A DNA stretch of 64,000 nt, from the NCBI RefSeq assembly GCF_046105845.1, contig NZ_CP151004.1; one strand, given 5' to 3'. The stretch comes from Escherichia coli (lineage in GTDB: Bacteria; Pseudomonadota; Gammaproteobacteria; Enterobacterales; Enterobacteriaceae). The translations under genes and the position numbers were made by a program. The notes under the pieces are model-generated. The model had not been told where the DNA came from, made no database searches, and saw nothing but the letters and a program-made list of their open reading frames with translations. Every line of letters starts with the position of its first letter. Positions within the stretch are counted from its first letter, which is position 1. This document shows positions 1 to 64,000 of this stretch, one piece after another.

Positions 1-474
1 GGTGCCTTTGTAGACCAGACGAAATTGCGGCACGCCTTCGGTCATAAATTTTTGAAAAGTAAACTCTACATCGCGGGCAGTAATGGGAGAACCATCATGA
101 AAACGGGCGCGCGGATTAATAGCGACCTCCACCCAGGAATAATCGTCAGCATAGCGTGCGCTTTCAGCAATCAGCGGGTAATAACTGCCTGGTTCGTCAT
201 CGGAAGTCGTAAATAGCGTGTCGTACAGCTGCTCGGTGCGTGCGCCCGGGTTGCCGCGCAGTGCATAGCGGTTGAAATTATCGAAGGTGCCGAGGGCTGA
301 CAACGTTATCTGCCCCCCTTTTGGCGCGGCGGGGTTCACATAATCAAAATGGTTGAAATTAAACGCGTACCGGGGTTCGCCCAGCACGGCAAAGGCATAG
401 CTTTCCTTGATAGCCTGCGCCTGCGCACCGAAGGTGAACAGAGCGATAAACAGCAGCAGTATGCGCACAATCAT
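1..474 (-). CDS. yejA: Periplasmic oligopeptide/microcin-C ABC transporter substrate-binding protein, N-terminal part (runs off window start)
   Basis: Reverse-strand ATG at 474-472 translates MIVRILLLFIALFTFGAQAQAIKESYAFAVLGEP... (signal peptide) and stays open to position 1. Not in the ORF track because no stop lies inside the window. Confidence 0.85.
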   Translation of the reverse strand, partial: MIVRILLLFIALFTFGAQAQAIKESYAFAVLGEPRYAFNFNHFDYVNPAAPKGGQITLSALGTFDNFNRYALRGNPGARTEQLYDTLFTTSDDEPGSYYPLIAESARYADDYSWVEVAINPRARFHDGSPITARDVEFTFQKFMTEGVPQFRLVYKGT

Positions 475-555
475 CTGCAACGGATTTCCTTTTACTCATC
501 ATTAGCCGCAATCCGGCATGCTTTCACTATGAATAATAAGGGACGTAAGCACACC

Positions 556-2112
556 TTACCACTGCGGCGTATACGGTTTCTTCAGCCAGCGGACAAAATC
601 GTCCAGCGGTAACGGGCGACTAATCCAGTAGCCTTGCATGAAATTAACGCCGCGTTCGCTTAGCCATCGCGCCTGTTCCGGCGTTTCGACCCCTTCAGCA
701 ACCGTCAGCATATTGAGGCGTTTCGCCAGCGTCAGCACCGCGTCAAGTACGGGTGAAGTGATCGTTTCCGTACCGATGGCGTTGATAAATCCACGGTCAA
801 TTTTCAGATAATCGAGCGTAAAACGCTCAAGATAGATAAGCGCGCTGTGCCCGGTGCCGAAGTCATCAATAGCAATTTCTACGCCGACCGAGTGTAGCCA
901 GGCGAAGAGTTGTGTGGCTTCTTGCTCTTTCAGCATATCGCGCTCGGTAATTTCCAGCACAATCTGGAAGTGGTGCGCGGGTAGGGAAGTGAGCAGTTTC
1001 TGGATATCTGCTTTAAAGCTTTCGCTGTGCAGATGGTCCGGCGCAATGTTAATGCCAAATTTGACGCCTACCGGCAGTACTTTTTCTAATTCTGCGGCAT
1101 CGCGGGCAATTAACTCAAACAGGTGCTGAGTCAGCGGCACAATCATCTTTTGCGATTCGGCAAAGTTAATGAAGGCATCCGGGGGAATTTCTCCCGCTAC
1201 AGGATGCCGCCAGCGTAGCAGTACTTCCAGGCCCGTTACCCGCAAAGCTTGTGTATCCACCACCGGTTGATACGCCACGTAAAATTGTTCGCGCTTGATG
1301 GCGGTCATGATTTCTCTGCCGGGGCGCATACGTACGCTCATCAGGTAATAGCAAAGCAGGCCAACGACAGTTCCACTCATGCCGCCCAGTAAAAATGCGT
1401 ACCACACATCGTTCCATGTCCAGTCATCCGCATAAAGCCGAACGGTCAGAGGAATGCCCGCAATTTTAGTTTCACGGACCGGCATGTCGGTTAATTCATT
1501 AACGTTCATCAAACGTGACGAAAAGGTAGATAGCGCAGTATTGCCAATAATGAGGGCGACGCCATCGTAATCTTCCTGCCGTGAACTATAAAAGAGAGAA
1601 GGCGTCAGATTGAGATTCAGCGCGGCAAAGACGCCGCTATTTTTCAACAACGGGTTGCGATACCAAATGACGATTGCGGGTTTGTTCGGCACCATCGGCG
1701 TGCCGGGTAAGATCGCCATATCGACGTTTTTATTAATGTCGAGCGCCGGAATCAATTCATTGAGTGGAATGTCCATCTCACCAGTCGCAGATGAACAGAA
1801 TGTTTTTTTATCTTTTACCAGCACAAACGTACGGACATTCATGCTAAACGCCGCGCGGGCAGTCAGTTCGGGGTTAGCCTGCTGGCAGGTATCTAAGGTC
1901 AGCGGCTGGAGCCGGTCAGTAGTGGATTTCAGGTCGGCAAAATAGGTATCGAGATACTTTTGTACGTCGGTAATCAGTGTGTCGTATTTGACTTCGTGCT
2001 TATGCCAGGCCACTAAAAACTGAAGGCAGCTCACCAGTATCGCAATCATCACGCCTGCAACAATGCAGGTAAGCAGGAGCTTACGTCCAGAATTGGGAGC
2101 GCGTATGAACAT
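556..2112 (-). CDS. rtn: c-di-GMP phosphodiesterase, membrane sensor plus EAL domain
   Basis: 518-aa ORF with an N-terminal TM segment, a periplasmic region, and EAL signatures (…EVLLRWRHP…, …IAIDDFGTGHSALIYL…). Confidence 0.9.
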   Translation of the reverse strand: MFIRAPNSGRKLLLTCIVAGVMIAILVSCLQFLVAWHKHEVKYDTLITDVQKYLDTYFADLKSTTDRLQPLTLDTCQQANPELTARAAFSMNVRTFVLVKDKKTFCSSATGEMDIPLNELIPALDINKNVDMAILPGTPMVPNKPAIVIWYRNPLLKNSGVFAALNLNLTPSLFYSSRQEDYDGVALIIGNTALSTFSSRLMNVNELTDMPVRETKIAGIPLTVRLYADDWTWNDVWYAFLLGGMSGTVVGLLCYYLMSVRMRPGREIMTAIKREQFYVAYQPVVDTQALRVTGLEVLLRWRHPVAGEIPPDAFINFAESQKMIVPLTQHLFELIARDAAELEKVLPVGVKFGINIAPDHLHSESFKADIQKLLTSLPAHHFQIVLEITERDMLKEQEATQLFAWLHSVGVEIAIDDFGTGHSALIYLERFTLDYLKIDRGFINAIGTETITSPVLDAVLTLAKRLNMLTVAEGVETPEQARWLSERGVNFMQGYWISRPLPLDDFVRWLKKPYTPQW

Positions 2113-2211
2113 GATTCCGTTAATTTCCTGAAATTACGACAACATTTAAAAGATAACAATGACCGGACTATAGCCTGGATCAAGACGCGGAAACATCATT
2201 TTCTCTGATGA

Positions 2212-2246
2212 ATGAAAACAAAAAAGCACTGCCTAAGCAGTGCTTT
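2212..2246 (-). terminator. Intrinsic terminator downstream of mepS
   Basis: Perfect 10-bp stem (aaagcactgc / gcagtgcttt, loop ctaa) followed on the reverse strand by a T-rich run (ttttttgtttt). Confidence 0.75.
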
Positions 2247-2292
2247 CAGTTAACTCGTCAGGATAGCCAAGGGATTGCATCCAAACGGTTTA

Positions 2293-2859
2293 TTAGCTGC
2301 GGCTGAGAACCCGGCGTGCTTCGTTGTAACGCTTCTTCCAGTACGGTTCATTCATGCTGGAAATAATAACACCACTGCTGGTGGAAGCATGGACAAACTG
2401 ATTGTTGCCGATATAAATACCGACATGGCGTCCTGTTGAACCGGCACGGAACAGAACTAAATCACCCGTACGCAAATTACTGCGGGAAACAGATTTACCC
2501 ATTTCCTGCTGTTCGTAAGTCGAACGCGGAAGTTCTAAGCCAAATTGCTCACGGAATGTACGCTGTACGAAACCAGAACAATCGATACCTTTTTTAGTGC
2601 TGCCGCCCAGACGATAGCGTACGCCTTTCCAGTCAGCATACTGATCCATAATTCGCGATTTTACGTCGACATTACGAACCAGGTTTTCAAATTCATCCTG
2701 AGAAGCTTGCAGTGATGATGTTTCACTACCCACTGCACGTGTCTCAGGATGCATATTCTTTGCGGTGTTATTTGCACTACATGCAGAAAGCAGAACCGCT
2801 ACTGCAATCGCGGGGATCCCGCGCAAGATATATCTCAAAATCGGTTGAGATTTGACCAT
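2293..2859 (-). CDS. mepS: Murein DD-endopeptidase / LD-carboxypeptidase, NlpC/P60 lipoprotein
   Basis: 188-aa ORF with a lipoprotein signal (…AVLLSAC) and an NlpC/P60 catalytic Cys context (…GIDCSGFV…). Confidence 0.93.
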
Positions 2860-3270
2860 GTTGTTTGTTTTCCCTTGAAGTCCTTAACGACAAATATCGT
2901 TATAAAAAAATGCCAAGCGACACGAGACTAATTACCTGGGCATGTTGAAACAATTCCTTAAGGCCAAATCTGTGGACTAACGCACAAAATTATATGCTGT
3001 GAGGATAATCTACCGCCGAGGCAAAACGAGTTCGAGATTACCCGATTGGTGCGGTCTTGGCGAGCGGTTTTACATGATTTTTTATAAGAAAAAGTGATAC
3101 AGAAAGTTAATAAACGGGATTGGTCAATTAAAGTACGATTGAGTGAAACGCATGCAATCCATTCATTTACTTAGAGAATGATTTTTGCGCGCGATGGATG
3201 AAAGCACGGTGCGCATCATCAGGATTATCCTCACTATAAAAATAACCCTGATGATGTTAATTACTGTGAG

Positions 3271-3984
3271 TTATTTGTTTTGGAAATGTTTGTTTTTTCC
3301 CGGTAGTGATTTGTCAAAAAAGGTGATTAATCGATCACTTAATGGCGTCAGCAACACCCAGGGCAAACCGATTAATATCACGGTCATCGAACCGACAATG
3401 ATGTCAGTAAACCAGTGTGCGCCAATCATTACTCTGGGAAACGCAAAAACCACAAAAATAATAAGGGCGATAAGGCCTGCAACTTTGCCGAAATAACGCC
3501 ACATGAATGCCGAAAAAATAAGCAGCATCATACCGTGATCGCCGGGAAAGCTATCTCGTGAGGCATCTTTAGTGGGAACAGAGAGCAGTTCGCTGACGCG
3601 GTTAATATCGGTAAAAGTCAATGTTGGGCTGGCCCGTTTTACAGGAATTAATGCCTGACCCAGCTGGTTTAATACCACTGCAGTTAATAGCATGACCAGA
3701 CCAATAATCACGATACGTCGTCTGCCTGGGGCGTTTTCTTTCAGCCAGAAACTCAGCATCAACATTCCCATCGCCAGCAGTGAACAACCGTCGAAAGCGC
3801 GATTGTTGGTCAATGCAACCAGCCACAAAAAGGCCTTACTTTCGACCAGTTTCTGATTAAAGAAATAAAAAATATCCGCATCAATCGGCAACCAGAATCC
3901 ATGATTAACGGGTATATACCAGGAAAGAAACAGCGCGAGGCCGACAATATTCAACAACACTATTTGCGGCAAATTTTTAATCAT
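3271..3984 (-). CDS. lpxT: Lipid A 1-diphosphate synthase (PAP2-family phosphotransferase)
   Basis: 237 aa from ATG at 3984-3982 (MIKNLPQIVLL…); the track ORF from 4020 is over-extended at the 5' end. Multi-TM with PAP2 motifs (…PGDHG…, …GAHWFTD…). Confidence 0.85.
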   Translation of the reverse strand: MIKNLPQIVLLNIVGLALFLSWYIPVNHGFWLPIDADIFYFFNQKLVESKAFLWLVALTNNRAFDGCSLLAMGMLMLSFWLKENAPGRRRIVIIGLVMLLTAVVLNQLGQALIPVKRASPTLTFTDINRVSELLSVPTKDASRDSFPGDHGMMLLIFSAFMWRYFGKVAGLIALIIFVVFAFPRVMIGAHWFTDIIVGSMTVILIGLPWVLLTPLSDRLITFFDKSLPGKNKHFQNK

Positions 3985-4022
3985 ATTTTCTCTAATTATC
4001 TTACTGAAAAACGCAGGCAACC

Positions 4023-5009
4023 TTACGCGGTAGTCGCTAAACGAAGCTTCAACAGCGCGCTCTGCAAGGCATTCCAGTCAGCTTCGCTGCTGGAAATCAG
4101 CTCAATACGACTGTCCGGTGGCGCAACGTTTTGCGTTTCAATGTGCAGGTCATCGCCCTGACGGTTGATTCGCACCAGCCCTTCGGGAATACGCATCACG
4201 CCTTTGACGCGTTCCACCGGTGCAAGTCGCGCCCATTCCAGAATGCCAATGGTGTCGAATACCGTATCAGCGTCGAATATCCAGCCACAGGCCTGATATC
4301 CTTGCCCGCTGTTCAGACTGCGACGCCAGCGTTGATGCTCTGGCAGGCTTAACGCTGCTAACCCTTTTTTCACGCCATGCTGATGAGAATGCGCGGCGCT
4401 GGCGGGCAACTCGGCTAAATTGCGACGCGGCAAATCCAGAAGATGACCGTCAACTTTCCCATGCTCACTGTGAATTAATTGTCGATCGCCACCATTTTGC
4501 TGCCACCAGCGCTGTAGCGCTTGCTCACTTTCAGGCGTCGCACGGTCGGATTTATTGGCGACAATAATGTCTGCGGCAGCCAGCTGGTCACGGAAGTTTT
4601 CATTGCTGGCGCTTTTTTCGTCCAGCAGCAGGCGTGGATCGAGAATGCACAACGTGGCGCGCAGATCTATCCACGGTTCATACACGGGCGCGGTTAAGAG
4701 ATCTAGGATCTGTTTCGGATGACCCAGTCCGGTCGGCTCTATCAACAAGCGGTCTGGTTTTCCCTGACGCAGTAAGGTATTCAATCCTACCTGCATGGGT
4801 AAACCATTAACGCAGCACATGCAGCCGCCGGGGATCTCTTTCAGCAGTGCGCCGCTATCGGCGAGCAAAGCACCATCAATTCCGACTTCCCCAAATTCAT
4901 TAACCAGTACCGCCCATTTTTCGTTGGGATCTTTATGGGCTAACAGATGAAGAATCGACGTGGTTTTCCCGCTGCCGAGAAAACCGGTGATGAGGTTGGT
5001 CCTGGTCAC
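4023..5009 (-). CDS. yeiR: COG0523 / CobW-family Zn-associated GTPase
   Basis: 328-aa ORF with N-terminal Walker A (GFLGSGKTT), a CobW-like fold and a His-rich stretch (…SAAHSHQHG…). Ends 38 bp upstream of lpxT on the same strand. Confidence 0.9.
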   Translation of the reverse strand: MTRTNLITGFLGSGKTTSILHLLAHKDPNEKWAVLVNEFGEVGIDGALLADSGALLKEIPGGCMCCVNGLPMQVGLNTLLRQGKPDRLLIEPTGLGHPKQILDLLTAPVYEPWIDLRATLCILDPRLLLDEKSASNENFRDQLAAADIIVANKSDRATPESEQALQRWWQQNGGDRQLIHSEHGKVDGHLLDLPRRNLAELPASAAHSHQHGVKKGLAALSLPEHQRWRRSLNSGQGYQACGWIFDADTVFDTIGILEWARLAPVERVKGVMRIPEGLVRINRQGDDLHIETQNVAPPDSRIELISSSEADWNALQSALLKLRLATTA

Positions 5010-5126
5010 AACGGCTCCGCAATACTCTGGTAAGTTAACTGAGCGTTAATCCTGGCTAAAAAAGGCAGAAAAGAGAAGGGGAGAGCGGACGAAGGCGAGC
5101 TTCATCCGCTTTAACCGCAGAAATCG

Positions 5127-6593
5127 TTAAATTTTGAGGGTGTTTAATAGCGCCTGATGTGCGCCGAATTGTACGATTTGTTGCCAGGCTCGTTCGATGG
5201 CCTGCACAAAATGCGGGTTATCTGGCAGATCATCACCGAAAACTTCACGCAGAGAAAGCAGGGCGGTTACGCGTTGTTCACTGCTACTGCCCGCAACAAG
5301 TTCGCAAATTTTATCGCTAAGCGGATCGCGAACATCAATGGCATTTCCGGCATCATCAACGCCGCTGACGTAACGCATCCAGCCTGCAACGCCTAATGCC
5401 AGCAACGACCAGTCCGTTTCGCGCGCCAGATGTATGCGAATACCTGCCAGCATACGTTGCGGTAATTTCTGGCTCCCATCCATCGCGATTTGCCAGGTCT
5501 TATGTTTCAGCGCCGGGTTAGCAAAACGTGCAATTAACTTATCCGCATATTGTGTTAAATCGACATCTTTAATTCGCAGTGTCGGCGCTTGCTCATCCAG
5601 CATTAATGCTCTGGCGGCATGGCGAAATGTACGATCCTGCATGCAATCACTGATATGGGCGAATCCTGAGAGGTAACCCAGATAAGCGAGAAAAGAGTGG
5701 CTGCCATTAAGCATACGCAGTTTCATCTCTTCCCATGGCAGGACATCATGCACCATTTGTACACCTGCGACTTCCCAGGCAGGACGCCCAGCGACGAAGT
5801 TATCTTCCACCACCCACTGGATAAACGGTTCGCAGCTAATCGCGCAGGGATCATTTACCCCCAGATGCTGGCTGATTTCCGCCAGTGATTCGTCGGTTGC
5901 TGCCGGAACAATACGGTCGACCATGGTTCCCGGAAAACTGACGTGTTCTTTTATCCACCCGGCGAGTTCTGGCGAACGTTTTTCCGCCATCCCCAGCACC
6001 GCGTTTTTCACCACATGGCCATTGTCGGGAATATTGTCGCAGGAGAGTACGGTAAACGGTGCAAGGCCGCGTTCACGGCGTCGTTTCAGTGCTTCGACGA
6101 GAATACCCGGCGCGGAGTGAGGTTCTTCAGGATTTTGAAGATCGTGAATAATCCGCAGATTGCTGGTGTCGAGTGCACCGGTGGCCGGGTCAATACAATA
6201 GCCTTTTTCGGTAATCGTCAGGGAAACAATTGCCACCTGTGGCTCGCAAAATTTCTCAATAATTGCCGCTAAGGAATCCAGTTTTGCATTCAGGCATTCG
6301 TGAACGGCACCGACAATTATCGCCTGATTGCCGTCCGCACCTTTCTCCAGCACGGTATATAAATGGTTCTGTGCGCGGAGCTGGCTCATCAGTTGATCGC
6401 CGCTGAACAAGCTGATCTCACAGATCCCCCAGTCGCCGCCCTGGGCATTCAACACACGATCGGTCAGTAACGCCTGATGTGCGCGGTGAAAGGCTCCAAA
6501 GCCAAAATGAACGATACGTGATTGCAACTGCTGGCGATCGTAGCGTGGAGCGTGTACATGATGCGGGAGCGTAGCGGAGGCGATTGTATTCAT
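5127..6593 (-). CDS. yeiQ: Mannitol-dehydrogenase-family oxidoreductase
   Basis: 488 aa from ATG 6593 (GTG at 6602 would add 3 aa). N-terminal Rossmann segment (…HFGFGAFHRAHQA…). Confidence 0.88.
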   Translation of the reverse strand: MNTIASATLPHHVHAPRYDRQQLQSRIVHFGFGAFHRAHQALLTDRVLNAQGGDWGICEISLFSGDQLMSQLRAQNHLYTVLEKGADGNQAIIVGAVHECLNAKLDSLAAIIEKFCEPQVAIVSLTITEKGYCIDPATGALDTSNLRIIHDLQNPEEPHSAPGILVEALKRRRERGLAPFTVLSCDNIPDNGHVVKNAVLGMAEKRSPELAGWIKEHVSFPGTMVDRIVPAATDESLAEISQHLGVNDPCAISCEPFIQWVVEDNFVAGRPAWEVAGVQMVHDVLPWEEMKLRMLNGSHSFLAYLGYLSGFAHISDCMQDRTFRHAARALMLDEQAPTLRIKDVDLTQYADKLIARFANPALKHKTWQIAMDGSQKLPQRMLAGIRIHLARETDWSLLALGVAGWMRYVSGVDDAGNAIDVRDPLSDKICELVAGSSSEQRVTALLSLREVFGDDLPDNPHFVQAIERAWQQIVQFGAHQALLNTLKI

Positions 6594-6764
6594 AGGAGTC
6601 ACGTCTTAGTAACGATTGATTAACAATGACAGTGTAAAGTTATATGACAGCAATTGAAATTGGTCTGGATTGTTAATGCGATGAAGTGTGAGGGCGATCA
6701 ATGAACTGGTGAATATTACGGGAGAACTATATTCAGGAAGCGCAAAATAGAAGATTGGTATAAT

Positions 6765-6799
6765 AAATTAAAAAAGGGACAGCCTGAGCTATCCCTTTT
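6765..6799 (-). terminator. Putative intrinsic terminator downstream of yeiP
   Basis: AT-rich 8-bp stem (aaaaggga / tccctttt) with a 12-nt loop and trailing T-run on the reverse strand; weak stem. Confidence 0.4.
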
Positions 6800-6815
6800 C
6801 TGCATGCGGCTGAAG

Positions 6816-7388
6816 TTAGTCAGCACGACCCATATAACGGCGTTCTTCGATATGGATACGAATTTTTTCGCCCGGGCTTAAGTATTCTGGTACCTGAATC
6901 ACCAGACCAGTGCTCAATGTCGCCGGTTTGTTACGGGCGCTGGCAGATGCCCCTTTGATGCCAGGTGCGGTTTCAACGATTTCCAGATCAACGGTCTGCG
7001 GCAGCTCAAGCGCCAGCAGTTGACCGTCCCAGGTCAGCACCTGCATGTCCGGCATGCCGCCCTCAGGCATAAACAGCAACTCTTCTTCAATCTGATCTTT
7101 GGTGAAGGTATACGGGGTATAGTCTTCTTTATCCATAAAGACATATTCGTTGCCATCGACATAGGAGAAGTCAACGTAACGGCGGGTCAGCGTCACGGTG
7201 TCAACGATATCATCACCTTTGAAACGCTCTTCTACTTTCAGCCCGGTACGGACATCAGAAAAACGCATTTTGTACAGCGTAGCGGCACCGCGGGCAGTGG
7301 GCGACTGAATATCAATGTCCTTAACCAGCAGCAGTTTGCCGTTGTAATTCAGTACCATACCTTTTTTAATTTCGTTCGCTCTTGGCAT
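6816..7388 (-). CDS. yeiP: Elongation factor P-like protein
   Basis: 190 aa from ATG at 7388-7386 ([22 protein letters not shown]…, EF-P fold). The 275-aa track ORF is a 5' over-extension. Confidence 0.88.
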
Positions 7389-7542
7389 CGAAAAATTCCT
7401 GTAGTCGAAAATGTCAAAAATATCGCGACAAAGTACTCGCGACGGGCCTTTCGGGCAAGTGGTATTCGCACTTTTGCTGGTGCAAAAAAGGTGGTACTGT
7501 GCGCGCTCATCAATCCGGTGGTTAACCTTAAGAGAACAACGT

Positions 7543-7797
7543 ATGGAATGCCGTCCGGGTTGCGGGGCGTGTTGCACCGCCCCTTCAATTTCCAGCCCTA
7601 TTCCCGGTATGCCAGATGGCAAGCCCGCCAATACGCCCTGCATTCAGCTTGATGAACAGCAACGCTGTAAAATTTTCACTTCGCCACTGCGACCGAAAGT
7701 TTGTGCGGGCTTACAAGCCAGCGCTGAAATGTGCGGTAACTCGCGTCAGCAGGCAATGACCTGGCTTATCGATCTGGAAATGCTGACCGCGCCTTAG
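7543..7797 (+). CDS. yeiW: Small cysteine-rich protein (84 aa)
   Basis: ATG at 7543 gives [15 protein letters not shown]… with 8 Cys; the track ORF from 7411 is 5'-extended. Its stop overlaps the setB stop in a convergent arrangement. Confidence 0.75.
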
Positions 7798-8975
7798 ACA
7801 TCTTTAATCCGCAGTAAGCAAAACAGAGTGGCGATAATCATCACCATCGCAAACCAGAACACAGCGTGATAACTCCAGATCTCGGCGACGATGCCCGCCA
7901 CTGATCCTGCGATGATCCAGCCCACGCGCGACGTATTGGTATAGAGCGTGGTGGCTGAACCTGCCTGACCGGGCATCAAATCCTGAAAATAGAGCATCCC
8001 GATGCCGCCCAGAATGCCAATAAAAATAGCATTTAGCAGCTGCAAGCCCAACAGAATGGCAGGTGAATGCGCCATCAGCATTCCTGCGTAAAAACAGACG
8101 CCACCCACGGCAGCAACGCGCATTAAGAAGCGCTTACCCAGACGTTTGGCGAAATATCCGGCAATCAACATGGTCGGGATTTCCAGCCCGGCGGCGGTCC
8201 CCATCATCACACCGGCCAGTTTCTCGGGAAGATGCAGTTCGTTGATAATAAATAGCGGCATGTTGATGATGTACAGGCTGTTCGAGCCCCACATCAATGT
8301 ACAAATGACAAACAGCAGCAGCGTATCGCGACGGTTACGGCGCGGCGCTTCAACCGTGCCGGTCGCCAGCGGAAGCTCTTTTTGCATCGACGGTAAAAAC
8401 AGCCACACCATCACGCCGCAAACAATAAACGCTACCGCTGCGCTCAGATACATTACCGTAAAGCTGAAACCCATCGCTAAGGCATAAGCCAGCGGCGGGC
8501 CAATGACCCATGCCAGTGAAACCTGAGCGCGTAAAAAAGAGCTGAACATCACCGCTTCACGTCCGGTTTTGTCAGCATGTTCACGGGCGAGGGCAAACAT
8601 TTGCGGGTTAGCAGTCGAGCCAAAGCTGCTAAGAAAGACGCCAACGAATAGCAAAACAAAGTAGTTGCGATTCCAGGCAAAAAGAGTGCAGGCCAGCACG
8701 CCTAACAGGCAGCAAAAGACAATCAGCGATTTGCGATCGCCGCGCTTATCAGAGCGCCCGGCGAGAAACTGACTTACCAGAATCCCAATGACAGCGCTGC
8801 CGGTAAAGAAGAATCCCACCATCGCCGGGCGGGCATGTACTTCATCAGTAAGAAAAATACTGAGTGTCGGGGTTTGCAGAGCGCCCGCAATACCGGTGAG
8901 AAAGGCAACGATTAAAAACGCCGTCGAGGTCAGATCAAACGATTTCGCGCTGGAGACTGCGGGGGAGTTATGCAT
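7794..8975 (-). CDS. setB: MFS sugar efflux transporter
   Basis: 393-aa ORF with a 12-TM hydrophobic profile, SetA/SetB family. Confidence 0.9.
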
Positions 8976-9241
8976 GCTGGTCGATCACTGGAAGAGGAAG
9001 ACGCGGAGTTTACGCTGCTTGTCAGAAAATAAACAGACAGCGAAATCAAAAGCGCCACGAATAATCAAAATGCCATTTCACTGTTGCTGATTGGCTGCTG
9101 ACGCTGCTGAAATGAAATTGCTGATAACGGATTTTCCCATCAGCAATTAGGAAAAATGACAAAAAATTGTGCAGCACATCAAACTTTTGCTCATAACTTT
9201 ACGGCTTTCCTTGCGTGCTGAAACAGAAGTATTATGCTTTC

Positions 9242-9255
9242 TTGAAACGTTTCAG
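9242..9255. promoter_or_regulatory. Cra (FruR) operator, fruB promoter
   Basis: Perfect palindrome TTGAAACGTTTCAG matching the Cra consensus half-sites (TGAAAC|GTTTCA), ~90 bp upstream of the fruB ATG. Confidence 0.75.
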
Positions 9256-9307
9256 CGCGATCTTGTCTTTAACCCTAAGCCAGGTTGGCGCTTTTTTTCT
9301 CATAGAA

Positions 9308-9328
9308 GCTGAATCGTTTCAATTCAGC
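9308..9328. promoter_or_regulatory. Second Cra (FruR) operator, fruB leader
   Basis: GCTGAATCGTTTCAATTCAGC, an extended palindrome containing TGAATC|GTTTCA, 15 bp upstream of the fruB ATG. Confidence 0.75.
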
Positions 9329-9342
9329 AAGAGAGGAGAACT

Positions 9343-10473
9343 ATGTTCCAGTTATCCGTACAGGACATCCATCCGGGCGAAAAGGCCGGAGACAAAGAAG
9401 AGGCGATTCGTCAGGTCGCTGCGGCGCTGGTGCAGGCCGGTAATGTAGCTGAAGGCTACGTCAATGGCATGCTGGCGCGCGAACAGCAAACCTCTACGTT
9501 CCTCGGCAATGGTATTGCTATTCCACACGGCACTACCGACACCCGCGATCAGGTGCTGAAAACCGGCGTTCAGGTATTTCAGTTCCCGGAAGGCGTCACC
9601 TGGGGTGACGGCCAGGTAGCGTACGTGGCGATCGGTATTGCTGCCAGCTCGGATGAACATTTGGGCCTGCTACGCCAGCTGACCCACGTACTGAGCGATG
9701 ATTCCGTTGCTGAACAACTGAAGTCAGCAACAACAGCAGAAGAACTTCGCGCATTGCTGATGGGCGAAAAGCAGAGTGAGCAGCTGAAGCTCGACAACGA
9801 AATGCTGACGCTGGATATCGTCGCCAGCGATCTGCTGACTCTTCAGGCGCTGAACGCTGCACGTCTGAAAGAAGCGGGGGCAGTTGACGCCACTTTCGTC
9901 ACCAAAGCCATCAATGAACAACCGCTGAACCTCGGACAGGGCATCTGGCTGAGCGATAGCGCCGAAGGCAATCTGCGTAGCGCGATTGCGGTAAGCCGTG
10001 CGGCAAATGCTTTTGATGTGGACGGCGAAACGGCAGCCATGCTGGTGAGTGTGGCGATGAATGACGATCAGCCCATTGCGGTTCTTAAGCGTCTCGCTGA
10101 TTTGTTACTCGACAATAAAGCTGACCGCTTGCTGAAAGCGGATGCGGCAACGTTGCTGGCGCTGCTGACCAGCGATGATGCGCTGACCGACGACGTGTTA
10201 AGCGCGGAGTTTGTGGTGCGCAATGAACACGGCCTGCATGCTCGTCCAGGTACCATGCTGGTCAATACCATTAAACAATTTAACAGTGATATTACCGTGA
10301 CAAACCTTGATGGCACCGGCAAACCGGCAAACGGACGTAGTCTGATGAAAGTTGTGGCACTTGGCGTTAAGAAAGGTCATCGCCTACGCTTTACCGCCCA
10401 GGGTGCAGATGCTGAACAGGCGCTGAAAGCCATTGGCGACGCTATCGCTGCTGGTCTTGGGGAGGGCGCATAA
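9343..10473 (+). CDS. fruB: PTS fructose-specific multiphosphoryl transfer protein (EIIA-M-HPr-like, FPr)
   Basis: 376-aa ORF with a C-terminal HPr-like domain (…[14 protein letters not shown]…). Shine-Dalgarno gagaggag at 9331-9338. First gene of fruBKA. Confidence 0.93.
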
Positions 10474-11411
10474 TGAGCAGACGTGTTGCTACTATCACCC
10501 TTAATCCGGCTTATGACCTTGTTGGTTTCTGCCCGGAAATTGAACGCGGCGAAGTGAACCTGGTGAAAACCACCGGTCTGCATGCGGCGGGTAAAGGCAT
10601 CAACGTGGCCAAAGTATTAAAAGACCTGGGAATTGATGTCACCGTTGGCGGCTTCCTCGGTAAAGACAATCAGGATGGTTTTCAGCAACTGTTCAGCGAG
10701 CTGGGCATTGCCAACCGTTTCCAGGTTGTACAGGGGCGCACCCGAATTAACGTTAAGCTGACGGAAAAAGACGGCGAAGTGACCGACTTCAACTTCTCGG
10801 GTTTTGAAGTCACCCCCGCCGACTGGGAACGCTTTGTGACTGATTCTCTGAGCTGGCTCGGTCAGTTCGATATGGTCTGTGTCAGCGGAAGCTTACCGTC
10901 AGGCGTCAGCCCGGAAGCGTTCACCGACTGGATGACTCGCCTGCGTAGTCAGTGTCCTTGCATTATCTTTGATAGTAGCCGCGAAGCGTTAGTAGCAGGT
11001 TTGAAAGCGGCACCGTGGCTGGTGAAACCTAACCGCCGCGAGCTGGAAATCTGGGCGGGCCGTAAACTGCCTGAAATGAAAGATGTGATTGAAGCTGCGC
11101 ATGCGCTGCGTGAACAAGGTATCGCGCATGTCGTTATTTCACTGGGTGCCGAAGGCGCGCTTTGGGTTAATGCCTCCGGCGAATGGATCGCCAAACCACC
11201 GTCAGTCGATGTCGTAAGCACCGTTGGCGCAGGGGATTCTATGGTTGGTGGCCTGATTTATGGCTTGCTGATGCGTGAATCCAGTGAACACACACTGCGT
11301 CTGGCGACAGCTGTTGCAGCCCTGGCGGTAAGTCAAAGCAATGTGGGTATTACCGATCGTCCGCAGTTGGCCGCAATGATGGCGCGCGTCGACTTACAAC
11401 CTTTTAACTGA
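10473..11411 (+). CDS. fruK: 1-phosphofructokinase (PfkB family)
   Basis: 312-aa ORF with the PfkB signature (…GAGDSMVGG…). Its ATG overlaps the fruB stop (taATGa). Confidence 0.93.
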   Translation: MSRRVATITLNPAYDLVGFCPEIERGEVNLVKTTGLHAAGKGINVAKVLKDLGIDVTVGGFLGKDNQDGFQQLFSELGIANRFQVVQGRTRINVKLTEKDGEVTDFNFSGFEVTPADWERFVTDSLSWLGQFDMVCVSGSLPSGVSPEAFTDWMTRLRSQCPCIIFDSSREALVAGLKAAPWLVKPNRRELEIWAGRKLPEMKDVIEAAHALREQGIAHVVISLGAEGALWVNASGEWIAKPPSVDVVSTVGAGDSMVGGLIYGLLMRESSEHTLRLATAVAALAVSQSNVGITDRPQLAAMMARVDLQPFN

Positions 11412-11427
11412 CAGCAGGAGAGGCATA

Positions 11428-13119
11428 ATGAAAACGCTGCTGATTATTGACGCTAATCTCGGTCAGGCACGCGCCTATATGGCGAAGACCCTGCTGGGCG
11501 CGGCGGCGCGAAAAGCAAAACTGGAAATCATCGACAATCCGAACGACGCTGAAATGGCGATTGTTCTCGGTGATTCCATCCCGAACGACAGCGCGCTGAA
11601 CGGTAAAAATGTCTGGCTGGGCGATATTTCCCGGGCAGTTGCGCACCCTGAGCTGTTCCTGAGTGAAGCCAAAGGCCATGCGAAACCTTACACTGCGCCG
11701 GTCTCTGCGACAGCACCGGTTGCCGCCAGCGGTCCGAAACGCGTAGTTGCGGTGACTGCTTGCCCGACTGGCGTAGCACACACCTTTATGGCGGCTGAAG
11801 CCATTGAAACCGAAGCGAAAAAACGTGGCTGGTGGGTGAAAGTTGAAACCCGTGGTTCTGTTGGCGCGGGTAATGCAATCACTCCCGAAGAAGTCGCAGC
11901 AGCGGATCTGGTGATTGTGGCGGCAGATATCGAAGTGGATCTGGCGAAATTTGCTGGTAAACCGATGTATCGTACCTCTACCGGTCTGGCGCTGAAGAAA
12001 ACCGCGCAGGAACTGGATAAAGCGGTTGCTGAAGCAACGCCGTATGAACCGGCGGGCAAAACTCAAACAGCGACCACTGAAGGTAAGAAAGAGAGTGCAG
12101 GCGCTTACCGTCACTTGCTGACGGGCGTCTCTTACATGCTGCCGATGGTCGTTGCAGGTGGTCTGTGTATCGCGCTTTCTTTTGCTTTTGGTATCGAAGC
12201 GTTTAAAGAGCCGGGTACGTTGGCTGCGGCGCTGATGCAGATTGGTGGTGGTTCAGCCTTTGCGTTGATGGTGCCGGTACTGGCAGGTTATATTGCCTTT
12301 TCCATTGCCGATCGTCCGGGTCTCACGCCGGGTCTGATTGGCGGTATGCTGGCGGTCAGCACCGGTTCTGGCTTCATTGGCGGTATTATTGCGGGCTTCC
12401 TGGCTGGTTACATTGCGAAGTTAATCAGTACGCAATTGAAACTGCCACAGAGTATGGAGGCGCTGAAACCGATTCTGATCATTCCGCTAATTTCCAGTCT
12501 GGTGGTCGGTCTGGCGATGATCTACCTGATCGGTAAACCGGTTGCTGGCATTCTCGAAGGGTTGACTCACTGGCTGCAGACCATGGGGACTGCGAATGCG
12601 GTTCTGCTGGGGGCGATCCTCGGTGGCATGATGTGTACTGACATGGGCGGTCCGGTAAACAAAGCAGCGTACGCGTTCGGTGTGGGTCTGCTGAGTACTC
12701 AAACCTATGGCCCGATGGCGGCGATTATGGCGGCAGGTATGGTGCCACCGCTGGCAATGGGCCTGGCAACAATGGTGGCGCGTCGCAAATTCGACAAAGC
12801 GCAGCAGGAAGGTGGCAAAGCCGCTCTGGTATTGGGACTGTGCTTCATTTCGGAAGGTGCAATTCCGTTTGCTGCCCGTGATCCGATGCGAGTGCTGCCG
12901 TGCTGTATCGTGGGTGGGGCGCTGACTGGCGCAATCTCAATGGCGATTGGTGCGAAACTGATGGCACCGCACGGTGGTCTGTTTGTTCTGCTGATCCCTG
13001 GCGCGATTACGCCGGTATTGGGTTACCTGGTAGCCATTATTGCCGGTACGCTGGTGGCGGGTTTGGCCTATGCCTTCCTGAAACGTCCGGAAGTGGACGC
13101 AGTAGCGAAAGCAGCGTAA
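11428..13119 (+). CDS. fruA: PTS fructose EIIB'BC permease
   Basis: 563-aa ORF with N-terminal IIB-like domains followed by a polytopic IIC domain. Confidence 0.93.
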   Translation: MKTLLIIDANLGQARAYMAKTLLGAAARKAKLEIIDNPNDAEMAIVLGDSIPNDSALNGKNVWLGDISRAVAHPELFLSEAKGHAKPYTAPVSATAPVAASGPKRVVAVTACPTGVAHTFMAAEAIETEAKKRGWWVKVETRGSVGAGNAITPEEVAAADLVIVAADIEVDLAKFAGKPMYRTSTGLALKKTAQELDKAVAEATPYEPAGKTQTATTEGKKESAGAYRHLLTGVSYMLPMVVAGGLCIALSFAFGIEAFKEPGTLAAALMQIGGGSAFALMVPVLAGYIAFSIADRPGLTPGLIGGMLAVSTGSGFIGGIIAGFLAGYIAKLISTQLKLPQSMEALKPILIIPLISSLVVGLAMIYLIGKPVAGILEGLTHWLQTMGTANAVLLGAILGGMMCTDMGGPVNKAAYAFGVGLLSTQTYGPMAAIMAAGMVPPLAMGLATMVARRKFDKAQQEGGKAALVLGLCFISEGAIPFAARDPMRVLPCCIVGGALTGAISMAIGAKLMAPHGGLFVLLIPGAITPVLGYLVAIIAGTLVAGLAYAFLKRPEVDAVAKAA

Positions 13120-13128
13120 TAAAAGGTG

Positions 13129-13161
13129 TGTTACAGGGCAGAAATTTCCTGCCCTGTAACA
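13129..13161 (+). terminator. Stem-loop immediately downstream of fruA (13-bp stem, no U-tract)
   Basis: tgttacagggcag-aaatttc-ctgccctgtaaca, a perfect 13-bp stem starting 10 nt after the fruA stop; followed by only ttt. Confidence 0.5.
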
Positions 13162-13274
13162 TTTGATGAGCGCAAAGGGAATGACCGGTTTGTGAATGTA
13201 ATTTTATGAATTTAAATGGTTTTATCTTTTAGTAGAAACCTGAAACTTTCATCAAACACTAAGGTTATTTCCTC

Positions 13275-13306
13275 AAGGGCAGATTAATTTCTGCCCTTTT
13301 TTATTG
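13275..13306 (+). terminator. Canonical intrinsic terminator downstream of fruA
   Basis: aagggcag-attaattt-ctgccctt followed by ttttttattgtt. The stem core (agggcag/ctgccct) is shared with the hairpin at 13129-13161. Confidence 0.75.
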
Positions 13307-13440
13307 TTCCTGTTCTGTGCATCCCGTCACAAATTCCCCGTTTTTGTAATTCAGGCATTTAATCGCGTTTTGTGAGCCTGCTCAAATCTGCCCATTTTGC
13401 CTCTCTGGCGGTAATTTACTTTACGTAAAACATGCATACT

Positions 13441-13476
13441 ATGAGCACATGTTTAAATATGAACACATGTTTAAAC
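13441..13476. repeat. Tandem 18-bp direct repeat upstream of psuK
   Basis: atgagcacatgtttaaat | atgaacacatgtttaaac: two adjacent 18-mers with 2 mismatches, each containing the palindromes acatgt and tttaaa, ~70-100 bp upstream of the psuK ATG. Confidence 0.7.
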
Positions 13477-13542
13477 CGTCTTTGCAGTATCAATATTCTT
13501 GTGGATTGACAGGGTTGGTAATTTTTTACCAGAGGACGTGCT

Positions 13543-14484
13543 ATGCGCGAAAAGGATTATGTCGTAATTATAGGTTCGGCGAATATTGATGTCGCCGGAT
13601 ATTCACATGAATCATTAAATTATGCGGATTCAAATCCAGGTAAAATAAAATTTACGCCTGGTGGAGTCGGGCGCAATATTGCACAAAACCTGGCGTTGCT
13701 GGGGAATAAATCCTGGCTACTGAGCGCAGTAGGCAGTGATTTTTATGGTCAATCGTTGCTAACGCAAACCAATCAATCTGGTGTTTATGTCGATAAATGC
13801 CTGATTGTGCCGGGAGAAAACACGTCGAGCTATTTATCATTACTCGATAATACCGGTGAAATGCTGGTTGCTATAAATGACATGAATATTAGCAACGCTA
13901 TTACAGCTGAATATCTCGCACAGCACCGTGAATTTATTCAAAGGGCAAAGGTCATTGTCGCGGACTGTAATATCAGTGAAGAGGCACTGGCATGGATTCT
14001 GGATAATGCCGCCAATGTACCTGTATTTGTCGATCCGGTTTCGGCATGGAAATGTGTCAAAGTGCGCGACCGTCTAAATCAGATCCACACCCTGAAGCCA
14101 AACCGCCTTGAAGCGGAAACCCTGAGTGGGATTGCTTTGTCAGGGCGTGAAGATGTGGCAAAAGTTGCTGCCTGGTTCCATCAACATGGCCTGAACCGAC
14201 TGGTATTGAGCATGGGCGGCGATGGCGTTTATTACAGCGATATCAGCGGTGAAAGTGGCTGGTCTGCGCCGATCAAAACCAATGTTATTAATGTTACCGG
14301 AGCGGGCGATGCCATGATGGCTGGACTTGCTTCGTGTTGGGTAGACGGAATGCCGTTTGCCGAATCTGTTCGTTTCGCACAGGGATGTTCGTCAATGGCG
14401 CTCTCCTGTGAATACACCAATAACCCCGATTTATCGATTGCCAACGTTATATCTTTAGTGGAGAACGCAGAATGTCTGAATTAA
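13543..14484 (+). CDS. psuK: Pseudouridine kinase (PfkB family)
   Basis: 313-aa ORF with ribokinase-like motifs (…GGVGRNIAQNLALLG…, …GAGDAMMAG…). SD gagga at 13532-13536. Confidence 0.88.
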   Translation: MREKDYVVIIGSANIDVAGYSHESLNYADSNPGKIKFTPGGVGRNIAQNLALLGNKSWLLSAVGSDFYGQSLLTQTNQSGVYVDKCLIVPGENTSSYLSLLDNTGEMLVAINDMNISNAITAEYLAQHREFIQRAKVIVADCNISEEALAWILDNAANVPVFVDPVSAWKCVKVRDRLNQIHTLKPNRLEAETLSGIALSGREDVAKVAAWFHQHGLNRLVLSMGGDGVYYSDISGESGWSAPIKTNVINVTGAGDAMMAGLASCWVDGMPFAESVRFAQGCSSMALSCEYTNNPDLSIANVISLVENAECLN

Positions 14485-15410
14485 AAATTTCCCCTGAATT
14501 ATTACAAATTTCCCCGGAAGTGCAGGACGCTTTAAAAAACAAAAAACCGGTTGTGGCGCTGGAATCGACCATTATTTCTCACGGGATGCCGTTCCCACAA
14601 AATGCCCAGACCGCAATTGAAGTTGAAGAAACTATTCGTAAACAGGGCGCTGTACCTGCCACTATCGCCATTATTGGCGGCGTGATGAAAGTGGGTTTAA
14701 GCAAAGAAGAAATTGAATTGCTGGGTCGTGAAGGGCATAACGTGACCAAAGTTAGTCGTCGCGATTTACCTTTTGTTGTTGCCGCCGGAAAAAATGGCGC
14801 AACCACCGTTGCTTCAACGATGATTATTGCGGCGCTTGCCGGAATTAAAGTATTTGCCACCGGGGGAATTGGTGGTGTGCATCGCGGGGCGGAACATACC
14901 TTCGATATTTCTGCCGATTTGCAAGAACTGGCGCACACCAATGTCACCGTCGTTTGTGCCGGGGCGAAATCTATTCTCGATTTAGGCTTAACTACCGAAT
15001 ATTTAGAAACTTTCGGTGTACCGCTAATTGGCTATCAGACCAAAGCGCTGCCTGCGTTTTTCTGCCGCACCAGCCCGTTTGAAGTCAGTATTCGCCTTGA
15101 TAGTGCCACGGAAATTGCTCGTGCAATGGCAGTGAAATGGCAAAGCGGTCTGAACGGTGGCCTGGTGGTGGCAAATCCGATCCCGGAACAGTTTGCGATG
15201 CCGGAGGAATCTATCAATGCAGCCATAGATCAAGCCGTCGCCGAAGCCGAAGAGCAGGGCGTTATTGGTAAAGAAAGCACACCGTTCCTGCTGGCTCGTG
15301 TTGCTGAACTGACTGGCGGTGACAGCCTGAAATCCAACATCCAACTGGTGTTCAACAACGCCATTCTGGCGAGCGAAATTGCCAAAGAATATCAGCGTCT
15401 CGCGGGTTAA
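14472..15410 (+). CDS. psuG: Pseudouridine-5'-phosphate glycosidase
   Basis: 312-aa ORF of the IndA-like glycosidase family; overlaps the psuK 3' end by 13 bp. Confidence 0.88.
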   Translation: MSELKISPELLQISPEVQDALKNKKPVVALESTIISHGMPFPQNAQTAIEVEETIRKQGAVPATIAIIGGVMKVGLSKEEIELLGREGHNVTKVSRRDLPFVVAAGKNGATTVASTMIIAALAGIKVFATGGIGGVHRGAEHTFDISADLQELAHTNVTVVCAGAKSILDLGLTTEYLETFGVPLIGYQTKALPAFFCRTSPFEVSIRLDSATEIARAMAVKWQSGLNGGLVVANPIPEQFAMPEESINAAIDQAVAEAEEQGVIGKESTPFLLARVAELTGGDSLKSNIQLVFNNAILASEIAKEYQRLAG

Positions 15411-15437
15411 TTTCTGACGGGCAGAAAGCCGTCGCCC
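15411..15437 (+). promoter_or_regulatory. Conserved 27-nt leader motif upstream of psuT (copy 1)
   Basis: tttctgacgggcagaaagccgtcgccc begins immediately after the psuG stop; 26/27 identical to 18639-18665 upstream of nupX. Confidence 0.5.
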
Positions 15438-15503
15438 GTACTCATCAAGCATACCAAAACCTGGCGCTGACGCCGGGTTTACTGGCATGAAGGGAAAATC
15501 ATT

Positions 15504-16754
15504 ATGGATATAATGAGAAGTGTTGTGGGGATGGTGGTGCTACTGGCAATAGCATTTCTGTTGTCAGTGAATAAAAAGGGCATCAGTTTGCGCACGGTTG
15601 GAGCCGCACTGCTGCTGCAAATCGCTATTGGTGGCATCATGCTCTACTTCCCACCGGGAAAATGGGCAGTAGAACAGGCGGCATTAGGCGTTCATAAAGT
15701 GATGTCTTACAGTGATGCCGGTAGCGCCTTTATTTTTGGTTCATTGGTCGGGCCGAAAATGGATGTCCTGTTTGATGGCGCGGGCTTTATCTTCGCCTTT
15801 CGCGTACTCCCGGCGATTATCTTCGTCACTGCGCTCATCAGTCTGCTGTACTACATTGGCGTGATGGGGCTGCTAATCCGCATTCTTGGCAGTATTTTTC
15901 AGAAAGCTCTCAACATCAGCAAAATCGAATCTTTTGTTGCGGTTACCACTATTTTCCTCGGGCAAAATGAGATCCCGGCGATTGTAAAACCGTTTATCGA
16001 TCGCATGAATCGCAACGAGCTGTTTACCGCAATTTGTAGCGGGATGGCGTCCATTGCGGGTTCGATGATGATTGGTTATGCCGGAATGGGCGTACCAATT
16101 GACTACCTGTTAGCGGCATCGCTGATGGCGATCCCTGGTGGTATCTTGTTTGCACGTATTCTTAGTCCGGCAACCGAGCCTTCGCAGGTCACATTTGAAA
16201 ATCTGTCGTTCAGCGAAACGCCGCCAAAAAGCTTTATCGAAGCAGCGGCGAGCGGTGCGATGACCGGGTTGAAAATCGCCGCTGGTGTGGCGACGGTGGT
16301 AATGGCGTTTGTCGCAATTATTGCGCTGATCAACGGTATTATCGGCGGAATTGGCGGCTGGTTTGGTTTTGCCAATGCTTCTCTGGAAAGTATTTTTGGC
16401 TATGTGCTGGCACCGCTGGCGTGGATCATGGGTGTGGACTGGAGTGATGCCAACCTGGCGGGTAGCCTGATTGGGCAGAAACTGGCGATTAACGAATTCG
16501 TCGCTTACCTGAGCTTCTCCCCATACCTGCAAACGGGCGGCACGCTGGAAGTGAAAACCATTGCGATTATCTCCTTTGCGCTTTGTGGTTTTGCTAACTT
16601 TGGTTCTATCGGTGTTGTCGTTGGCGCATTTTCGGCTATTTCGCCAAAACGCGCACCGGAAATCGCCCAGCTTGGTTTACGGGCGCTGGCAGCAGCAACG
16701 CTTTCCAACCTGATGAGCGCGACCATTGCCGGGTTCTTTATTGGTTTAGCTTGA
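15504..16754 (+). CDS. psuT: NupC-family (CNT) nucleoside transporter
   Basis: 416-aa polytopic membrane ORF; close paralog of the ORF at 18691-19941. Confidence 0.88.
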   Translation: MDIMRSVVGMVVLLAIAFLLSVNKKGISLRTVGAALLLQIAIGGIMLYFPPGKWAVEQAALGVHKVMSYSDAGSAFIFGSLVGPKMDVLFDGAGFIFAFRVLPAIIFVTALISLLYYIGVMGLLIRILGSIFQKALNISKIESFVAVTTIFLGQNEIPAIVKPFIDRMNRNELFTAICSGMASIAGSMMIGYAGMGVPIDYLLAASLMAIPGGILFARILSPATEPSQVTFENLSFSETPPKSFIEAAASGAMTGLKIAAGVATVVMAFVAIIALINGIIGGIGGWFGFANASLESIFGYVLAPLAWIMGVDWSDANLAGSLIGQKLAINEFVAYLSFSPYLQTGGTLEVKTIAIISFALCGFANFGSIGVVVGAFSAISPKRAPEIAQLGLRALAAATLSNLMSATIAGFFIGLA

Positions 16755-16759
16755 GTTTC

Positions 16760-16800
16760 ATTGCCGGATGTACGCGCTTATTTAGCGTCACATCCGGCAA
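16760..16800. repeat. REP-like palindromic element between convergent psuT and yeiL
   Basis: gccggatgtacgcgcttatttagcgtcacatccggc, an inverted repeat with REP-type GCCGGATG arms. Confidence 0.65.
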
Positions 16801-16821
16801 TCGCTCTATTGCAAATAATTT

Positions 16822-17481
16822 TTACTGCATCATCCCTGAGAATTTATTTTCCGGGTCCATCTCCAGTGCCAGTCCTGACAACTGCTTTCTGTTTTTAATT
16901 AGATACCCTTTCTTGCTTTTAATTAATAAACCGTCGTGAATGAGTTGAGCGAGAACATATAAAAGATGTCGATAAGAAACGCCTAAATACTCTGCCGCTT
17001 GCGTATGCTTTTCGTGATAAAGATCACCTTCTTGTGAGAGTAATATAAAAGCTGCCAGGCGATTCACTAACGGAAATGATTGATTCTGAGTTAAAGAAAC
17101 AATATTGCGATAATTTTTATGGCTTAAACTAACGCAGAGTTTTCGTAAAAATAGTGTGTCGTTTAATAACAGCGGACGGTAATGTTTCATAGGGAGCGCA
17201 AGGCACCAACACTCTTCAATAGCCTGTACCGCACGCGGTTCATGGTCTTTATCGATTAACTCAATCTCACCAATAAAACAGGGGGCGGCAAAGAAATCGA
17301 TCAGCGACACGCGACCATTAGCAAGCGTGGCGTAAAGCCTGGCGCGGCCTCGCGTCAGGTAAAACAGCCAGGACGGCTGTTGCCCTTCCTGCACTATGTA
17401 GTCACGCGCTAAAAAATGAAACAGCCGCGTATCGGCTGAAACATCCGTTGAAAAGCAATCCTTAAACGCGGATTCACTCAT
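16822..17481 (-). CDS. yeiL: CRP/FNR-family transcriptional regulator
   Basis: 219 aa from ATG 17481 (GTG at 17520 would give 232 aa). cNMP-binding-like domain plus C-terminal HTH (…[14 protein letters not shown]…). Confidence 0.85.
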
Positions 17482-17649
17482 CAATTGCTGCTTAAGATCA
17501 TTATTGTGGATTTCTTTCACGATGTTTATCCGCTATGAGATTTCTCATATTTAGCATACTTACGCTGTTGTTAAGATTCAATCATCGGCCCGGTCGAATT
17601 TTCTTTGCTGTAGAAAAAATAACGCAACTGGAAACAGAGGAAATAAACA

Positions 17650-18591
17650 ATGGAAAAGAGAAAAATTATTCTGGATTGTGATCCGGGTCATGATGATGCT
17701 ATTGCTATAATGATGGCGGCGAAACATCCGGCAATAGATTTATTAGGCATCACCATTGTGGCGGGTAATCAGACGCTTGATAAAACATTAATTAATGGGC
17801 TGAATGTTTGCCAGAAACTGGAGATTAATGTTCCGGTTTATGCGGGGATGCCACAGCCCATTATGCGTCAACAAATCGTTGCCGATAATATTCACGGTGA
17901 AACCGGACTTGATGGCCCGGTATTCGAGCCGCTGACCCGCCAGGCAGAAAGCACTCATGCGGTGAAATATATCATCGATACCCTGATGGCAAGCGATGGC
18001 GATATCACTCTGGTGCCGGTTGGTCCGCTTTCAAATATCGCGGTGGCAATGCGCATGCAGCCCGCAATCCTGCCGAAAATCCGTGAAATTGTGCTAATGG
18101 GCGGCGCTTACGGTACTGGCAACTTTACGCCATCCGCCGAGTTCAACATCTTTGCTGACCCGGAAGCCGCACGCGTGGTGTTCACCTCCGGCGTTCCGTT
18201 GGTGATGATGGGCCTCGATCTCACCAACCAGACTGTTTGCACCCCGGACGTGATTGCTCGGATGGAAAGGGTAGGCGGCCCCGCCGGAGAGCTGTTCAGC
18301 GACATCATGAATTTCACTCTAAAAACGCAGTTCAAAAACTACGGCCTGGCTGGCGGCCCGGTGCATGACGCCACCTGCATCGGTTATCTGATTAACCCTG
18401 ATGGCATTAAAACCCAGGAGATGTACGTCGAAGTGGATGTTAACAGTGGCCCTTGCTATGGGCGTACCGTCTGCGACGAGCTGGGCGTTCTTGGCAAGCC
18501 CGCTAATACCAAAGTCGGCATCACTATTGATACCAACTGGTTCTGGGGATTAGTCGAAGAGTGCGTGCGCGGCTACATCAAAACCCATTAA
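17650..18591 (+). CDS. rihB: Pyrimidine-specific ribonucleoside hydrolase
   Basis: 313-aa ORF with the nucleoside hydrolase N-terminal Asp cluster (…[17 protein letters not shown]…). Confidence 0.92.
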
Positions 18592-18638
18592 GTGTTGATA
18601 ACAAGCCGGGTCAGTATCGCAAGATGCAGGCCCGGCTA

Positions 18639-18665
18639 TTTCTGATGGGCAGAAAGCCGTCGCCC
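18639..18665 (+). promoter_or_regulatory. Conserved 27-nt leader motif upstream of nupX (copy 2)
   Basis: tttctgatgggcagaaagccgtcgccc, preceded by a hairpin (agccggg…cccggct, 18604-18637) downstream of rihB. Confidence 0.5.
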
Positions 18666-18690
18666 AATATGACATGAAGAGATAATAACT

Positions 18691-19941
18691 ATGGATGTCA
18701 TGAGAAGTGTTCTGGGAATGGTGGTATTACTGGCAATTGCATTTTTACTGTCAGTAAACAAGAAGAAGATCAGCCTGCGTACTGTCGGTGCGGCGCTGGT
18801 ATTACAGGTCGTGATTGGCGGGATTATGCTTTGGTTACCGCCAGGGCGTTGGGTCGCAGAAAAAGTCGCTTTTGGCGTCCATAAAGTGATGGCGTACAGC
18901 GATGCAGGTAGCGCTTTTATCTTCGGTTCGCTGGTCGGGCCGAAAATGGACACCTTATTTGATGGCGCAGGATTTATCTTTGGCTTCAGGGTATTACCGG
19001 CAATTATCTTCGTTACAGCACTGGTGAGTATTCTCTACTACATCGGTGTGATGGGGATCTTAATTCGCATTCTCGGCGGTATATTCCAGAAAGCATTGAA
19101 TATCAGCAAGATTGAGTCATTCGTCGCGGTCACTACCATTTTCCTCGGGCAAAACGAAATTCCGGCAATCGTCAAACCCTTTATCGATCGTCTGAATCGC
19201 AATGAATTATTTACAGCGATTTGTAGCGGGATGGCCTCGATTGCTGGTTCGACAATGATTGGTTACGCCGCACTGGGCGTGCCTGTGGAATATCTGCTGG
19301 CGGCATCGTTAATGGCGATCCCCGGCGGGATCTTGTTTGCCCGCCTGTTAAGCCCGGCTACGGAATCTTCGCAGGTTTCCTTTAATAACCTCTCTTTCAC
19401 CGAAACACCGCCAAAAAGCATTATTGAAGCCGCCGCTACAGGGGCAATGACCGGACTGAAAATCGCAGCAGGTGTGGCGACAGTAGTGATGGCATTTGTC
19501 GCCATCATTGCGTTAATTAACGGTATTATCGGCGGCGTTGGCGGCTGGTTTGGTTTTGAACATGCCTCGCTGGAGTCCATTTTAGGTTACCTGCTGGCCC
19601 CGCTGGCGTGGGTGATGGGGGTTGACTGGAGTGATGCGAATCTTGCCGGGAGTTTGATTGGACAGAAACTGGCGATTAATGAATTTGTCGCTTACCTCAA
19701 TTTCTCACCTTATCTGCAAACAGCTGGCACTCTGGATGCTAAAACCGTGGCGATTATTTCCTTCGCGTTGTGCGGTTTCGCTAACTTTGGTTCTATCGGG
19801 GTGGTGGTGGGGGCGTTTTCTGCGGTTGCGCCACACCGTGCGCCGGAAATCGCCCAGCTTGGTTTACGCGCGCTGGCGGCGGCGACACTTTCTAACCTGA
19901 TGAGTGCCACCATTGCAGGATTCTTTATTGGCTTAGCGTAG
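18691..19941 (+). CDS. nupX: NupC-family nucleoside permease
   Basis: 416-aa ORF, largely colinear and highly similar to psuT (MDVMRSVLGMVVLLAIAFLLSVNKK… vs MDIMRSVVGMVVLLAIAFLLSVNKK…). Confidence 0.88.
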   Translation: MDVMRSVLGMVVLLAIAFLLSVNKKKISLRTVGAALVLQVVIGGIMLWLPPGRWVAEKVAFGVHKVMAYSDAGSAFIFGSLVGPKMDTLFDGAGFIFGFRVLPAIIFVTALVSILYYIGVMGILIRILGGIFQKALNISKIESFVAVTTIFLGQNEIPAIVKPFIDRLNRNELFTAICSGMASIAGSTMIGYAALGVPVEYLLAASLMAIPGGILFARLLSPATESSQVSFNNLSFTETPPKSIIEAAATGAMTGLKIAAGVATVVMAFVAIIALINGIIGGVGGWFGFEHASLESILGYLLAPLAWVMGVDWSDANLAGSLIGQKLAINEFVAYLNFSPYLQTAGTLDAKTVAIISFALCGFANFGSIGVVVGAFSAVAPHRAPEIAQLGLRALAAATLSNLMSATIAGFFIGLA

Positions 19942-19949
19942 TGCGCGAT

Positions 19950-19992
19950 TTATGAGCCGGATAAGACGCGGTCAAGCGTCGAATCCGGCAAC
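19950..19992. repeat. REP element between convergent nupX and yeiI
   Basis: gagccggataagacgcggtcaagcgtcgaatccggcaa, REP-type palindrome (CCGGATAAG…CGTC…ATCCGG). Confidence 0.7.
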
Positions 19993-19996
19993 ATTG

Positions 19997-21085
19997 TTAC
20001 ACCATCGGCACTAATGAAAGCGCGTTATCGGCAGACAGGGTAGGGTTGTTTAAGCTGCCGCTGGCGCGTGAAATTGCCGCGCAGGCCATCGCAAAACGGG
20101 CGCTGTCACGGAAATTGTTTCCCTCCAGAAAGCTATATACCAGGCCCGCCATAAAACCATCGTCAGCACCAAAACTGTCTACTGTCGTATGCGCTGGCGC
20201 TGTCAGCAAAAATTGCTCTCCATTCTTTTCGCTGCAATAAACTGACTCATCGGGCAAATAAACAAACAGTTGCTGAACGCCTTGCTGATGCAACGCATTC
20301 ACTGCGGCATTACGGTCAGCATCGCTGGTGATCGCCTGTCCCCATAAAATTTCCAGCTCCGGTAAAGTGGGTTTCAGGGTGTGAATATGCGCCAGCCAGT
20401 GTTTGATTTTGCCCGCTTTGAATTCTGAAACGGTATCGACAAACACCGGGATTTCATCAGCGAGGGTAAAGACCCACTCCAGCGCCTCGGCTGTCAGGTT
20501 GCAATCAGCAAGTACCACGCCCGCATGACGAAGTAAATCGCGCGACCCGTTCAGTAGTTGCGGTGTCAACTGATCCAGCAGATGGGTATCGTTAATCGCC
20601 AGCACGGTTTGATCATCTCGATTGGCAATTGCCAGATACGTCGATGTGCTTTGACCATGTAAACGAACGCAGCCGGAGACATTCACGCCGGCGCGGCGCG
20701 TTTCTTCCAGGAGCATTTCGCCATAAAAGTCATCGCCAATCACTGAAAGCAAATGGACGTCGCGGCCTAACAGCGCCAGATTGTGGGCGATATTGCGTCC
20801 CACGCCGCCCGCCGAGCAATGAATTGTACCGGGATGAGAAGCCGCTTGTGGGTAACGGATATCCGCCATCCCGCGAATATCCATATTGATTGTCCCAACC
20901 ACTACGCAGTATTCCTGCTCGGTGAGAATGTAACCTTTGCCTTTAATCCGGCCTTTGCGCATTAAATCCATAATATGCGCAGCAACGCGCGAACGGCTGA
21001 TTTGCAGCATATCCGCAATTTCGTTCTGCTGAATCAGCGGGTTACGCCGTAAAATTGCAAGGATCTCCTTCTCCCGGTTGTTCAT
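19997..21085 (-). CDS. yeiI: HTH-fused PfkB-family sugar/nucleoside kinase
   Basis: 362-aa ORF. N-terminal ~55-aa winged-HTH-like segment (…QNEIADMLQISRSRVAAHIMDLMRKGRI…) followed by a PfkB kinase domain (…GGVGRNIAHNLALLG…). Confidence 0.88.
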   Translation of the reverse strand: MNNREKEILAILRRNPLIQQNEIADMLQISRSRVAAHIMDLMRKGRIKGKGYILTEQEYCVVVGTINMDIRGMADIRYPQAASHPGTIHCSAGGVGRNIAHNLALLGRDVHLLSVIGDDFYGEMLLEETRRAGVNVSGCVRLHGQSTSTYLAIANRDDQTVLAINDTHLLDQLTPQLLNGSRDLLRHAGVVLADCNLTAEALEWVFTLADEIPVFVDTVSEFKAGKIKHWLAHIHTLKPTLPELEILWGQAITSDADRNAAVNALHQQGVQQLFVYLPDESVYCSEKNGEQFLLTAPAHTTVDSFGADDGFMAGLVYSFLEGNNFRDSARFAMACAAISRASGSLNNPTLSADNALSLVPMV

Positions 21086-21087
21086 CT

Positions 21088-21945
21088 TCAGGCTACCGCT
21101 TTTTCAGTTTGTTGCGCTTTCAGCCAGGCGATCTCTTCTGCCCAGATATCCGGGTTGATGGTTTCAAGGATCAGCGGAATGCCGTCGAAACGGTCGTCCT
21201 GCATGATCCAGCGGAACGCATCATGACCGATATTGCCTTCACCGAGGCTATGATGGCGGTCAACGCGGCTGCCAAAGGTGCTTTTCGCATCGTTAAGGTG
21301 CATCCCGCGCAGATACTTAAAGCCAACAATACGGGCAAAATCCGCGAACGTTTTCTCGCATTCGGCAGAAGTACGCAAATCATACCCGGCAGCGAAAGCA
21401 TGGCAGGTATCAATGCAGACGCCGACGCGGGATTTATCTTCCACGCCGTCGATAATCGCCGCGAGATGTTCGAATTTAAACCCTAAGTTACTGCCCTGAC
21501 CGGCGGTGTTTTCAATCACCGCTGTCACACCATGAGTTTTATCCAGCGCAATGTTGATGGATTCGGCAATACGCGCAAGGCAATCCTCTTCTGAAATTTG
21601 CATCAGATGGCTGCCAGGGTGGAAGTTGAGCAAAGAAAGCCCCAGCTGTTCGCAACGCTGCATTTCATCTATAAACGCATCGCGCGATTTTTCCAGAGCT
21701 TCAGCGACCGGATGTCCGAGGTTAATCAGATAACTGTCGTGGGGAAGAATTTGCGCCGATGTGTAGTGATATTTTTCACAGGCGGCTTTGAATTCATCGA
21801 TGGTTTGCGTCGTGAGCGGTGCGGCACGCCACTGACGTTGGTTTTTGGTGAACAAGGCAAACGCGGTTGCGTCGATTTCGGCGGCGCGAATTGCGGCATT
21901 TGCCAGACCGCCAGCAGCACTAACGTGCGCTCCAATGTATTTCAT
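21088..21945 (-). CDS. nfo: Endonuclease IV (AP endonuclease)
   Basis: 285-aa ORF of the xylose-isomerase-like TIM-barrel AP endonuclease family 2 (…HLNDAK…). Confidence 0.93.
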
Positions 21946-22018
21946 GCGAGGACTCCTGTTAAACCCGCTGGAGGAAAACGGTAATGATAGCGGGTTAACA
22001 GGAGCAAGATGTAGTGGT

Positions 22019-23068
22019 TTATGCGATGACGCTTTGAATCACATAGTTAATCGCACCACCACCAACAATCAGCCAGGCAAACAGTACCAGTGCCATCAGC
22101 AGAGGTTTCGCCCCGGCTTTTTTCAGCGCGCTTACGTGAGTGGTCAGACCCAGCGCCGCCATCGCCATTGCCAGCAGGAAGGTATCCAGCGTTACCAGCA
22201 TGTTCACCACGCTCTGCGGTAACAGGTGGAACGAGTTAAAGATGGCAACTACGATGAACAAGATGGCAAACCACGGAATAGTGATTTTGCTTTTCTCGCC
22301 GCTGTTCGCCCCAGACAGCTGTTTAACACGCGCCGCCAGCAGGATGAGGAACGGAGCCAGCATCATCACGCGCAGCATTTTGGAAATAACTGCTGCGTTT
22401 TCTGCATCCGGGCTGATGGCATGACCTGCCGCCACCACCTGCGCCACTTCGTGCACAGTAGAACCAATGTAGATACCGAAAGTTTCCGGACTAAACCATT
22501 GAGACATCAGCGGATATATCGCCGGGTAGAGGAAAATCGCGACGGTCCCGAAGATAACAACGGTTGCAACAGCCACGGTTACTTTACTGGCTTCCGCTTT
22601 CACTACCGGCTCAGTCGCCAGTACCGCGGCAGCACCACAGATACTGCTACCGGCACCGATCAACCAGCTGGTGTGCTTATCCAGACCAAACACTTTCTGC
22701 CCCAAGAAGCAAGCCAGCAGGAAGGTACTGGACAGCGTCAGCACGTCAATGATGATCCCACTGATACCGACATCGGCAATTTGCGAGAACGTCAGACGGA
22801 AGCCATAAAGAATGATACCCAGACGTAATAAATATTGCTTGGCAAACAGCACACCACCGTCACAGCTTTTCCAGATGTGCGGATAGATGGTGTTGCCTAA
22901 AACCATCCCCAACAAGATTGCGAGGGTGAGGGCACTAAACCCGGCACCCGCAACCGCGGGAATGGAACCACCCCACAGGGCGACCCCGGTGATAACTGCA
23001 CTCAGGGCTAACCCCGGAATAAAATGCCACAGTGTACGATGTTGTTTCTGTAAGGTGATATTCGTCAT
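22019..23068 (-). CDS. yeiH: UPF0324-family inner membrane protein
   Basis: 349-aa polytopic membrane ORF, divergent from the LysR-type gene yeiE. Confidence 0.88.
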
Positions 23069-23166
23069 AACCCTCTCCTTTAACCGGGCATAAGGTTACG
23101 ACTAACTGGTTTAAAAATAAAATTGATTATATATTTATAATTAATCTTTATAAGTGGTAAGCGACT

Positions 23167-24048
23167 ATGCACATCACCCTCCGGCAGTTGGAAGTTTTTG
23201 CAGAAGTATTGAAAAGTGGATCAACCACCCAGGCGTCGGTGATGCTGGCGTTGTCGCAATCAGCAGTGAGCGCAGCCTTGACCGACCTGGAAGGGCAGCT
23301 TGGCGTTCAACTGTTTGATCGCGTGGGGAAAAGACTGGTTGTTAATGAACACGGGCGGCTGCTCTATCCGCGTGCGTTGGCACTGCTTGAACAGGCGGTT
23401 GAAATCGAACAACTGTTTCGCGAAGACAACGGCGCGATTCGTATCTATGCCAGTAGTACCATCGGTAACTACATTCTGCCTGCAGTTATCGCCCGTTATC
23501 GCCATGATTATCCGCAGTTGCCGATTGAACTTAGCGTTGGGAACAGTCAGGACGTGATGCAAGCGGTGCTGGATTTCCGCGTTGATATTGGCTTTATTGA
23601 AGGACCGTGCCACAGCACCGAAATCATTTCTGAACCGTGGCTGGAAGACGAGCTGGTGGTTTTCGCCGCGCCGACTTCGCCATTGGCTCGTGGTCCGGTC
23701 ACCTTAGAACAGCTGGCCGCTGCGCCGTGGATCCTGCGTGAACGCGGCTCCGGCACGCGGGAGATTGTCGATTATCTGTTGCTGTCACATTTACCGAAGT
23801 TTGAGATGGCGATGGAATTAGGTAACTCCGAGGCAATCAAACATGCGGTGCGTCATGGGTTGGGAATTAGTTGCCTGTCGCGACGGGTGATTGAAGATCA
23901 ATTGCAGGCAGGCACATTAAGTGAAGTTGCGGTCCCTCTGCCGCGCCTGATGCGTACGTTGTGGCGTATACATCATCGGCAAAAACACCTTTCCAACGCG
24001 CTACGGCGCTTTCTGGACTATTGCGATCCCGCGAATGTGCCGCGTTAA
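23167..24048 (+). CDS. yeiE: LysR-type transcriptional regulator
   Basis: 293-aa ORF with N-terminal HTH (…[20 protein letters not shown]…) and an LTTR substrate-binding domain. Confidence 0.9.
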
Positions 24049-24252
24049 GTTGCTGTACAAGAACATGCTGGTGCTGTGTCGATTTCGTGACGCAGCGCCC
24101 TCAGCATGCATTCGCCAGAAAAGAGATTGGCTGCTTTACTTATAATCCCAGGGCGATCATGAAGGTGTCTTATAACCGTGTATTTCTGCCGGAAGGATTG
24201 CCAATCGTCTGCTACAATCGCGCCTCATTTTTTAGATGGATAGCATTTTTGT

Positions 24253-25722
24253 ATGGTTTCCGAAACTAAAACCACAGAAGCGCCGGGCTTACGCCGTGAA
24301 TTAAAGGCGCGTCACCTGACGATGATTGCCATTGGCGGTTCCATCGGTACAGGTCTTTTTGTTGCCTCTGGCGCAACGATTTCTCAGGCAGGTCCGGGCG
24401 GGGCATTGCTCTCGTATATGTTGATTGGCCTGATGGTTTACTTCCTGATGACCAGTCTCGGTGAACTGGCTGCATATATGCCGGTTTCCGGTTCGTTTGC
24501 CACTTATGGTCAGAACTATGTTGAAGAAGGCTTTGGCTTCGCGCTGGGCTGGAACTACTGGTACAACTGGGCGGTGACTATCGCCGTTGACCTGGTTGCA
24601 GCTCAGCTGGTCATGAGCTGGTGGTTCCCGGATACACCGGGCTGGATCTGGAGTGCGCTGTTCCTCGGCGTTATCTTCCTGCTGAACTACATCTCAGTTC
24701 GCGGCTTTGGTGAAGCGGAATACTGGTTCTCACTGATCAAAGTCACGACAGTTATTGTCTTTATCATCGTTGGCGTGCTGATGATTATCGGTATCTTCAA
24801 AGGCGCGCAGCCTGCGGGCTGGAGCAACTGGACAATCGGCGAAGCGCCGTTTGCTGGTGGTTTTGCGGCGATGATCGGCGTAGCTATGATTGTCGGCTTC
24901 TCTTTCCAGGGAACCGAGCTGATCGGTATTGCTGCAGGCGAGTCCGAAGATCCGGCGAAAAACATTCCACGCGCGGTACGTCAGGTGTTCTGGCGAATCC
25001 TGTTGTTCTATGTGTTCGCGATCCTGATTATCAGCCTGATTATTCCGTACACCGATCCGAGCCTGCTGCGTAACGATGTTAAAGACATCAGCGTCAGTCC
25101 GTTCACCCTGGTGTTCCAGCACGCGGGTCTGCTCTCTGCGGCGGCGGTGATGAACGCAGTTATTCTGACGGCGGTGCTGTCAGCGGGTAACTCCGGTATG
25201 TATGCGTCTACTCGTATGCTGTACACCCTGGCGTGTGACGGTAAAGCGCCGCGCATTTTCGCTAAACTGTCGCGTGGTGGCGTGCCGCGTAATGCGCTGT
25301 ATGCGACGACGGTGATTGCCGGTCTGTGCTTCCTGACCTCCATGTTTGGCAACCAGACGGTATACCTGTGGCTGCTGAACACCTCCGGGATGACCGGTTT
25401 TATCGCCTGGCTGGGGATTGCCATTAGCCACTATCGCTTCCGTCGCGGTTACGTATTGCAGGGACACGACATTAACGATCTGCCGTACCGTTCAGGTTTC
25501 TTCCCATTGGGGCCGATCTTCGCATTCATTCTGTGTCTGATTATCACTTTGGGCCAGAACTACGAAGCGTTCCTGAAAGATACCATTGACTGGGGCGGCG
25601 TAGCGGCAACGTATATTGGTATCCCGCTGTTCCTGATTATTTGGTTCGGCTACAAGCTGATTAAAGGAACACACTTCGTACGTTACAGCGAAATGAAGTT
25701 CCCGCAGAACGATAAGAAATAA
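24253..25722 (+). CDS. lysP: Lysine-specific permease (APC family)
   Basis: 489-aa 12-TM amino-acid permease followed by an intrinsic terminator. Confidence 0.93.
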   Translation: MVSETKTTEAPGLRRELKARHLTMIAIGGSIGTGLFVASGATISQAGPGGALLSYMLIGLMVYFLMTSLGELAAYMPVSGSFATYGQNYVEEGFGFALGWNYWYNWAVTIAVDLVAAQLVMSWWFPDTPGWIWSALFLGVIFLLNYISVRGFGEAEYWFSLIKVTTVIVFIIVGVLMIIGIFKGAQPAGWSNWTIGEAPFAGGFAAMIGVAMIVGFSFQGTELIGIAAGESEDPAKNIPRAVRQVFWRILLFYVFAILIISLIIPYTDPSLLRNDVKDISVSPFTLVFQHAGLLSAAAVMNAVILTAVLSAGNSGMYASTRMLYTLACDGKAPRIFAKLSRGGVPRNALYATTVIAGLCFLTSMFGNQTVYLWLLNTSGMTGFIAWLGIAISHYRFRRGYVLQGHDINDLPYRSGFFPLGPIFAFILCLIITLGQNYEAFLKDTIDWGGVAATYIGIPLFLIIWFGYKLIKGTHFVRYSEMKFPQNDKK

Positions 25723-25741
25723 GTTTCCTCCCTTCCTTGCT

Positions 25742-25769
25742 AAGCCCTCTCAACCGAGAGGGCTTTTTC
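25742..25769 (+). terminator. Intrinsic terminator downstream of lysP
   Basis: aagccctctc-aacc-gagagggctt followed by ttttt, 20 nt after the lysP stop. Confidence 0.8.
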
Positions 25770-25820
25770 AATTCCATTTCCCTGACAAATCATGCGGATA
25801 TAAAATTTAACATTTGGATT

Positions 25821-25845
25821 GATAATTGTTATCGTTTGCATTATC
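25821..25845. promoter_or_regulatory. Fur box(es) in the cirA promoter
   Basis: gataattgttatcgtttgcattatc, overlapping matches to the Fur consensus GATAATGATAATCATTATC, ~170-190 bp upstream of the cirA ATG. Confidence 0.7.
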
Positions 25846-26014
25846 GTTACGCCGCAATCAAAAAAGGCTGACAAATCAGAGGCTCTTCCGGCTTTCTGGG
25901 ATGATCACCTGCATACAAATAAGTCCACCGCGATGCTGCCGTACGCAAGGGGACATGAAGAAGATGTGAGCGATAACCCATTTTATTTTCGTAGTTACCT
26001 CATGGAGATATGGA

Positions 26015-28006
26015 ATGTTTAGGTTGAACCCTTTCGTACGGGTCGGGCTGTGTTTGTCCGCTATTTCTTGTGCATGGCCTGTGTTAGCGGTCGATGATGA
26101 TGGCGAAACGATGGTTGTCACTGCATCTTCCGTTGAACAAAACCTTAAAGATGCACCTGCCAGTATCAGCGTCATTACCCAGGAAGACCTGCAGCGAAAA
26201 CCGGTACAGAATCTGAAGGATGTCCTCAAAGAAGTGCCTGGCGTACAACTGACGAACGAAGGGGATAACCGTAAGGGCGTTAGTATTCGTGGTCTGGACA
26301 GCAGCTACACCCTGATTCTCGTCGACGGTAAACGCGTTAACTCCCGCAATGCCGTCTTCCGCCACAATGATTTCGATCTGAACTGGATCCCGGTCGATTC
26401 CATCGAACGTATTGAAGTGGTCCGTGGCCCGATGTCGTCGCTGTACGGTTCCGATGCGCTCGGCGGTGTAGTGAATATCATCACCAAAAAAATCGGTCAG
26501 AAATGGTCGGGTACCGTTACCGTCGATACCACCATTCAGGAACATCGCGATCGCGGTGATACCTATAACGGTCAGTTCTTTACCAGCGGACCATTAATTG
26601 ATGGTGTGCTGGGAATGAAAGCTTACGGCAGCCTGGCAAAACGTGAAAAGGATGACCCGCAAAACTCAACGACCACCGATACCGGAGAAACGCCGCGTAT
26701 TGAAGGATTCTCCAGCCGCGACGGCAATGTGGAATTTGCCTGGACACCGAATCAAAATCACGATTTTACTGCCGGATACGGTTTCGACCGTCAGGATCGT
26801 GATTCCGACTCGCTGGACAAAAACCGCCTGGAACGCCAGAACTACTCCGTCAGCCATAATGGGCGTTGGGATTACGGCACCAGCGAACTGAAATACTACG
26901 GTGAGAAAGTCGAGAACAAAAACCCTGGCAACAGCAGCCCGATAACTTCCGAAAGCAATACGGTCGACGGCAAATACACGTTGCCGCTGACGGCGATTAA
27001 TCAGTTTCTCACGGTTGGCGGTGAATGGCGTCACGACAAACTTAGCGATGCGGTGAACCTGACCGGGGGAACCAGCTCCAAAACGTCTGCCAGCCAGTAC
27101 GCGCTGTTTGTGGAAGATGAATGGCGGATCTTCGAGCCGCTGGCGCTGACGACCGGCGTGCGTATGGACGATCACGAAACCTACGGTGAACACTGGAGTC
27201 CGCGTGCCTACCTGGTTTATAACGCCACCGACACCGTAACGGTGAAAGGGGGCTGGGCGACGGCATTTAAAGCACCTTCTCTGTTGCAACTTAGCCCTGA
27301 CTGGACGAGCAATTCCTGCCGTGGCGCATGTAAGATTGTGGGTAGCCCGGATCTGAAACCAGAAACGAGCGAAAGTTGGGAACTGGGGCTTTACTACATG
27401 GGCGAAGAAGGCTGGCTGGAAGGGGTTGAATCCAGCGTGACCGTTTTCCGTAACGATGTGAAAGATCGTATCAGCATCAGCCGTACGTCTGACGTCAACG
27501 CTGCACCAGGCTACCAAAACTTTGTCGGTTTTGAGACGGGCGCTAACGGACGGCGCATACCGGTATTTAGCTACTACAACGTTAACAAAGCTCGTATTCA
27601 GGGCGTGGAAACCGAACTGAAAATTCCGTTCAACGATGAATGGAAACTGTCGATCAACTACACCTATAACGATGGTCGTGATGTCAGCAACGGCGAAAAC
27701 AAACCTTTATCCGATCTGCCGTTCCATACTGCTAACGGTACGCTGGACTGGAAACCGCTGGCGCTGGAAGACTGGTCATTCTATGTTTCTGGTCACTATA
27801 CCGGGCAGAAACGCGCCGACAGCGCGACGGCTAAAACACCGGGCGGTTATACCATCTGGAATACCGGTGCGGCCTGGCAGGTGACTAAAGACGTCAAACT
27901 GCGCGCAGGCGTGCTGAACCTTGGCGACAAGGATCTCAGTCGTGACGACTACAGCTATAACGAAGACGGACGTCGTTACTTTATGGCAGTGGATTATCGC
28001 TTCTGA
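26015..28006 (+). CDS. cirA: TonB-dependent catecholate siderophore / colicin I receptor
   Basis: 663-aa ORF with a signal peptide, TonB box (…ETMVVTA…), plug and barrel, and C-terminal aromatic residue (…AVDYRF). A Fur box lies upstream. Confidence 0.93.
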
Positions 28007-28037
28007 TGAGAAGATGCCCGGCGAACCGGGCGGACTT

Positions 28038-28907
<870 letters not shown>

Positions 28908-29131
28908 TCATCATACCGTTTATTCAATGTGCTGTGAGTAACTTTCACTTCCGTATTTGCATAACGATGTTTTAACATCTGCTGATGAAAGGCAGCGGCA
29001 ATTACAATAATTATCGCTGTGAATACTGGATTATGTGCGCCGCCTCACGCACAATAATCAGGCTGTAAATCAGCTTAATAACTTTGCCCCCACGCAGGGC
29101 GGAGGCGTCACACCTGCAGGAGAAATCATAA

Positions 29132-29800
29132 ATGCCATCACTCAGTAAAGAAGCGGCCCTGGTTCATGAAGCGTTAGTTGCGCGAGGACTGGAAACACCG
29201 CTGCGCCCGCCCGTGCATGAAATGGATAACGAAACGCGCAAAAGCCTTATTGCTGGTCATATGACCGAAATCATGCAGCTGCTGAATCTCGACCTGGCTG
29301 ATGACAGTTTGATGGAAACGCCGCATCGCATCGCTAAAATGTATGTCGATGAAATTTTCTCCGGTCTGGATTACGCCAATTTCCCGAAAATCACCCTCAT
29401 TGAAAACAAAATGAAGGTCGATGAAATGGTCACCGTGCGCGATATCACCCTGACCAGCACCTGTGAACACCATTTTGTTACCATCGATGGCAAAGCGACG
29501 GTGGCTTATATCCCGAAAGATTCGGTGATCGGTCTGTCAAAAATTAACCGTATTGTGCAGTTCTTTGCCCAGCGTCCGCAGGTGCAGGAACGTCTGACCC
29601 AGCAAATTCTCATTGCGCTACAAACGCTGCTGGGCACCAATAACGTGGCTGTCTCTATCGACGCGGTGCATTACTGCGTGAAAGCGCGTGGCATCCGCGA
29701 CGCAACCAGTGCCACAACAACGACCTCTCTTGGTGGATTGTTCAAATCCAGTCAGAATACGCGCCACGAATTTCTGCGCGCTGTGCGTCATCACAACTGA
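29132..29800 (+). CDS. folE: GTP cyclohydrolase I
   Basis: 222-aa ORF with conserved FolE core (…TSTCEHHFV…). Confidence 0.93.
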
Positions 29801-29816
29801 TTAAAAGGCAGGAACC

Positions 29817-30974
29817 ATGGAGCGCAACGTCACGCTCGATTTTGTTCGCGGCGTCGCCATTCTGGGGATCCTGCTATTAAACATCAGCGCCTTTGGGCTA
29901 CCAAAGGCGGCTTATCTCAATCCCGCCTGGTACGGCGCTATTACGCCGCAGGATGCATGGACCTGGGCATTTCTCGATCTCATCGGCCAGGTGAAATTCC
30001 TCACGCTTTTTGCGCTGCTGTTTGGTGCTGGCCTGCAAATGTTGCTGCCCCGTGGCAGACGCTGGATCCAGTCGCGGTTAACGCTGTTAGTCTTGCTGGG
30101 CTTTATTCACGGTTTATTGTTCTGGGACGGCGATATTCTGCTGGCTTACGGGCTGGTGGGCTTAATCTGCTGGCGGCTGGTGCGCGATGCGCCATCGGTA
30201 AAAAGCCTGTTTAATACAGGCGTCATGCTTTATCTGGTGGGGCTTGGCGTTTTGCTGTTATTGGGGCTGATTTCCGACAGCCAGACCAGCCGCGCCTGGA
30301 CGCCGGATGCATCGGCTATTTTGTATGAAAAATACTGGAAGCTTCACGGCGGCGTTGAAGCGATCAATAATCGTGCCGATGGTGTTGGGAACAGTTTACT
30401 GGCACTGGGCGCACAGTATGGCTGGCAACTGGCAGGGATGATGCTCATTGGTGCGGCGCTGATGCGCAGCGGCTGGCTGAAAGGGCAGTTCAGCTTACGT
30501 CACTATCGTCGTACTGGTTTTGTGCTGGTGGCGATTGGGGTGACCATTAACCTTCCTGCCATCGCCCTGCAATGGCAGCTGGACTGGGCGTATCGCTGGT
30601 GTGCCTTCTTACTTCAGATGCCGCGGGAACTGAGTGCGCCGTTTCAGGCGATTGGCTATGCGTCGCTGTTTTATGGCTTCTGGCCGCAATTAAGCCGCTT
30701 TAAGCTGGTGCTGGCAATCGCCTGCGTCGGACGGATGGCGCTGACCAACTATCTATTGCAAACGCTGATTTGTACCACGCTTTTTTATCACCTCGGTTTG
30801 TTTATGCATTTTGACCGCCTGGAGCTGCTGGCGTTTGTTATTCCGGTATGGCTGGCGAATATCCTCTTCTCTGTTATCTGGCTGCGTTACTTCCGCCAGG
30901 GGCCGGTGGAATGGCTCTGGCGTCAGTTAACTTTGCGTGCTGCCGGACCGGCAATATCTAAAACATCAAGATAA
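29817..30974 (+). CDS. yeiB: DUF418-family inner membrane protein
   Basis: 385-aa polytopic membrane ORF immediately downstream of folE. Confidence 0.85.
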   Translation: MERNVTLDFVRGVAILGILLLNISAFGLPKAAYLNPAWYGAITPQDAWTWAFLDLIGQVKFLTLFALLFGAGLQMLLPRGRRWIQSRLTLLVLLGFIHGLLFWDGDILLAYGLVGLICWRLVRDAPSVKSLFNTGVMLYLVGLGVLLLLGLISDSQTSRAWTPDASAILYEKYWKLHGGVEAINNRADGVGNSLLALGAQYGWQLAGMMLIGAALMRSGWLKGQFSLRHYRRTGFVLVAIGVTINLPAIALQWQLDWAYRWCAFLLQMPRELSAPFQAIGYASLFYGFWPQLSRFKLVLAIACVGRMALTNYLLQTLICTTLFYHLGLFMHFDRLELLAFVIPVWLANILFSVIWLRYFRQGPVEWLWRQLTLRAAGPAISKTSR

Positions 30975-31004
30975 CGATCTGGATCACATTCGTTAACAAA
31001 ACGG

Positions 31005-31020
31005 CTGTAACCGTTTCCAT
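31005..31020. promoter_or_regulatory. Gal-type operator-like site in the galS promoter
   Basis: ctgtaaccgtttccat, resembling the GalR/GalS operator consensus (GTGTAAnCGnTTnCAC). Confidence 0.45.
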
Positions 31021-31024
31021 TGCT

Positions 31025-31040
31025 GTGACTCGATTCACGA
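31025..31040. promoter_or_regulatory. CRP-like site in the galS promoter
   Basis: TGTGActcgatTCACG, matching TGTGA-N6-TCACA at 9/10 core positions. Confidence 0.5.
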
Positions 31041-31115
31041 AGTCCTGTATTCAGTGCTGACAAAATAGCCGCCAGCAAGCAGTCATTTACTGCAATCTCA
31101 TAACAGGTAGTGAAT

Positions 31116-32156
31116 ATGATCACCATTCGTGATGTAGCGCGTCAGGCTGGCGTCTCTGTGGCAACGGTTTCCCGAGTGCTCAATAACAGCACGCTGGTCA
31201 GTGCCGACACGCGTGAAGCAGTAATGAAAGCCGTGAGTGAGCTGGATTATCGGCCAAACGCCAATGCCCAGGCGCTGGCAACTCAGGTTAGCGATACCAT
31301 TGGCGTGGTGGTGATGGACGTTTCTGATGCGTTTTTCGGCGCGCTGGTAAAAGCGGTGGATCTGGTCGCCCAGCAGCATCAGAAATACGTGCTAATCGGC
31401 AATAGCTATCATGAAGCGGAAAAAGAGCGTCACGCCATTGAGGTGTTAATTCGCCAGCGTTGTAATGCATTGATTGTTCACTCAAAAGCATTGAGTGACG
31501 ATGAACTGGCACAATTTATGGATAACATTCCCGGTATGGTGTTAATCAACCGCGTTGTGCCGGGGTACGCCCATCGTTGCGTTTGCCTGGATAATCTCAG
31601 CGGTGCCCGAATGGCGACGCGCATGTTGCTGAATAACGGTCATCAACGTATTGGTTATCTTTCTTCCAGTCACGGCATTGAAGATGACGCCATGCGTAAA
31701 GCAGGCTGGATGAGTGCGTTGAAAGAGCAGGATATTATTCCGCCGGAAAGCTGGATTGGCACTGGCACGCCGGACATGCCGGGTGGTGAGGCGGCGATGG
31801 TTGAACTGCTGGGGCGCAATCTACAACTTACCGCTGTATTTGCTTATAACGACAATATGGCCGCTGGCGCACTGACAGCATTAAAAGATAATGGCATTGC
31901 GATTCCGTTACATCTCTCCATCATCGGTTTCGATGATATTCCCATCGCCCGTTACACCGACCCGCAATTAACGACCGTGCGTTATCCCATTGCTTCAATG
32001 GCTAAATTAGCCACCGAACTGGCCTTGCAGGGGGCAGCAGGCAATATTGATCCGCGTGCCAGCCACTGTTTTATGCCGACGTTAGTGCGTCGTCATTCTG
32101 TCGCAACGCGCCAGAATGCGGCGGCGATCACTAACTCAACAAATCTGGCGATGTAA
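31116..32156 (+). CDS. galS: LacI/GalR-family repressor (mgl/gal isorepressor)
   Basis: 346 aa from ATG 31116 (track ORF starts at GTG 31110). N-terminal [26 protein letters not shown]. Confidence 0.92.
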
Positions 32157-32167
32157 CCGCTTTCAAT
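32152..32167. promoter_or_regulatory. Gal-type operator-like site upstream of mglB (overlaps the galS stop)
   Basis: tgtaaccgctttcaat, resembling the GalR/GalS operator consensus. Confidence 0.45.
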
Positions 32168-32168
32168 C

Positions 32169-32184
32169 TGTGAGTGATTTCACA
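32169..32184. promoter_or_regulatory. CRP binding site, mgl promoter
   Basis: TGTGAgtgattTCACA, a perfect match to both CRP half-sites with 6-bp spacer. Confidence 0.75.
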
Positions 32185-32435
32185 GTATCTTAACAATGTG
32201 ATAGCTATGATTGCACCGTTTTAACGTTGTAACCCGTATGTAACAGTGAATAATCACTTTCACCGAGGTAATAGCGTCATAACAACAATTAAAGCCGTTT
32301 TCTGGAGCGTTACCGGGCATGGAAGAACGAATTTTAAAAAGTGAGCTTCGGCGTTCAGTAACACTTCATTAACTCTACTGCCCCGCCGAGCATTTATCTC
32401 AAGCACTACCCTGCATAAGAAAAACCGGAGATACC

Positions 32436-33434
32436 ATGAATAAGAAGGTGTTAACCCTATCTGCTGTGATGGCCAGCATGTTATTCGGTGCCGCTGCACA
32501 CGCTGCTGATACTCGCATTGGTGTAACAATCTATAAGTACGACGATAACTTTATGTCTGTAGTGCGCAAGGCTATTGAGCAAGATGCGAAAGCCGCGCCA
32601 GATGTTCAGCTGCTGATGAATGATTCTCAGAATGACCAGTCCAAGCAGAACGATCAGATCGACGTATTGCTGGCGAAAGGGGTGAAGGCACTGGCAATCA
32701 ACCTGGTTGACCCGGCAGCTGCGGGTACGGTGATTGAGAAAGCGCGTGGGCAAAACGTGCCGGTGGTTTTCTTCAACAAAGAACCGTCTCGTAAGGCGCT
32801 GGATAGCTACGACAAAGCCTACTACGTTGGCACTGACTCCAAAGAGTCCGGCATTATTCAGGGCGATTTGATTGCTAAACACTGGGCGGCGAATCAGGGT
32901 TGGGATCTGAACAAAGACGGTCAGATTCAGTTCGTACTGCTGAAAGGTGAGCCGGGCCATCCGGATGCAGAAGCACGTACCACTTACGTGATTAAAGAAT
33001 TAAACGACAAAGGCATCAAAACTGAACAGTTACAGTTAGATACCGCTATGTGGGATACCGCTCAGGCGAAAGATAAGATGGACGCCTGGCTGTCTGGCCC
33101 GAACGCCAACAAAATCGAAGTGGTTATCGCCAACAACGATGCGATGGCAATGGGCGCGGTAGAAGCACTGAAAGCACACAACAAGTCCAGCATTCCGGTG
33201 TTTGGCGTCGATGCGCTGCCAGAAGCGCTGGCGCTGGTGAAATCCGGTGCACTGGCGGGCACCGTACTGAACGATGCTAACAACCAGGCGAAAGCGACCT
33301 TTGATTTGGCGAAAAACCTGGCCGATGGCAAAGGTGCGGCTGATGGCACCAACTGGAAAATCGACAACAAAGTGGTCCGCGTACCTTATGTTGGCGTAGA
33401 TAAAGACAACCTGGCTGAATTCAGCAAGAAATAA
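32436..33434 (+). CDS. mglB: Periplasmic galactose/glucose-binding protein
   Basis: 332-aa ORF with a signal peptide (…FGAAAHA↓AD) and periplasmic-binding-protein fold. Confidence 0.93.
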
Positions 33435-33442
33435 GACTGATT

Positions 33443-33465
33443 GGGCGCAGTCGTTTGCTGCGCCC
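33443..33465 (+). terminator. Intercistronic stem-loop between mglB and mglA
   Basis: gggcgcag-tcgtttg-ctgcgccc followed by ttattg; GC-rich 8-bp stem, short T stretch, so likely a partial terminator or RNA-stability element. Confidence 0.55.
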
Positions 33466-33494
33466 TTATTGTATGGCCAACAAGGTAAAATTAT

Positions 33495-35015
33495 ATGGTC
33501 AGCTCAACGACTCCGTCTTCCGGAGAATACTTGTTGGAAATGAGCGGTATCAACAAGTCTTTTCCTGGTGTTAAGGCACTTGATAACGTTAATTTAAAAG
33601 TCCGGCCACATTCTATCCATGCATTAATGGGGGAAAACGGCGCAGGAAAATCAACATTATTAAAATGCCTGTTTGGTATTTATCAAAAAGACTCCGGCAC
33701 CATTTTATTCCAGGGTAAAGAGATCGATTTCCATTCTGCCAAAGAAGCGCTGGAAAATGGTATTTCGATGGTACACCAGGAGTTAAACCTGGTATTACAA
33801 CGTTCGGTGATGGATAACATGTGGCTGGGGCGATATCCCACCAAAGGCATGTTTGTCGATCAGGACAAAATGTACCGCGAAACCAAAGCGATTTTTGATG
33901 AACTGGATATTGATATCGATCCGCGTGCGCGCGTCGGCACATTATCCGTTTCGCAAATGCAGATGATCGAAATCGCCAAAGCGTTTTCCTATAACGCGAA
34001 AATTGTGATTATGGATGAACCGACTTCTTCGTTAACCGAAAAAGAAGTTAATCATCTGTTTACTATTATTCGTAAATTAAAAGAGCGCGGCTGTGGTATT
34101 GTTTATATCTCACATAAAATGGAAGAAATCTTCCAGTTATGTGATGAAGTTACCGTATTGCGCGACGGTCAGTGGATCGCCACTGAACCGCTGGCAGGAC
34201 TGACGATGGACAAGATCATCGCCATGATGGTTGGGCGTTCTCTTAACCAACGTTTCCCTGACAAAGAAAACAAGCCGGGCGAAGTGATTCTTGAAGTGCG
34301 TAACCTGACGTCGCTGCGCCAGCCGTCGATTCGCGATGTCTCGTTTGATCTGCATAAAGGGGAGATCCTCGGTATTGCCGGTCTGGTGGGGGCGAAACGT
34401 ACCGATATTGTTGAGACGTTATTTGGTATTCGCGAGAAATCGGCTGGCACTATTACGTTGCACGGCAAAAAGATCAATAACCATAATGCCAACGAAGCCA
34501 TAAACCACGGATTTGCACTGGTAACTGAGGAGCGCCGCTCAACGGGAATTTATGCCTATCTGGATATCGGTTTTAACTCGTTAATTTCCAATATCCGCAA
34601 CTATAAAAACAAAGTTGGCTTGCTGGATAACTCGCGGATGAAAAGCGATACCCAGTGGGTGATTGACTCGATGCGGGTAAAAACACCGGGTCATCGGACG
34701 CAAATTGGTTCGCTCTCCGGTGGTAATCAGCAAAAGGTGATTATTGGTCGCTGGCTACTAACGCAACCAGAAATATTAATGCTCGATGAACCGACGCGCG
34801 GTATTGATGTCGGGGCGAAGTTTGAGATCTATCAGTTAATTGCCGAACTGGCGAAGAAAGGCAAGGGGATTATTATTATCTCCTCTGAAATGCCTGAGTT
34901 GTTAGGGATAACAGACCGTATTCTGGTTATGAGCAATGGTCTCGTTTCCGGAATTGTCGATACAAAAACAACAACGCAAAACGAAATTCTGCGTCTTGCG
35001 TCTTTGCACCTTTAA
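33495..35015 (+). CDS. mglA: Galactose/methyl-galactoside ABC transporter ATPase
   Basis: 506-aa ORF with duplicated ABC cassettes (Walker [10 protein letters not shown]; signature LSGGNQQK). Confidence 0.93.
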
Positions 35016-35030
35016 GATTAGGGGCTTCCC

Positions 35031-36041
35031 ATGAGTGCGTTAAATAAGAAAAGTTTTCTTACTTACCTGAAAGAGGGCGGTATTTACGTCGTTCTTTTAG
35101 TTTTGCTGGCAATTATTATTTTCCAGGACCCAACATTTTTAAGTCTGTTGAACTTAAGTAATATTCTCACCCAGTCATCGGTGCGTATTATTATCGCGCT
35201 CGGTGTGGCAGGGTTAATTGTCACCCAGGGGACCGACCTTTCTGCAGGTCGCCAGGTGGGGCTGGCGGCAGTAGTAGCGGCGACGTTATTGCAGTCCATG
35301 GATAACGCCAACAAAGTGTTCCCGGAAATGGCGACGATGCCGATTGCGCTGGTTATTCTGATTGTCTGTGCCATTGGTGCGGTGATCGGTTTGATCAACG
35401 GCCTGATTATCGCTTATCTCAACGTGACGCCGTTCATTACCACGCTCGGCACGATGATCATCGTCTATGGCATCAACTCGCTCTATTACGACTTTGTCGG
35501 GGCGTCGCCAATTTCTGGTTTTGACAGTGGCTTCTCTACCTTTGCTCAGGGCTTTGTCGCGCTGGGGAGTTTCCGTCTCTCTTACATCACCTTCTACGCG
35601 CTGATTGCGGTGGCGTTCGTCTGGGTGTTGTGGAACAAAACCCGCTTCGGCAAGAACATTTTTGCTATCGGCGGTAACCCGGAAGCGGCGAAAGTTTCTG
35701 GTGTCAACGTCGGCCTGAACCTGCTGATGATCTACGCGTTGTCTGGTGTGTTCTATGCCTTCGGCGGGATGTTAGAAGCCGGACGTATCGGCTCTGCCAC
35801 CAACAACCTCGGCTTTATGTATGAGTTGGATGCTATCGCGGCGTGCGTGGTGGGCGGCGTATCGTTCAGCGGCGGTGTGGGGACGGTGATTGGTGTGGTG
35901 ACCGGGGTGATTATTTTTACCGTCATCAACTATGGCCTGACGTACATCGGCGTAAACCCATACTGGCAGTACATCATCAAAGGGGCGATTATTATCTTCG
36001 CCGTGGCGTTGGATTCACTGAAATACGCGCGTAAGAAGTGA
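35031..36041 (+). CDS. mglC: Galactose/methyl-galactoside ABC transporter permease
   Basis: 336-aa polytopic permease, last gene of mglBAC; followed by REP repeats. Confidence 0.93.
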   Translation: MSALNKKSFLTYLKEGGIYVVLLVLLAIIIFQDPTFLSLLNLSNILTQSSVRIIIALGVAGLIVTQGTDLSAGRQVGLAAVVAATLLQSMDNANKVFPEMATMPIALVILIVCAIGAVIGLINGLIIAYLNVTPFITTLGTMIIVYGINSLYYDFVGASPISGFDSGFSTFAQGFVALGSFRLSYITFYALIAVAFVWVLWNKTRFGKNIFAIGGNPEAAKVSGVNVGLNLLMIYALSGVFYAFGGMLEAGRIGSATNNLGFMYELDAIAACVVGGVSFSGGVGTVIGVVTGVIIFTVINYGLTYIGVNPYWQYIIKGAIIIFAVALDSLKYARKK

Positions 36042-36049
36042 TGTGATTG

Positions 36050-36111
36050 TGGGTATTGCCGGATGCGTCGCATCCGGCAATCGGTGCCAAATGCCGGATG
36101 CGTCGCTGGTT
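36050..36111. repeat. REP/BIME elements downstream of mglC and preA
   Basis: gccggatgcgtcgcatccggcaa and a second partial copy atgccggatgcgtcgc. Confidence 0.75.
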
Positions 36112-37347
36112 TTACAACGTTACCGGGTGTTCTTTCTCTCCCTTCTTAAACTTCACTTCTCCGAGATCAATACAACCCACCGGGCAGACGTGACCACAAA
36201 GCAGGCAACCAACACATTTCTCGGTATTACAATGCGGTGTACGGGTTTTCTCGCTCCATTCCATCGCCTGGTGACCGCCGTCGTAACAGGAAATATAACA
36301 GCGTCCACAGCCAACACATTTATCAAGATTGATATGGGGATAGACAATATAACTGCGGTCTAAATCTTCCGCGGGAACAATATTGTGATTCGCCAGACCT
36401 ACCATTTCCTGCAACGAATCAAACCCCTGATCGGCAAGATAATGTGACAACCCGCTCGCCATATCTTCCACTATCCGATACCCGTACTGCATAATGCCGG
36501 TGGTCACCTGCAACGTCGCTGCACCGAGCAATAAAAACTCTGCCGCATCTTCCCAGGTTTCAATACCGCCGATACCGCTGATCGGGAAATCGCGCAGCTC
36601 TGGATGGGTGCGCATTTGCTGAATAAAGCGCAGGGCGATCGGTTTTACCGCTTTACCGGAATATCCGGAAATACTCGATTTACCGTTAACGATCGGCATA
36701 CCGATTTTCTGATTAAGATCGATATTGGTGATGGATTTAACGGTGTTAATCGCCGCAATGCCATCTGCGCCGCCGCGCTTCGCCGCCAGCGCCACTTCGC
36801 ACATATCACCGATATTCGGCGTCATCTTCGCCAGCATTGGCAGCGTGGAACCACGTTTTACTGCCCGACAATATTTTTCTACCAGCTCCGGGCTTTGCCC
36901 GACATCGCTACCCATCGCATGAGAAGTCATTTGCGGACAGGAGAAGTTACACTCGATCATATCCGCGCCAGCTTCTTGCACCAGACGCGCCAGCTCTTCC
37001 CATTGCTGCTCATTTTCGCCCATGATTGAAGCGATCAATACTTTGTCCGGGTAATCTTCTTTCAGCCGACGCAGGGCGGCCAGATTATCTTCCAACGGAT
37101 GTTCAGCAATCTGCTCCATATTTTTGAAGCCGATAAAACCGGTATCTTCTTTCACCAGATGATCAAAACGCGGTGAGACTTCGTTGGCGATAAAAAAGCC
37201 GATCGTTTTAAACACCACGCCGCCCCAGCCAGTGTCGTAGGCTTTGGCACACATCTCATAGCAGTTGCCTACCGGCGAAGAAGAGAGGCAGAACGGGTTG
37301 GGAAACTTCACGCCGCAAAAAGTAATCGAAAGATCTTTCGTTAACAT
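36112..37347 (-). CDS. preA: NAD-dependent dihydropyrimidine dehydrogenase subunit PreA
   Basis: 411 aa from ATG 37347 (track starts at TTG 37353). DHOD-like TIM barrel plus two C-terminal 4Fe-4S ferredoxin Cys clusters (…[11 protein letters not shown]…, …[12 protein letters not shown]…). Confidence 0.9.
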
Positions 37348-38579
37348 GAGCAAGCTCCCTCTAAATAATGATGAATCGCCTCGGCGGCTTCTTTCCCGGT
37401 TTTCACGGCATAGACCACGGTTTTGTCACCCTCAACAATATCGCCAGCAGCAAAGACTTGCGGGTCGCGGGTCTGGTAATTTTGTGTATTGATGGTGTTA
37501 CGCTGCGGCTCTAACTCCGCAAAGGCATCCAGTCTGGCATGCTGACCGACGGCGAGAATAATTTTATCTGCCGCCATCGTCAGTTCGCCCGGTAACCGTA
37601 CATGCTTAAACGTGACTTTATTGCCTTCCACGGCTACTGGCGTGAATCCATCAATGATCGAAACGCCCAGCTCCCGGGCGCTGGCAAACTCTTTTTCGCT
37701 TGCCGGAAACTCATCTAACTCTTCACGCGCTACGCAAGTTACTGCCTGACAGCCGAGAACTTTCAGCGTGCTGGCTACGTCCATCGCGACATCACCGCCG
37801 CCGATAATTAATGCGCTTTGTGGAATGCTGATATCGCCTTGCGCCTGTCGTGCACGTTGCAAGAAGTCGACGGCAATCTCAACGTCGCTATGCTCAAACA
37901 GTGGTAGCCCCGAACCGCTCGATAACCCCACGGTGACCAGTACCGCGCGGTTTTCCGCTTTCAGCTGCTCCAGGGTGAGTGTTTTACCGATTTCGTTATT
38001 GCACTTAATGGTCACGCCCATTTTTTCAATACGGGCGATTTCTGCATCCAGTACTGATTGCGGTAACCGGAATTGCGGAATGCCGTTACGCAACCAGCCA
38101 CCGGCTTGTGCTTCTTTCTCATAGATCGTGACGTCATAACCCTGGTTTGTCAGTGTCACACTGGCCTGCAATCCGGCAGGACCCGCGCCAATAATGGCGA
38201 CTTTGCCGAGCGTTTTAGTACCGGGTTGATAAATTTCCATCCCAGTTTGTTGTTCAAAATCAGTAACAAAACGCTGTAAGCGACCGATATCAATGGGAGT
38301 ATCAACACCGGCACGGGTACAACCGCTTTGGCATAATTTCTCCGTCGGGCACACTCTGGCACAAACGGCACCGAGGGCATTATTTTCACGAATTGTCTCG
38401 GCAGCGCCTTTAAAATTACGAAAGTAGATTGAGCGAATAAATTTCCCCGGATCGGTCTGTGCCGGGCAAGCCTGACTACAGGGAGCGTCATGACATAATA
38501 AGCAGCGAGAGGCTTCTTTAATCGCCAGTAAAGGCGTAAAAGCCGGAGTGAGTTCATCCAGATAATTTTGTTGCGGCAT
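37341..38579 (-). CDS. preT: NAD-dependent dihydropyrimidine dehydrogenase subunit PreT
   Basis: 412-aa ORF with an N-terminal Cys cluster and FAD/NAD(P)-binding Rossmann motif (…IIGAGPAGL…). Its stop overlaps the preA start by 7 bp. Confidence 0.9.
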
Positions 38580-38772
38580 GTGATCTTCCTTAATGCTATG
38601 AGTAATTAAGGCGAACGCTAAATAAATATTGCGTGCTGATATTAAGGCTATGCGCGTGGGGAAATTTAAACTGTGAAAGGATTCACAAATAGCTGCGGTT
38701 CAGAATGTTATATCCGCAGCTTATTGAGTGAAGTAATAATTATTCTCAATAATTAACAGAAAAGAGAAAATA

Positions 38773-40768
<1,996 letters not shown>

Positions 40769-40827
40769 GGCGTTGCCTCATAATCATGTAATGGGATAAC
40801 AGTTTACGAACCCGTTATGGCTTTATA

Positions 40828-40843
40828 TGTGATCTGAATCTCA
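40828..40843. promoter_or_regulatory. CRP site in the cdd promoter (proximal)
   Basis: TGTGAtctgaaTCTCA, 60-75 bp upstream of the cdd ATG on the reverse strand; cdd promoters carry tandem CRP sites. Confidence 0.6.
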
Positions 40844-40877
40844 TTAATTATGCAACGCGTGAAACTTACATCAAAAA

Positions 40878-40893
40878 TGCGCGACGCATCGCA
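40878..40893. promoter_or_regulatory. CRP-like site in the cdd promoter (distal)
   Basis: TGCGCgacgcaTCGCA, a degenerate CRP-type palindrome ~50 bp from the proximal site. Confidence 0.45.
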
Positions 40894-40897
40894 AATT

Positions 40898-42024
<1,127 letters not shown>

Positions 42025-42186
42025 TTAATTCGTAAAACGTGCTACCGATCACATTAAGAAATCAGCGCTTATTTTTTCGCTCCCGGGCATTACGCAATGA
42101 GCAGCGAACTCAGGCATACATCAAGCATAGAGAGGGATTGCAGTTTGCAGCAATCCCTCTTTGCAGACCTTTAATCCGCTGACCAT

Positions 42187-42214
42187 AGGCGCTAACATAG
42201 CGCCTCATTTTTTT
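42187..42214 (+). terminator. Terminator-like hairpin plus T-run in the dusC 5' leader
   Basis: aggcgcta-aca-tagcgcct followed by catttttttt, ending 12 nt before the dusC ATG. Hairpin then T-run only on the + strand. Confidence 0.5.
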
Positions 42215-42226
42215 GCGGGTGATGAT

Positions 42227-43174
42227 ATGCGTGTGTTACTGGCTCCGATGGAGGGTGTACTCGACTCTCTGGTGCGTGAATTGCTGACCGAAGTTAACGA
42301 CTACGATCTGTGCATCACCGAGTTTGTCCGCGTGGTGGATCAACTGCTGCCGGTAAAAGTCTTTCATCGCATTTGCCCTGAACTACAAAACGCCAGCCGG
42401 ACACCATCCGGTACGCTGGTGCGCGTGCAGTTGTTAGGCCAGTTCCCACAATGGCTGGCAGAGAACGCCGCCCGTGCAGTTGAGTTAGGTTCCTGGGGCG
42501 TGGATCTCAATTGCGGCTGCCCGTCGAAAACGGTTAACGGTAGCGGCGGTGGGGCGACGTTACTCAAAGATCCTGAACTCATCTATCAGGGTGCAAAAGC
42601 GATGCGCGAAGCTGTACCGGCGCATTTGCCCGTCAGCGTAAAAGTGCGTCTGGGCTGGGACAGCGGTGAGAAGAAATTTGAAATCGCCGATGCGGTGCAA
42701 CAGGCTGGTGCTACAGAGCTGGTGGTGCATGGGCGGACGAAAGAGCAGGGTTACCGCGCGGAGCATATTGACTGGCAGGCGATTGGCGAGATTCGCCAGC
42801 GGCTGAATATTCCGGTGATTGCCAACGGTGAAATCTGGGACTGGCAGAGTGCGCAACAATGCATGACGATCAGCGGATGCGACGCAGTGATGATTGGTCG
42901 CGGGGCGCTCAATATTCCCAACCTGAGCCGGGTGGTAAAATATAACGAACCGCGAATGCCGTGGCCGGAGGTGGTTGCTTTGCTGCAAAAATATACTCGT
43001 CTGGAAAAGCAGGGCGATACCGGGTTATATCACGTAGCGCGGATTAAACAGTGGTTGAGTTATTTGCGTAAAGAATACGATGAAGCAACGGAATTATTTC
43101 AGCATGTTCGGGTGTTGAATAATTCCCATGATATTGCAAGGGCTATTCAGGCAATTGATATCGAGAAACTCTAA
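42227..43174 (+). CDS. dusC: tRNA-dihydrouridine synthase C
   Basis: 315 aa from ATG 42227 ([13 protein letters not shown]…), Dus TIM-barrel flavoenzyme; the track ORF from 42161 is 5'-extended. Confidence 0.9.
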
Positions 43175-43239
43175 GAAACCATAGTGATGTTTTTTGACAA
43201 TGTGTTAGCTCTTTATCAATAGGCCGCACGGTTGTTTGG

Positions 43240-43445
43240 TGGCGTCAAAATCGCCGAGGCGTTCCCTGAAGGCCGGGGCAGCCCACATGGATGTGGGCTG
43301 AGGGCGCGTTTTACAGGGATGTTACCTCGCGCCCGACCCGGTAGCCGTAAGGGATAAGCCGAGGGCACCGCGCAGCGGCGATTTTGTTCGCCAGAGCCCG
43401 GGGGTGCAGGGGGCGGCGGCGATTGGCCGCCCCCTGCGCGCTCCT
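43240..43445. repeat. GC-rich multi-hairpin intergenic element (unclassified)
   Basis: Outer 11-bp inverted repeat caaaatcgccg (43246-43256) / cggcgattttg (43377-43387). Internal perfect hairpins at 43279-43300, 43302-43335 and 43407-43438. Confidence 0.6.
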
Positions 43446-43546
43446 TGCGCCAGTGATTATATGAAGCAATGCACATGACAGGAGCGCAACAGGATGAGAG
43501 ACTGAAATATTCTCGTTATTTTCGGATCTGATGACATTAATTAATT

Positions 43547-43630
43547 TTAAAATATCATCTTAAATACGCCAGTCACCACCAGTAGCCCAATCAGGAAAAT
43601 AATCAATACAGCCCAGAGTATAATTTTCAT
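43547..43630 (-). CDS. yohP: 27-aa single-TM small membrane protein
   Basis: Below the 60-aa track threshold; manual reverse-strand translation from ATG 43630 gives MKIILWAVLIIFLIGLLVVTGVFKMIF*. Confidence 0.7.
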   Translation of the reverse strand: MKIILWAVLIIFLIGLLVVTGVFKMIF

Positions 43631-43853
43631 TGGCGTTCCTTTATTTGTGAGTGCTGAATAAGTATAGGAAAAAACGAAGCCCTTTGCCGCTATCCATAAA
43701 CTATTAAGATAAATCGGAAGATATCATTCACTTAGTGTATATTTTTCTGGATATGTCGTTTTATTGCCACTGATGTATTGCCACGCGAAACTAAAAAATA
43801 TATCGCAACACACGGTAATCTCCGCGCACCTTTTCTTACCTGATTATTCCCCC

Positions 43854-45290
43854 ATGAATCGTGATTCTTTTTATCCCGCCATCGCCTGTTTTCCGCTGTT
43901 ACTGATGCTGGCCGGGTGTGCGCCTATGCATGAAACCCGCCAGGCGTTAAGCCAGCACACGCCCGCTTCACAAGTTGACACCGCATTACCCACGGCGCTG
44001 AAAAATGGTTGGCCAGACAGCCAATGGTGGCTGGAGTATCACGATAATCAACTCACTTCCTTAATTAATAACGCACTACAGAACGCACCGGATATGCAGG
44101 TGGCTGAACAACGCATTCAACTGGCTGAAGCCCAGGCGAAGGCAGTTGCCACTCAGGATGGTCCGCAGCTCGACTTTTCTGCGGATATGGAGCGACAAAA
44201 AATGTCGGCAGAAGGCTTAATGGGGCCGTTTGCTCTGAACGATCCGGCCGCAGGTACGACCGGTCCGTGGTACACCAACGGTACTTTTGGCTTAACGGCG
44301 GGCTGGCATCTCGATATCTGGGGAAAGAATAGGGCGGAGGTAACTGCTCGCCTGGGAACGGTTAAAGCACGGGCGGCGGAACGCGAGCAAACCCGCCAAT
44401 TGCTGGCTGGCAGCGTAGCCCGCCTGTACTGGGAGTGGCAAACCCAGGCGGCGTTAAACACTGTCTTACAGCAAATCGAAAAAGAGCAGAACACCATTAT
44501 CGCCACCGATCGCCAGCTATATCAGAACGGGATTACTTCTTCAGTTGAAGGTGTGGAAACCGATATTAATGCCAGCAAAACCCGGCAGCAGCTCGACGAT
44601 GTCGCGGGGAAAATGAAAATTATTGAGGCACGGTTAAGCGCACTTACAAATCACCAGACAAAGGCATTGAAGCTTAATCCGGTCGCGTTGCCGAAAGTGG
44701 CAAGCCAGCTTCCTGATGAACTGGGGTACTCCTTACTGGCGCGGCGGGCAGATTTGCAGGCGGCGCACTGGTACGTTGAGTCATCGTTAAGCACTATTGA
44801 TGCGGCAAAAGCGGCATTTTATCCTGACATCAACCTGATGGCCTTCCTGCAACAGGATGCGTTGCACTTAAGCGATCTGTTCCGTCATTCCGCGCAGCAA
44901 ATGGGCGTTACGGCAGGCCTGACGCTACCCATTTTCGATAGTGGTCGTCTTAACGCCAACCTCGATATCGCAAAAGCCGAAAGCAACTTGTCTATCGCCA
45001 GCTACAACAAAGCGGTGGTTGAAGCGGTGAATGACGTGGCGCAGGCAGCCAGTCAGGTTCAGACACTGGCGGAGAAAAACCAGCATCAGGCGCAAATTGA
45101 GCGCGATGCCTTGCGTGTAGTAGGTCTTGCGCAGGCGCGCTTTAACGCGGGCATCATTGCGGGTTCCCGCGTCAGCGAAGCCAGAATCCCCGCGCTGCGT
45201 GAGCGGGCCAATGGCCTGTTATTGCAAGGGCAGTGGCTGGATGCCTCCATTCAACTCACTGGTGCGTTGGGCGGGGGTTACAAACGTTGA
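43854..45290 (+). CDS. mdtQ: Outer-membrane-factor (TolC-like) efflux lipoprotein
   Basis: 478 aa from ATG 43854 (MNRDSFYPAIACFPLLLMLAGC, lipobox LAGC); the track ORF starts at 43764. The reading frame is uninterrupted in this window. Confidence 0.85.
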   Translation: MNRDSFYPAIACFPLLLMLAGCAPMHETRQALSQHTPASQVDTALPTALKNGWPDSQWWLEYHDNQLTSLINNALQNAPDMQVAEQRIQLAEAQAKAVATQDGPQLDFSADMERQKMSAEGLMGPFALNDPAAGTTGPWYTNGTFGLTAGWHLDIWGKNRAEVTARLGTVKARAAEREQTRQLLAGSVARLYWEWQTQAALNTVLQQIEKEQNTIIATDRQLYQNGITSSVEGVETDINASKTRQQLDDVAGKMKIIEARLSALTNHQTKALKLNPVALPKVASQLPDELGYSLLARRADLQAAHWYVESSLSTIDAAKAAFYPDINLMAFLQQDALHLSDLFRHSAQQMGVTAGLTLPIFDSGRLNANLDIAKAESNLSIASYNKAVVEAVNDVAQAASQVQTLAEKNQHQAQIERDALRVVGLAQARFNAGIIAGSRVSEARIPALRERANGLLLQGQWLDASIQLTGALGGGYKR

Positions 45291-45342
45291 TGATATGCGC
45301 CTTCTATACTTAACGTTTATTCAGCGTTAAGTGGAGAACTCG

Positions 45343-46104
45343 ATGGCACAGGTCGCGATTATTACCGCCTCCGATTCGGGGATCGGCAAAGAGTGCGCGT
45401 TATTACTGGCGCAGCAGGGGTTTGATATTGGTATTACCTGGCACTCTGATGAAGAAGGGGCAAAAGATACCGCGCGTGAGGTGGTTAGCCACGGCGTACG
45501 TGCGGAGATCGTGCAGCTGGATCTCGGCAATCTACCAGAAGGGGCACTGGCGCTGGAGAAACTCATTCAACGGCTGGGGCGTATTGATGTGCTGGTGAAT
45601 AATGCGGGCGCAATGACCAAAGCGCCGTTTCTTGATATGGCTTTCGATGAGTGGCGCAAGATTTTTACCGTTGATGTCGATGGTGCATTTTTATGCTCGC
45701 AAATTGCTGCCCGCCAGATGGTGAAACAAGGGCAGGGTGGTCGCATCATCAACATTACGTCGGTGCATGAACATACGCCGTTGCCGGATGCCAGCGCCTA
45801 CACAGCCGCTAAACATGCGCTCGGCGGGTTAACCAAAGCGATGGCGCTGGAGCTGGTCAGGCATAAGATTTTGGTGAATGCGGTTGCACCTGGGGCGATC
45901 GCCACGCCAATGAACGGCATGGATGATGGCGACGTGAAGCCCGGCGCGGAGCCTTCGATTCCCTTGCGGCGTTTTGGCGCAACGCATGAGATTGCCAGCC
46001 TGGTGATGTGGCTTTGTTCGGAGGGCGCAAATTACACCACTGGGCAGTCGTTGATAGTGGATGGCGGCTTTATGTTGGCGAATCCGCAGTTCAACCCAGA
46101 ATAG
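45343..46104 (+). CDS. yohF: Short-chain dehydrogenase/reductase
   Basis: 253 aa from ATG 45343 (MAQVAIITASDSGIGK…), SDR Rossmann motif. Confidence 0.88.
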   Translation: MAQVAIITASDSGIGKECALLLAQQGFDIGITWHSDEEGAKDTAREVVSHGVRAEIVQLDLGNLPEGALALEKLIQRLGRIDVLVNNAGAMTKAPFLDMAFDEWRKIFTVDVDGAFLCSQIAARQMVKQGQGGRIINITSVHEHTPLPDASAYTAAKHALGGLTKAMALELVRHKILVNAVAPGAIATPMNGMDDGDVKPGAEPSIPLRRFGATHEIASLVMWLCSEGANYTTGQSLIVDGGFMLANPQFNPE

Positions 46105-46147
46105 CGCAGTGAGGTGCGTGGTTATTTCATTGGGTAATATTTGGGTA

Positions 46148-46225
46148 GGCATGATAAGACGCACAAGCGTCGCATCAGGCATGGTGCACCGGATGTCGGA
46201 TGCGGCGCGAACGCCTTATCCTAGG
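46148..46225. repeat. REP/BIME cluster between yohF and yohD
   Basis: ggcatgataagacgcacaagcgtcgcatcaggca followed by ccggatgtcggatgcggcgcgaacgccttatcc: two REP-type palindromes. Confidence 0.75.
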
Positions 46226-46233
46226 CAATGGTT

Positions 46234-46812
46234 TTACGCCTGATTATCCGGCTTTTTCTTCCCGCGTCGTTTCAGCCACCAGCGCACGCCTACCACCAGA
46301 ACCACGACCAGAATCAACCAGACCCAGTGTTTCAAATGCTGGTCGAGATTGTGCAACCACGGCGCAATCACCTGACCACCAGCGTAACCGATAGTTGTAA
46401 AAATCAACGCCCAGGCAAATGCGCCAAGGATATTCAGTGGCAGAAAGATTTTCGGCGGCAGCTGGCTGGCACCAATCAGCGTCGGGCCAATCACCCTAAA
46501 GCCATACATAAAACGCGTACCAATGACAAACAGATACGGATGGCGTTGGATAAGTTTCTGCGCCCGCTCAATTTTATCCTGATGTTTCGAGAAACGGCGT
46601 AATAGCTTGCCGCCAAAGCGCCGCCCGCACAGATAAAGCACCTGGTCGCCAATCATGCCGCCAAGCGCCACAGAAAGTACCACCAGCGGGAACTTTAATA
46701 GCCCCTGATGTGCCGCAACGCCTCCCAGCAAAGTCACGGTTTCACCTTCCGCCAGGCTACCGATCACCAGCGCGGCATAACCATATTGTGAGATGAGTGT
46801 ATTGAGATCCAT
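46234..46812 (-). CDS. yohD: DedA-family inner membrane protein
   Basis: 192 aa from ATG 46812 (MDLNTLISQYGYAALVIGSL…); the track ORF is 5'-extended by 12 codons. Confidence 0.85.
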   Translation of the reverse strand: MDLNTLISQYGYAALVIGSLAEGETVTLLGGVAAHQGLLKFPLVVLSVALGGMIGDQVLYLCGRRFGGKLLRRFSKHQDKIERAQKLIQRHPYLFVIGTRFMYGFRVIGPTLIGASQLPPKIFLPLNILGAFAWALIFTTIGYAGGQVIAPWLHNLDQHLKHWVWLILVVVLVVGVRWWLKRRGKKKPDNQA

Positions 46813-46981
46813 AGGCCAGTCTGTCTCCCTTTGGTTGCCTGTAAGCATACACCCTGTAAATCATTCACGCTGAAAAAGGACGTACATCAGACGGTGCAAA
46901 TTACATGAGCGAACAAAAAATAATCACAAGCTGACTTATACTTGAACTGTCAGGTTCATGAACTCACAACAAGGGGGCGGT

Positions 46982-47569
46982 ATGAGCCATGTCTGGGGAC
47001 TGTTTTCCCATCCCGATCGTGAAATGCAGGTGATTAATCGCGAAAACGAAACGATTTCTCATCACTACACCCACCACGTTTTGCTGATGGCGGCGATTCC
47101 GGTGATTTGCGCCTTCATTGGCACTACACAGATTGGCTGGAATTTTGGCGATGGCACTATCCTGAAGTTATCCTGGTTTACCGGACTGGCGCTGGCTGTC
47201 CTGTTTTATGGCGTTATGCTGGCTGGGGTTGCGGTGATGGGGCGGGTCATCTGGTGGATGGCGCGCAATTACCCACAGCGTCCGTCACTTGCGCACTGCA
47301 TGGTCTTCGCGGGCTACGTTGCAACTCCGCTGTTTTTAAGCGGTCTGGTGGCGCTTTATCCGCTGGTCTGGTTGTGTGCGCTGGTCGGCACGGTGGCGCT
47401 GTTTTACACCGGCTACCTGCTGTATCTCGGTATTCCGAGCTTCCTGAATATCAACAAAGAGGAAGGCCTTAGCTTCTCCAGTTCGACGCTGGCGATTGGC
47501 GTGCTGGTACTGGAAGTGCTGCTCGCCCTTACCGTTATACTATGGGGTTACGGTTATCGTTTGTTCTAG
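46982..47569 (+). CDS. yohC: Yip1-family inner membrane protein
   Basis: 195 aa from ATG 46982 (MSHVWGLFSHPDRE…), multi-TM. Confidence 0.85.
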   Translation: MSHVWGLFSHPDREMQVINRENETISHHYTHHVLLMAAIPVICAFIGTTQIGWNFGDGTILKLSWFTGLALAVLFYGVMLAGVAVMGRVIWWMARNYPQRPSLAHCMVFAGYVATPLFLSGLVALYPLVWLCALVGTVALFYTGYLLYLGIPSFLNINKEEGLSFSSSTLAIGVLVLEVLLALTVILWGYGYRLF

Positions 47570-47742
47570 AAAGTTCTTTTGTGTTGCATTGCTGGCGTAA
47601 ATGTCAGCAATGCAGCATTTCCTCACGATTCTCCTTTGACGATCGCACTTTTTGCTCGTTATGATGGCGTCGCTAGCCTCAGTAAATCCTTACTCCGGCG
47701 GTGCGCAACCCGTGCGCGTGAACCACTATCTGAATGCTCATC

Positions 47743-48675
47743 ATGCCGAAATTTCGAGTTTCTTTATTTAGCCTGGCCCTGATGCTGGCTGTGCCTTTTG
47801 CACCGCAGGCCGTTGCGAAAACGGCAACCGCTACCACCGCTTCACAACCGGAAATTGCCTCCGGTAGCGCGATGATTGTTGATCTGAATACCAACAAAGT
47901 GATCTATTCGAACCACCCGGATCTGGTGCGTCCGATTGCGTCTATCAGCAAATTAATGACCGCGATGGTTGTGCTGGATGCGCGACTGCCGCTGGATGAA
48001 AAACTAAAAGTGGATATCAGCCAGACGCCGGAGATGAAAGGGGTCTATTCGCGCGTACGACTGAATAGCGAAATCAGCCGTAAAGATATGCTGTTGTTGG
48101 CGCTGATGTCTTCAGAAAACCGCGCGGCGGCAAGCCTTGCGCACCATTATCCCGGTGGTTACAAAGCCTTTATTAAGGCGATGAATGCGAAAGCGAAATC
48201 GCTCGGAATGAACAACACGCGCTTTGTTGAACCGACCGGATTGTCGGTGCATAACGTTTCAACCGCCCGTGACTTAACCAAACTGCTCATTGCCAGCAAA
48301 CAATATCCGTTGATCGGGCAGTTAAGTACTACCCGGGAAGATATGGCAACCTTCTCTAACCCGACGTATACGCTGCCGTTCCGCAATACTAACCATCTGG
48401 TGTATCGCGATAACTGGAATATTCAGTTAACCAAAACCGGCTTTACCAATGCGGCGGGCCATTGTCTGGTGATGCGTACGGTTATCAATAATAAACCGGT
48501 GGCGCTGGTAGTGATGGACGCGTTTGGCAAATATACCCATTTTGCCGATGCCAGCCGCCTGCGTACCTGGATTGAAACCGGTAAAGTGATGCCTGTTCCG
48601 GCAGCAGCGTTGAGCTATAAAAAACAAAAAGCCGCCCAGATGGCGGCGGCGGGGCAGACGGCACAGAACGATTAA
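47743..48675 (+). CDS. pbpG: D-alanyl-D-alanine endopeptidase (PBP7)
   Basis: 310 aa from ATG 47743 with a signal peptide and active-site SxxK (…SISKLMT…). Confidence 0.9.
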
Positions 48676-48713
48676 ATGAATGACGGATGGCGATACTCTG
48701 CCATCCGTAATTT

Positions 48714-50429
48714 TTACTCCACTTCCTGCCAGTTTTTCCGCTTACTGGTTTTACCGATCCCCGGATTCATGCTGTTGGTCGGATCGTTCTCGCGATAAAA
48801 CTTCTGCAACGTCTCCGGTGCTTTATACAAATGACCGACGTTATGCTCGGCAGGGTACTGCGCGCCGCGCTGCTGTAGCAGTTCCAGCATCTGTTCTTTC
48901 AACGCATGCACATCCACGCCTTTTTTAACGATGTAATCCTGATGGAAGACATAGCACATAAAATGGCCGTAATAGAGCTTGTGCACCAGCTGGCTGTCGA
49001 TCTCCGGCGGTAAATGCTCATACCACTCGGTGTCGTTACGCCGCAGAGCGATATCCAGTGCCAGAATGTCTTCGACTTCATCGGAATGCACCGCCTGATA
49101 ACGAATTGCTGCGCCCGCAGCGGCGAAACGGTGTAAAAACGCTTTGCTACCTTCCTCCGGCGTACAGACAAAGAAATCGCCTTCGGCCTGTTTGAAATAA
49201 TCCACCAGCCACGATTTGGCTTCACCGACGCCATCGCCCGCCATTTTTAACAGCAGATGATGTTCGTATTTATCGCGCCAGTTTTTCATGCGCGGCGGTA
49301 AATGGCTGGGGAACAGGTGACCGAATTTTTGCATCGCACGGTCGGTAAAATGCGGACGGAAGAATTTCACTTTCTCCAGCATCGCATCGGTGCGCCCCTT
49401 GAGATTAAAGAAGAACGGCATCTTGTCGGTGCCTAACTTATCAATCATCAGGAAGGTGTCTTTGCCGTATTTTTCCGCAATATCGTAGATATCCCGGTGC
49501 ATATATTCCCCGGCAACCGGCAGATTTTCGAAATTAGCCAGAATATGACGGCGGATTTCGGTCAGTACTTCCGGCTGGTTGGTGCCGATATAAAACACCT
49601 GCTGATTTTTTTCCGCTTCGAAGGTATCAAGACGTACCGCAAAGACGGCCAGCTTCCCGGCGCAACCAGAAGATTCAAATAACCGATCCGGATCGGCGTT
49701 ATAACGTGCAGGCGTGTCGGCTTCAATATCACGAACGCGGTGGACATAGTCATAATCGTGGGCGTGACGACCATCGTGACGCACATCGTCATCTTTGATG
49801 CGATCGTCATCCAGCTTGCTAAGGATCTGCTCCGGCGTTTCGCCCAGATCAATCCCGAGATGGTTAACCAGCGTCAGCTTGCCATCTTCATTTATACGCG
49901 CGAATAACGACATTTCGGTATACGCCGGGCCACGTTGCACCAACGAGCCGCCGGAGTTGTTACAAATACCGCCGATGACCGATGCGCCTATACACGATGA
50001 TCCAATCACTGAGTGCGGTTCGCGTCCCAGCGGTTTGAGGGCTTTTTCCAGCGAATAAAGCGTGGTGCCCGGATAGGCCAGCACCTGTTCGCCCTTGCCA
50101 AGAACGTGCAGCTTGTCGAGACGCAGGGTGCTGATGATCACGATATCGCGATCATAGTCGTTACCGTTTGGCGTCGAGCCTTCGGTCAGACCTGTATTGG
50201 CAGCCTGCATCAGAATAATTTTGTCGGCGGTGACGCAGGCTTTCAGCACCCGCCACAATTCCAGTAGTGAGCTAGGGAAAACGACAGCCAGCGCGTCGCC
50301 CTGACCAGAACGGAAGCCCTTGCGATAGCGGGCCGTTTTTGCGGGATCGGTGAGCAGGTGTGAATGACCGACCAGACGGGCAAGTTCATTCAAAAAGGCT
50401 TTATTATCAATTGTTGTCATGGAAGACAT
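48714..50429 (-). CDS. dld: FAD-dependent D-lactate dehydrogenase
   Basis: 571 aa from ATG 50429 (MSSMTTIDNKAFLNEL…), FAD-binding PCMH-type domain. Confidence 0.92.
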   Translation of the reverse strand: MSSMTTIDNKAFLNELARLVGHSHLLTDPAKTARYRKGFRSGQGDALAVVFPSSLLELWRVLKACVTADKIILMQAANTGLTEGSTPNGNDYDRDIVIISTLRLDKLHVLGKGEQVLAYPGTTLYSLEKALKPLGREPHSVIGSSCIGASVIGGICNNSGGSLVQRGPAYTEMSLFARINEDGKLTLVNHLGIDLGETPEQILSKLDDDRIKDDDVRHDGRHAHDYDYVHRVRDIEADTPARYNADPDRLFESSGCAGKLAVFAVRLDTFEAEKNQQVFYIGTNQPEVLTEIRRHILANFENLPVAGEYMHRDIYDIAEKYGKDTFLMIDKLGTDKMPFFFNLKGRTDAMLEKVKFFRPHFTDRAMQKFGHLFPSHLPPRMKNWRDKYEHHLLLKMAGDGVGEAKSWLVDYFKQAEGDFFVCTPEEGSKAFLHRFAAAGAAIRYQAVHSDEVEDILALDIALRRNDTEWYEHLPPEIDSQLVHKLYYGHFMCYVFHQDYIVKKGVDVHALKEQMLELLQQRGAQYPAEHNVGHLYKAPETLQKFYRENDPTNSMNPGIGKTSKRKNWQEVE

Positions 50430-50624
50430 TTTCCACTCCTTGTGGTGGCGAAAAAATATCACAACCTAGAATAGCGCCTTGTATGACAATTCAGCGAGTG
50501 AATATTTTGAAAATTCAGACAATAAACTGAGCATTCTTTTTCTCTCTCCATCATGCTTATGGCAAACTACGGTTTTTGCACCATTTTCGCTGCCACGTCG
50601 GGCAACAAAGGAAGAAAAATCCAT

Positions 50625-52922
50625 ATGAAATGGCTATGTTCAGTAGGAATCGCGGTGAGTCTGGCCCTGCAGCCAGCACTGGCGGATGATTTATTCGGTA
50701 ACCATCCATTAACGCCTGAAGCGCGGGATGCGTTCGTCACCGAACTGCTTAAGAAAATGACAGTTGATGAGAAAATTGGTCAGCTGCGCTTAATCAGCGT
50801 CGGCCCCGATAACCCGAAAGAGGCGATCCGCGAGATGATCAAAGACGGTCAGGTTGGGGCGATTTTCAACACCGTAACCCGTCAGGATATCCGCGCCATG
50901 CAGGATCAGGTGATGGAATTAAGCCGCCTGAAAATTCCTCTTTTCTTTGCTTACGACGTGCTGCACGGTCAGCGCACGGTGTTCCCGATTAGCCTCGGTC
51001 TGGCCTCGTCTTTTAACCTCGATGCGGTGAAAACGGTCGGACGTGTCTCTGCTTATGAAGCGGCAGATGATGGCCTGAATATGACCTGGGCACCAATGGT
51101 CGATGTTTCGCGCGATCCGCGCTGGGGACGTGCTTCCGAAGGTTTTGGCGAAGATACGTATCTCACCTCAATAATGGGTAAAACCATGGTGGAAGCGATG
51201 CAGGGTAAAAGTCCGGCAGATCGCTACTCGGTGATGACCAGCGTCAAACACTTTGCCGCTTACGGCGCGGTAGAAGGCGGTAAAGAGTACAACACCGTCG
51301 ATATGAGTCCGCAGCGCCTGTTTAATGATTATATGCCGCCGTACAAAGCGGGGCTGGACGCAGGCAGCGGCGCAGTGATGGTGGCGCTGAACTCGCTGAA
51401 CGGTACGCCAGCCACCTCCGACTCCTGGCTGCTGAAAGATGTTCTGCGCGACCAGTGGGGCTTTAAAGGCATCACCGTTTCCGATCACGGCGCAATCAAA
51501 GAGCTGATTAAACACGGCACGGCGGCAGATCCGGAAGATGCGGTGCGCGTGGCGCTTAAGTCCGGGATCAACATGAGCATGAGCGACGAGTATTACTCGA
51601 AGTATCTGCCTGGGTTGATCAAATCCGGCAAAGTGACCATGGCAGAGCTGGACGATGCTGCCCGCCATGTACTGAACGTTAAATATGATATGGGGTTGTT
51701 TAACGACCCATACAGCCATCTCGGTCCGAAAGAGTCTGACCCGGTGGATACCAATGCCGAAAGCCGCCTGCACCGCAAAGAAGCGCGTGAAGTGGCACGC
51801 GAAAGCCTGGTGTTGCTGAAAAACCGTCTCGAAACGTTACCGCTGAAAAAATCAGCCACCATTGCGGTGGTTGGGCCACTGGCGGACAGCAAACGTGACG
51901 TGATGGGCAGCTGGTCCGCAGCCGGTGTTGCCGATCAATCCGTGACCGTACTGACCGGGATTAAAAATGCCGTCGGTGAAAACGGTAAAGTGCTGTACGC
52001 CAAAGGGGCGAACGTCACCAGTGACAAAGGCATTATCGATTTCCTGAATCAGTATGAAGAGGCGGTCAAAGTCGATCCGCGTTCGCCGCAAGAGATGATT
52101 GATGAAGCGGTGCAAACCGCGAAACAATCTGATGTGGTGGTGGCTGTGGTCGGTGAAGCTCAGGGGATGGCGCACGAGGCCTCCAGCCGTACCGATATTA
52201 CTATTCCGCAAAGCCAACGTGACTTGATTGCGGCGTTGAAAGCCACTGGTAAACCGCTGGTGCTGGTGCTGATGAATGGGCGTCCGCTGGCGCTGGTGAA
52301 AGAAGATCAGCAGGCTGATGCGATTCTGGAAACCTGGTTTGCGGGTACGGAAGGGGGTAATGCGATTGCCGATGTATTGTTTGGCGATTACAACCCGTCC
52401 GGTAAGCTACCGATGTCCTTCCCGCGTTCTGTCGGGCAGATCCCGGTGTACTACAGCCATCTGAATACCGGGCGTCCGTATAATGCCGACAAGCCGAACA
52501 AATATACATCGCGTTATTTTGATGAAGCTAACGGGGCGCTGTATCCGTTCGGCTATGGTCTGAGCTATACCACCTTCACCGTCTCTGATGTGAAACTTTC
52601 CGCGCCGACCATGAAGCGTGACGGCAAAGTGACCGCCAGTGTGCAGGTGACGAACACCGGTAAGCGCGAAGGGGCGGCGGTAGTGCAGATGTACTTGCAG
52701 GATGTGACGGCTTCCATGAGTCGTCCGGTGAAGCAGCTGAAAGGCTTTGAGAAAATCACCCTGAAATCGGGCGAAACTCAGACCATCAGCTTCCCGATTG
52801 ATATCGAGGCGCTGAAGTTCTGGAATCAACAGATGAAATATGACGCCGAGCCTGGCAAGTTCAACGTCTTTATCGGCACTGATTCCGCACGCGTTAAGAA
52901 AGGCGAGTTTGAGTTGCTGTAA
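50625..52922 (+). CDS. bglX: Periplasmic beta-glucosidase (GH3)
   Basis: 765 aa from ATG 50625 (MKWLCSVGIAVSLALQPALA signal peptide), glycoside hydrolase family 3. Confidence 0.92.
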   Translation: MKWLCSVGIAVSLALQPALADDLFGNHPLTPEARDAFVTELLKKMTVDEKIGQLRLISVGPDNPKEAIREMIKDGQVGAIFNTVTRQDIRAMQDQVMELSRLKIPLFFAYDVLHGQRTVFPISLGLASSFNLDAVKTVGRVSAYEAADDGLNMTWAPMVDVSRDPRWGRASEGFGEDTYLTSIMGKTMVEAMQGKSPADRYSVMTSVKHFAAYGAVEGGKEYNTVDMSPQRLFNDYMPPYKAGLDAGSGAVMVALNSLNGTPATSDSWLLKDVLRDQWGFKGITVSDHGAIKELIKHGTAADPEDAVRVALKSGINMSMSDEYYSKYLPGLIKSGKVTMAELDDAARHVLNVKYDMGLFNDPYSHLGPKESDPVDTNAESRLHRKEAREVARESLVLLKNRLETLPLKKSATIAVVGPLADSKRDVMGSWSAAGVADQSVTVLTGIKNAVGENGKVLYAKGANVTSDKGIIDFLNQYEEAVKVDPRSPQEMIDEAVQTAKQSDVVVAVVGEAQGMAHEASSRTDITIPQSQRDLIAALKATGKPLVLVLMNGRPLALVKEDQQADAILETWFAGTEGGNAIADVLFGDYNPSGKLPMSFPRSVGQIPVYYSHLNTGRPYNADKPNKYTSRYFDEANGALYPFGYGLSYTTFTVSDVKLSAPTMKRDGKVTASVQVTNTGKREGAAVVQMYLQDVTASMSRPVKQLKGFEKITLKSGETQTISFPIDIEALKFWNQQMKYDAEPGKFNVFIGTDSARVKKGEFELL

Positions 52923-52997
52923 TGCTTTAGTAAGGGCGCGACGTCTGCGCCCTTTGCCTGATGTTCATATCTTAACTTGCTGAATTTTCGCCCTTTG

Positions 52998-53032
52998 TAG
53001 GCCGGATAAGGCGCTCGCGCCGCATCCGGCAG
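52998..53032. repeat. REP element between bglX and osmF
   Basis: gtaggccggataaggcgctcgcgccgcatccggca, a canonical REP. Confidence 0.75.
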
Positions 53033-53173
53033 GAAACGCCGGACCGAATATGCCTCTTAAGTATTTATCTGATTCTGCAACTGAATCCGTCCGCTCAGGC
53101 TAACCCCACCATTATCAACTATGCTTTTCTCTTAATTCGCTGAAAACAACAGTAAAAGAATGAGGAAAGCATC

Positions 53174-54091
53174 ATGCCACTCTCAAAGGTCTGGGCCGGT
53201 TCACTGGTTATGTTGGCGGCCGTGAGCCTGCCGCTACAGGCAGCTTCTCCCGTTAAAGTCGGTTCAAAAATCGATACTGAAGGCGCGCTGCTCGGCAACA
53301 TTATTTTGCAAGTGCTGGAAAACCACGGCGTACCAACGGTCAATAAAGTGCAACTTGGAACGACTCCTGTGGTGCGCGGGGCGATCACTTCCGGTGAACT
53401 GGATATCTATCCGGAATATACCGGCAATGGCGCGTTTTTCTTTAAAGATGAAAACGATGCGGCGTGGAAAAATGCCGGGCAAGGCTACGAGAAAGTCAAA
53501 AAGCTCGATGCAGAGCAAAACAAGTTAATCTGGCTGACGCCTGCGCCTGCAAATAACACCTGGACCATCGCCGTGCGTCAGGATGTGGCAGAGAAAAACA
53601 AACTCACTTCGCTTGCTGACCTGAGTCGTTATCTGAAAGACGGTGGCACCTTCAAACTGGCGGCCTCAGCAGAGTTTATCGAACGCGCCGATGCGTTACC
53701 TGCGTTTGAAAAAGCCTATGGCTTTAAGCTCGGTCAGGATCAGTTGCTGTCACTGGCTGGTGGCGACACGGCGGTGACGATCAAAGCCGCTGCCCAGCAA
53801 ACCTCTGGCGTTAATGCCGCAATGGCTTACGGCACTGACGGCCCGGTCGCGGCGCTGGGGCTGCAAACCTTAAGCGATCCGCAAGGCGTGCAACCTATCT
53901 ACGCGCCTGCACCAGTGGTGCGTGAGTCGGTGTTGAAAGAGTATCCACAAATGGCACAGTGGCTACAGCCAGTCTTCGCCAGCCTCGATGAAAAAACATT
54001 GCAGCAACTGAATGCCAGCATTGCTGTGGAAGGACTGGATGCCAAAAAAGTGGCTGCCGACTACCTGAAACAAAAAGGGTGGACGAAGTAA
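53174..54091 (+). CDS. osmF: Glycine betaine ABC transporter periplasmic binding protein
   Basis: 305-aa ORF with a signal peptide (…AAVSLPLQAASPV…), first gene of a four-gene ABC cluster. Confidence 0.9.
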   Translation: MPLSKVWAGSLVMLAAVSLPLQAASPVKVGSKIDTEGALLGNIILQVLENHGVPTVNKVQLGTTPVVRGAITSGELDIYPEYTGNGAFFFKDENDAAWKNAGQGYEKVKKLDAEQNKLIWLTPAPANNTWTIAVRQDVAEKNKLTSLADLSRYLKDGGTFKLAASAEFIERADALPAFEKAYGFKLGQDQLLSLAGGDTAVTIKAAAQQTSGVNAAMAYGTDGPVAALGLQTLSDPQGVQPIYAPAPVVRESVLKEYPQMAQWLQPVFASLDEKTLQQLNASIAVEGLDAKKVAADYLKQKGWTK

Positions 54092-54097
54092 TTTCCC

Positions 54098-55255
54098 GTG
54101 ACTTATCTACGTATTAATCCTGTTCTGGCGCTGCTGCTGTTGCTGACGGCAATCGCAGCGGCGCTGCCGTTTATCAGTTACGCGTCTAATCGTTTAGTTT
54201 CGGGTGAGGGGCGTCATCTCTGGCAGCTGTGGCCGCAAACGATCTGGATGCTGGTGGGCGTTGGTTGCGCCTGGCTGACCGCCTGTGTTATTCCCGGTAA
54301 AAAAGGCAGCATTTGTGCACTCATTCTGGCGCAATTCGTCTTCGTATTGCTGGTGTGGGGAGCTGGAAAGGCGGCGACACAACTGGCGCAAAATGGCAGT
54401 GCGCTGGCGCGTACCAGCCTCGGCAGTGGTTTCTGGCTGGCTGCGGCGCTGGCATTGCTGGCCTGTAGCGATGCCATCCGCCGAATCTCCACGCATCCGC
54501 TGTGGCGCTGGTTGTTGCATATGCAGATTGCCATCATTCCGCTGTGGTTGCTGTATTCCGGCGCGCTTAACGATCTCTCGCTAATGAAAGAATACGCCAA
54601 CCGTCAGGATGTGTTTGATGACGCGCTGGCGCAACATCTGACGTTGCTGTTTGGTGCGGTGCTGCCTGCGTTAGTGATTGGTGTGCCGCTGGGCGTCTGG
54701 TGCTACTTTTCCACTGCGCGGCAGGGGGCGATTTTTTCTCTGCTGAATGTCATTCAGACCGTGCCTTCGGTGGCGCTCTTTGGCCTGTTGATTGCGCCGC
54801 TTGCCGCGCTGGTTACGGCCTTTCCGTGGCTGGGTAAGCTCGGCATAGCAGGAACCGGAATGACACCCGCACTGATTGCGCTGGTGCTCTATGCCTTGCT
54901 GCCGCTGGTGCGCGGCGTGGTAGTCGGCTTGAACCAGATCCCGCGCGATGTGCTGGAGAGCGCCAGAGCGATGGGCATGAGCGGGGCGCAGCGATTCCTG
55001 CATGTTCAGTTACCGCTGGCGTTACCGGTATTTCTGCGCAGCCTGCGGGTGGTGATGGTGCAAACCGTCGGCATGGCGGTGATTGCGGCGTTAATCGGCG
55101 CAGGCGGTTTTGGGGCGCTGGTTTTCCAGGGGCTGCTAAGCAGTGCCATTGATTTAGTGTTGCTGGGGGTGATCCCGGTAATTGTTCTGGCGGTGCTGAT
55201 CGATGCGCTGTTCGATTTGCTTATCGCACTGCTGAAGGTGAAACGTAATGATTGA
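54098..55255 (+). CDS. yehY: Glycine betaine ABC transporter permease
   Basis: 385-aa polytopic permease with a BPD-transporter domain. Confidence 0.9.
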
Positions 55256-56174
55256 ATTTAGCCATGTCAGCAAACTGTTCGGCGCACAAAAAGCCGTTAA
55301 CGATCTCAATCTCAATTTTCAGGAAGGGAGTTTTTCGGTGCTGATTGGCACATCTGGTTCCGGCAAATCCACCACCCTGAAAATGATTAACCGCCTGGTG
55401 GAGCATGACAGCGGCGTGATCCGCTTTGCCGGAGAAGAAATTCGCTCGCTGCCAGTACTGGAGTTGCGCCGCCGGATGGGCTACGCCATTCAATCTATTG
55501 GCCTGTTCCCCCACTGGAGCGTGGCGCAAAACATCGCTACCGTGCCGCAATTACAAAAATGGTCGCGGGCGCGGATTGACGATCGTATCGACGAATTAAT
55601 GGCGCTACTGGGGCTGGAGCCAAATTTGCGTGAGCGTTATCCGCATCAGCTTTCTGGCGGTCAGCAGCAACGTGTGGGAGTGGCGCGCGCACTGGCTGCC
55701 GATCCGCAAGTCTTACTGATGGATGAACCTTTTGGCGCACTGGACCCGGTAACGCGCGGCGCGTTGCAACAAGAGATGACGCGCATTCACCGTTTGCTGG
55801 GGCGCACTATTGTGCTGGTCACTCATGATATTGATGAGGCGCTACGGCTGGCAGAACATCTGGTGTTGATGGATCACGGTGAAGTGGTGCAGCAGGGCAA
55901 TCCGCTGACGATGCTGACTCGTCCGGCGAATGATTTTGTCCGCCAGTTTTTTGGGCATAGTGAACTGGGTGTCCGCCTGCTTTCGTTACGTAGCGTGGCG
56001 GATTACGTGCGTCGCGAAGAACGGGCAGAAGGTGAGGCGCTGGCAGAAGAGATGACGCTACGCGATGCGCTCTCCCTGTTTGTCGCGCGGGGATGTGAAG
56101 TGCTGCCGGTGGTGAACACGCAGGGCCAGCCTTGCGGCACGCTGCATTTTCAGGATCTGCTGGTGGAGGCGTAA
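55248..56174 (+). CDS. yehX: Glycine betaine ABC transporter ATPase
   Basis: 308-aa ORF with Walker [10 protein letters not shown], signature LSGGQQQRV and a C-terminal CBS-like tail; overlaps yehY by 8 bp. Confidence 0.9.
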
Positions 56175-56178
56175 GCGT

Positions 56179-56910
56179 ATGAAGATGTTGCGCGATCCGC
56201 TGTTTTGGCTCATTGCTTTGTTTGTGGCACTGCTTTTCTGGCTGCCTTACAGCCAGCCGCTGTTTGCTGCTTTGTTCCCACAACTGCCACGACCCGTTTA
56301 TCAGCAGGAAAGCTTTGCAGCTCTGGCACTGGCTCATTTCTGGCTGGTGGGAATTTCGAGTTTGTTTGCGGTGATCATTGGTACTGGTGCCGGAATTATT
56401 GTTACTCGCCCGTGGGGCGCGGAATTTCGCCCACTGGTGGAAACTATTGCCGCCGTTGGGCAGACTTTTCCGCCCGTTGCGGTGCTGGCGATTGCCGTTC
56501 CGGTGATTGGGTTTGGTCTGCAACCCGCGATTATCGCCTTGATCCTTTACGGTGTGCTGCCCGTCCTGCAGGCGACACTTGCCGGGCTGGGAGCGATTGA
56601 TGCCAGCGTGACAGAAGTTGCGAAAGGTATGGGAATGAGCCGTGGTCAGCGACTGCGTAAGGTCGAGCTACCGCTGGCGGCTCCGGTGATTCTGGCGGGC
56701 GTGCGAACTTCGGTGATTATCAACATTGGTACGGCGACGATCGCCTCAACGGTAGGGGCCAGCACGCTGGGTACGCCGATCATCATCGGGCTTAGCGGAT
56801 TTAATACCGCGTATGTGATCCAGGGGGCGTTACTGGTGGCACTGGCGGCGATCATTGCAGACCGCCTGTTTGAAAGGCTGGTGCAGGCGCTTAGCCAGCA
56901 CGCAAAATAA
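56179..56910 (+). CDS. yehW: Glycine betaine ABC transporter permease
   Basis: 243-aa permease; its stop overlaps the 3' end of the convergent yohO. Confidence 0.9.
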
Positions 56911-56998
56911 AGGTATAACCTGCGAGCATGACGCCACCAATTCCGCCTAACGCCATAAACAGGAACAGGGCGATGACCCCAATTTTAGCTATGCGCAT
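56891..56998 (-). CDS. yohO: 35-aa single-TM small membrane protein
   Basis: Below the track threshold; manual reverse-strand translation from ATG 56998 gives [35 protein letters not shown]. Confidence 0.7.
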
Positions 56999-57057
56999 AA
57001 TGCACTCCTTATGTTAACGAAAGGATTGTACAGTAAAGCGCATTTGTTAACGAATCA

Positions 57058-57789
57058 TTAAATGCCGAGTGGGAAAATATCATGGCCTTGTTCCTGCCAA
57101 CTGGTGAGTTGCTGCTGTTGGGCGGAGGTTCGATTTTCACCGCACCACACCAGCAATGTACGGCCTTCGAACAGTTCAGGGCGTAGTTGATTGAGCGAGT
57201 GGGCGAGGACATCAATGCGCCATCCTTGTTGACTGGCAATCCAGCCCTCCAGCCACAGACGGGTGGTATCATGAATATTCCAGCCAACCACCAACGCATC
57301 TTTACCCTGTTTTTTACGTGCCGAAGCCAGGCAAATGGCGATGTAGTTGATCAGTACGCCGTCGAGGATCGCCAGCAGCGCCTGGAGAGTCGGTTGTTGG
57401 CACTGAAGTCGTCGGCGCAGAGGAATAAACAGATGTGTGGTGAGCGTCTGGGCGGGGTAATCCTGACCGCGCTCTTTGATCCACGTTCGCAGGCTATGCA
57501 GATTGCCGCTTTGCAGGTAAGTCAGTAATGTTTCTTGCTGATCGCGCCAGCCGTTCTGCACATCAACATTTTCATTACTGAGCAGCATTTTAACTTTGCT
57601 GACCTGCACGCCGTTGTCGATCCAGCGTTTGATCTCGCGGATCCGGTCAATATCGGCATCATTGAACAGCCGATGACCGCCGTCTGTCCGTTGCGGTTTC
57701 AGCAATCCGTAACGCCTCTGCCACGCGCGTAACGTGACAGGGTTAATATCACAAAGCAACGCCACTTCACCAATTGTGTAAAGCGCCAT
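57058..57789 (-). CDS. mlrA: MerR-family transcriptional regulator (curli/csgD activator type)
   Basis: 243-aa ORF with N-terminal MerR HTH (MALYTIGEVALLCDINPVTLRAWQRRYGLLKPQRTDGGHRLF…). Confidence 0.9.
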   Translation of the reverse strand: MALYTIGEVALLCDINPVTLRAWQRRYGLLKPQRTDGGHRLFNDADIDRIREIKRWIDNGVQVSKVKMLLSNENVDVQNGWRDQQETLLTYLQSGNLHSLRTWIKERGQDYPAQTLTTHLFIPLRRRLQCQQPTLQALLAILDGVLINYIAICLASARKKQGKDALVVGWNIHDTTRLWLEGWIASQQGWRIDVLAHSLNQLRPELFEGRTLLVWCGENRTSAQQQQLTSWQEQGHDIFPLGI

Positions 57790-58010
57790 CGTCTCACCCT
57801 TGCTCGCGAGGTCCCGGTTTAACTTTAGACGCAGTTTTGCGAACCAGGTAGTTTTGCCCGTTTTTTGTGCATCTATAGGGTGATTTTATTTTTGCCAGGC
57901 GATTTTGAGTGATCGTACTCACGAATTCTCATTTTTCTGCAAGAGTTCAAAGAAAGTTAAACGCAGGCAATGTATGTTACGCGTTTTAAAGGGAAGTGTG
58001 GTTTGCGGGT

Positions 58011-59696
58011 ATGTACGATTTTAATCTGGTGTTGCTGCTGCTTCAGCAGATGTGCGTTTTTTTAGTCATTGCGTGGTTAATGAGTAAAACGCCATTATTC
58101 ATACCGTTAATGCAGGTCACGGTTCGTCTGCCGCATAAATTTCTCTGCTACATCGTCTTTTCCATCTTCTGCATCATGGGCACCTGGTTTGGGCTGCATA
58201 TTGACGATTCTATTGCCAATACCCGTGCGATAGGCGCGGTAATGGGCGGCTTACTCGGCGGTCCGGTCGTCGGTGGGCTGGTTGGTCTGACCGGCGGGTT
58301 ACATCGATATTCGATGGGGGGCATGACCGCGCTAAGTTGCATGATCTCGACCATCGTTGAAGGGTTGCTCGGCGGCCTGGTACACAGCATCCTGATCCGT
58401 CGCGGGCGCACTGATAAAGTCTTTAACCCCATTACCGCCGGTGCCGTCACGTTCGTCGCTGAAATGGTGCAAATGTTGATCATCCTGGCGATCGCCCGAC
58501 CTTATGAAGATGCGGTGCGTTTGGTGAGTAATATTGCTGCGCCAATGATGGTCACCAATACCGTCGGCGCGGCGCTGTTTATGCGTATATTGCTCGATAA
58601 ACGCGCGATGTTTGAAAAATACACTTCGGCTTTTTCTGCCACTGCGCTAAAAGTGGCTGCCTCGACGGAAGGCATTTTGCGCCAGGGGTTTAACGAAGTG
58701 AACAGCATGAAAGTGGCACAGGTGCTGTATCAGGAGCTGGATATTGGTGCAGTCGCGATTACCGATCGAGAAAAATTGCTGGCCTTTACCGGAATTGGTG
58801 ACGACCACCATTTACCCGGCAAACCGATTTCTTCGACTTATACCTTAAAAGCGATTGAAACCGGTGAAGTGGTCTACGCTGATGGCAACGAAGTACCTTA
58901 TCGTTGCTCTTTGCATCCGCAATGCAAACTGGGATCGACGCTGGTAATTCCGTTGCGTGGCGAAAATCAGCGGGTGATGGGCACCATCAAATTGTATGAA
59001 GCCAAAAACCGTTTATTCAGTTCAATCAACCGCACGCTGGGCGAGGGGATTGCGCAACTGCTTTCGGCGCAGATCCTCGCCGGGCAATATGAGCGGCAAA
59101 AAGCGATGCTCACCCAGTCAGAGATCAAACTGCTTCACGCCCAGGTGAACCCCCATTTTTTGTTTAATGCGCTTAACACCATTAAAGCGGTGATCCGCCG
59201 CGACAGCGAACAGGCCAGCCAGCTGGTGCAGTATCTTTCCACTTTTTTCCGCAAAAACTTAAAGCGGCCTTCGGAGTTTGTTACTCTCGCAGACGAAATT
59301 GAACATGTGAACGCTTATCTGCAAATTGAAAAGGCGCGCTTCCAGTCGCGGTTGCAGGTCAACATTGCTATTCCGCAAGAATTATCCCAGCAGCAATTGC
59401 CCGCGTTTACCCTGCAACCGATAGTGGAAAACGCCATTAAACATGGGACATCACAACTGCTCGATACAGGGCGAGTGGCAATCAGCGCCCGACGTGAGGG
59501 GCAACATTTGATGCTGGAGATCGAAGACAATGCCGGTTTGTATCAACCGGTAACCAATGCCAGTGGGCTGGGGATGAATCTGGTGGATAAGCGTTTACGT
59601 GAACGGTTTGGCGATGACTATGGGATAAGCGTCGCCTGTGAGCCTGATAGTTACACCCGAATAACGTTACGACTACCATGGAGGGACGAGGCATGA
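58011..59696 (+). CDS. btsS: LytS-type sensor histidine kinase (pyruvate-sensing two-component system)
   Basis: 561 aa from ATG 58011; 5TM-LytS N-terminus, GAF-like region, His-kinase with conserved …[14 protein letters not shown]… H-box. Confidence 0.9.
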
Positions 59697-60412
59697 TTAA
59701 AGTCTTAATTGTCGATGATGAACCGTTAGCACGGGAGAACCTGCGCGTATTTTTGCAGGAGCAGAGCGATATTGAAATCGTTGGTGAGTGTTCAAACGCC
59801 GTGGAAGGGATCGGCGCGGTGCATAAACTGCGCCCGGATGTGCTGTTTCTTGATATCCAGATGCCGCGCATCAGTGGTCTGGAAATGGTGGGAATGCTCG
59901 ACCCGGAACATCGTCCGTATATCGTTTTTCTCACCGCGTTTGACGAATACGCTATTAAAGCCTTTGAAGAACATGCCTTTGATTATCTGCTGAAGCCAAT
60001 TGACGAAGCGCGACTGGAGAAAACGCTGGCGCGATTGCGTCTGGAGCGCAGCAAGCAGGATGTTTCGCTGTTACCGGAAAATCAACAGGCGCTGAAATTT
60101 ATCCCTTGTACGGGGCATAGTCGGATTTATTTGCTGCAAATGAAAGATGTGGCATTTGTCAGCAGTCGGATGAGCGGTGTCTACGTTACCAGTCACGAAG
60201 GGAAAGAGGGCTTTACCGAACTGACATTACGTACCCTGGAGAGTCGTACACCACTACTACGCTGCCATCGTCAGTATCTGGTTAACCTCGCGCATTTACA
60301 GGAGATTCGTCTGGAAGATAACGGCCAGGCCGAGTTGATTTTGCGTAATGGCTTAACCGTGCCGGTCAGCCGTCGTTATCTGAAAAGCTTAAAAGAGGCG
60401 ATTGGCCTGTAA
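59693..60412 (+). CDS. btsR: LytTR-family response regulator
   Basis: 239 aa from ATG 59693 ([16 protein letters not shown]…); receiver domain plus LytTR DNA-binding domain; start overlaps the btsS stop (ATGA). Confidence 0.9.
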
Positions 60413-60458
60413 AAGACTGCTAAAATGGCTTTTTGCCTCATCAACACCTGAAGGCCTC

Positions 60459-60929
60459 ATGCTAAGTAACGATATTCTGCGCAGCGTGCGCTACATTTTG
60501 AAAGCCAATAATAATGACCTGGTGCGTATTCTGGCGCTGGGTAATGTCGAAGCCACCGCGGAACAGATCGCCGTCTGGCTACGTAAAGAAGACGAAGAGG
60601 GTTTTCAGCGTTGTCCGGACATTGTTTTGTCTTCCTTCCTCAATGGCCTGATTTATGAAAAACGCGGCAAGGATGAGTCTGCTCCGGCACTGGAGCCGGA
60701 ACGTCGCATTAATAACAACATCGTGCTGAAAAAATTACGCATCGCGTTTTCGCTGAAAACCGATGACATTCTGGCGATCCTTACCGAACAGCAGTTCCGC
60801 GTTTCGATGCCGGAAATTACGGCGATGATGCGTGCACCGGATCATAAAAACTTCCGCGAATGCGGCGATCAATTTTTACGTTATTTTCTGCGTGGACTGG
60901 CAGCGCGCCAGCATGTGAAGAAAAGCTAA
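60459..60929 (+). CDS. yehS: DUF1456-family protein
   Basis: 156 aa from ATG 60459 (MLSNDILRSVRYILK…); the track ORF from 60402 is 5'-extended. Confidence 0.85.
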   Translation: MLSNDILRSVRYILKANNNDLVRILALGNVEATAEQIAVWLRKEDEEGFQRCPDIVLSSFLNGLIYEKRGKDESAPALEPERRINNNIVLKKLRIAFSLKTDDILAILTEQQFRVSMPEITAMMRAPDHKNFRECGDQFLRYFLRGLAARQHVKKS

Positions 60930-60938
60930 GACGGGTAT

Positions 60939-60963
60939 GGCGGCCATGCGAAACATGGCCGCC
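60939..60963. terminator. Hairpin between convergent yehS and yehR (possible bidirectional terminator)
   Basis: ggcggccatg-cgaaa-catggccgcc, a perfect 10-bp GC-rich stem; flanking T/A runs are short. Confidence 0.5.
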
Positions 60964-60969
60964 GACAGA

Positions 60970-61431
60970 TTATTTCACTTCTTTAAAACCAGCGGCTTTC
61001 ATCACCAGTTCCATTTGCGCCATAGTGATACCTTTTTTGGCATCTTCAGCAGAAACGTTGATTCCTGAAATACCCTGCAGGGCTTTAAAATCCACTTTTT
61101 CCATATCGATAGTCACGTTTTCCTGCGCGTAGGTATCGGTATAGGTTAATTTTTCTTCAACACCCGCGATGTTTTTGTATTTGGCGCTTAACGGCTCAAG
61201 TGTCTTGGCAGCATCTTCTTTGGTGGTTGCACCAATGGAGGCAAATTGAATTTTGGTTTCAGAAGATTGCTTAAGCACCTTGTCACCTTTGTAGACATAG
61301 GTAATGGCAATTTCAGTGCCGTTCAGATTGGCGCTGAATTTTTTCGATTCTTCTTTGTCACCGCAGCCAGCAAGAGAGAAAACCAGAACAGATGCAACAA
61401 CGAGGGAAAACAGCTTATTGAAAGCCTTCAT
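60970..61431 (-). CDS. yehR: Lipoprotein (DUF1307)
   Basis: 153 aa from ATG 61431 (MKAFNKLFSLVVASVLVFSLAGC, lipobox). Confidence 0.85.
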   Translation of the reverse strand: MKAFNKLFSLVVASVLVFSLAGCGDKEESKKFSANLNGTEIAITYVYKGDKVLKQSSETKIQFASIGATTKEDAAKTLEPLSAKYKNIAGVEEKLTYTDTYAQENVTIDMEKVDFKALQGISGINVSAEDAKKGITMAQMELVMKAAGFKEVK

Positions 61432-61876
61432 GTAAAACTCCATTTTATTTAATCAAGGAACTGGTGACTCTCACCAGGGGCTATATAGGATATGCCTAAT
61501 ACCGTGGCGTGAGCAGTCCGGAACTGGAGTAGAACTCTTAGTAAAAAGCACTATTTCATCCTTGTTGCTGAAGCATGGGGAATAATTGTTCGCAAAGCAA
61601 AACACCGTTATTCATTGCTTCTACCCGTGCCTCGCTTTCTGTATTACGAAATTGTGCCAACACATGTGCCAGCCGATAAAAACCCACCGCGGTGAGGTCA
61701 TTCGCCAGCAACTCTGCCTGACCAATAGCACTCTGTTCCTGATAGCGCCAGCCGTTATGGAGCAGTTGAATAAGTAACGCCTGGCAGCGCATCAGCAACT
61801 GATGAGCGGTAGACGGCACAGGCAGAACGCTGGCAGAAGGTAGCGGTGCCACAGGCGCAGTTTCTGCGTCCAGCGC

Positions 61877-63556
61877 TCAGGCGCGGGTTTTGGTCATCAT
61901 TACCCGTGGTTCCAGTGTCAATTGCCCCTCAACAAAACTGACAAAGCCAGAAACCAGACTCACGGGGTCGTCTGTGTGTTGCAAAAGTGCCGCCATGCGT
62001 TCAACGGCAAAAGGAGAACAGGCAGATGCCGGAAGGGATAACGTCAGCACATTATCTTCCCCTTCGCCGCTAATGACCTGCGCGTCCAGTGTCTGGCGGC
62101 TGCTATCCCAACCAAGCGAAATACACTCCGCTACCGGCAGAATAAATAAGTTATCGACCTGGTTGAGTGGTCGTATGCAGGCGGGGGGACGCTGGCGTAA
62201 ATATTCCCGCAAAGCCACAATGCCCGACTGGCGCAACGGCGCGCTCAACATTTGCCAGGCGTCTGGCGACAGCGGCACAACGCTGCTTAAGCGGTTGCGG
62301 GTAGCTAACAACAGCTCGCCATCGGCACTGCGTTTTGCTGCTTGTGAAACAATTTGCCCACCTGCCAGTGCGCCAGCCAGAAAACTAAACAGCCGACGCG
62401 TCGCTGCCGGTGAGTTTTCCTGTTCGCTTCTCGGCCAACTACGCGAAAGATGCAAAATACTGCCAGTGTCGGGATCGGTAAACCAGATGCGTAAACCATA
62501 ATGCTCAATATCCTGCCAGCAACGCATACCTAAAGACACCAGCCGCAGATGATCAAGCTTTGCTTCTCCGGCAATGCCAGAGCCAACGACCGTGCGCCAC
62601 GGCACAGGAGGAACTTCACCAACACTGTCGCGCCGGGCCATCTCTTGTGCGCAATTTAATCGACTGTTTAATGCCGCAAGCTGACGTAAGCATTCTCCGA
62701 CATGATAGTGGCTGGCGCGGGCGTGGAAGGCATCAACGCTGGCGCGCAGTTGCCGTAGCGATTCACTCACCCAGCGCCAGTTGCAGCGTTCCGCCGCTTG
62801 CTGCGCGCGGCTGAAAGCAGCCTTGTAATGAATAAGCGGCTGGCTGATGCCGCCAAGCCATAACGCCTGGCTTAATTGCTGAACATATTGACGACACGCG
62901 TCGCCCTCATCGTTGGCAAACGGATCGTCAGATGATGTGACGTGTTCGCTGCGCATCTGCCAGATTAAATGAGTAAATTCCGCTTGCTGCGCTTTGGCCT
63001 GGACAAAGGCCTGTACTGCCAGTACGACATGTTCGCAAAGTGTGCCGTCAATACAATCACAGCGTGCGAAACGAATGCTGCTGCGGGAATAAAAACGTAC
63101 ATCGCTCATCGGTAAGCGGGCAGAGGGAATTTCGCCCGGCGTACAGAACAACTCAATGGTGATGCCTTTAGCGACCAGTGTCTGTGCGCGTTTGCGGGTG
63201 GCATCGGGCAGGGTAGCCAGTTCTTCCAGCCAGATTGCCGGATCCCACTCTTCTTCTTTTTCCGTAGGCTGGGTGGTGGCGCAAAGTCGCTGATAACTTA
63301 AAACCAGCATCACGCGATGGCGGCACATGCCGCTGGCCCCGCAGCTGCATTGAGCCTCTTTCAGTGCCTGACCGTTCGCCAGCTGGGTGCGGACACCGTC
63401 ACTGAAGGTGGCGATTAAAGCGCCGTTCTCATGGCTGATTTCCGGGACGTTGCCATTTTCCAGTTCTTTAAGGCTGCGCTTAACAAAACCGGCATTGCTT
63501 AACGCCGTCAAAGCTTGTGGTGTCAGTTCTAATAATTCCGGCCGTAGTGAATTCAT
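61877..63556 (-). CDS. yehQ: SWIM zinc-finger domain protein (reading frame ends at an in-frame TGA; see findings)
   Basis: 559-aa ORF; start ATG overlaps the yehP stop (ATGA at 63553-63556). Contains Cys/His SWIM-like clusters (…CSCGASGMCRHRV…, …CDCIDGTLCEHV…). Confidence 0.75.
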   Translation of the reverse strand: MNSLRPELLELTPQALTALSNAGFVKRSLKELENGNVPEISHENGALIATFSDGVRTQLANGQALKEAQCSCGASGMCRHRVMLVLSYQRLCATTQPTEKEEEWDPAIWLEELATLPDATRKRAQTLVAKGITIELFCTPGEIPSARLPMSDVRFYSRSSIRFARCDCIDGTLCEHVVLAVQAFVQAKAQQAEFTHLIWQMRSEHVTSSDDPFANDEGDACRQYVQQLSQALWLGGISQPLIHYKAAFSRAQQAAERCNWRWVSESLRQLRASVDAFHARASHYHVGECLRQLAALNSRLNCAQEMARRDSVGEVPPVPWRTVVGSGIAGEAKLDHLRLVSLGMRCWQDIEHYGLRIWFTDPDTGSILHLSRSWPRSEQENSPAATRRLFSFLAGALAGGQIVSQAAKRSADGELLLATRNRLSSVVPLSPDAWQMLSAPLRQSGIVALREYLRQRPPACIRPLNQVDNLFILPVAECISLGWDSSRQTLDAQVISGEGEDNVLTLSLPASACSPFAVERMAALLQHTDDPVSLVSGFVSFVEGQLTLEPRVMMTKTRA

Positions 63557-64000
63557 GACTGAAGATTCTCCGCAAGCCAGGTCGCCAGTTCGCCCGGCGT
63601 CATGGCGGCTATTTGTGCGCCGACATTAACCAGCGCCTGGGCCGTATCGTGGTCATAGCAAGGTGTTGCGGTGCTATCGAGCGCCGCCAGTCCCAGTACT
63701 TTGATGCCGCTCTGGACACACTTTTTCACCTGATGCGTCAGTAATGATGATGAACCCCCTTCGTAAAAATCGCTCACGAGGATAATGACGCTTTTCGCTG
63801 GTTGTTCAATAAGTTGCCGACCATATTCCATGGCACTGGCGATATTGGTTCCGCCGCCTAATTGCACTTTCATTAATAACTCTACCGGATCGGCAACGTC
63901 TGCCGTGAGATCAACCACGCTGGTGTCAAACGCCACCAGATGGGTACGAATACCGGGTAACTGCCATAAACAGGTCGCCATCACCGCTGAGTGGATCACC
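63553..64000 (-). CDS. yehP: von Willebrand factor A (VWA) domain protein, C-terminal part (N-terminus beyond window end)
   Basis: Open reverse-strand frame to the window edge; VWA-like sequence (…VAFDTSVVDL…GGGTNIASAMEYG…ILVSDFYEGG…). Confidence 0.8.
   Translation of the reverse strand, partial: VIHSAVMATCLWQLPGIRTHLVAFDTSVVDLTADVADPVELLMKVQLGGGTNIASAMEYGRQLIEQPAKSVIILVSDFYEGGSSSLLTHQVKKCVQSGIKVLGLAALDSTATPCYDHDTAQALVNVGAQIAAMTPGELATWLAENLQS

Follow-up and report, generated by a model that had tools for sequence, protein, structure and literature searches.

The yehLMPQ operon of Escherichia coli belongs to a five-gene ATPase cassette that is conserved across bacterial phyla. We tentatively propose that this cassette encodes a remodelling machine of the MoxR–VWA kind, equipped with sensor subunits of DNA type and probably disabled in the strain analysed here. 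yehLMPQ was annotated long ago and its genes already carry names; it ranks among the larger E. coli gene blocks without a known function, and the domains of its products hint at DNA-related work.

A five-gene cassette around yehLMPQ

The distal end of the operon lies on the minus strand at positions 61556-64000 of the window (the whole stretch of 64,000 nt that was analysed) and comprises the last 148 codons of yehP followed by yehQ. Given this orientation, 'upstream' refers here to sequence beyond coordinate 64000. According to the ORF list, the yehP frame (63553..>64000, minus strand) continues past the window end; the part that is present (codons 231-378 and the stop, 63553..64000) matches Pfam VWA_CoxE at E 1.9e-43 (148.9 bits against a cut-off of 26.4), in agreement with the original prediction, which had placed a VWA-domain protein at this end. 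Translational coupling of yehP to yehQ had also been predicted, and the sequence, read directly, contains an ATGA overlap between the yehP stop and the yehQ start (63553-63556, minus strand). The full yehP gene is found on L059, a contig of the same lineage with one mismatch to the window over 10,999 nt. Beyond the window end, this contig carries yehL (AAA_5), yehM (DUF5682) and a 378-aa yehP, all intact; the genes of yehLMPQ are tightly spaced, with a gap of 10 nt, an overlap of 8 nt and the ATGA between them. The MoxR-type AAA+ ATPase that had been expected upstream is present, and no housekeeping function has been assigned to the operon, the two points to which the original prediction had tied its novelty.

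The names yehP and yehQ are annotated in 5,317 of 5,426 complete E. coli genomes. The YehQ family comprises 413 clusters at 50% identity (E<=1e-30), and the window yehQ differs from that of the closest genome by 25 silent and 5 amino-acid changes, in addition to a stop. We take yehP and yehQ to be real genes because of this large family and the silent-rich substitution pattern; the preponderance of silent over replacement changes between two yehQ lineages is suggestive of selection.

In 44 of the 46 proteobacterial loci that were informative, yehLMPQ clusters with a gene for a WGR-DUF4132 protein (molR/yehI type; WGR domain at E 2e-19). The cassette loci belong to Escherichia, Klebsiella, Erwinia, Edaphovirga, Variovorax, Acidovorax, Burkholderia, Massilia, Agrobacterium and Rhizobium, and show three gene orders (I-L-M-P-Q, L-M-P-Q-I and L-M-I-P-Q). 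Two betaproteobacterial loci have P-Q-I without adjoining L and M, which we count against the proposed machine. The cassette is also present in a cyanobacterium and there includes a full-length YehQ homologue (hhalign E 7e-60). Because the genome survey was queried with an alignment of 13 sequences, it is biased toward Proteobacteria. The cassette flanks are wholly different in E. coli, Serratia, Variovorax and the cyanobacterium. The original prediction made no mention of the WGR-DUF4132 fifth partner, of the nonsense mutation in yehQ or of the OB-like barrels of YehQ.

A premature stop in yehQ

The yehQ frame in the window consists of 559 codons and a premature TGA (61877..63556, minus strand; ORF list and alignment to strain SCU-102). 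Alignment with the 666-codon gene of SCU-102 indicates that the ancestral yehQ likewise had 666 codons and extended to 61556, so the left boundary originally drawn at 61877 marks a premature in-frame stop and not the natural end. The two genes said to be visible were correctly identified, but what was shown as yehQ is a truncated allele rather than the complete gene. The mutation converts TGG (Trp560) to TGA at 61877..61879 (minus strand). Codons 561-666 and the natural stop persist in frame as an untranslated 3' remnant (61556..61876, minus strand), which corresponds to the C-terminal four-helix bundle and is predicted as a separate 87-aa gene in L059. A promoter and terminator scan near the yehQ 3' end yielded nothing beyond chance level.

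Trp560 is nearly invariant across the YehQ family. In the YehQ structure model, the stop deletes the last strand of the second barrel and the C-terminal bundle, whose helices span residues 583-665. Because the nonsense mutation removes this strand and the conserved bundle, the YehQ copy in this strain is probably impaired or dead. Alternatively, the 559-residue YehQ may still be functional, the C-terminal bundle being dispensable and the stop a neutral length variant. The two zinc fingers survive in the truncated product, as does the greater part of the barrels; a different stop (amber, codon 615) costs K-12 part of the bundle too; and shorter YehQ forms, 612-627 residues long, are common among E. 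coli and Shigella sonnei. We nevertheless regard this alternative as unlikely, given that the bundle can be aligned to homologues of 22% identity, the cyanobacterial one included, that G602 and G625 within it are nearly invariant, and that the lost Trp belongs to the final β-strand of the second barrel. The allele is also rare: a 61-mer across the Trp560 stop has an exact match in 0 of 5,426 complete E. coli genomes, and the exact 559-aa product was found in only 4 contigs of the protein collection. We count as broken both the K-12 copy (amber at codon 615; molR pseudogene) and that of the window strain (opal at codon 560), and null phenotypes from K-12 screens are therefore uninformative.

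Domain composition of the cassette proteins

YehL matches AAA_5 at E 1.6e-34 and has Walker A (GEPGTAKS), sensor-1 (ATAN) and arginine-finger (KRRF) motifs; its Walker B is atypical (FEEI, not hhhhDE), which counts against the remodelling-machine reading. It is the name-giver of one of seven MoxR subfamilies (PMC3893208). Among these, the YehL subfamily is the only one without a functional clue. The nearest solved sequence relatives of YehL are the AAA modules of Midasin (E 6.6e-10). The NCBIfam matches found in this analysis, to GvpN, MadB and cobaltochelatase, are all far sub-threshold. The VWA gene yehP lies two genes downstream of yehL. Full-length YehP matches VWA_CoxE at E 3.3e-70 and has a complete MIDAS (DQSGS...T...D), of which the Thr (GGGTNIASA) and the Asp (LVSDFYEGG) fall inside the window; the DxSxS is located about 4 codons past the window end and is intact in L059. 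A +1 frameshift-prone cassette has been reported in yehP (PMC2790909), and sequence comparison places it at 63816..63831 (minus strand). Searches of PDB sequences with YehP, YehM and YehQ returned no match.

YehM (DUF5682) is composed of an N-terminal α/β domain followed by an α-solenoid of ~500 residues. The N-terminal domain contains invariant His, Glu, Asp and Cys residues, with two GxxH-type motifs accompanied by invariant acidic residues. These motifs may point to the Tiki/ChaN/TraB/erythromycin-esterase superfamily, of which three families give sub-threshold Pfam matches (ChaN, the best, at E 0.063; erythromycin esterase at 0.16; TraB at 4.2). Set against this superfamily, YehM is cytoplasmic and carries the long α-solenoid. 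Foldseek with the whole YehM model found nothing significant, only α-solenoid look-alikes. In some databases, DUF5682 proteins are labelled 'ChaN family lipoprotein'.

YehQ is, as predicted, a SWIM zinc-finger protein: the Pfam SWIM profile matches two stretches above its curated cut-off (E 2.7e-8; 33.6 bits against 19.6). On the minus strand, finger 1 covers residues 39-93 (63278..63442; core CSCGASGMCRH at 63317-63349) and the SWIM-type finger 2 residues 133-190 (62987..63160; core CDCIDGTLCEH at 63029-63061). Both fingers have the form CxCx5CxH, and across 76 homologues the ligands of finger 1 (C70, C72, C78, H80) are invariant while those of finger 2 (C166, C168, C174, H176) are nearly so. 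In the confident model, the two fingers are followed by a central helical bundle (residues 216-311; 62624..62911, minus strand), a β-rich region of two barrels (residues 331-561; 61874..62566, minus strand), from which the stop removes the last strand, and the C-terminal bundle. Residues 331-561 of this model look like tandem OB folds. The best PDB match to the barrels is RPA70 DBD-A/B (1jmc; Foldseek E 9.3e-4, probability 1.00), followed by LEF-3, RPA, HIN, CST, POT1 and RADX. For this region, the matches to RPA70 DBD-A/B, LEF-3, POT1, CST and RADX come with a sequence identity of about 10% and low TM-scores. Unlike these tandem OB-fold single-strand DNA binders, YehQ also has a pair of SWIM fingers and two helical bundles. 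Among long YehQ homologues, the only domain fusion is VWA–YehQ, which may be a gene-calling merge.

Candidate functions and regulation

In the proposed remodelling machine, the YehL ring would perform ATP-driven pulling or remodelling, by analogy with characterised MoxR–VWA pairs, and YehP would join the ring to its target through the metal-ion site. YehM would act as a scaffold and may bear a hydrolase-like domain, while YehQ and the WGR protein would steer the machine to nucleic acid or nucleoprotein, possibly under DNA damage. Gene identities, the truncation, the domain content and the linkage of the five genes are established here, whereas assembly into a complex, DNA targeting and the damage link are inferred. 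RavA–ViaA, CbbQ–CbbO, NorQ–NorD and CoxD–CoxE likewise place a MoxR/AAA_5 ATPase beside a MIDAS VWA protein in a tightly coupled operon; the yeh cassette differs from these pairs in having three more conserved partners (DUF5682, double-SWIM/OB-like and WGR–DUF4132) and in lacking a client enzyme gene alongside. The logic of an AAA_5 motor and a target-gripping MIDAS domain is shared with Midasin/Rea1 of eukaryotic ribosome assembly, but Midasin combines six AAA modules and a MIDAS domain in a single chain of 4,700-4,900 residues, whereas the yeh motor and MIDAS are separate small proteins. SWIM and WGR domains are also capable of protein contacts, and we count this against a DNA-type reading. 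Literature searches by gene name, DUF number and combination of domains turned up no functional study of these genes; a mention of YehQ in a crosslinking paper was rejected as a decoy-database match. The case for experiments rests on a cassette that extends from Proteobacteria to Cyanobacteria, on its WGR, SWIM and OB-like modules and on an SOS box at the lead gene in E. coli.

The possible damage link draws on this gene, molR, which has been listed as LexA-regulated and as having a known SOS box (PMC6590174). In K-12, the box AACTGGATAAAATTACAGGG is located 7 nt ahead of the yehF/molR ATG and has one mismatch. No LexA box was found at yehL, and the position of the K-12 box at molR is counted against a damage link. 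Near the cassettes of 58 loci, we found 0 perfect CTGT-N8-ACAG boxes; relaxed LexA-like boxes occur in K-12 and Intestinirhabdus only, with none in Serratia, Erwinia, Variovorax or the others surveyed, and SOS control as a family-wide trait was rejected for this reason. In favour of the damage link, WGR and DUF4132 genes of Deinococcus are induced upon DdrO depletion. Levels of yehL and yehM are raised in hns/stpA mutants; both genes thus seem to be silenced by H-NS from within their own region, which we also count against the proposed machine.

A different role would be that of a dedicated metalloenzyme maturation chaperone, like CoxD/CoxE, NorQ/NorD and CbbQ/CbbO, in which the AAA+–VWA pair inserts or repairs a metal cofactor, perhaps molybdenum-related, and the other three proteins are assembly scaffolds. 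The strong match of YehP to VWA_CoxE fits such a role, as do the weak likeness of YehL to GvpN and cobaltochelatase-type ATPases and the historical name of molR, molybdate metabolism regulator; all characterised MoxR members target a specific protein complex (PMC3893208). We find this role doubtful, since the cassette contains no client enzyme gene and has different flanks in each of the four lineages compared above, and since the additional subunits hold modules of nucleic-acid type (WGR, SWIM, OB-like) in place of modules that handle cofactors. Molybdenum genes, moreover, show no joint response with the Deinococcus homologues.

It seems quite improbable that the cassette is an uncatalogued anti-phage or anti-plasmid defence system, whose sensors would detect foreign DNA and whose ATPase would power an effector; the N-terminal domain of YehM might be that effector. 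Variability is typical of defence systems, whereas yehLMPQ sits at one fixed place on the chromosome in 5,317 of the 5,426 E. coli genomes and in other Escherichia species. It is flanked by ordinary genes of metabolism and transport rather than by defence islands, and a recognised toxic effector domain is absent. The comparison with defence catalogues suggested by the original prediction was run against PADLOC-DB 2.0, which at E<=0.01 has no family for YehI, YehL, YehM, YehP or YehQ (0 of 5 cassette proteins). What speaks for defence is a distribution that is patchy among phyla and comes with reshuffled gene orders, the apparent H-NS silencing of yehL and yehM, recurrent inactivation (the window stop, the K-12 amber and many truncated clusters), IS insertions in cassettes of other phyla, and the very nature of a large multi-gene NTPase system bearing DNA-type domains. 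The MoxR–vWA–β-propeller ternary conflict systems likewise combine a MoxR ATPase, a VWA protein and extra subunits in one cluster; YehL scores 18.4 bits against bpMoxR, where the cut-off is 27, and the yeh cassette, unlike these systems, has neither a β-propeller partner nor a recognised effector domain.

The most speculative reading, in our estimate highly improbable, has the cassette respond to damage by removing or processing proteins that are stuck on DNA. The WGR and SWIM/OB-like subunits would then locate nicks or single-stranded DNA, the MIDAS adaptor would hold the trapped protein while the MoxR ring pulls, and the ChaN/Tiki-like domain of YehM would be a hydrolase. If true, bacteria would possess in this machine a counterpart, in its logic, to the p97/SPRTN route that deals with DNA–protein crosslinks, and the YehL subfamily, DUF5682 and DUF4132 would gain their first function.

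The full-length 'phage' families that PHROGs contains for YehM, YehP and YehQ are an artefact, which we set against the defence reading, and they were rejected as evidence of a phage origin: they go back to the GenBank entry for prophage VT1-Sakai, in which yehP and yehQ from the chromosomal flank are included.

Two cassette genes at the window's right end and a premature stop in yehQ

On the minus strand, the right end of the window carries the 3' part of yehP (63553 to beyond 64000), whose frame stays open past the window edge and whose 148 visible residues match Pfam VWA_CoxE (E-value 1.9e-43). It is followed by a yehQ frame of 559 codons (61877-63556) in which two stretches match the SWIM zinc-finger profile above its curated cut-off. 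The TGA of yehP and the ATG of yehQ overlap as ATGA (63553-63556, minus strand; read from the sequence). The region 61400-64000 was found by megablast in 5,367 of 5,426 complete E. coli genomes (best identity 98.8%), where it is annotated as yehP, yehQ and yehR. Profiles, annotation and the ATGA overlap thus bear out the original prediction of a partial VWA protein gene translationally coupled to a SWIM zinc-finger gene. The locus is real, correctly identified and long annotated; the window covers just two of the five cassette genes, one of them broken.

The left boundary of yehQ, originally placed at 61877, has to be moved. In strain SCU-102, the closest genome, yehQ is 2,001 bp long (666 codons) and corresponds exactly to window 61556-63556, and comparison of the two genes reveals an in-frame premature TGA at 61877-61879 (minus strand) in place of TGG (Trp560), a residue almost invariant in YehQ relatives down to 48% identity. 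A 61-mer across the stop had no exact match among the 5,426 complete E. coli genomes (the best has one mismatch), and the exact 559-residue YehQ occurs on only 4 contigs, in a cluster of 11,049 sequences. The 106 codons past the stop keep the frame without further damage, and their two amino-acid differences from SCU-102 are both common to K-12, so the mutation is recent. Over the full gene, 25 of the 31 base differences from SCU-102 are silent, so yehQ has been subject to purifying selection within the species. In the structural model, the stop takes away the final strand of the second barrel together with the entire C-terminal bundle. YehQ of the window strain is thus most probably inactivated by the nonsense mutation; conservation of the lost bundle extends to Cyanobacteria. 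Gene callers turn the 3' remnant (61556-61852, minus strand), an ORF of 87-98 codons, into a small gene of its own (87 aa in L059, a public contig of the same lineage); the remnant is a pseudogene fragment and not a gene.

Truncation of yehQ has also arisen independently of the opal codon 560. In K-12 MG1655 (locus L005, 19101-21101), an in-frame amber replaces GAG by TAG at codon 615 (locus position 20943), hence the annotated YehQ of 614 residues. This exact allele was found in 348 records, mostly laboratory K-12 derivatives, and other shortened YehQ proteins, 416-627 residues long, are common in E. coli and Shigella.

Upstream genes and the cassette across bacteria

The MoxR-type ATPase that the original prediction placed upstream is present in the window's own lineage, since L059, which differs from the window at one position in 10,999 aligned nt and reaches 4.2 kb past coordinate 64000, carries a complete yehL together with intact yehM (759 aa, DUF5682) and yehP (378 aa). 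A gap of 10 nt separates yehL from yehM, and yehM overlaps yehP by 8 nt. YehL, which gives its name to one of seven MoxR subfamilies (PMC3893208), matches AAA_5 (E-value 1.6e-34) and has a Walker A motif (GEPGTAKS), sensor-1 (ATAN) and an arginine finger. Its Walker B is atypical (FEEI), and its closest solved relatives by sequence are Midasin AAA modules (E-value 6.6e-10). The MIDAS motif of YehP is complete (DQSGS…T…D). In the YehM model (pLDDT 84), an α/β domain at the N-terminus leads into an α-solenoid; the model had no significant match among solved structures. Numerous His, Glu, Asp and Cys residues of the N-terminal domain are invariant, and it contains two GxxH-type motifs; sub-threshold Pfam matches in 6 of 37 members point to three families of the Tiki/ChaN/TraB/erythromycin-esterase superfamily, and DUF5682 proteins are labelled 'ChaN family' in two databases. 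We treat this possible relationship as a lead, not a result.

Scanning species-representative genomes recovered 51 loci from Escherichia, Klebsiella, Intestinirhabdus, Erwinia, Edaphovirga, Variovorax, Acidovorax, Paracidovorax, Xenophilus, Comamonas, Burkholderia, Massilia, Azoarcus, Agrobacterium and Rhizobium. A gene for a WGR–DUF4132 protein of 1,291-1,391 residues precedes the four genes in Serratia fonticola and Variovorax, where the flanks are unrelated to those in E. coli. With I denoting this gene and L, M, P and Q denoting yehL to yehQ, all five are clustered in 44 of the 46 loci with sufficient flanking sequence, in the orders I-L-M-P-Q, L-M-P-Q-I (Burkholderia) or L-M-I-P-Q (Agrobacterium, Rhizobium). 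Such co-occurrence, persisting through rearrangement, is good evidence that the five products act together. E. coli has two copies of the fifth gene, molR (yehF/yehH; WGR–DUF4132; a pseudogene in K-12) and yehI.

Two betaproteobacterial loci (L039 5216-12634 and L051 8600-16255; Betaproteobacteria bacterium MS502) contain P-Q-I with no gene resembling yehL or yehM next to them; the genes for ATPase and scaffold may lie elsewhere, or a three-gene form exists. The genes upstream encode a GGDEF/EAL protein and an unrelated ATPase-like regulator. A cyanobacterial cassette (Nostocales, L061) comprises DUF4132, DUF4132, AAA_5, DUF5682, VWA_CoxE and a full-length YehQ homologue (hhalign E-value 7e-60), its DUF5682 gene (L061 10001-13653) being interrupted by an IS605 OrfB/TnpB-type element, and the Actinomadura madurae cassette (L060) is decayed, with split genes and an IS481 transposase nearby. 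Cassette decay therefore extends outside E. coli.

YehQ structure and candidate functions

YehQ could be modelled with confidence from 76 homologues (pLDDT 93.2, pTM 0.91). The model shows two SWIM fingers with invariant CxCx5CxH ligands, followed by a four-helix bundle (216-311), a β-rich region at 331-561 and, at the C-terminus, another four-helix bundle (583-665). The best PDB match by Foldseek is RPA70 DBD-A/B (E-value 9.3e-4, probability 1.00), and the next are LEF-3, RPA, HIN, CST, POT1 and RADX, every one of them a nucleic-acid binder with tandem OB folds. Exhaustive searching places 413 clusters in the family at E<=1e-30. In one metagenomic protein of 778 aa (P0344), VWA_CoxE is followed by a region that resembles YehQ and includes a SWIM finger. 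The protein may have arisen by natural fusion of YehP and YehQ, in which case it would speak for physical association of the two, or by a gene-calling merge over the ATGA overlap.

By its observed gene linkage and domain content, the cassette is a MoxR–VWA module, its pair accompanied by three conserved and unusual partners; it is uncharacterised but not unknown. We tentatively favor, at somewhat less than even confidence, a YehL–YehP machine equipped with nucleic-acid targeting subunits, a reading that would entail complex formation, DNA binding and a role after DNA damage. It extends the established behaviour of MoxR–VWA pairs; here the pair would sit inside a larger assembly. YehL would be a hexameric AAA+ motor, YehP a MIDAS adaptor linking motor to target, and YehM a scaffold possibly bearing a catalytic domain, while YehQ and the WGR–DUF4132 protein would direct the machine to nucleic acid or nucleoprotein substrates. 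Such targeting is proposed because the modules present are WGR, two SWIM fingers and OB-like barrels. A cofactor-insertion chaperone of the CoxD/CoxE type is unlikely, as no client gene travels with the cassette. Slightly less probable still is an uncatalogued defence system, since the cassette occupies a fixed and near-universal position in E. coli, among ordinary neighbour genes and without an effector. The original prediction had pointed to defence catalogues; no PADLOC model matches any of the five proteins. NCBIfam returned nothing beyond far-sub-threshold ATPase and chelatase matches. That the cassette encodes a damage-linked machine for stripping proteins off DNA is improbable, though it would be important if true.

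For YehM, YehP and YehQ, 'phage' families covering the full length are present in PHROGs v4. These derive from the GenBank record of prophage VT1-Sakai (AP000400.1 919-2919), which includes the flanking chromosomal yehP and yehQ and so contaminates the library of phage proteins; the entries are uninformative on phage origin, and we discounted them as evidence for it. VT1-Sakai inserts in yehV/mlrA, which is uninterrupted in the window (57058-57789, minus strand).

Regulation and published record

In the literature searched we found no experimental study of yehL, yehM, yehP or yehQ function. Expression of yehL and yehM is increased in hns/stpA mutants (PMC3686432), and BglJ–RcsB activates the molR promoter (PMC3950696). 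molR also appears in a list of LexA-regulated genes whose SOS box is known (PMC6590174), and in K-12 the box AACTGGATAAAATTACAGGG lies 7 nt upstream of the yehF/molR start codon. In Deinococcus, depletion of the damage repressor DdrO strongly induces WGR and DUF4132 genes. A similar LexA-like box is present in Intestinirhabdus and absent from the cassettes of Serratia, Erwinia, Variovorax and others; a connection with SOS would therefore be local and would concern molR, extending only possibly to yehLMPQ.

A published study describes a site in yehP that is prone to +1 frameshifting (PMC2790909). In the window this site (63816-63831, minus strand) lacks a Shine-Dalgarno-like GGAG stimulator, and its conservation is lower than claimed in that study. 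Finally, yehL and the yehK remnant are separated by a region reported as H-NS-bound, which measures about 1.15 kb in SCU-102 (L001 3790-4941) versus 307 bp in K-12 (L005 14290-14597).
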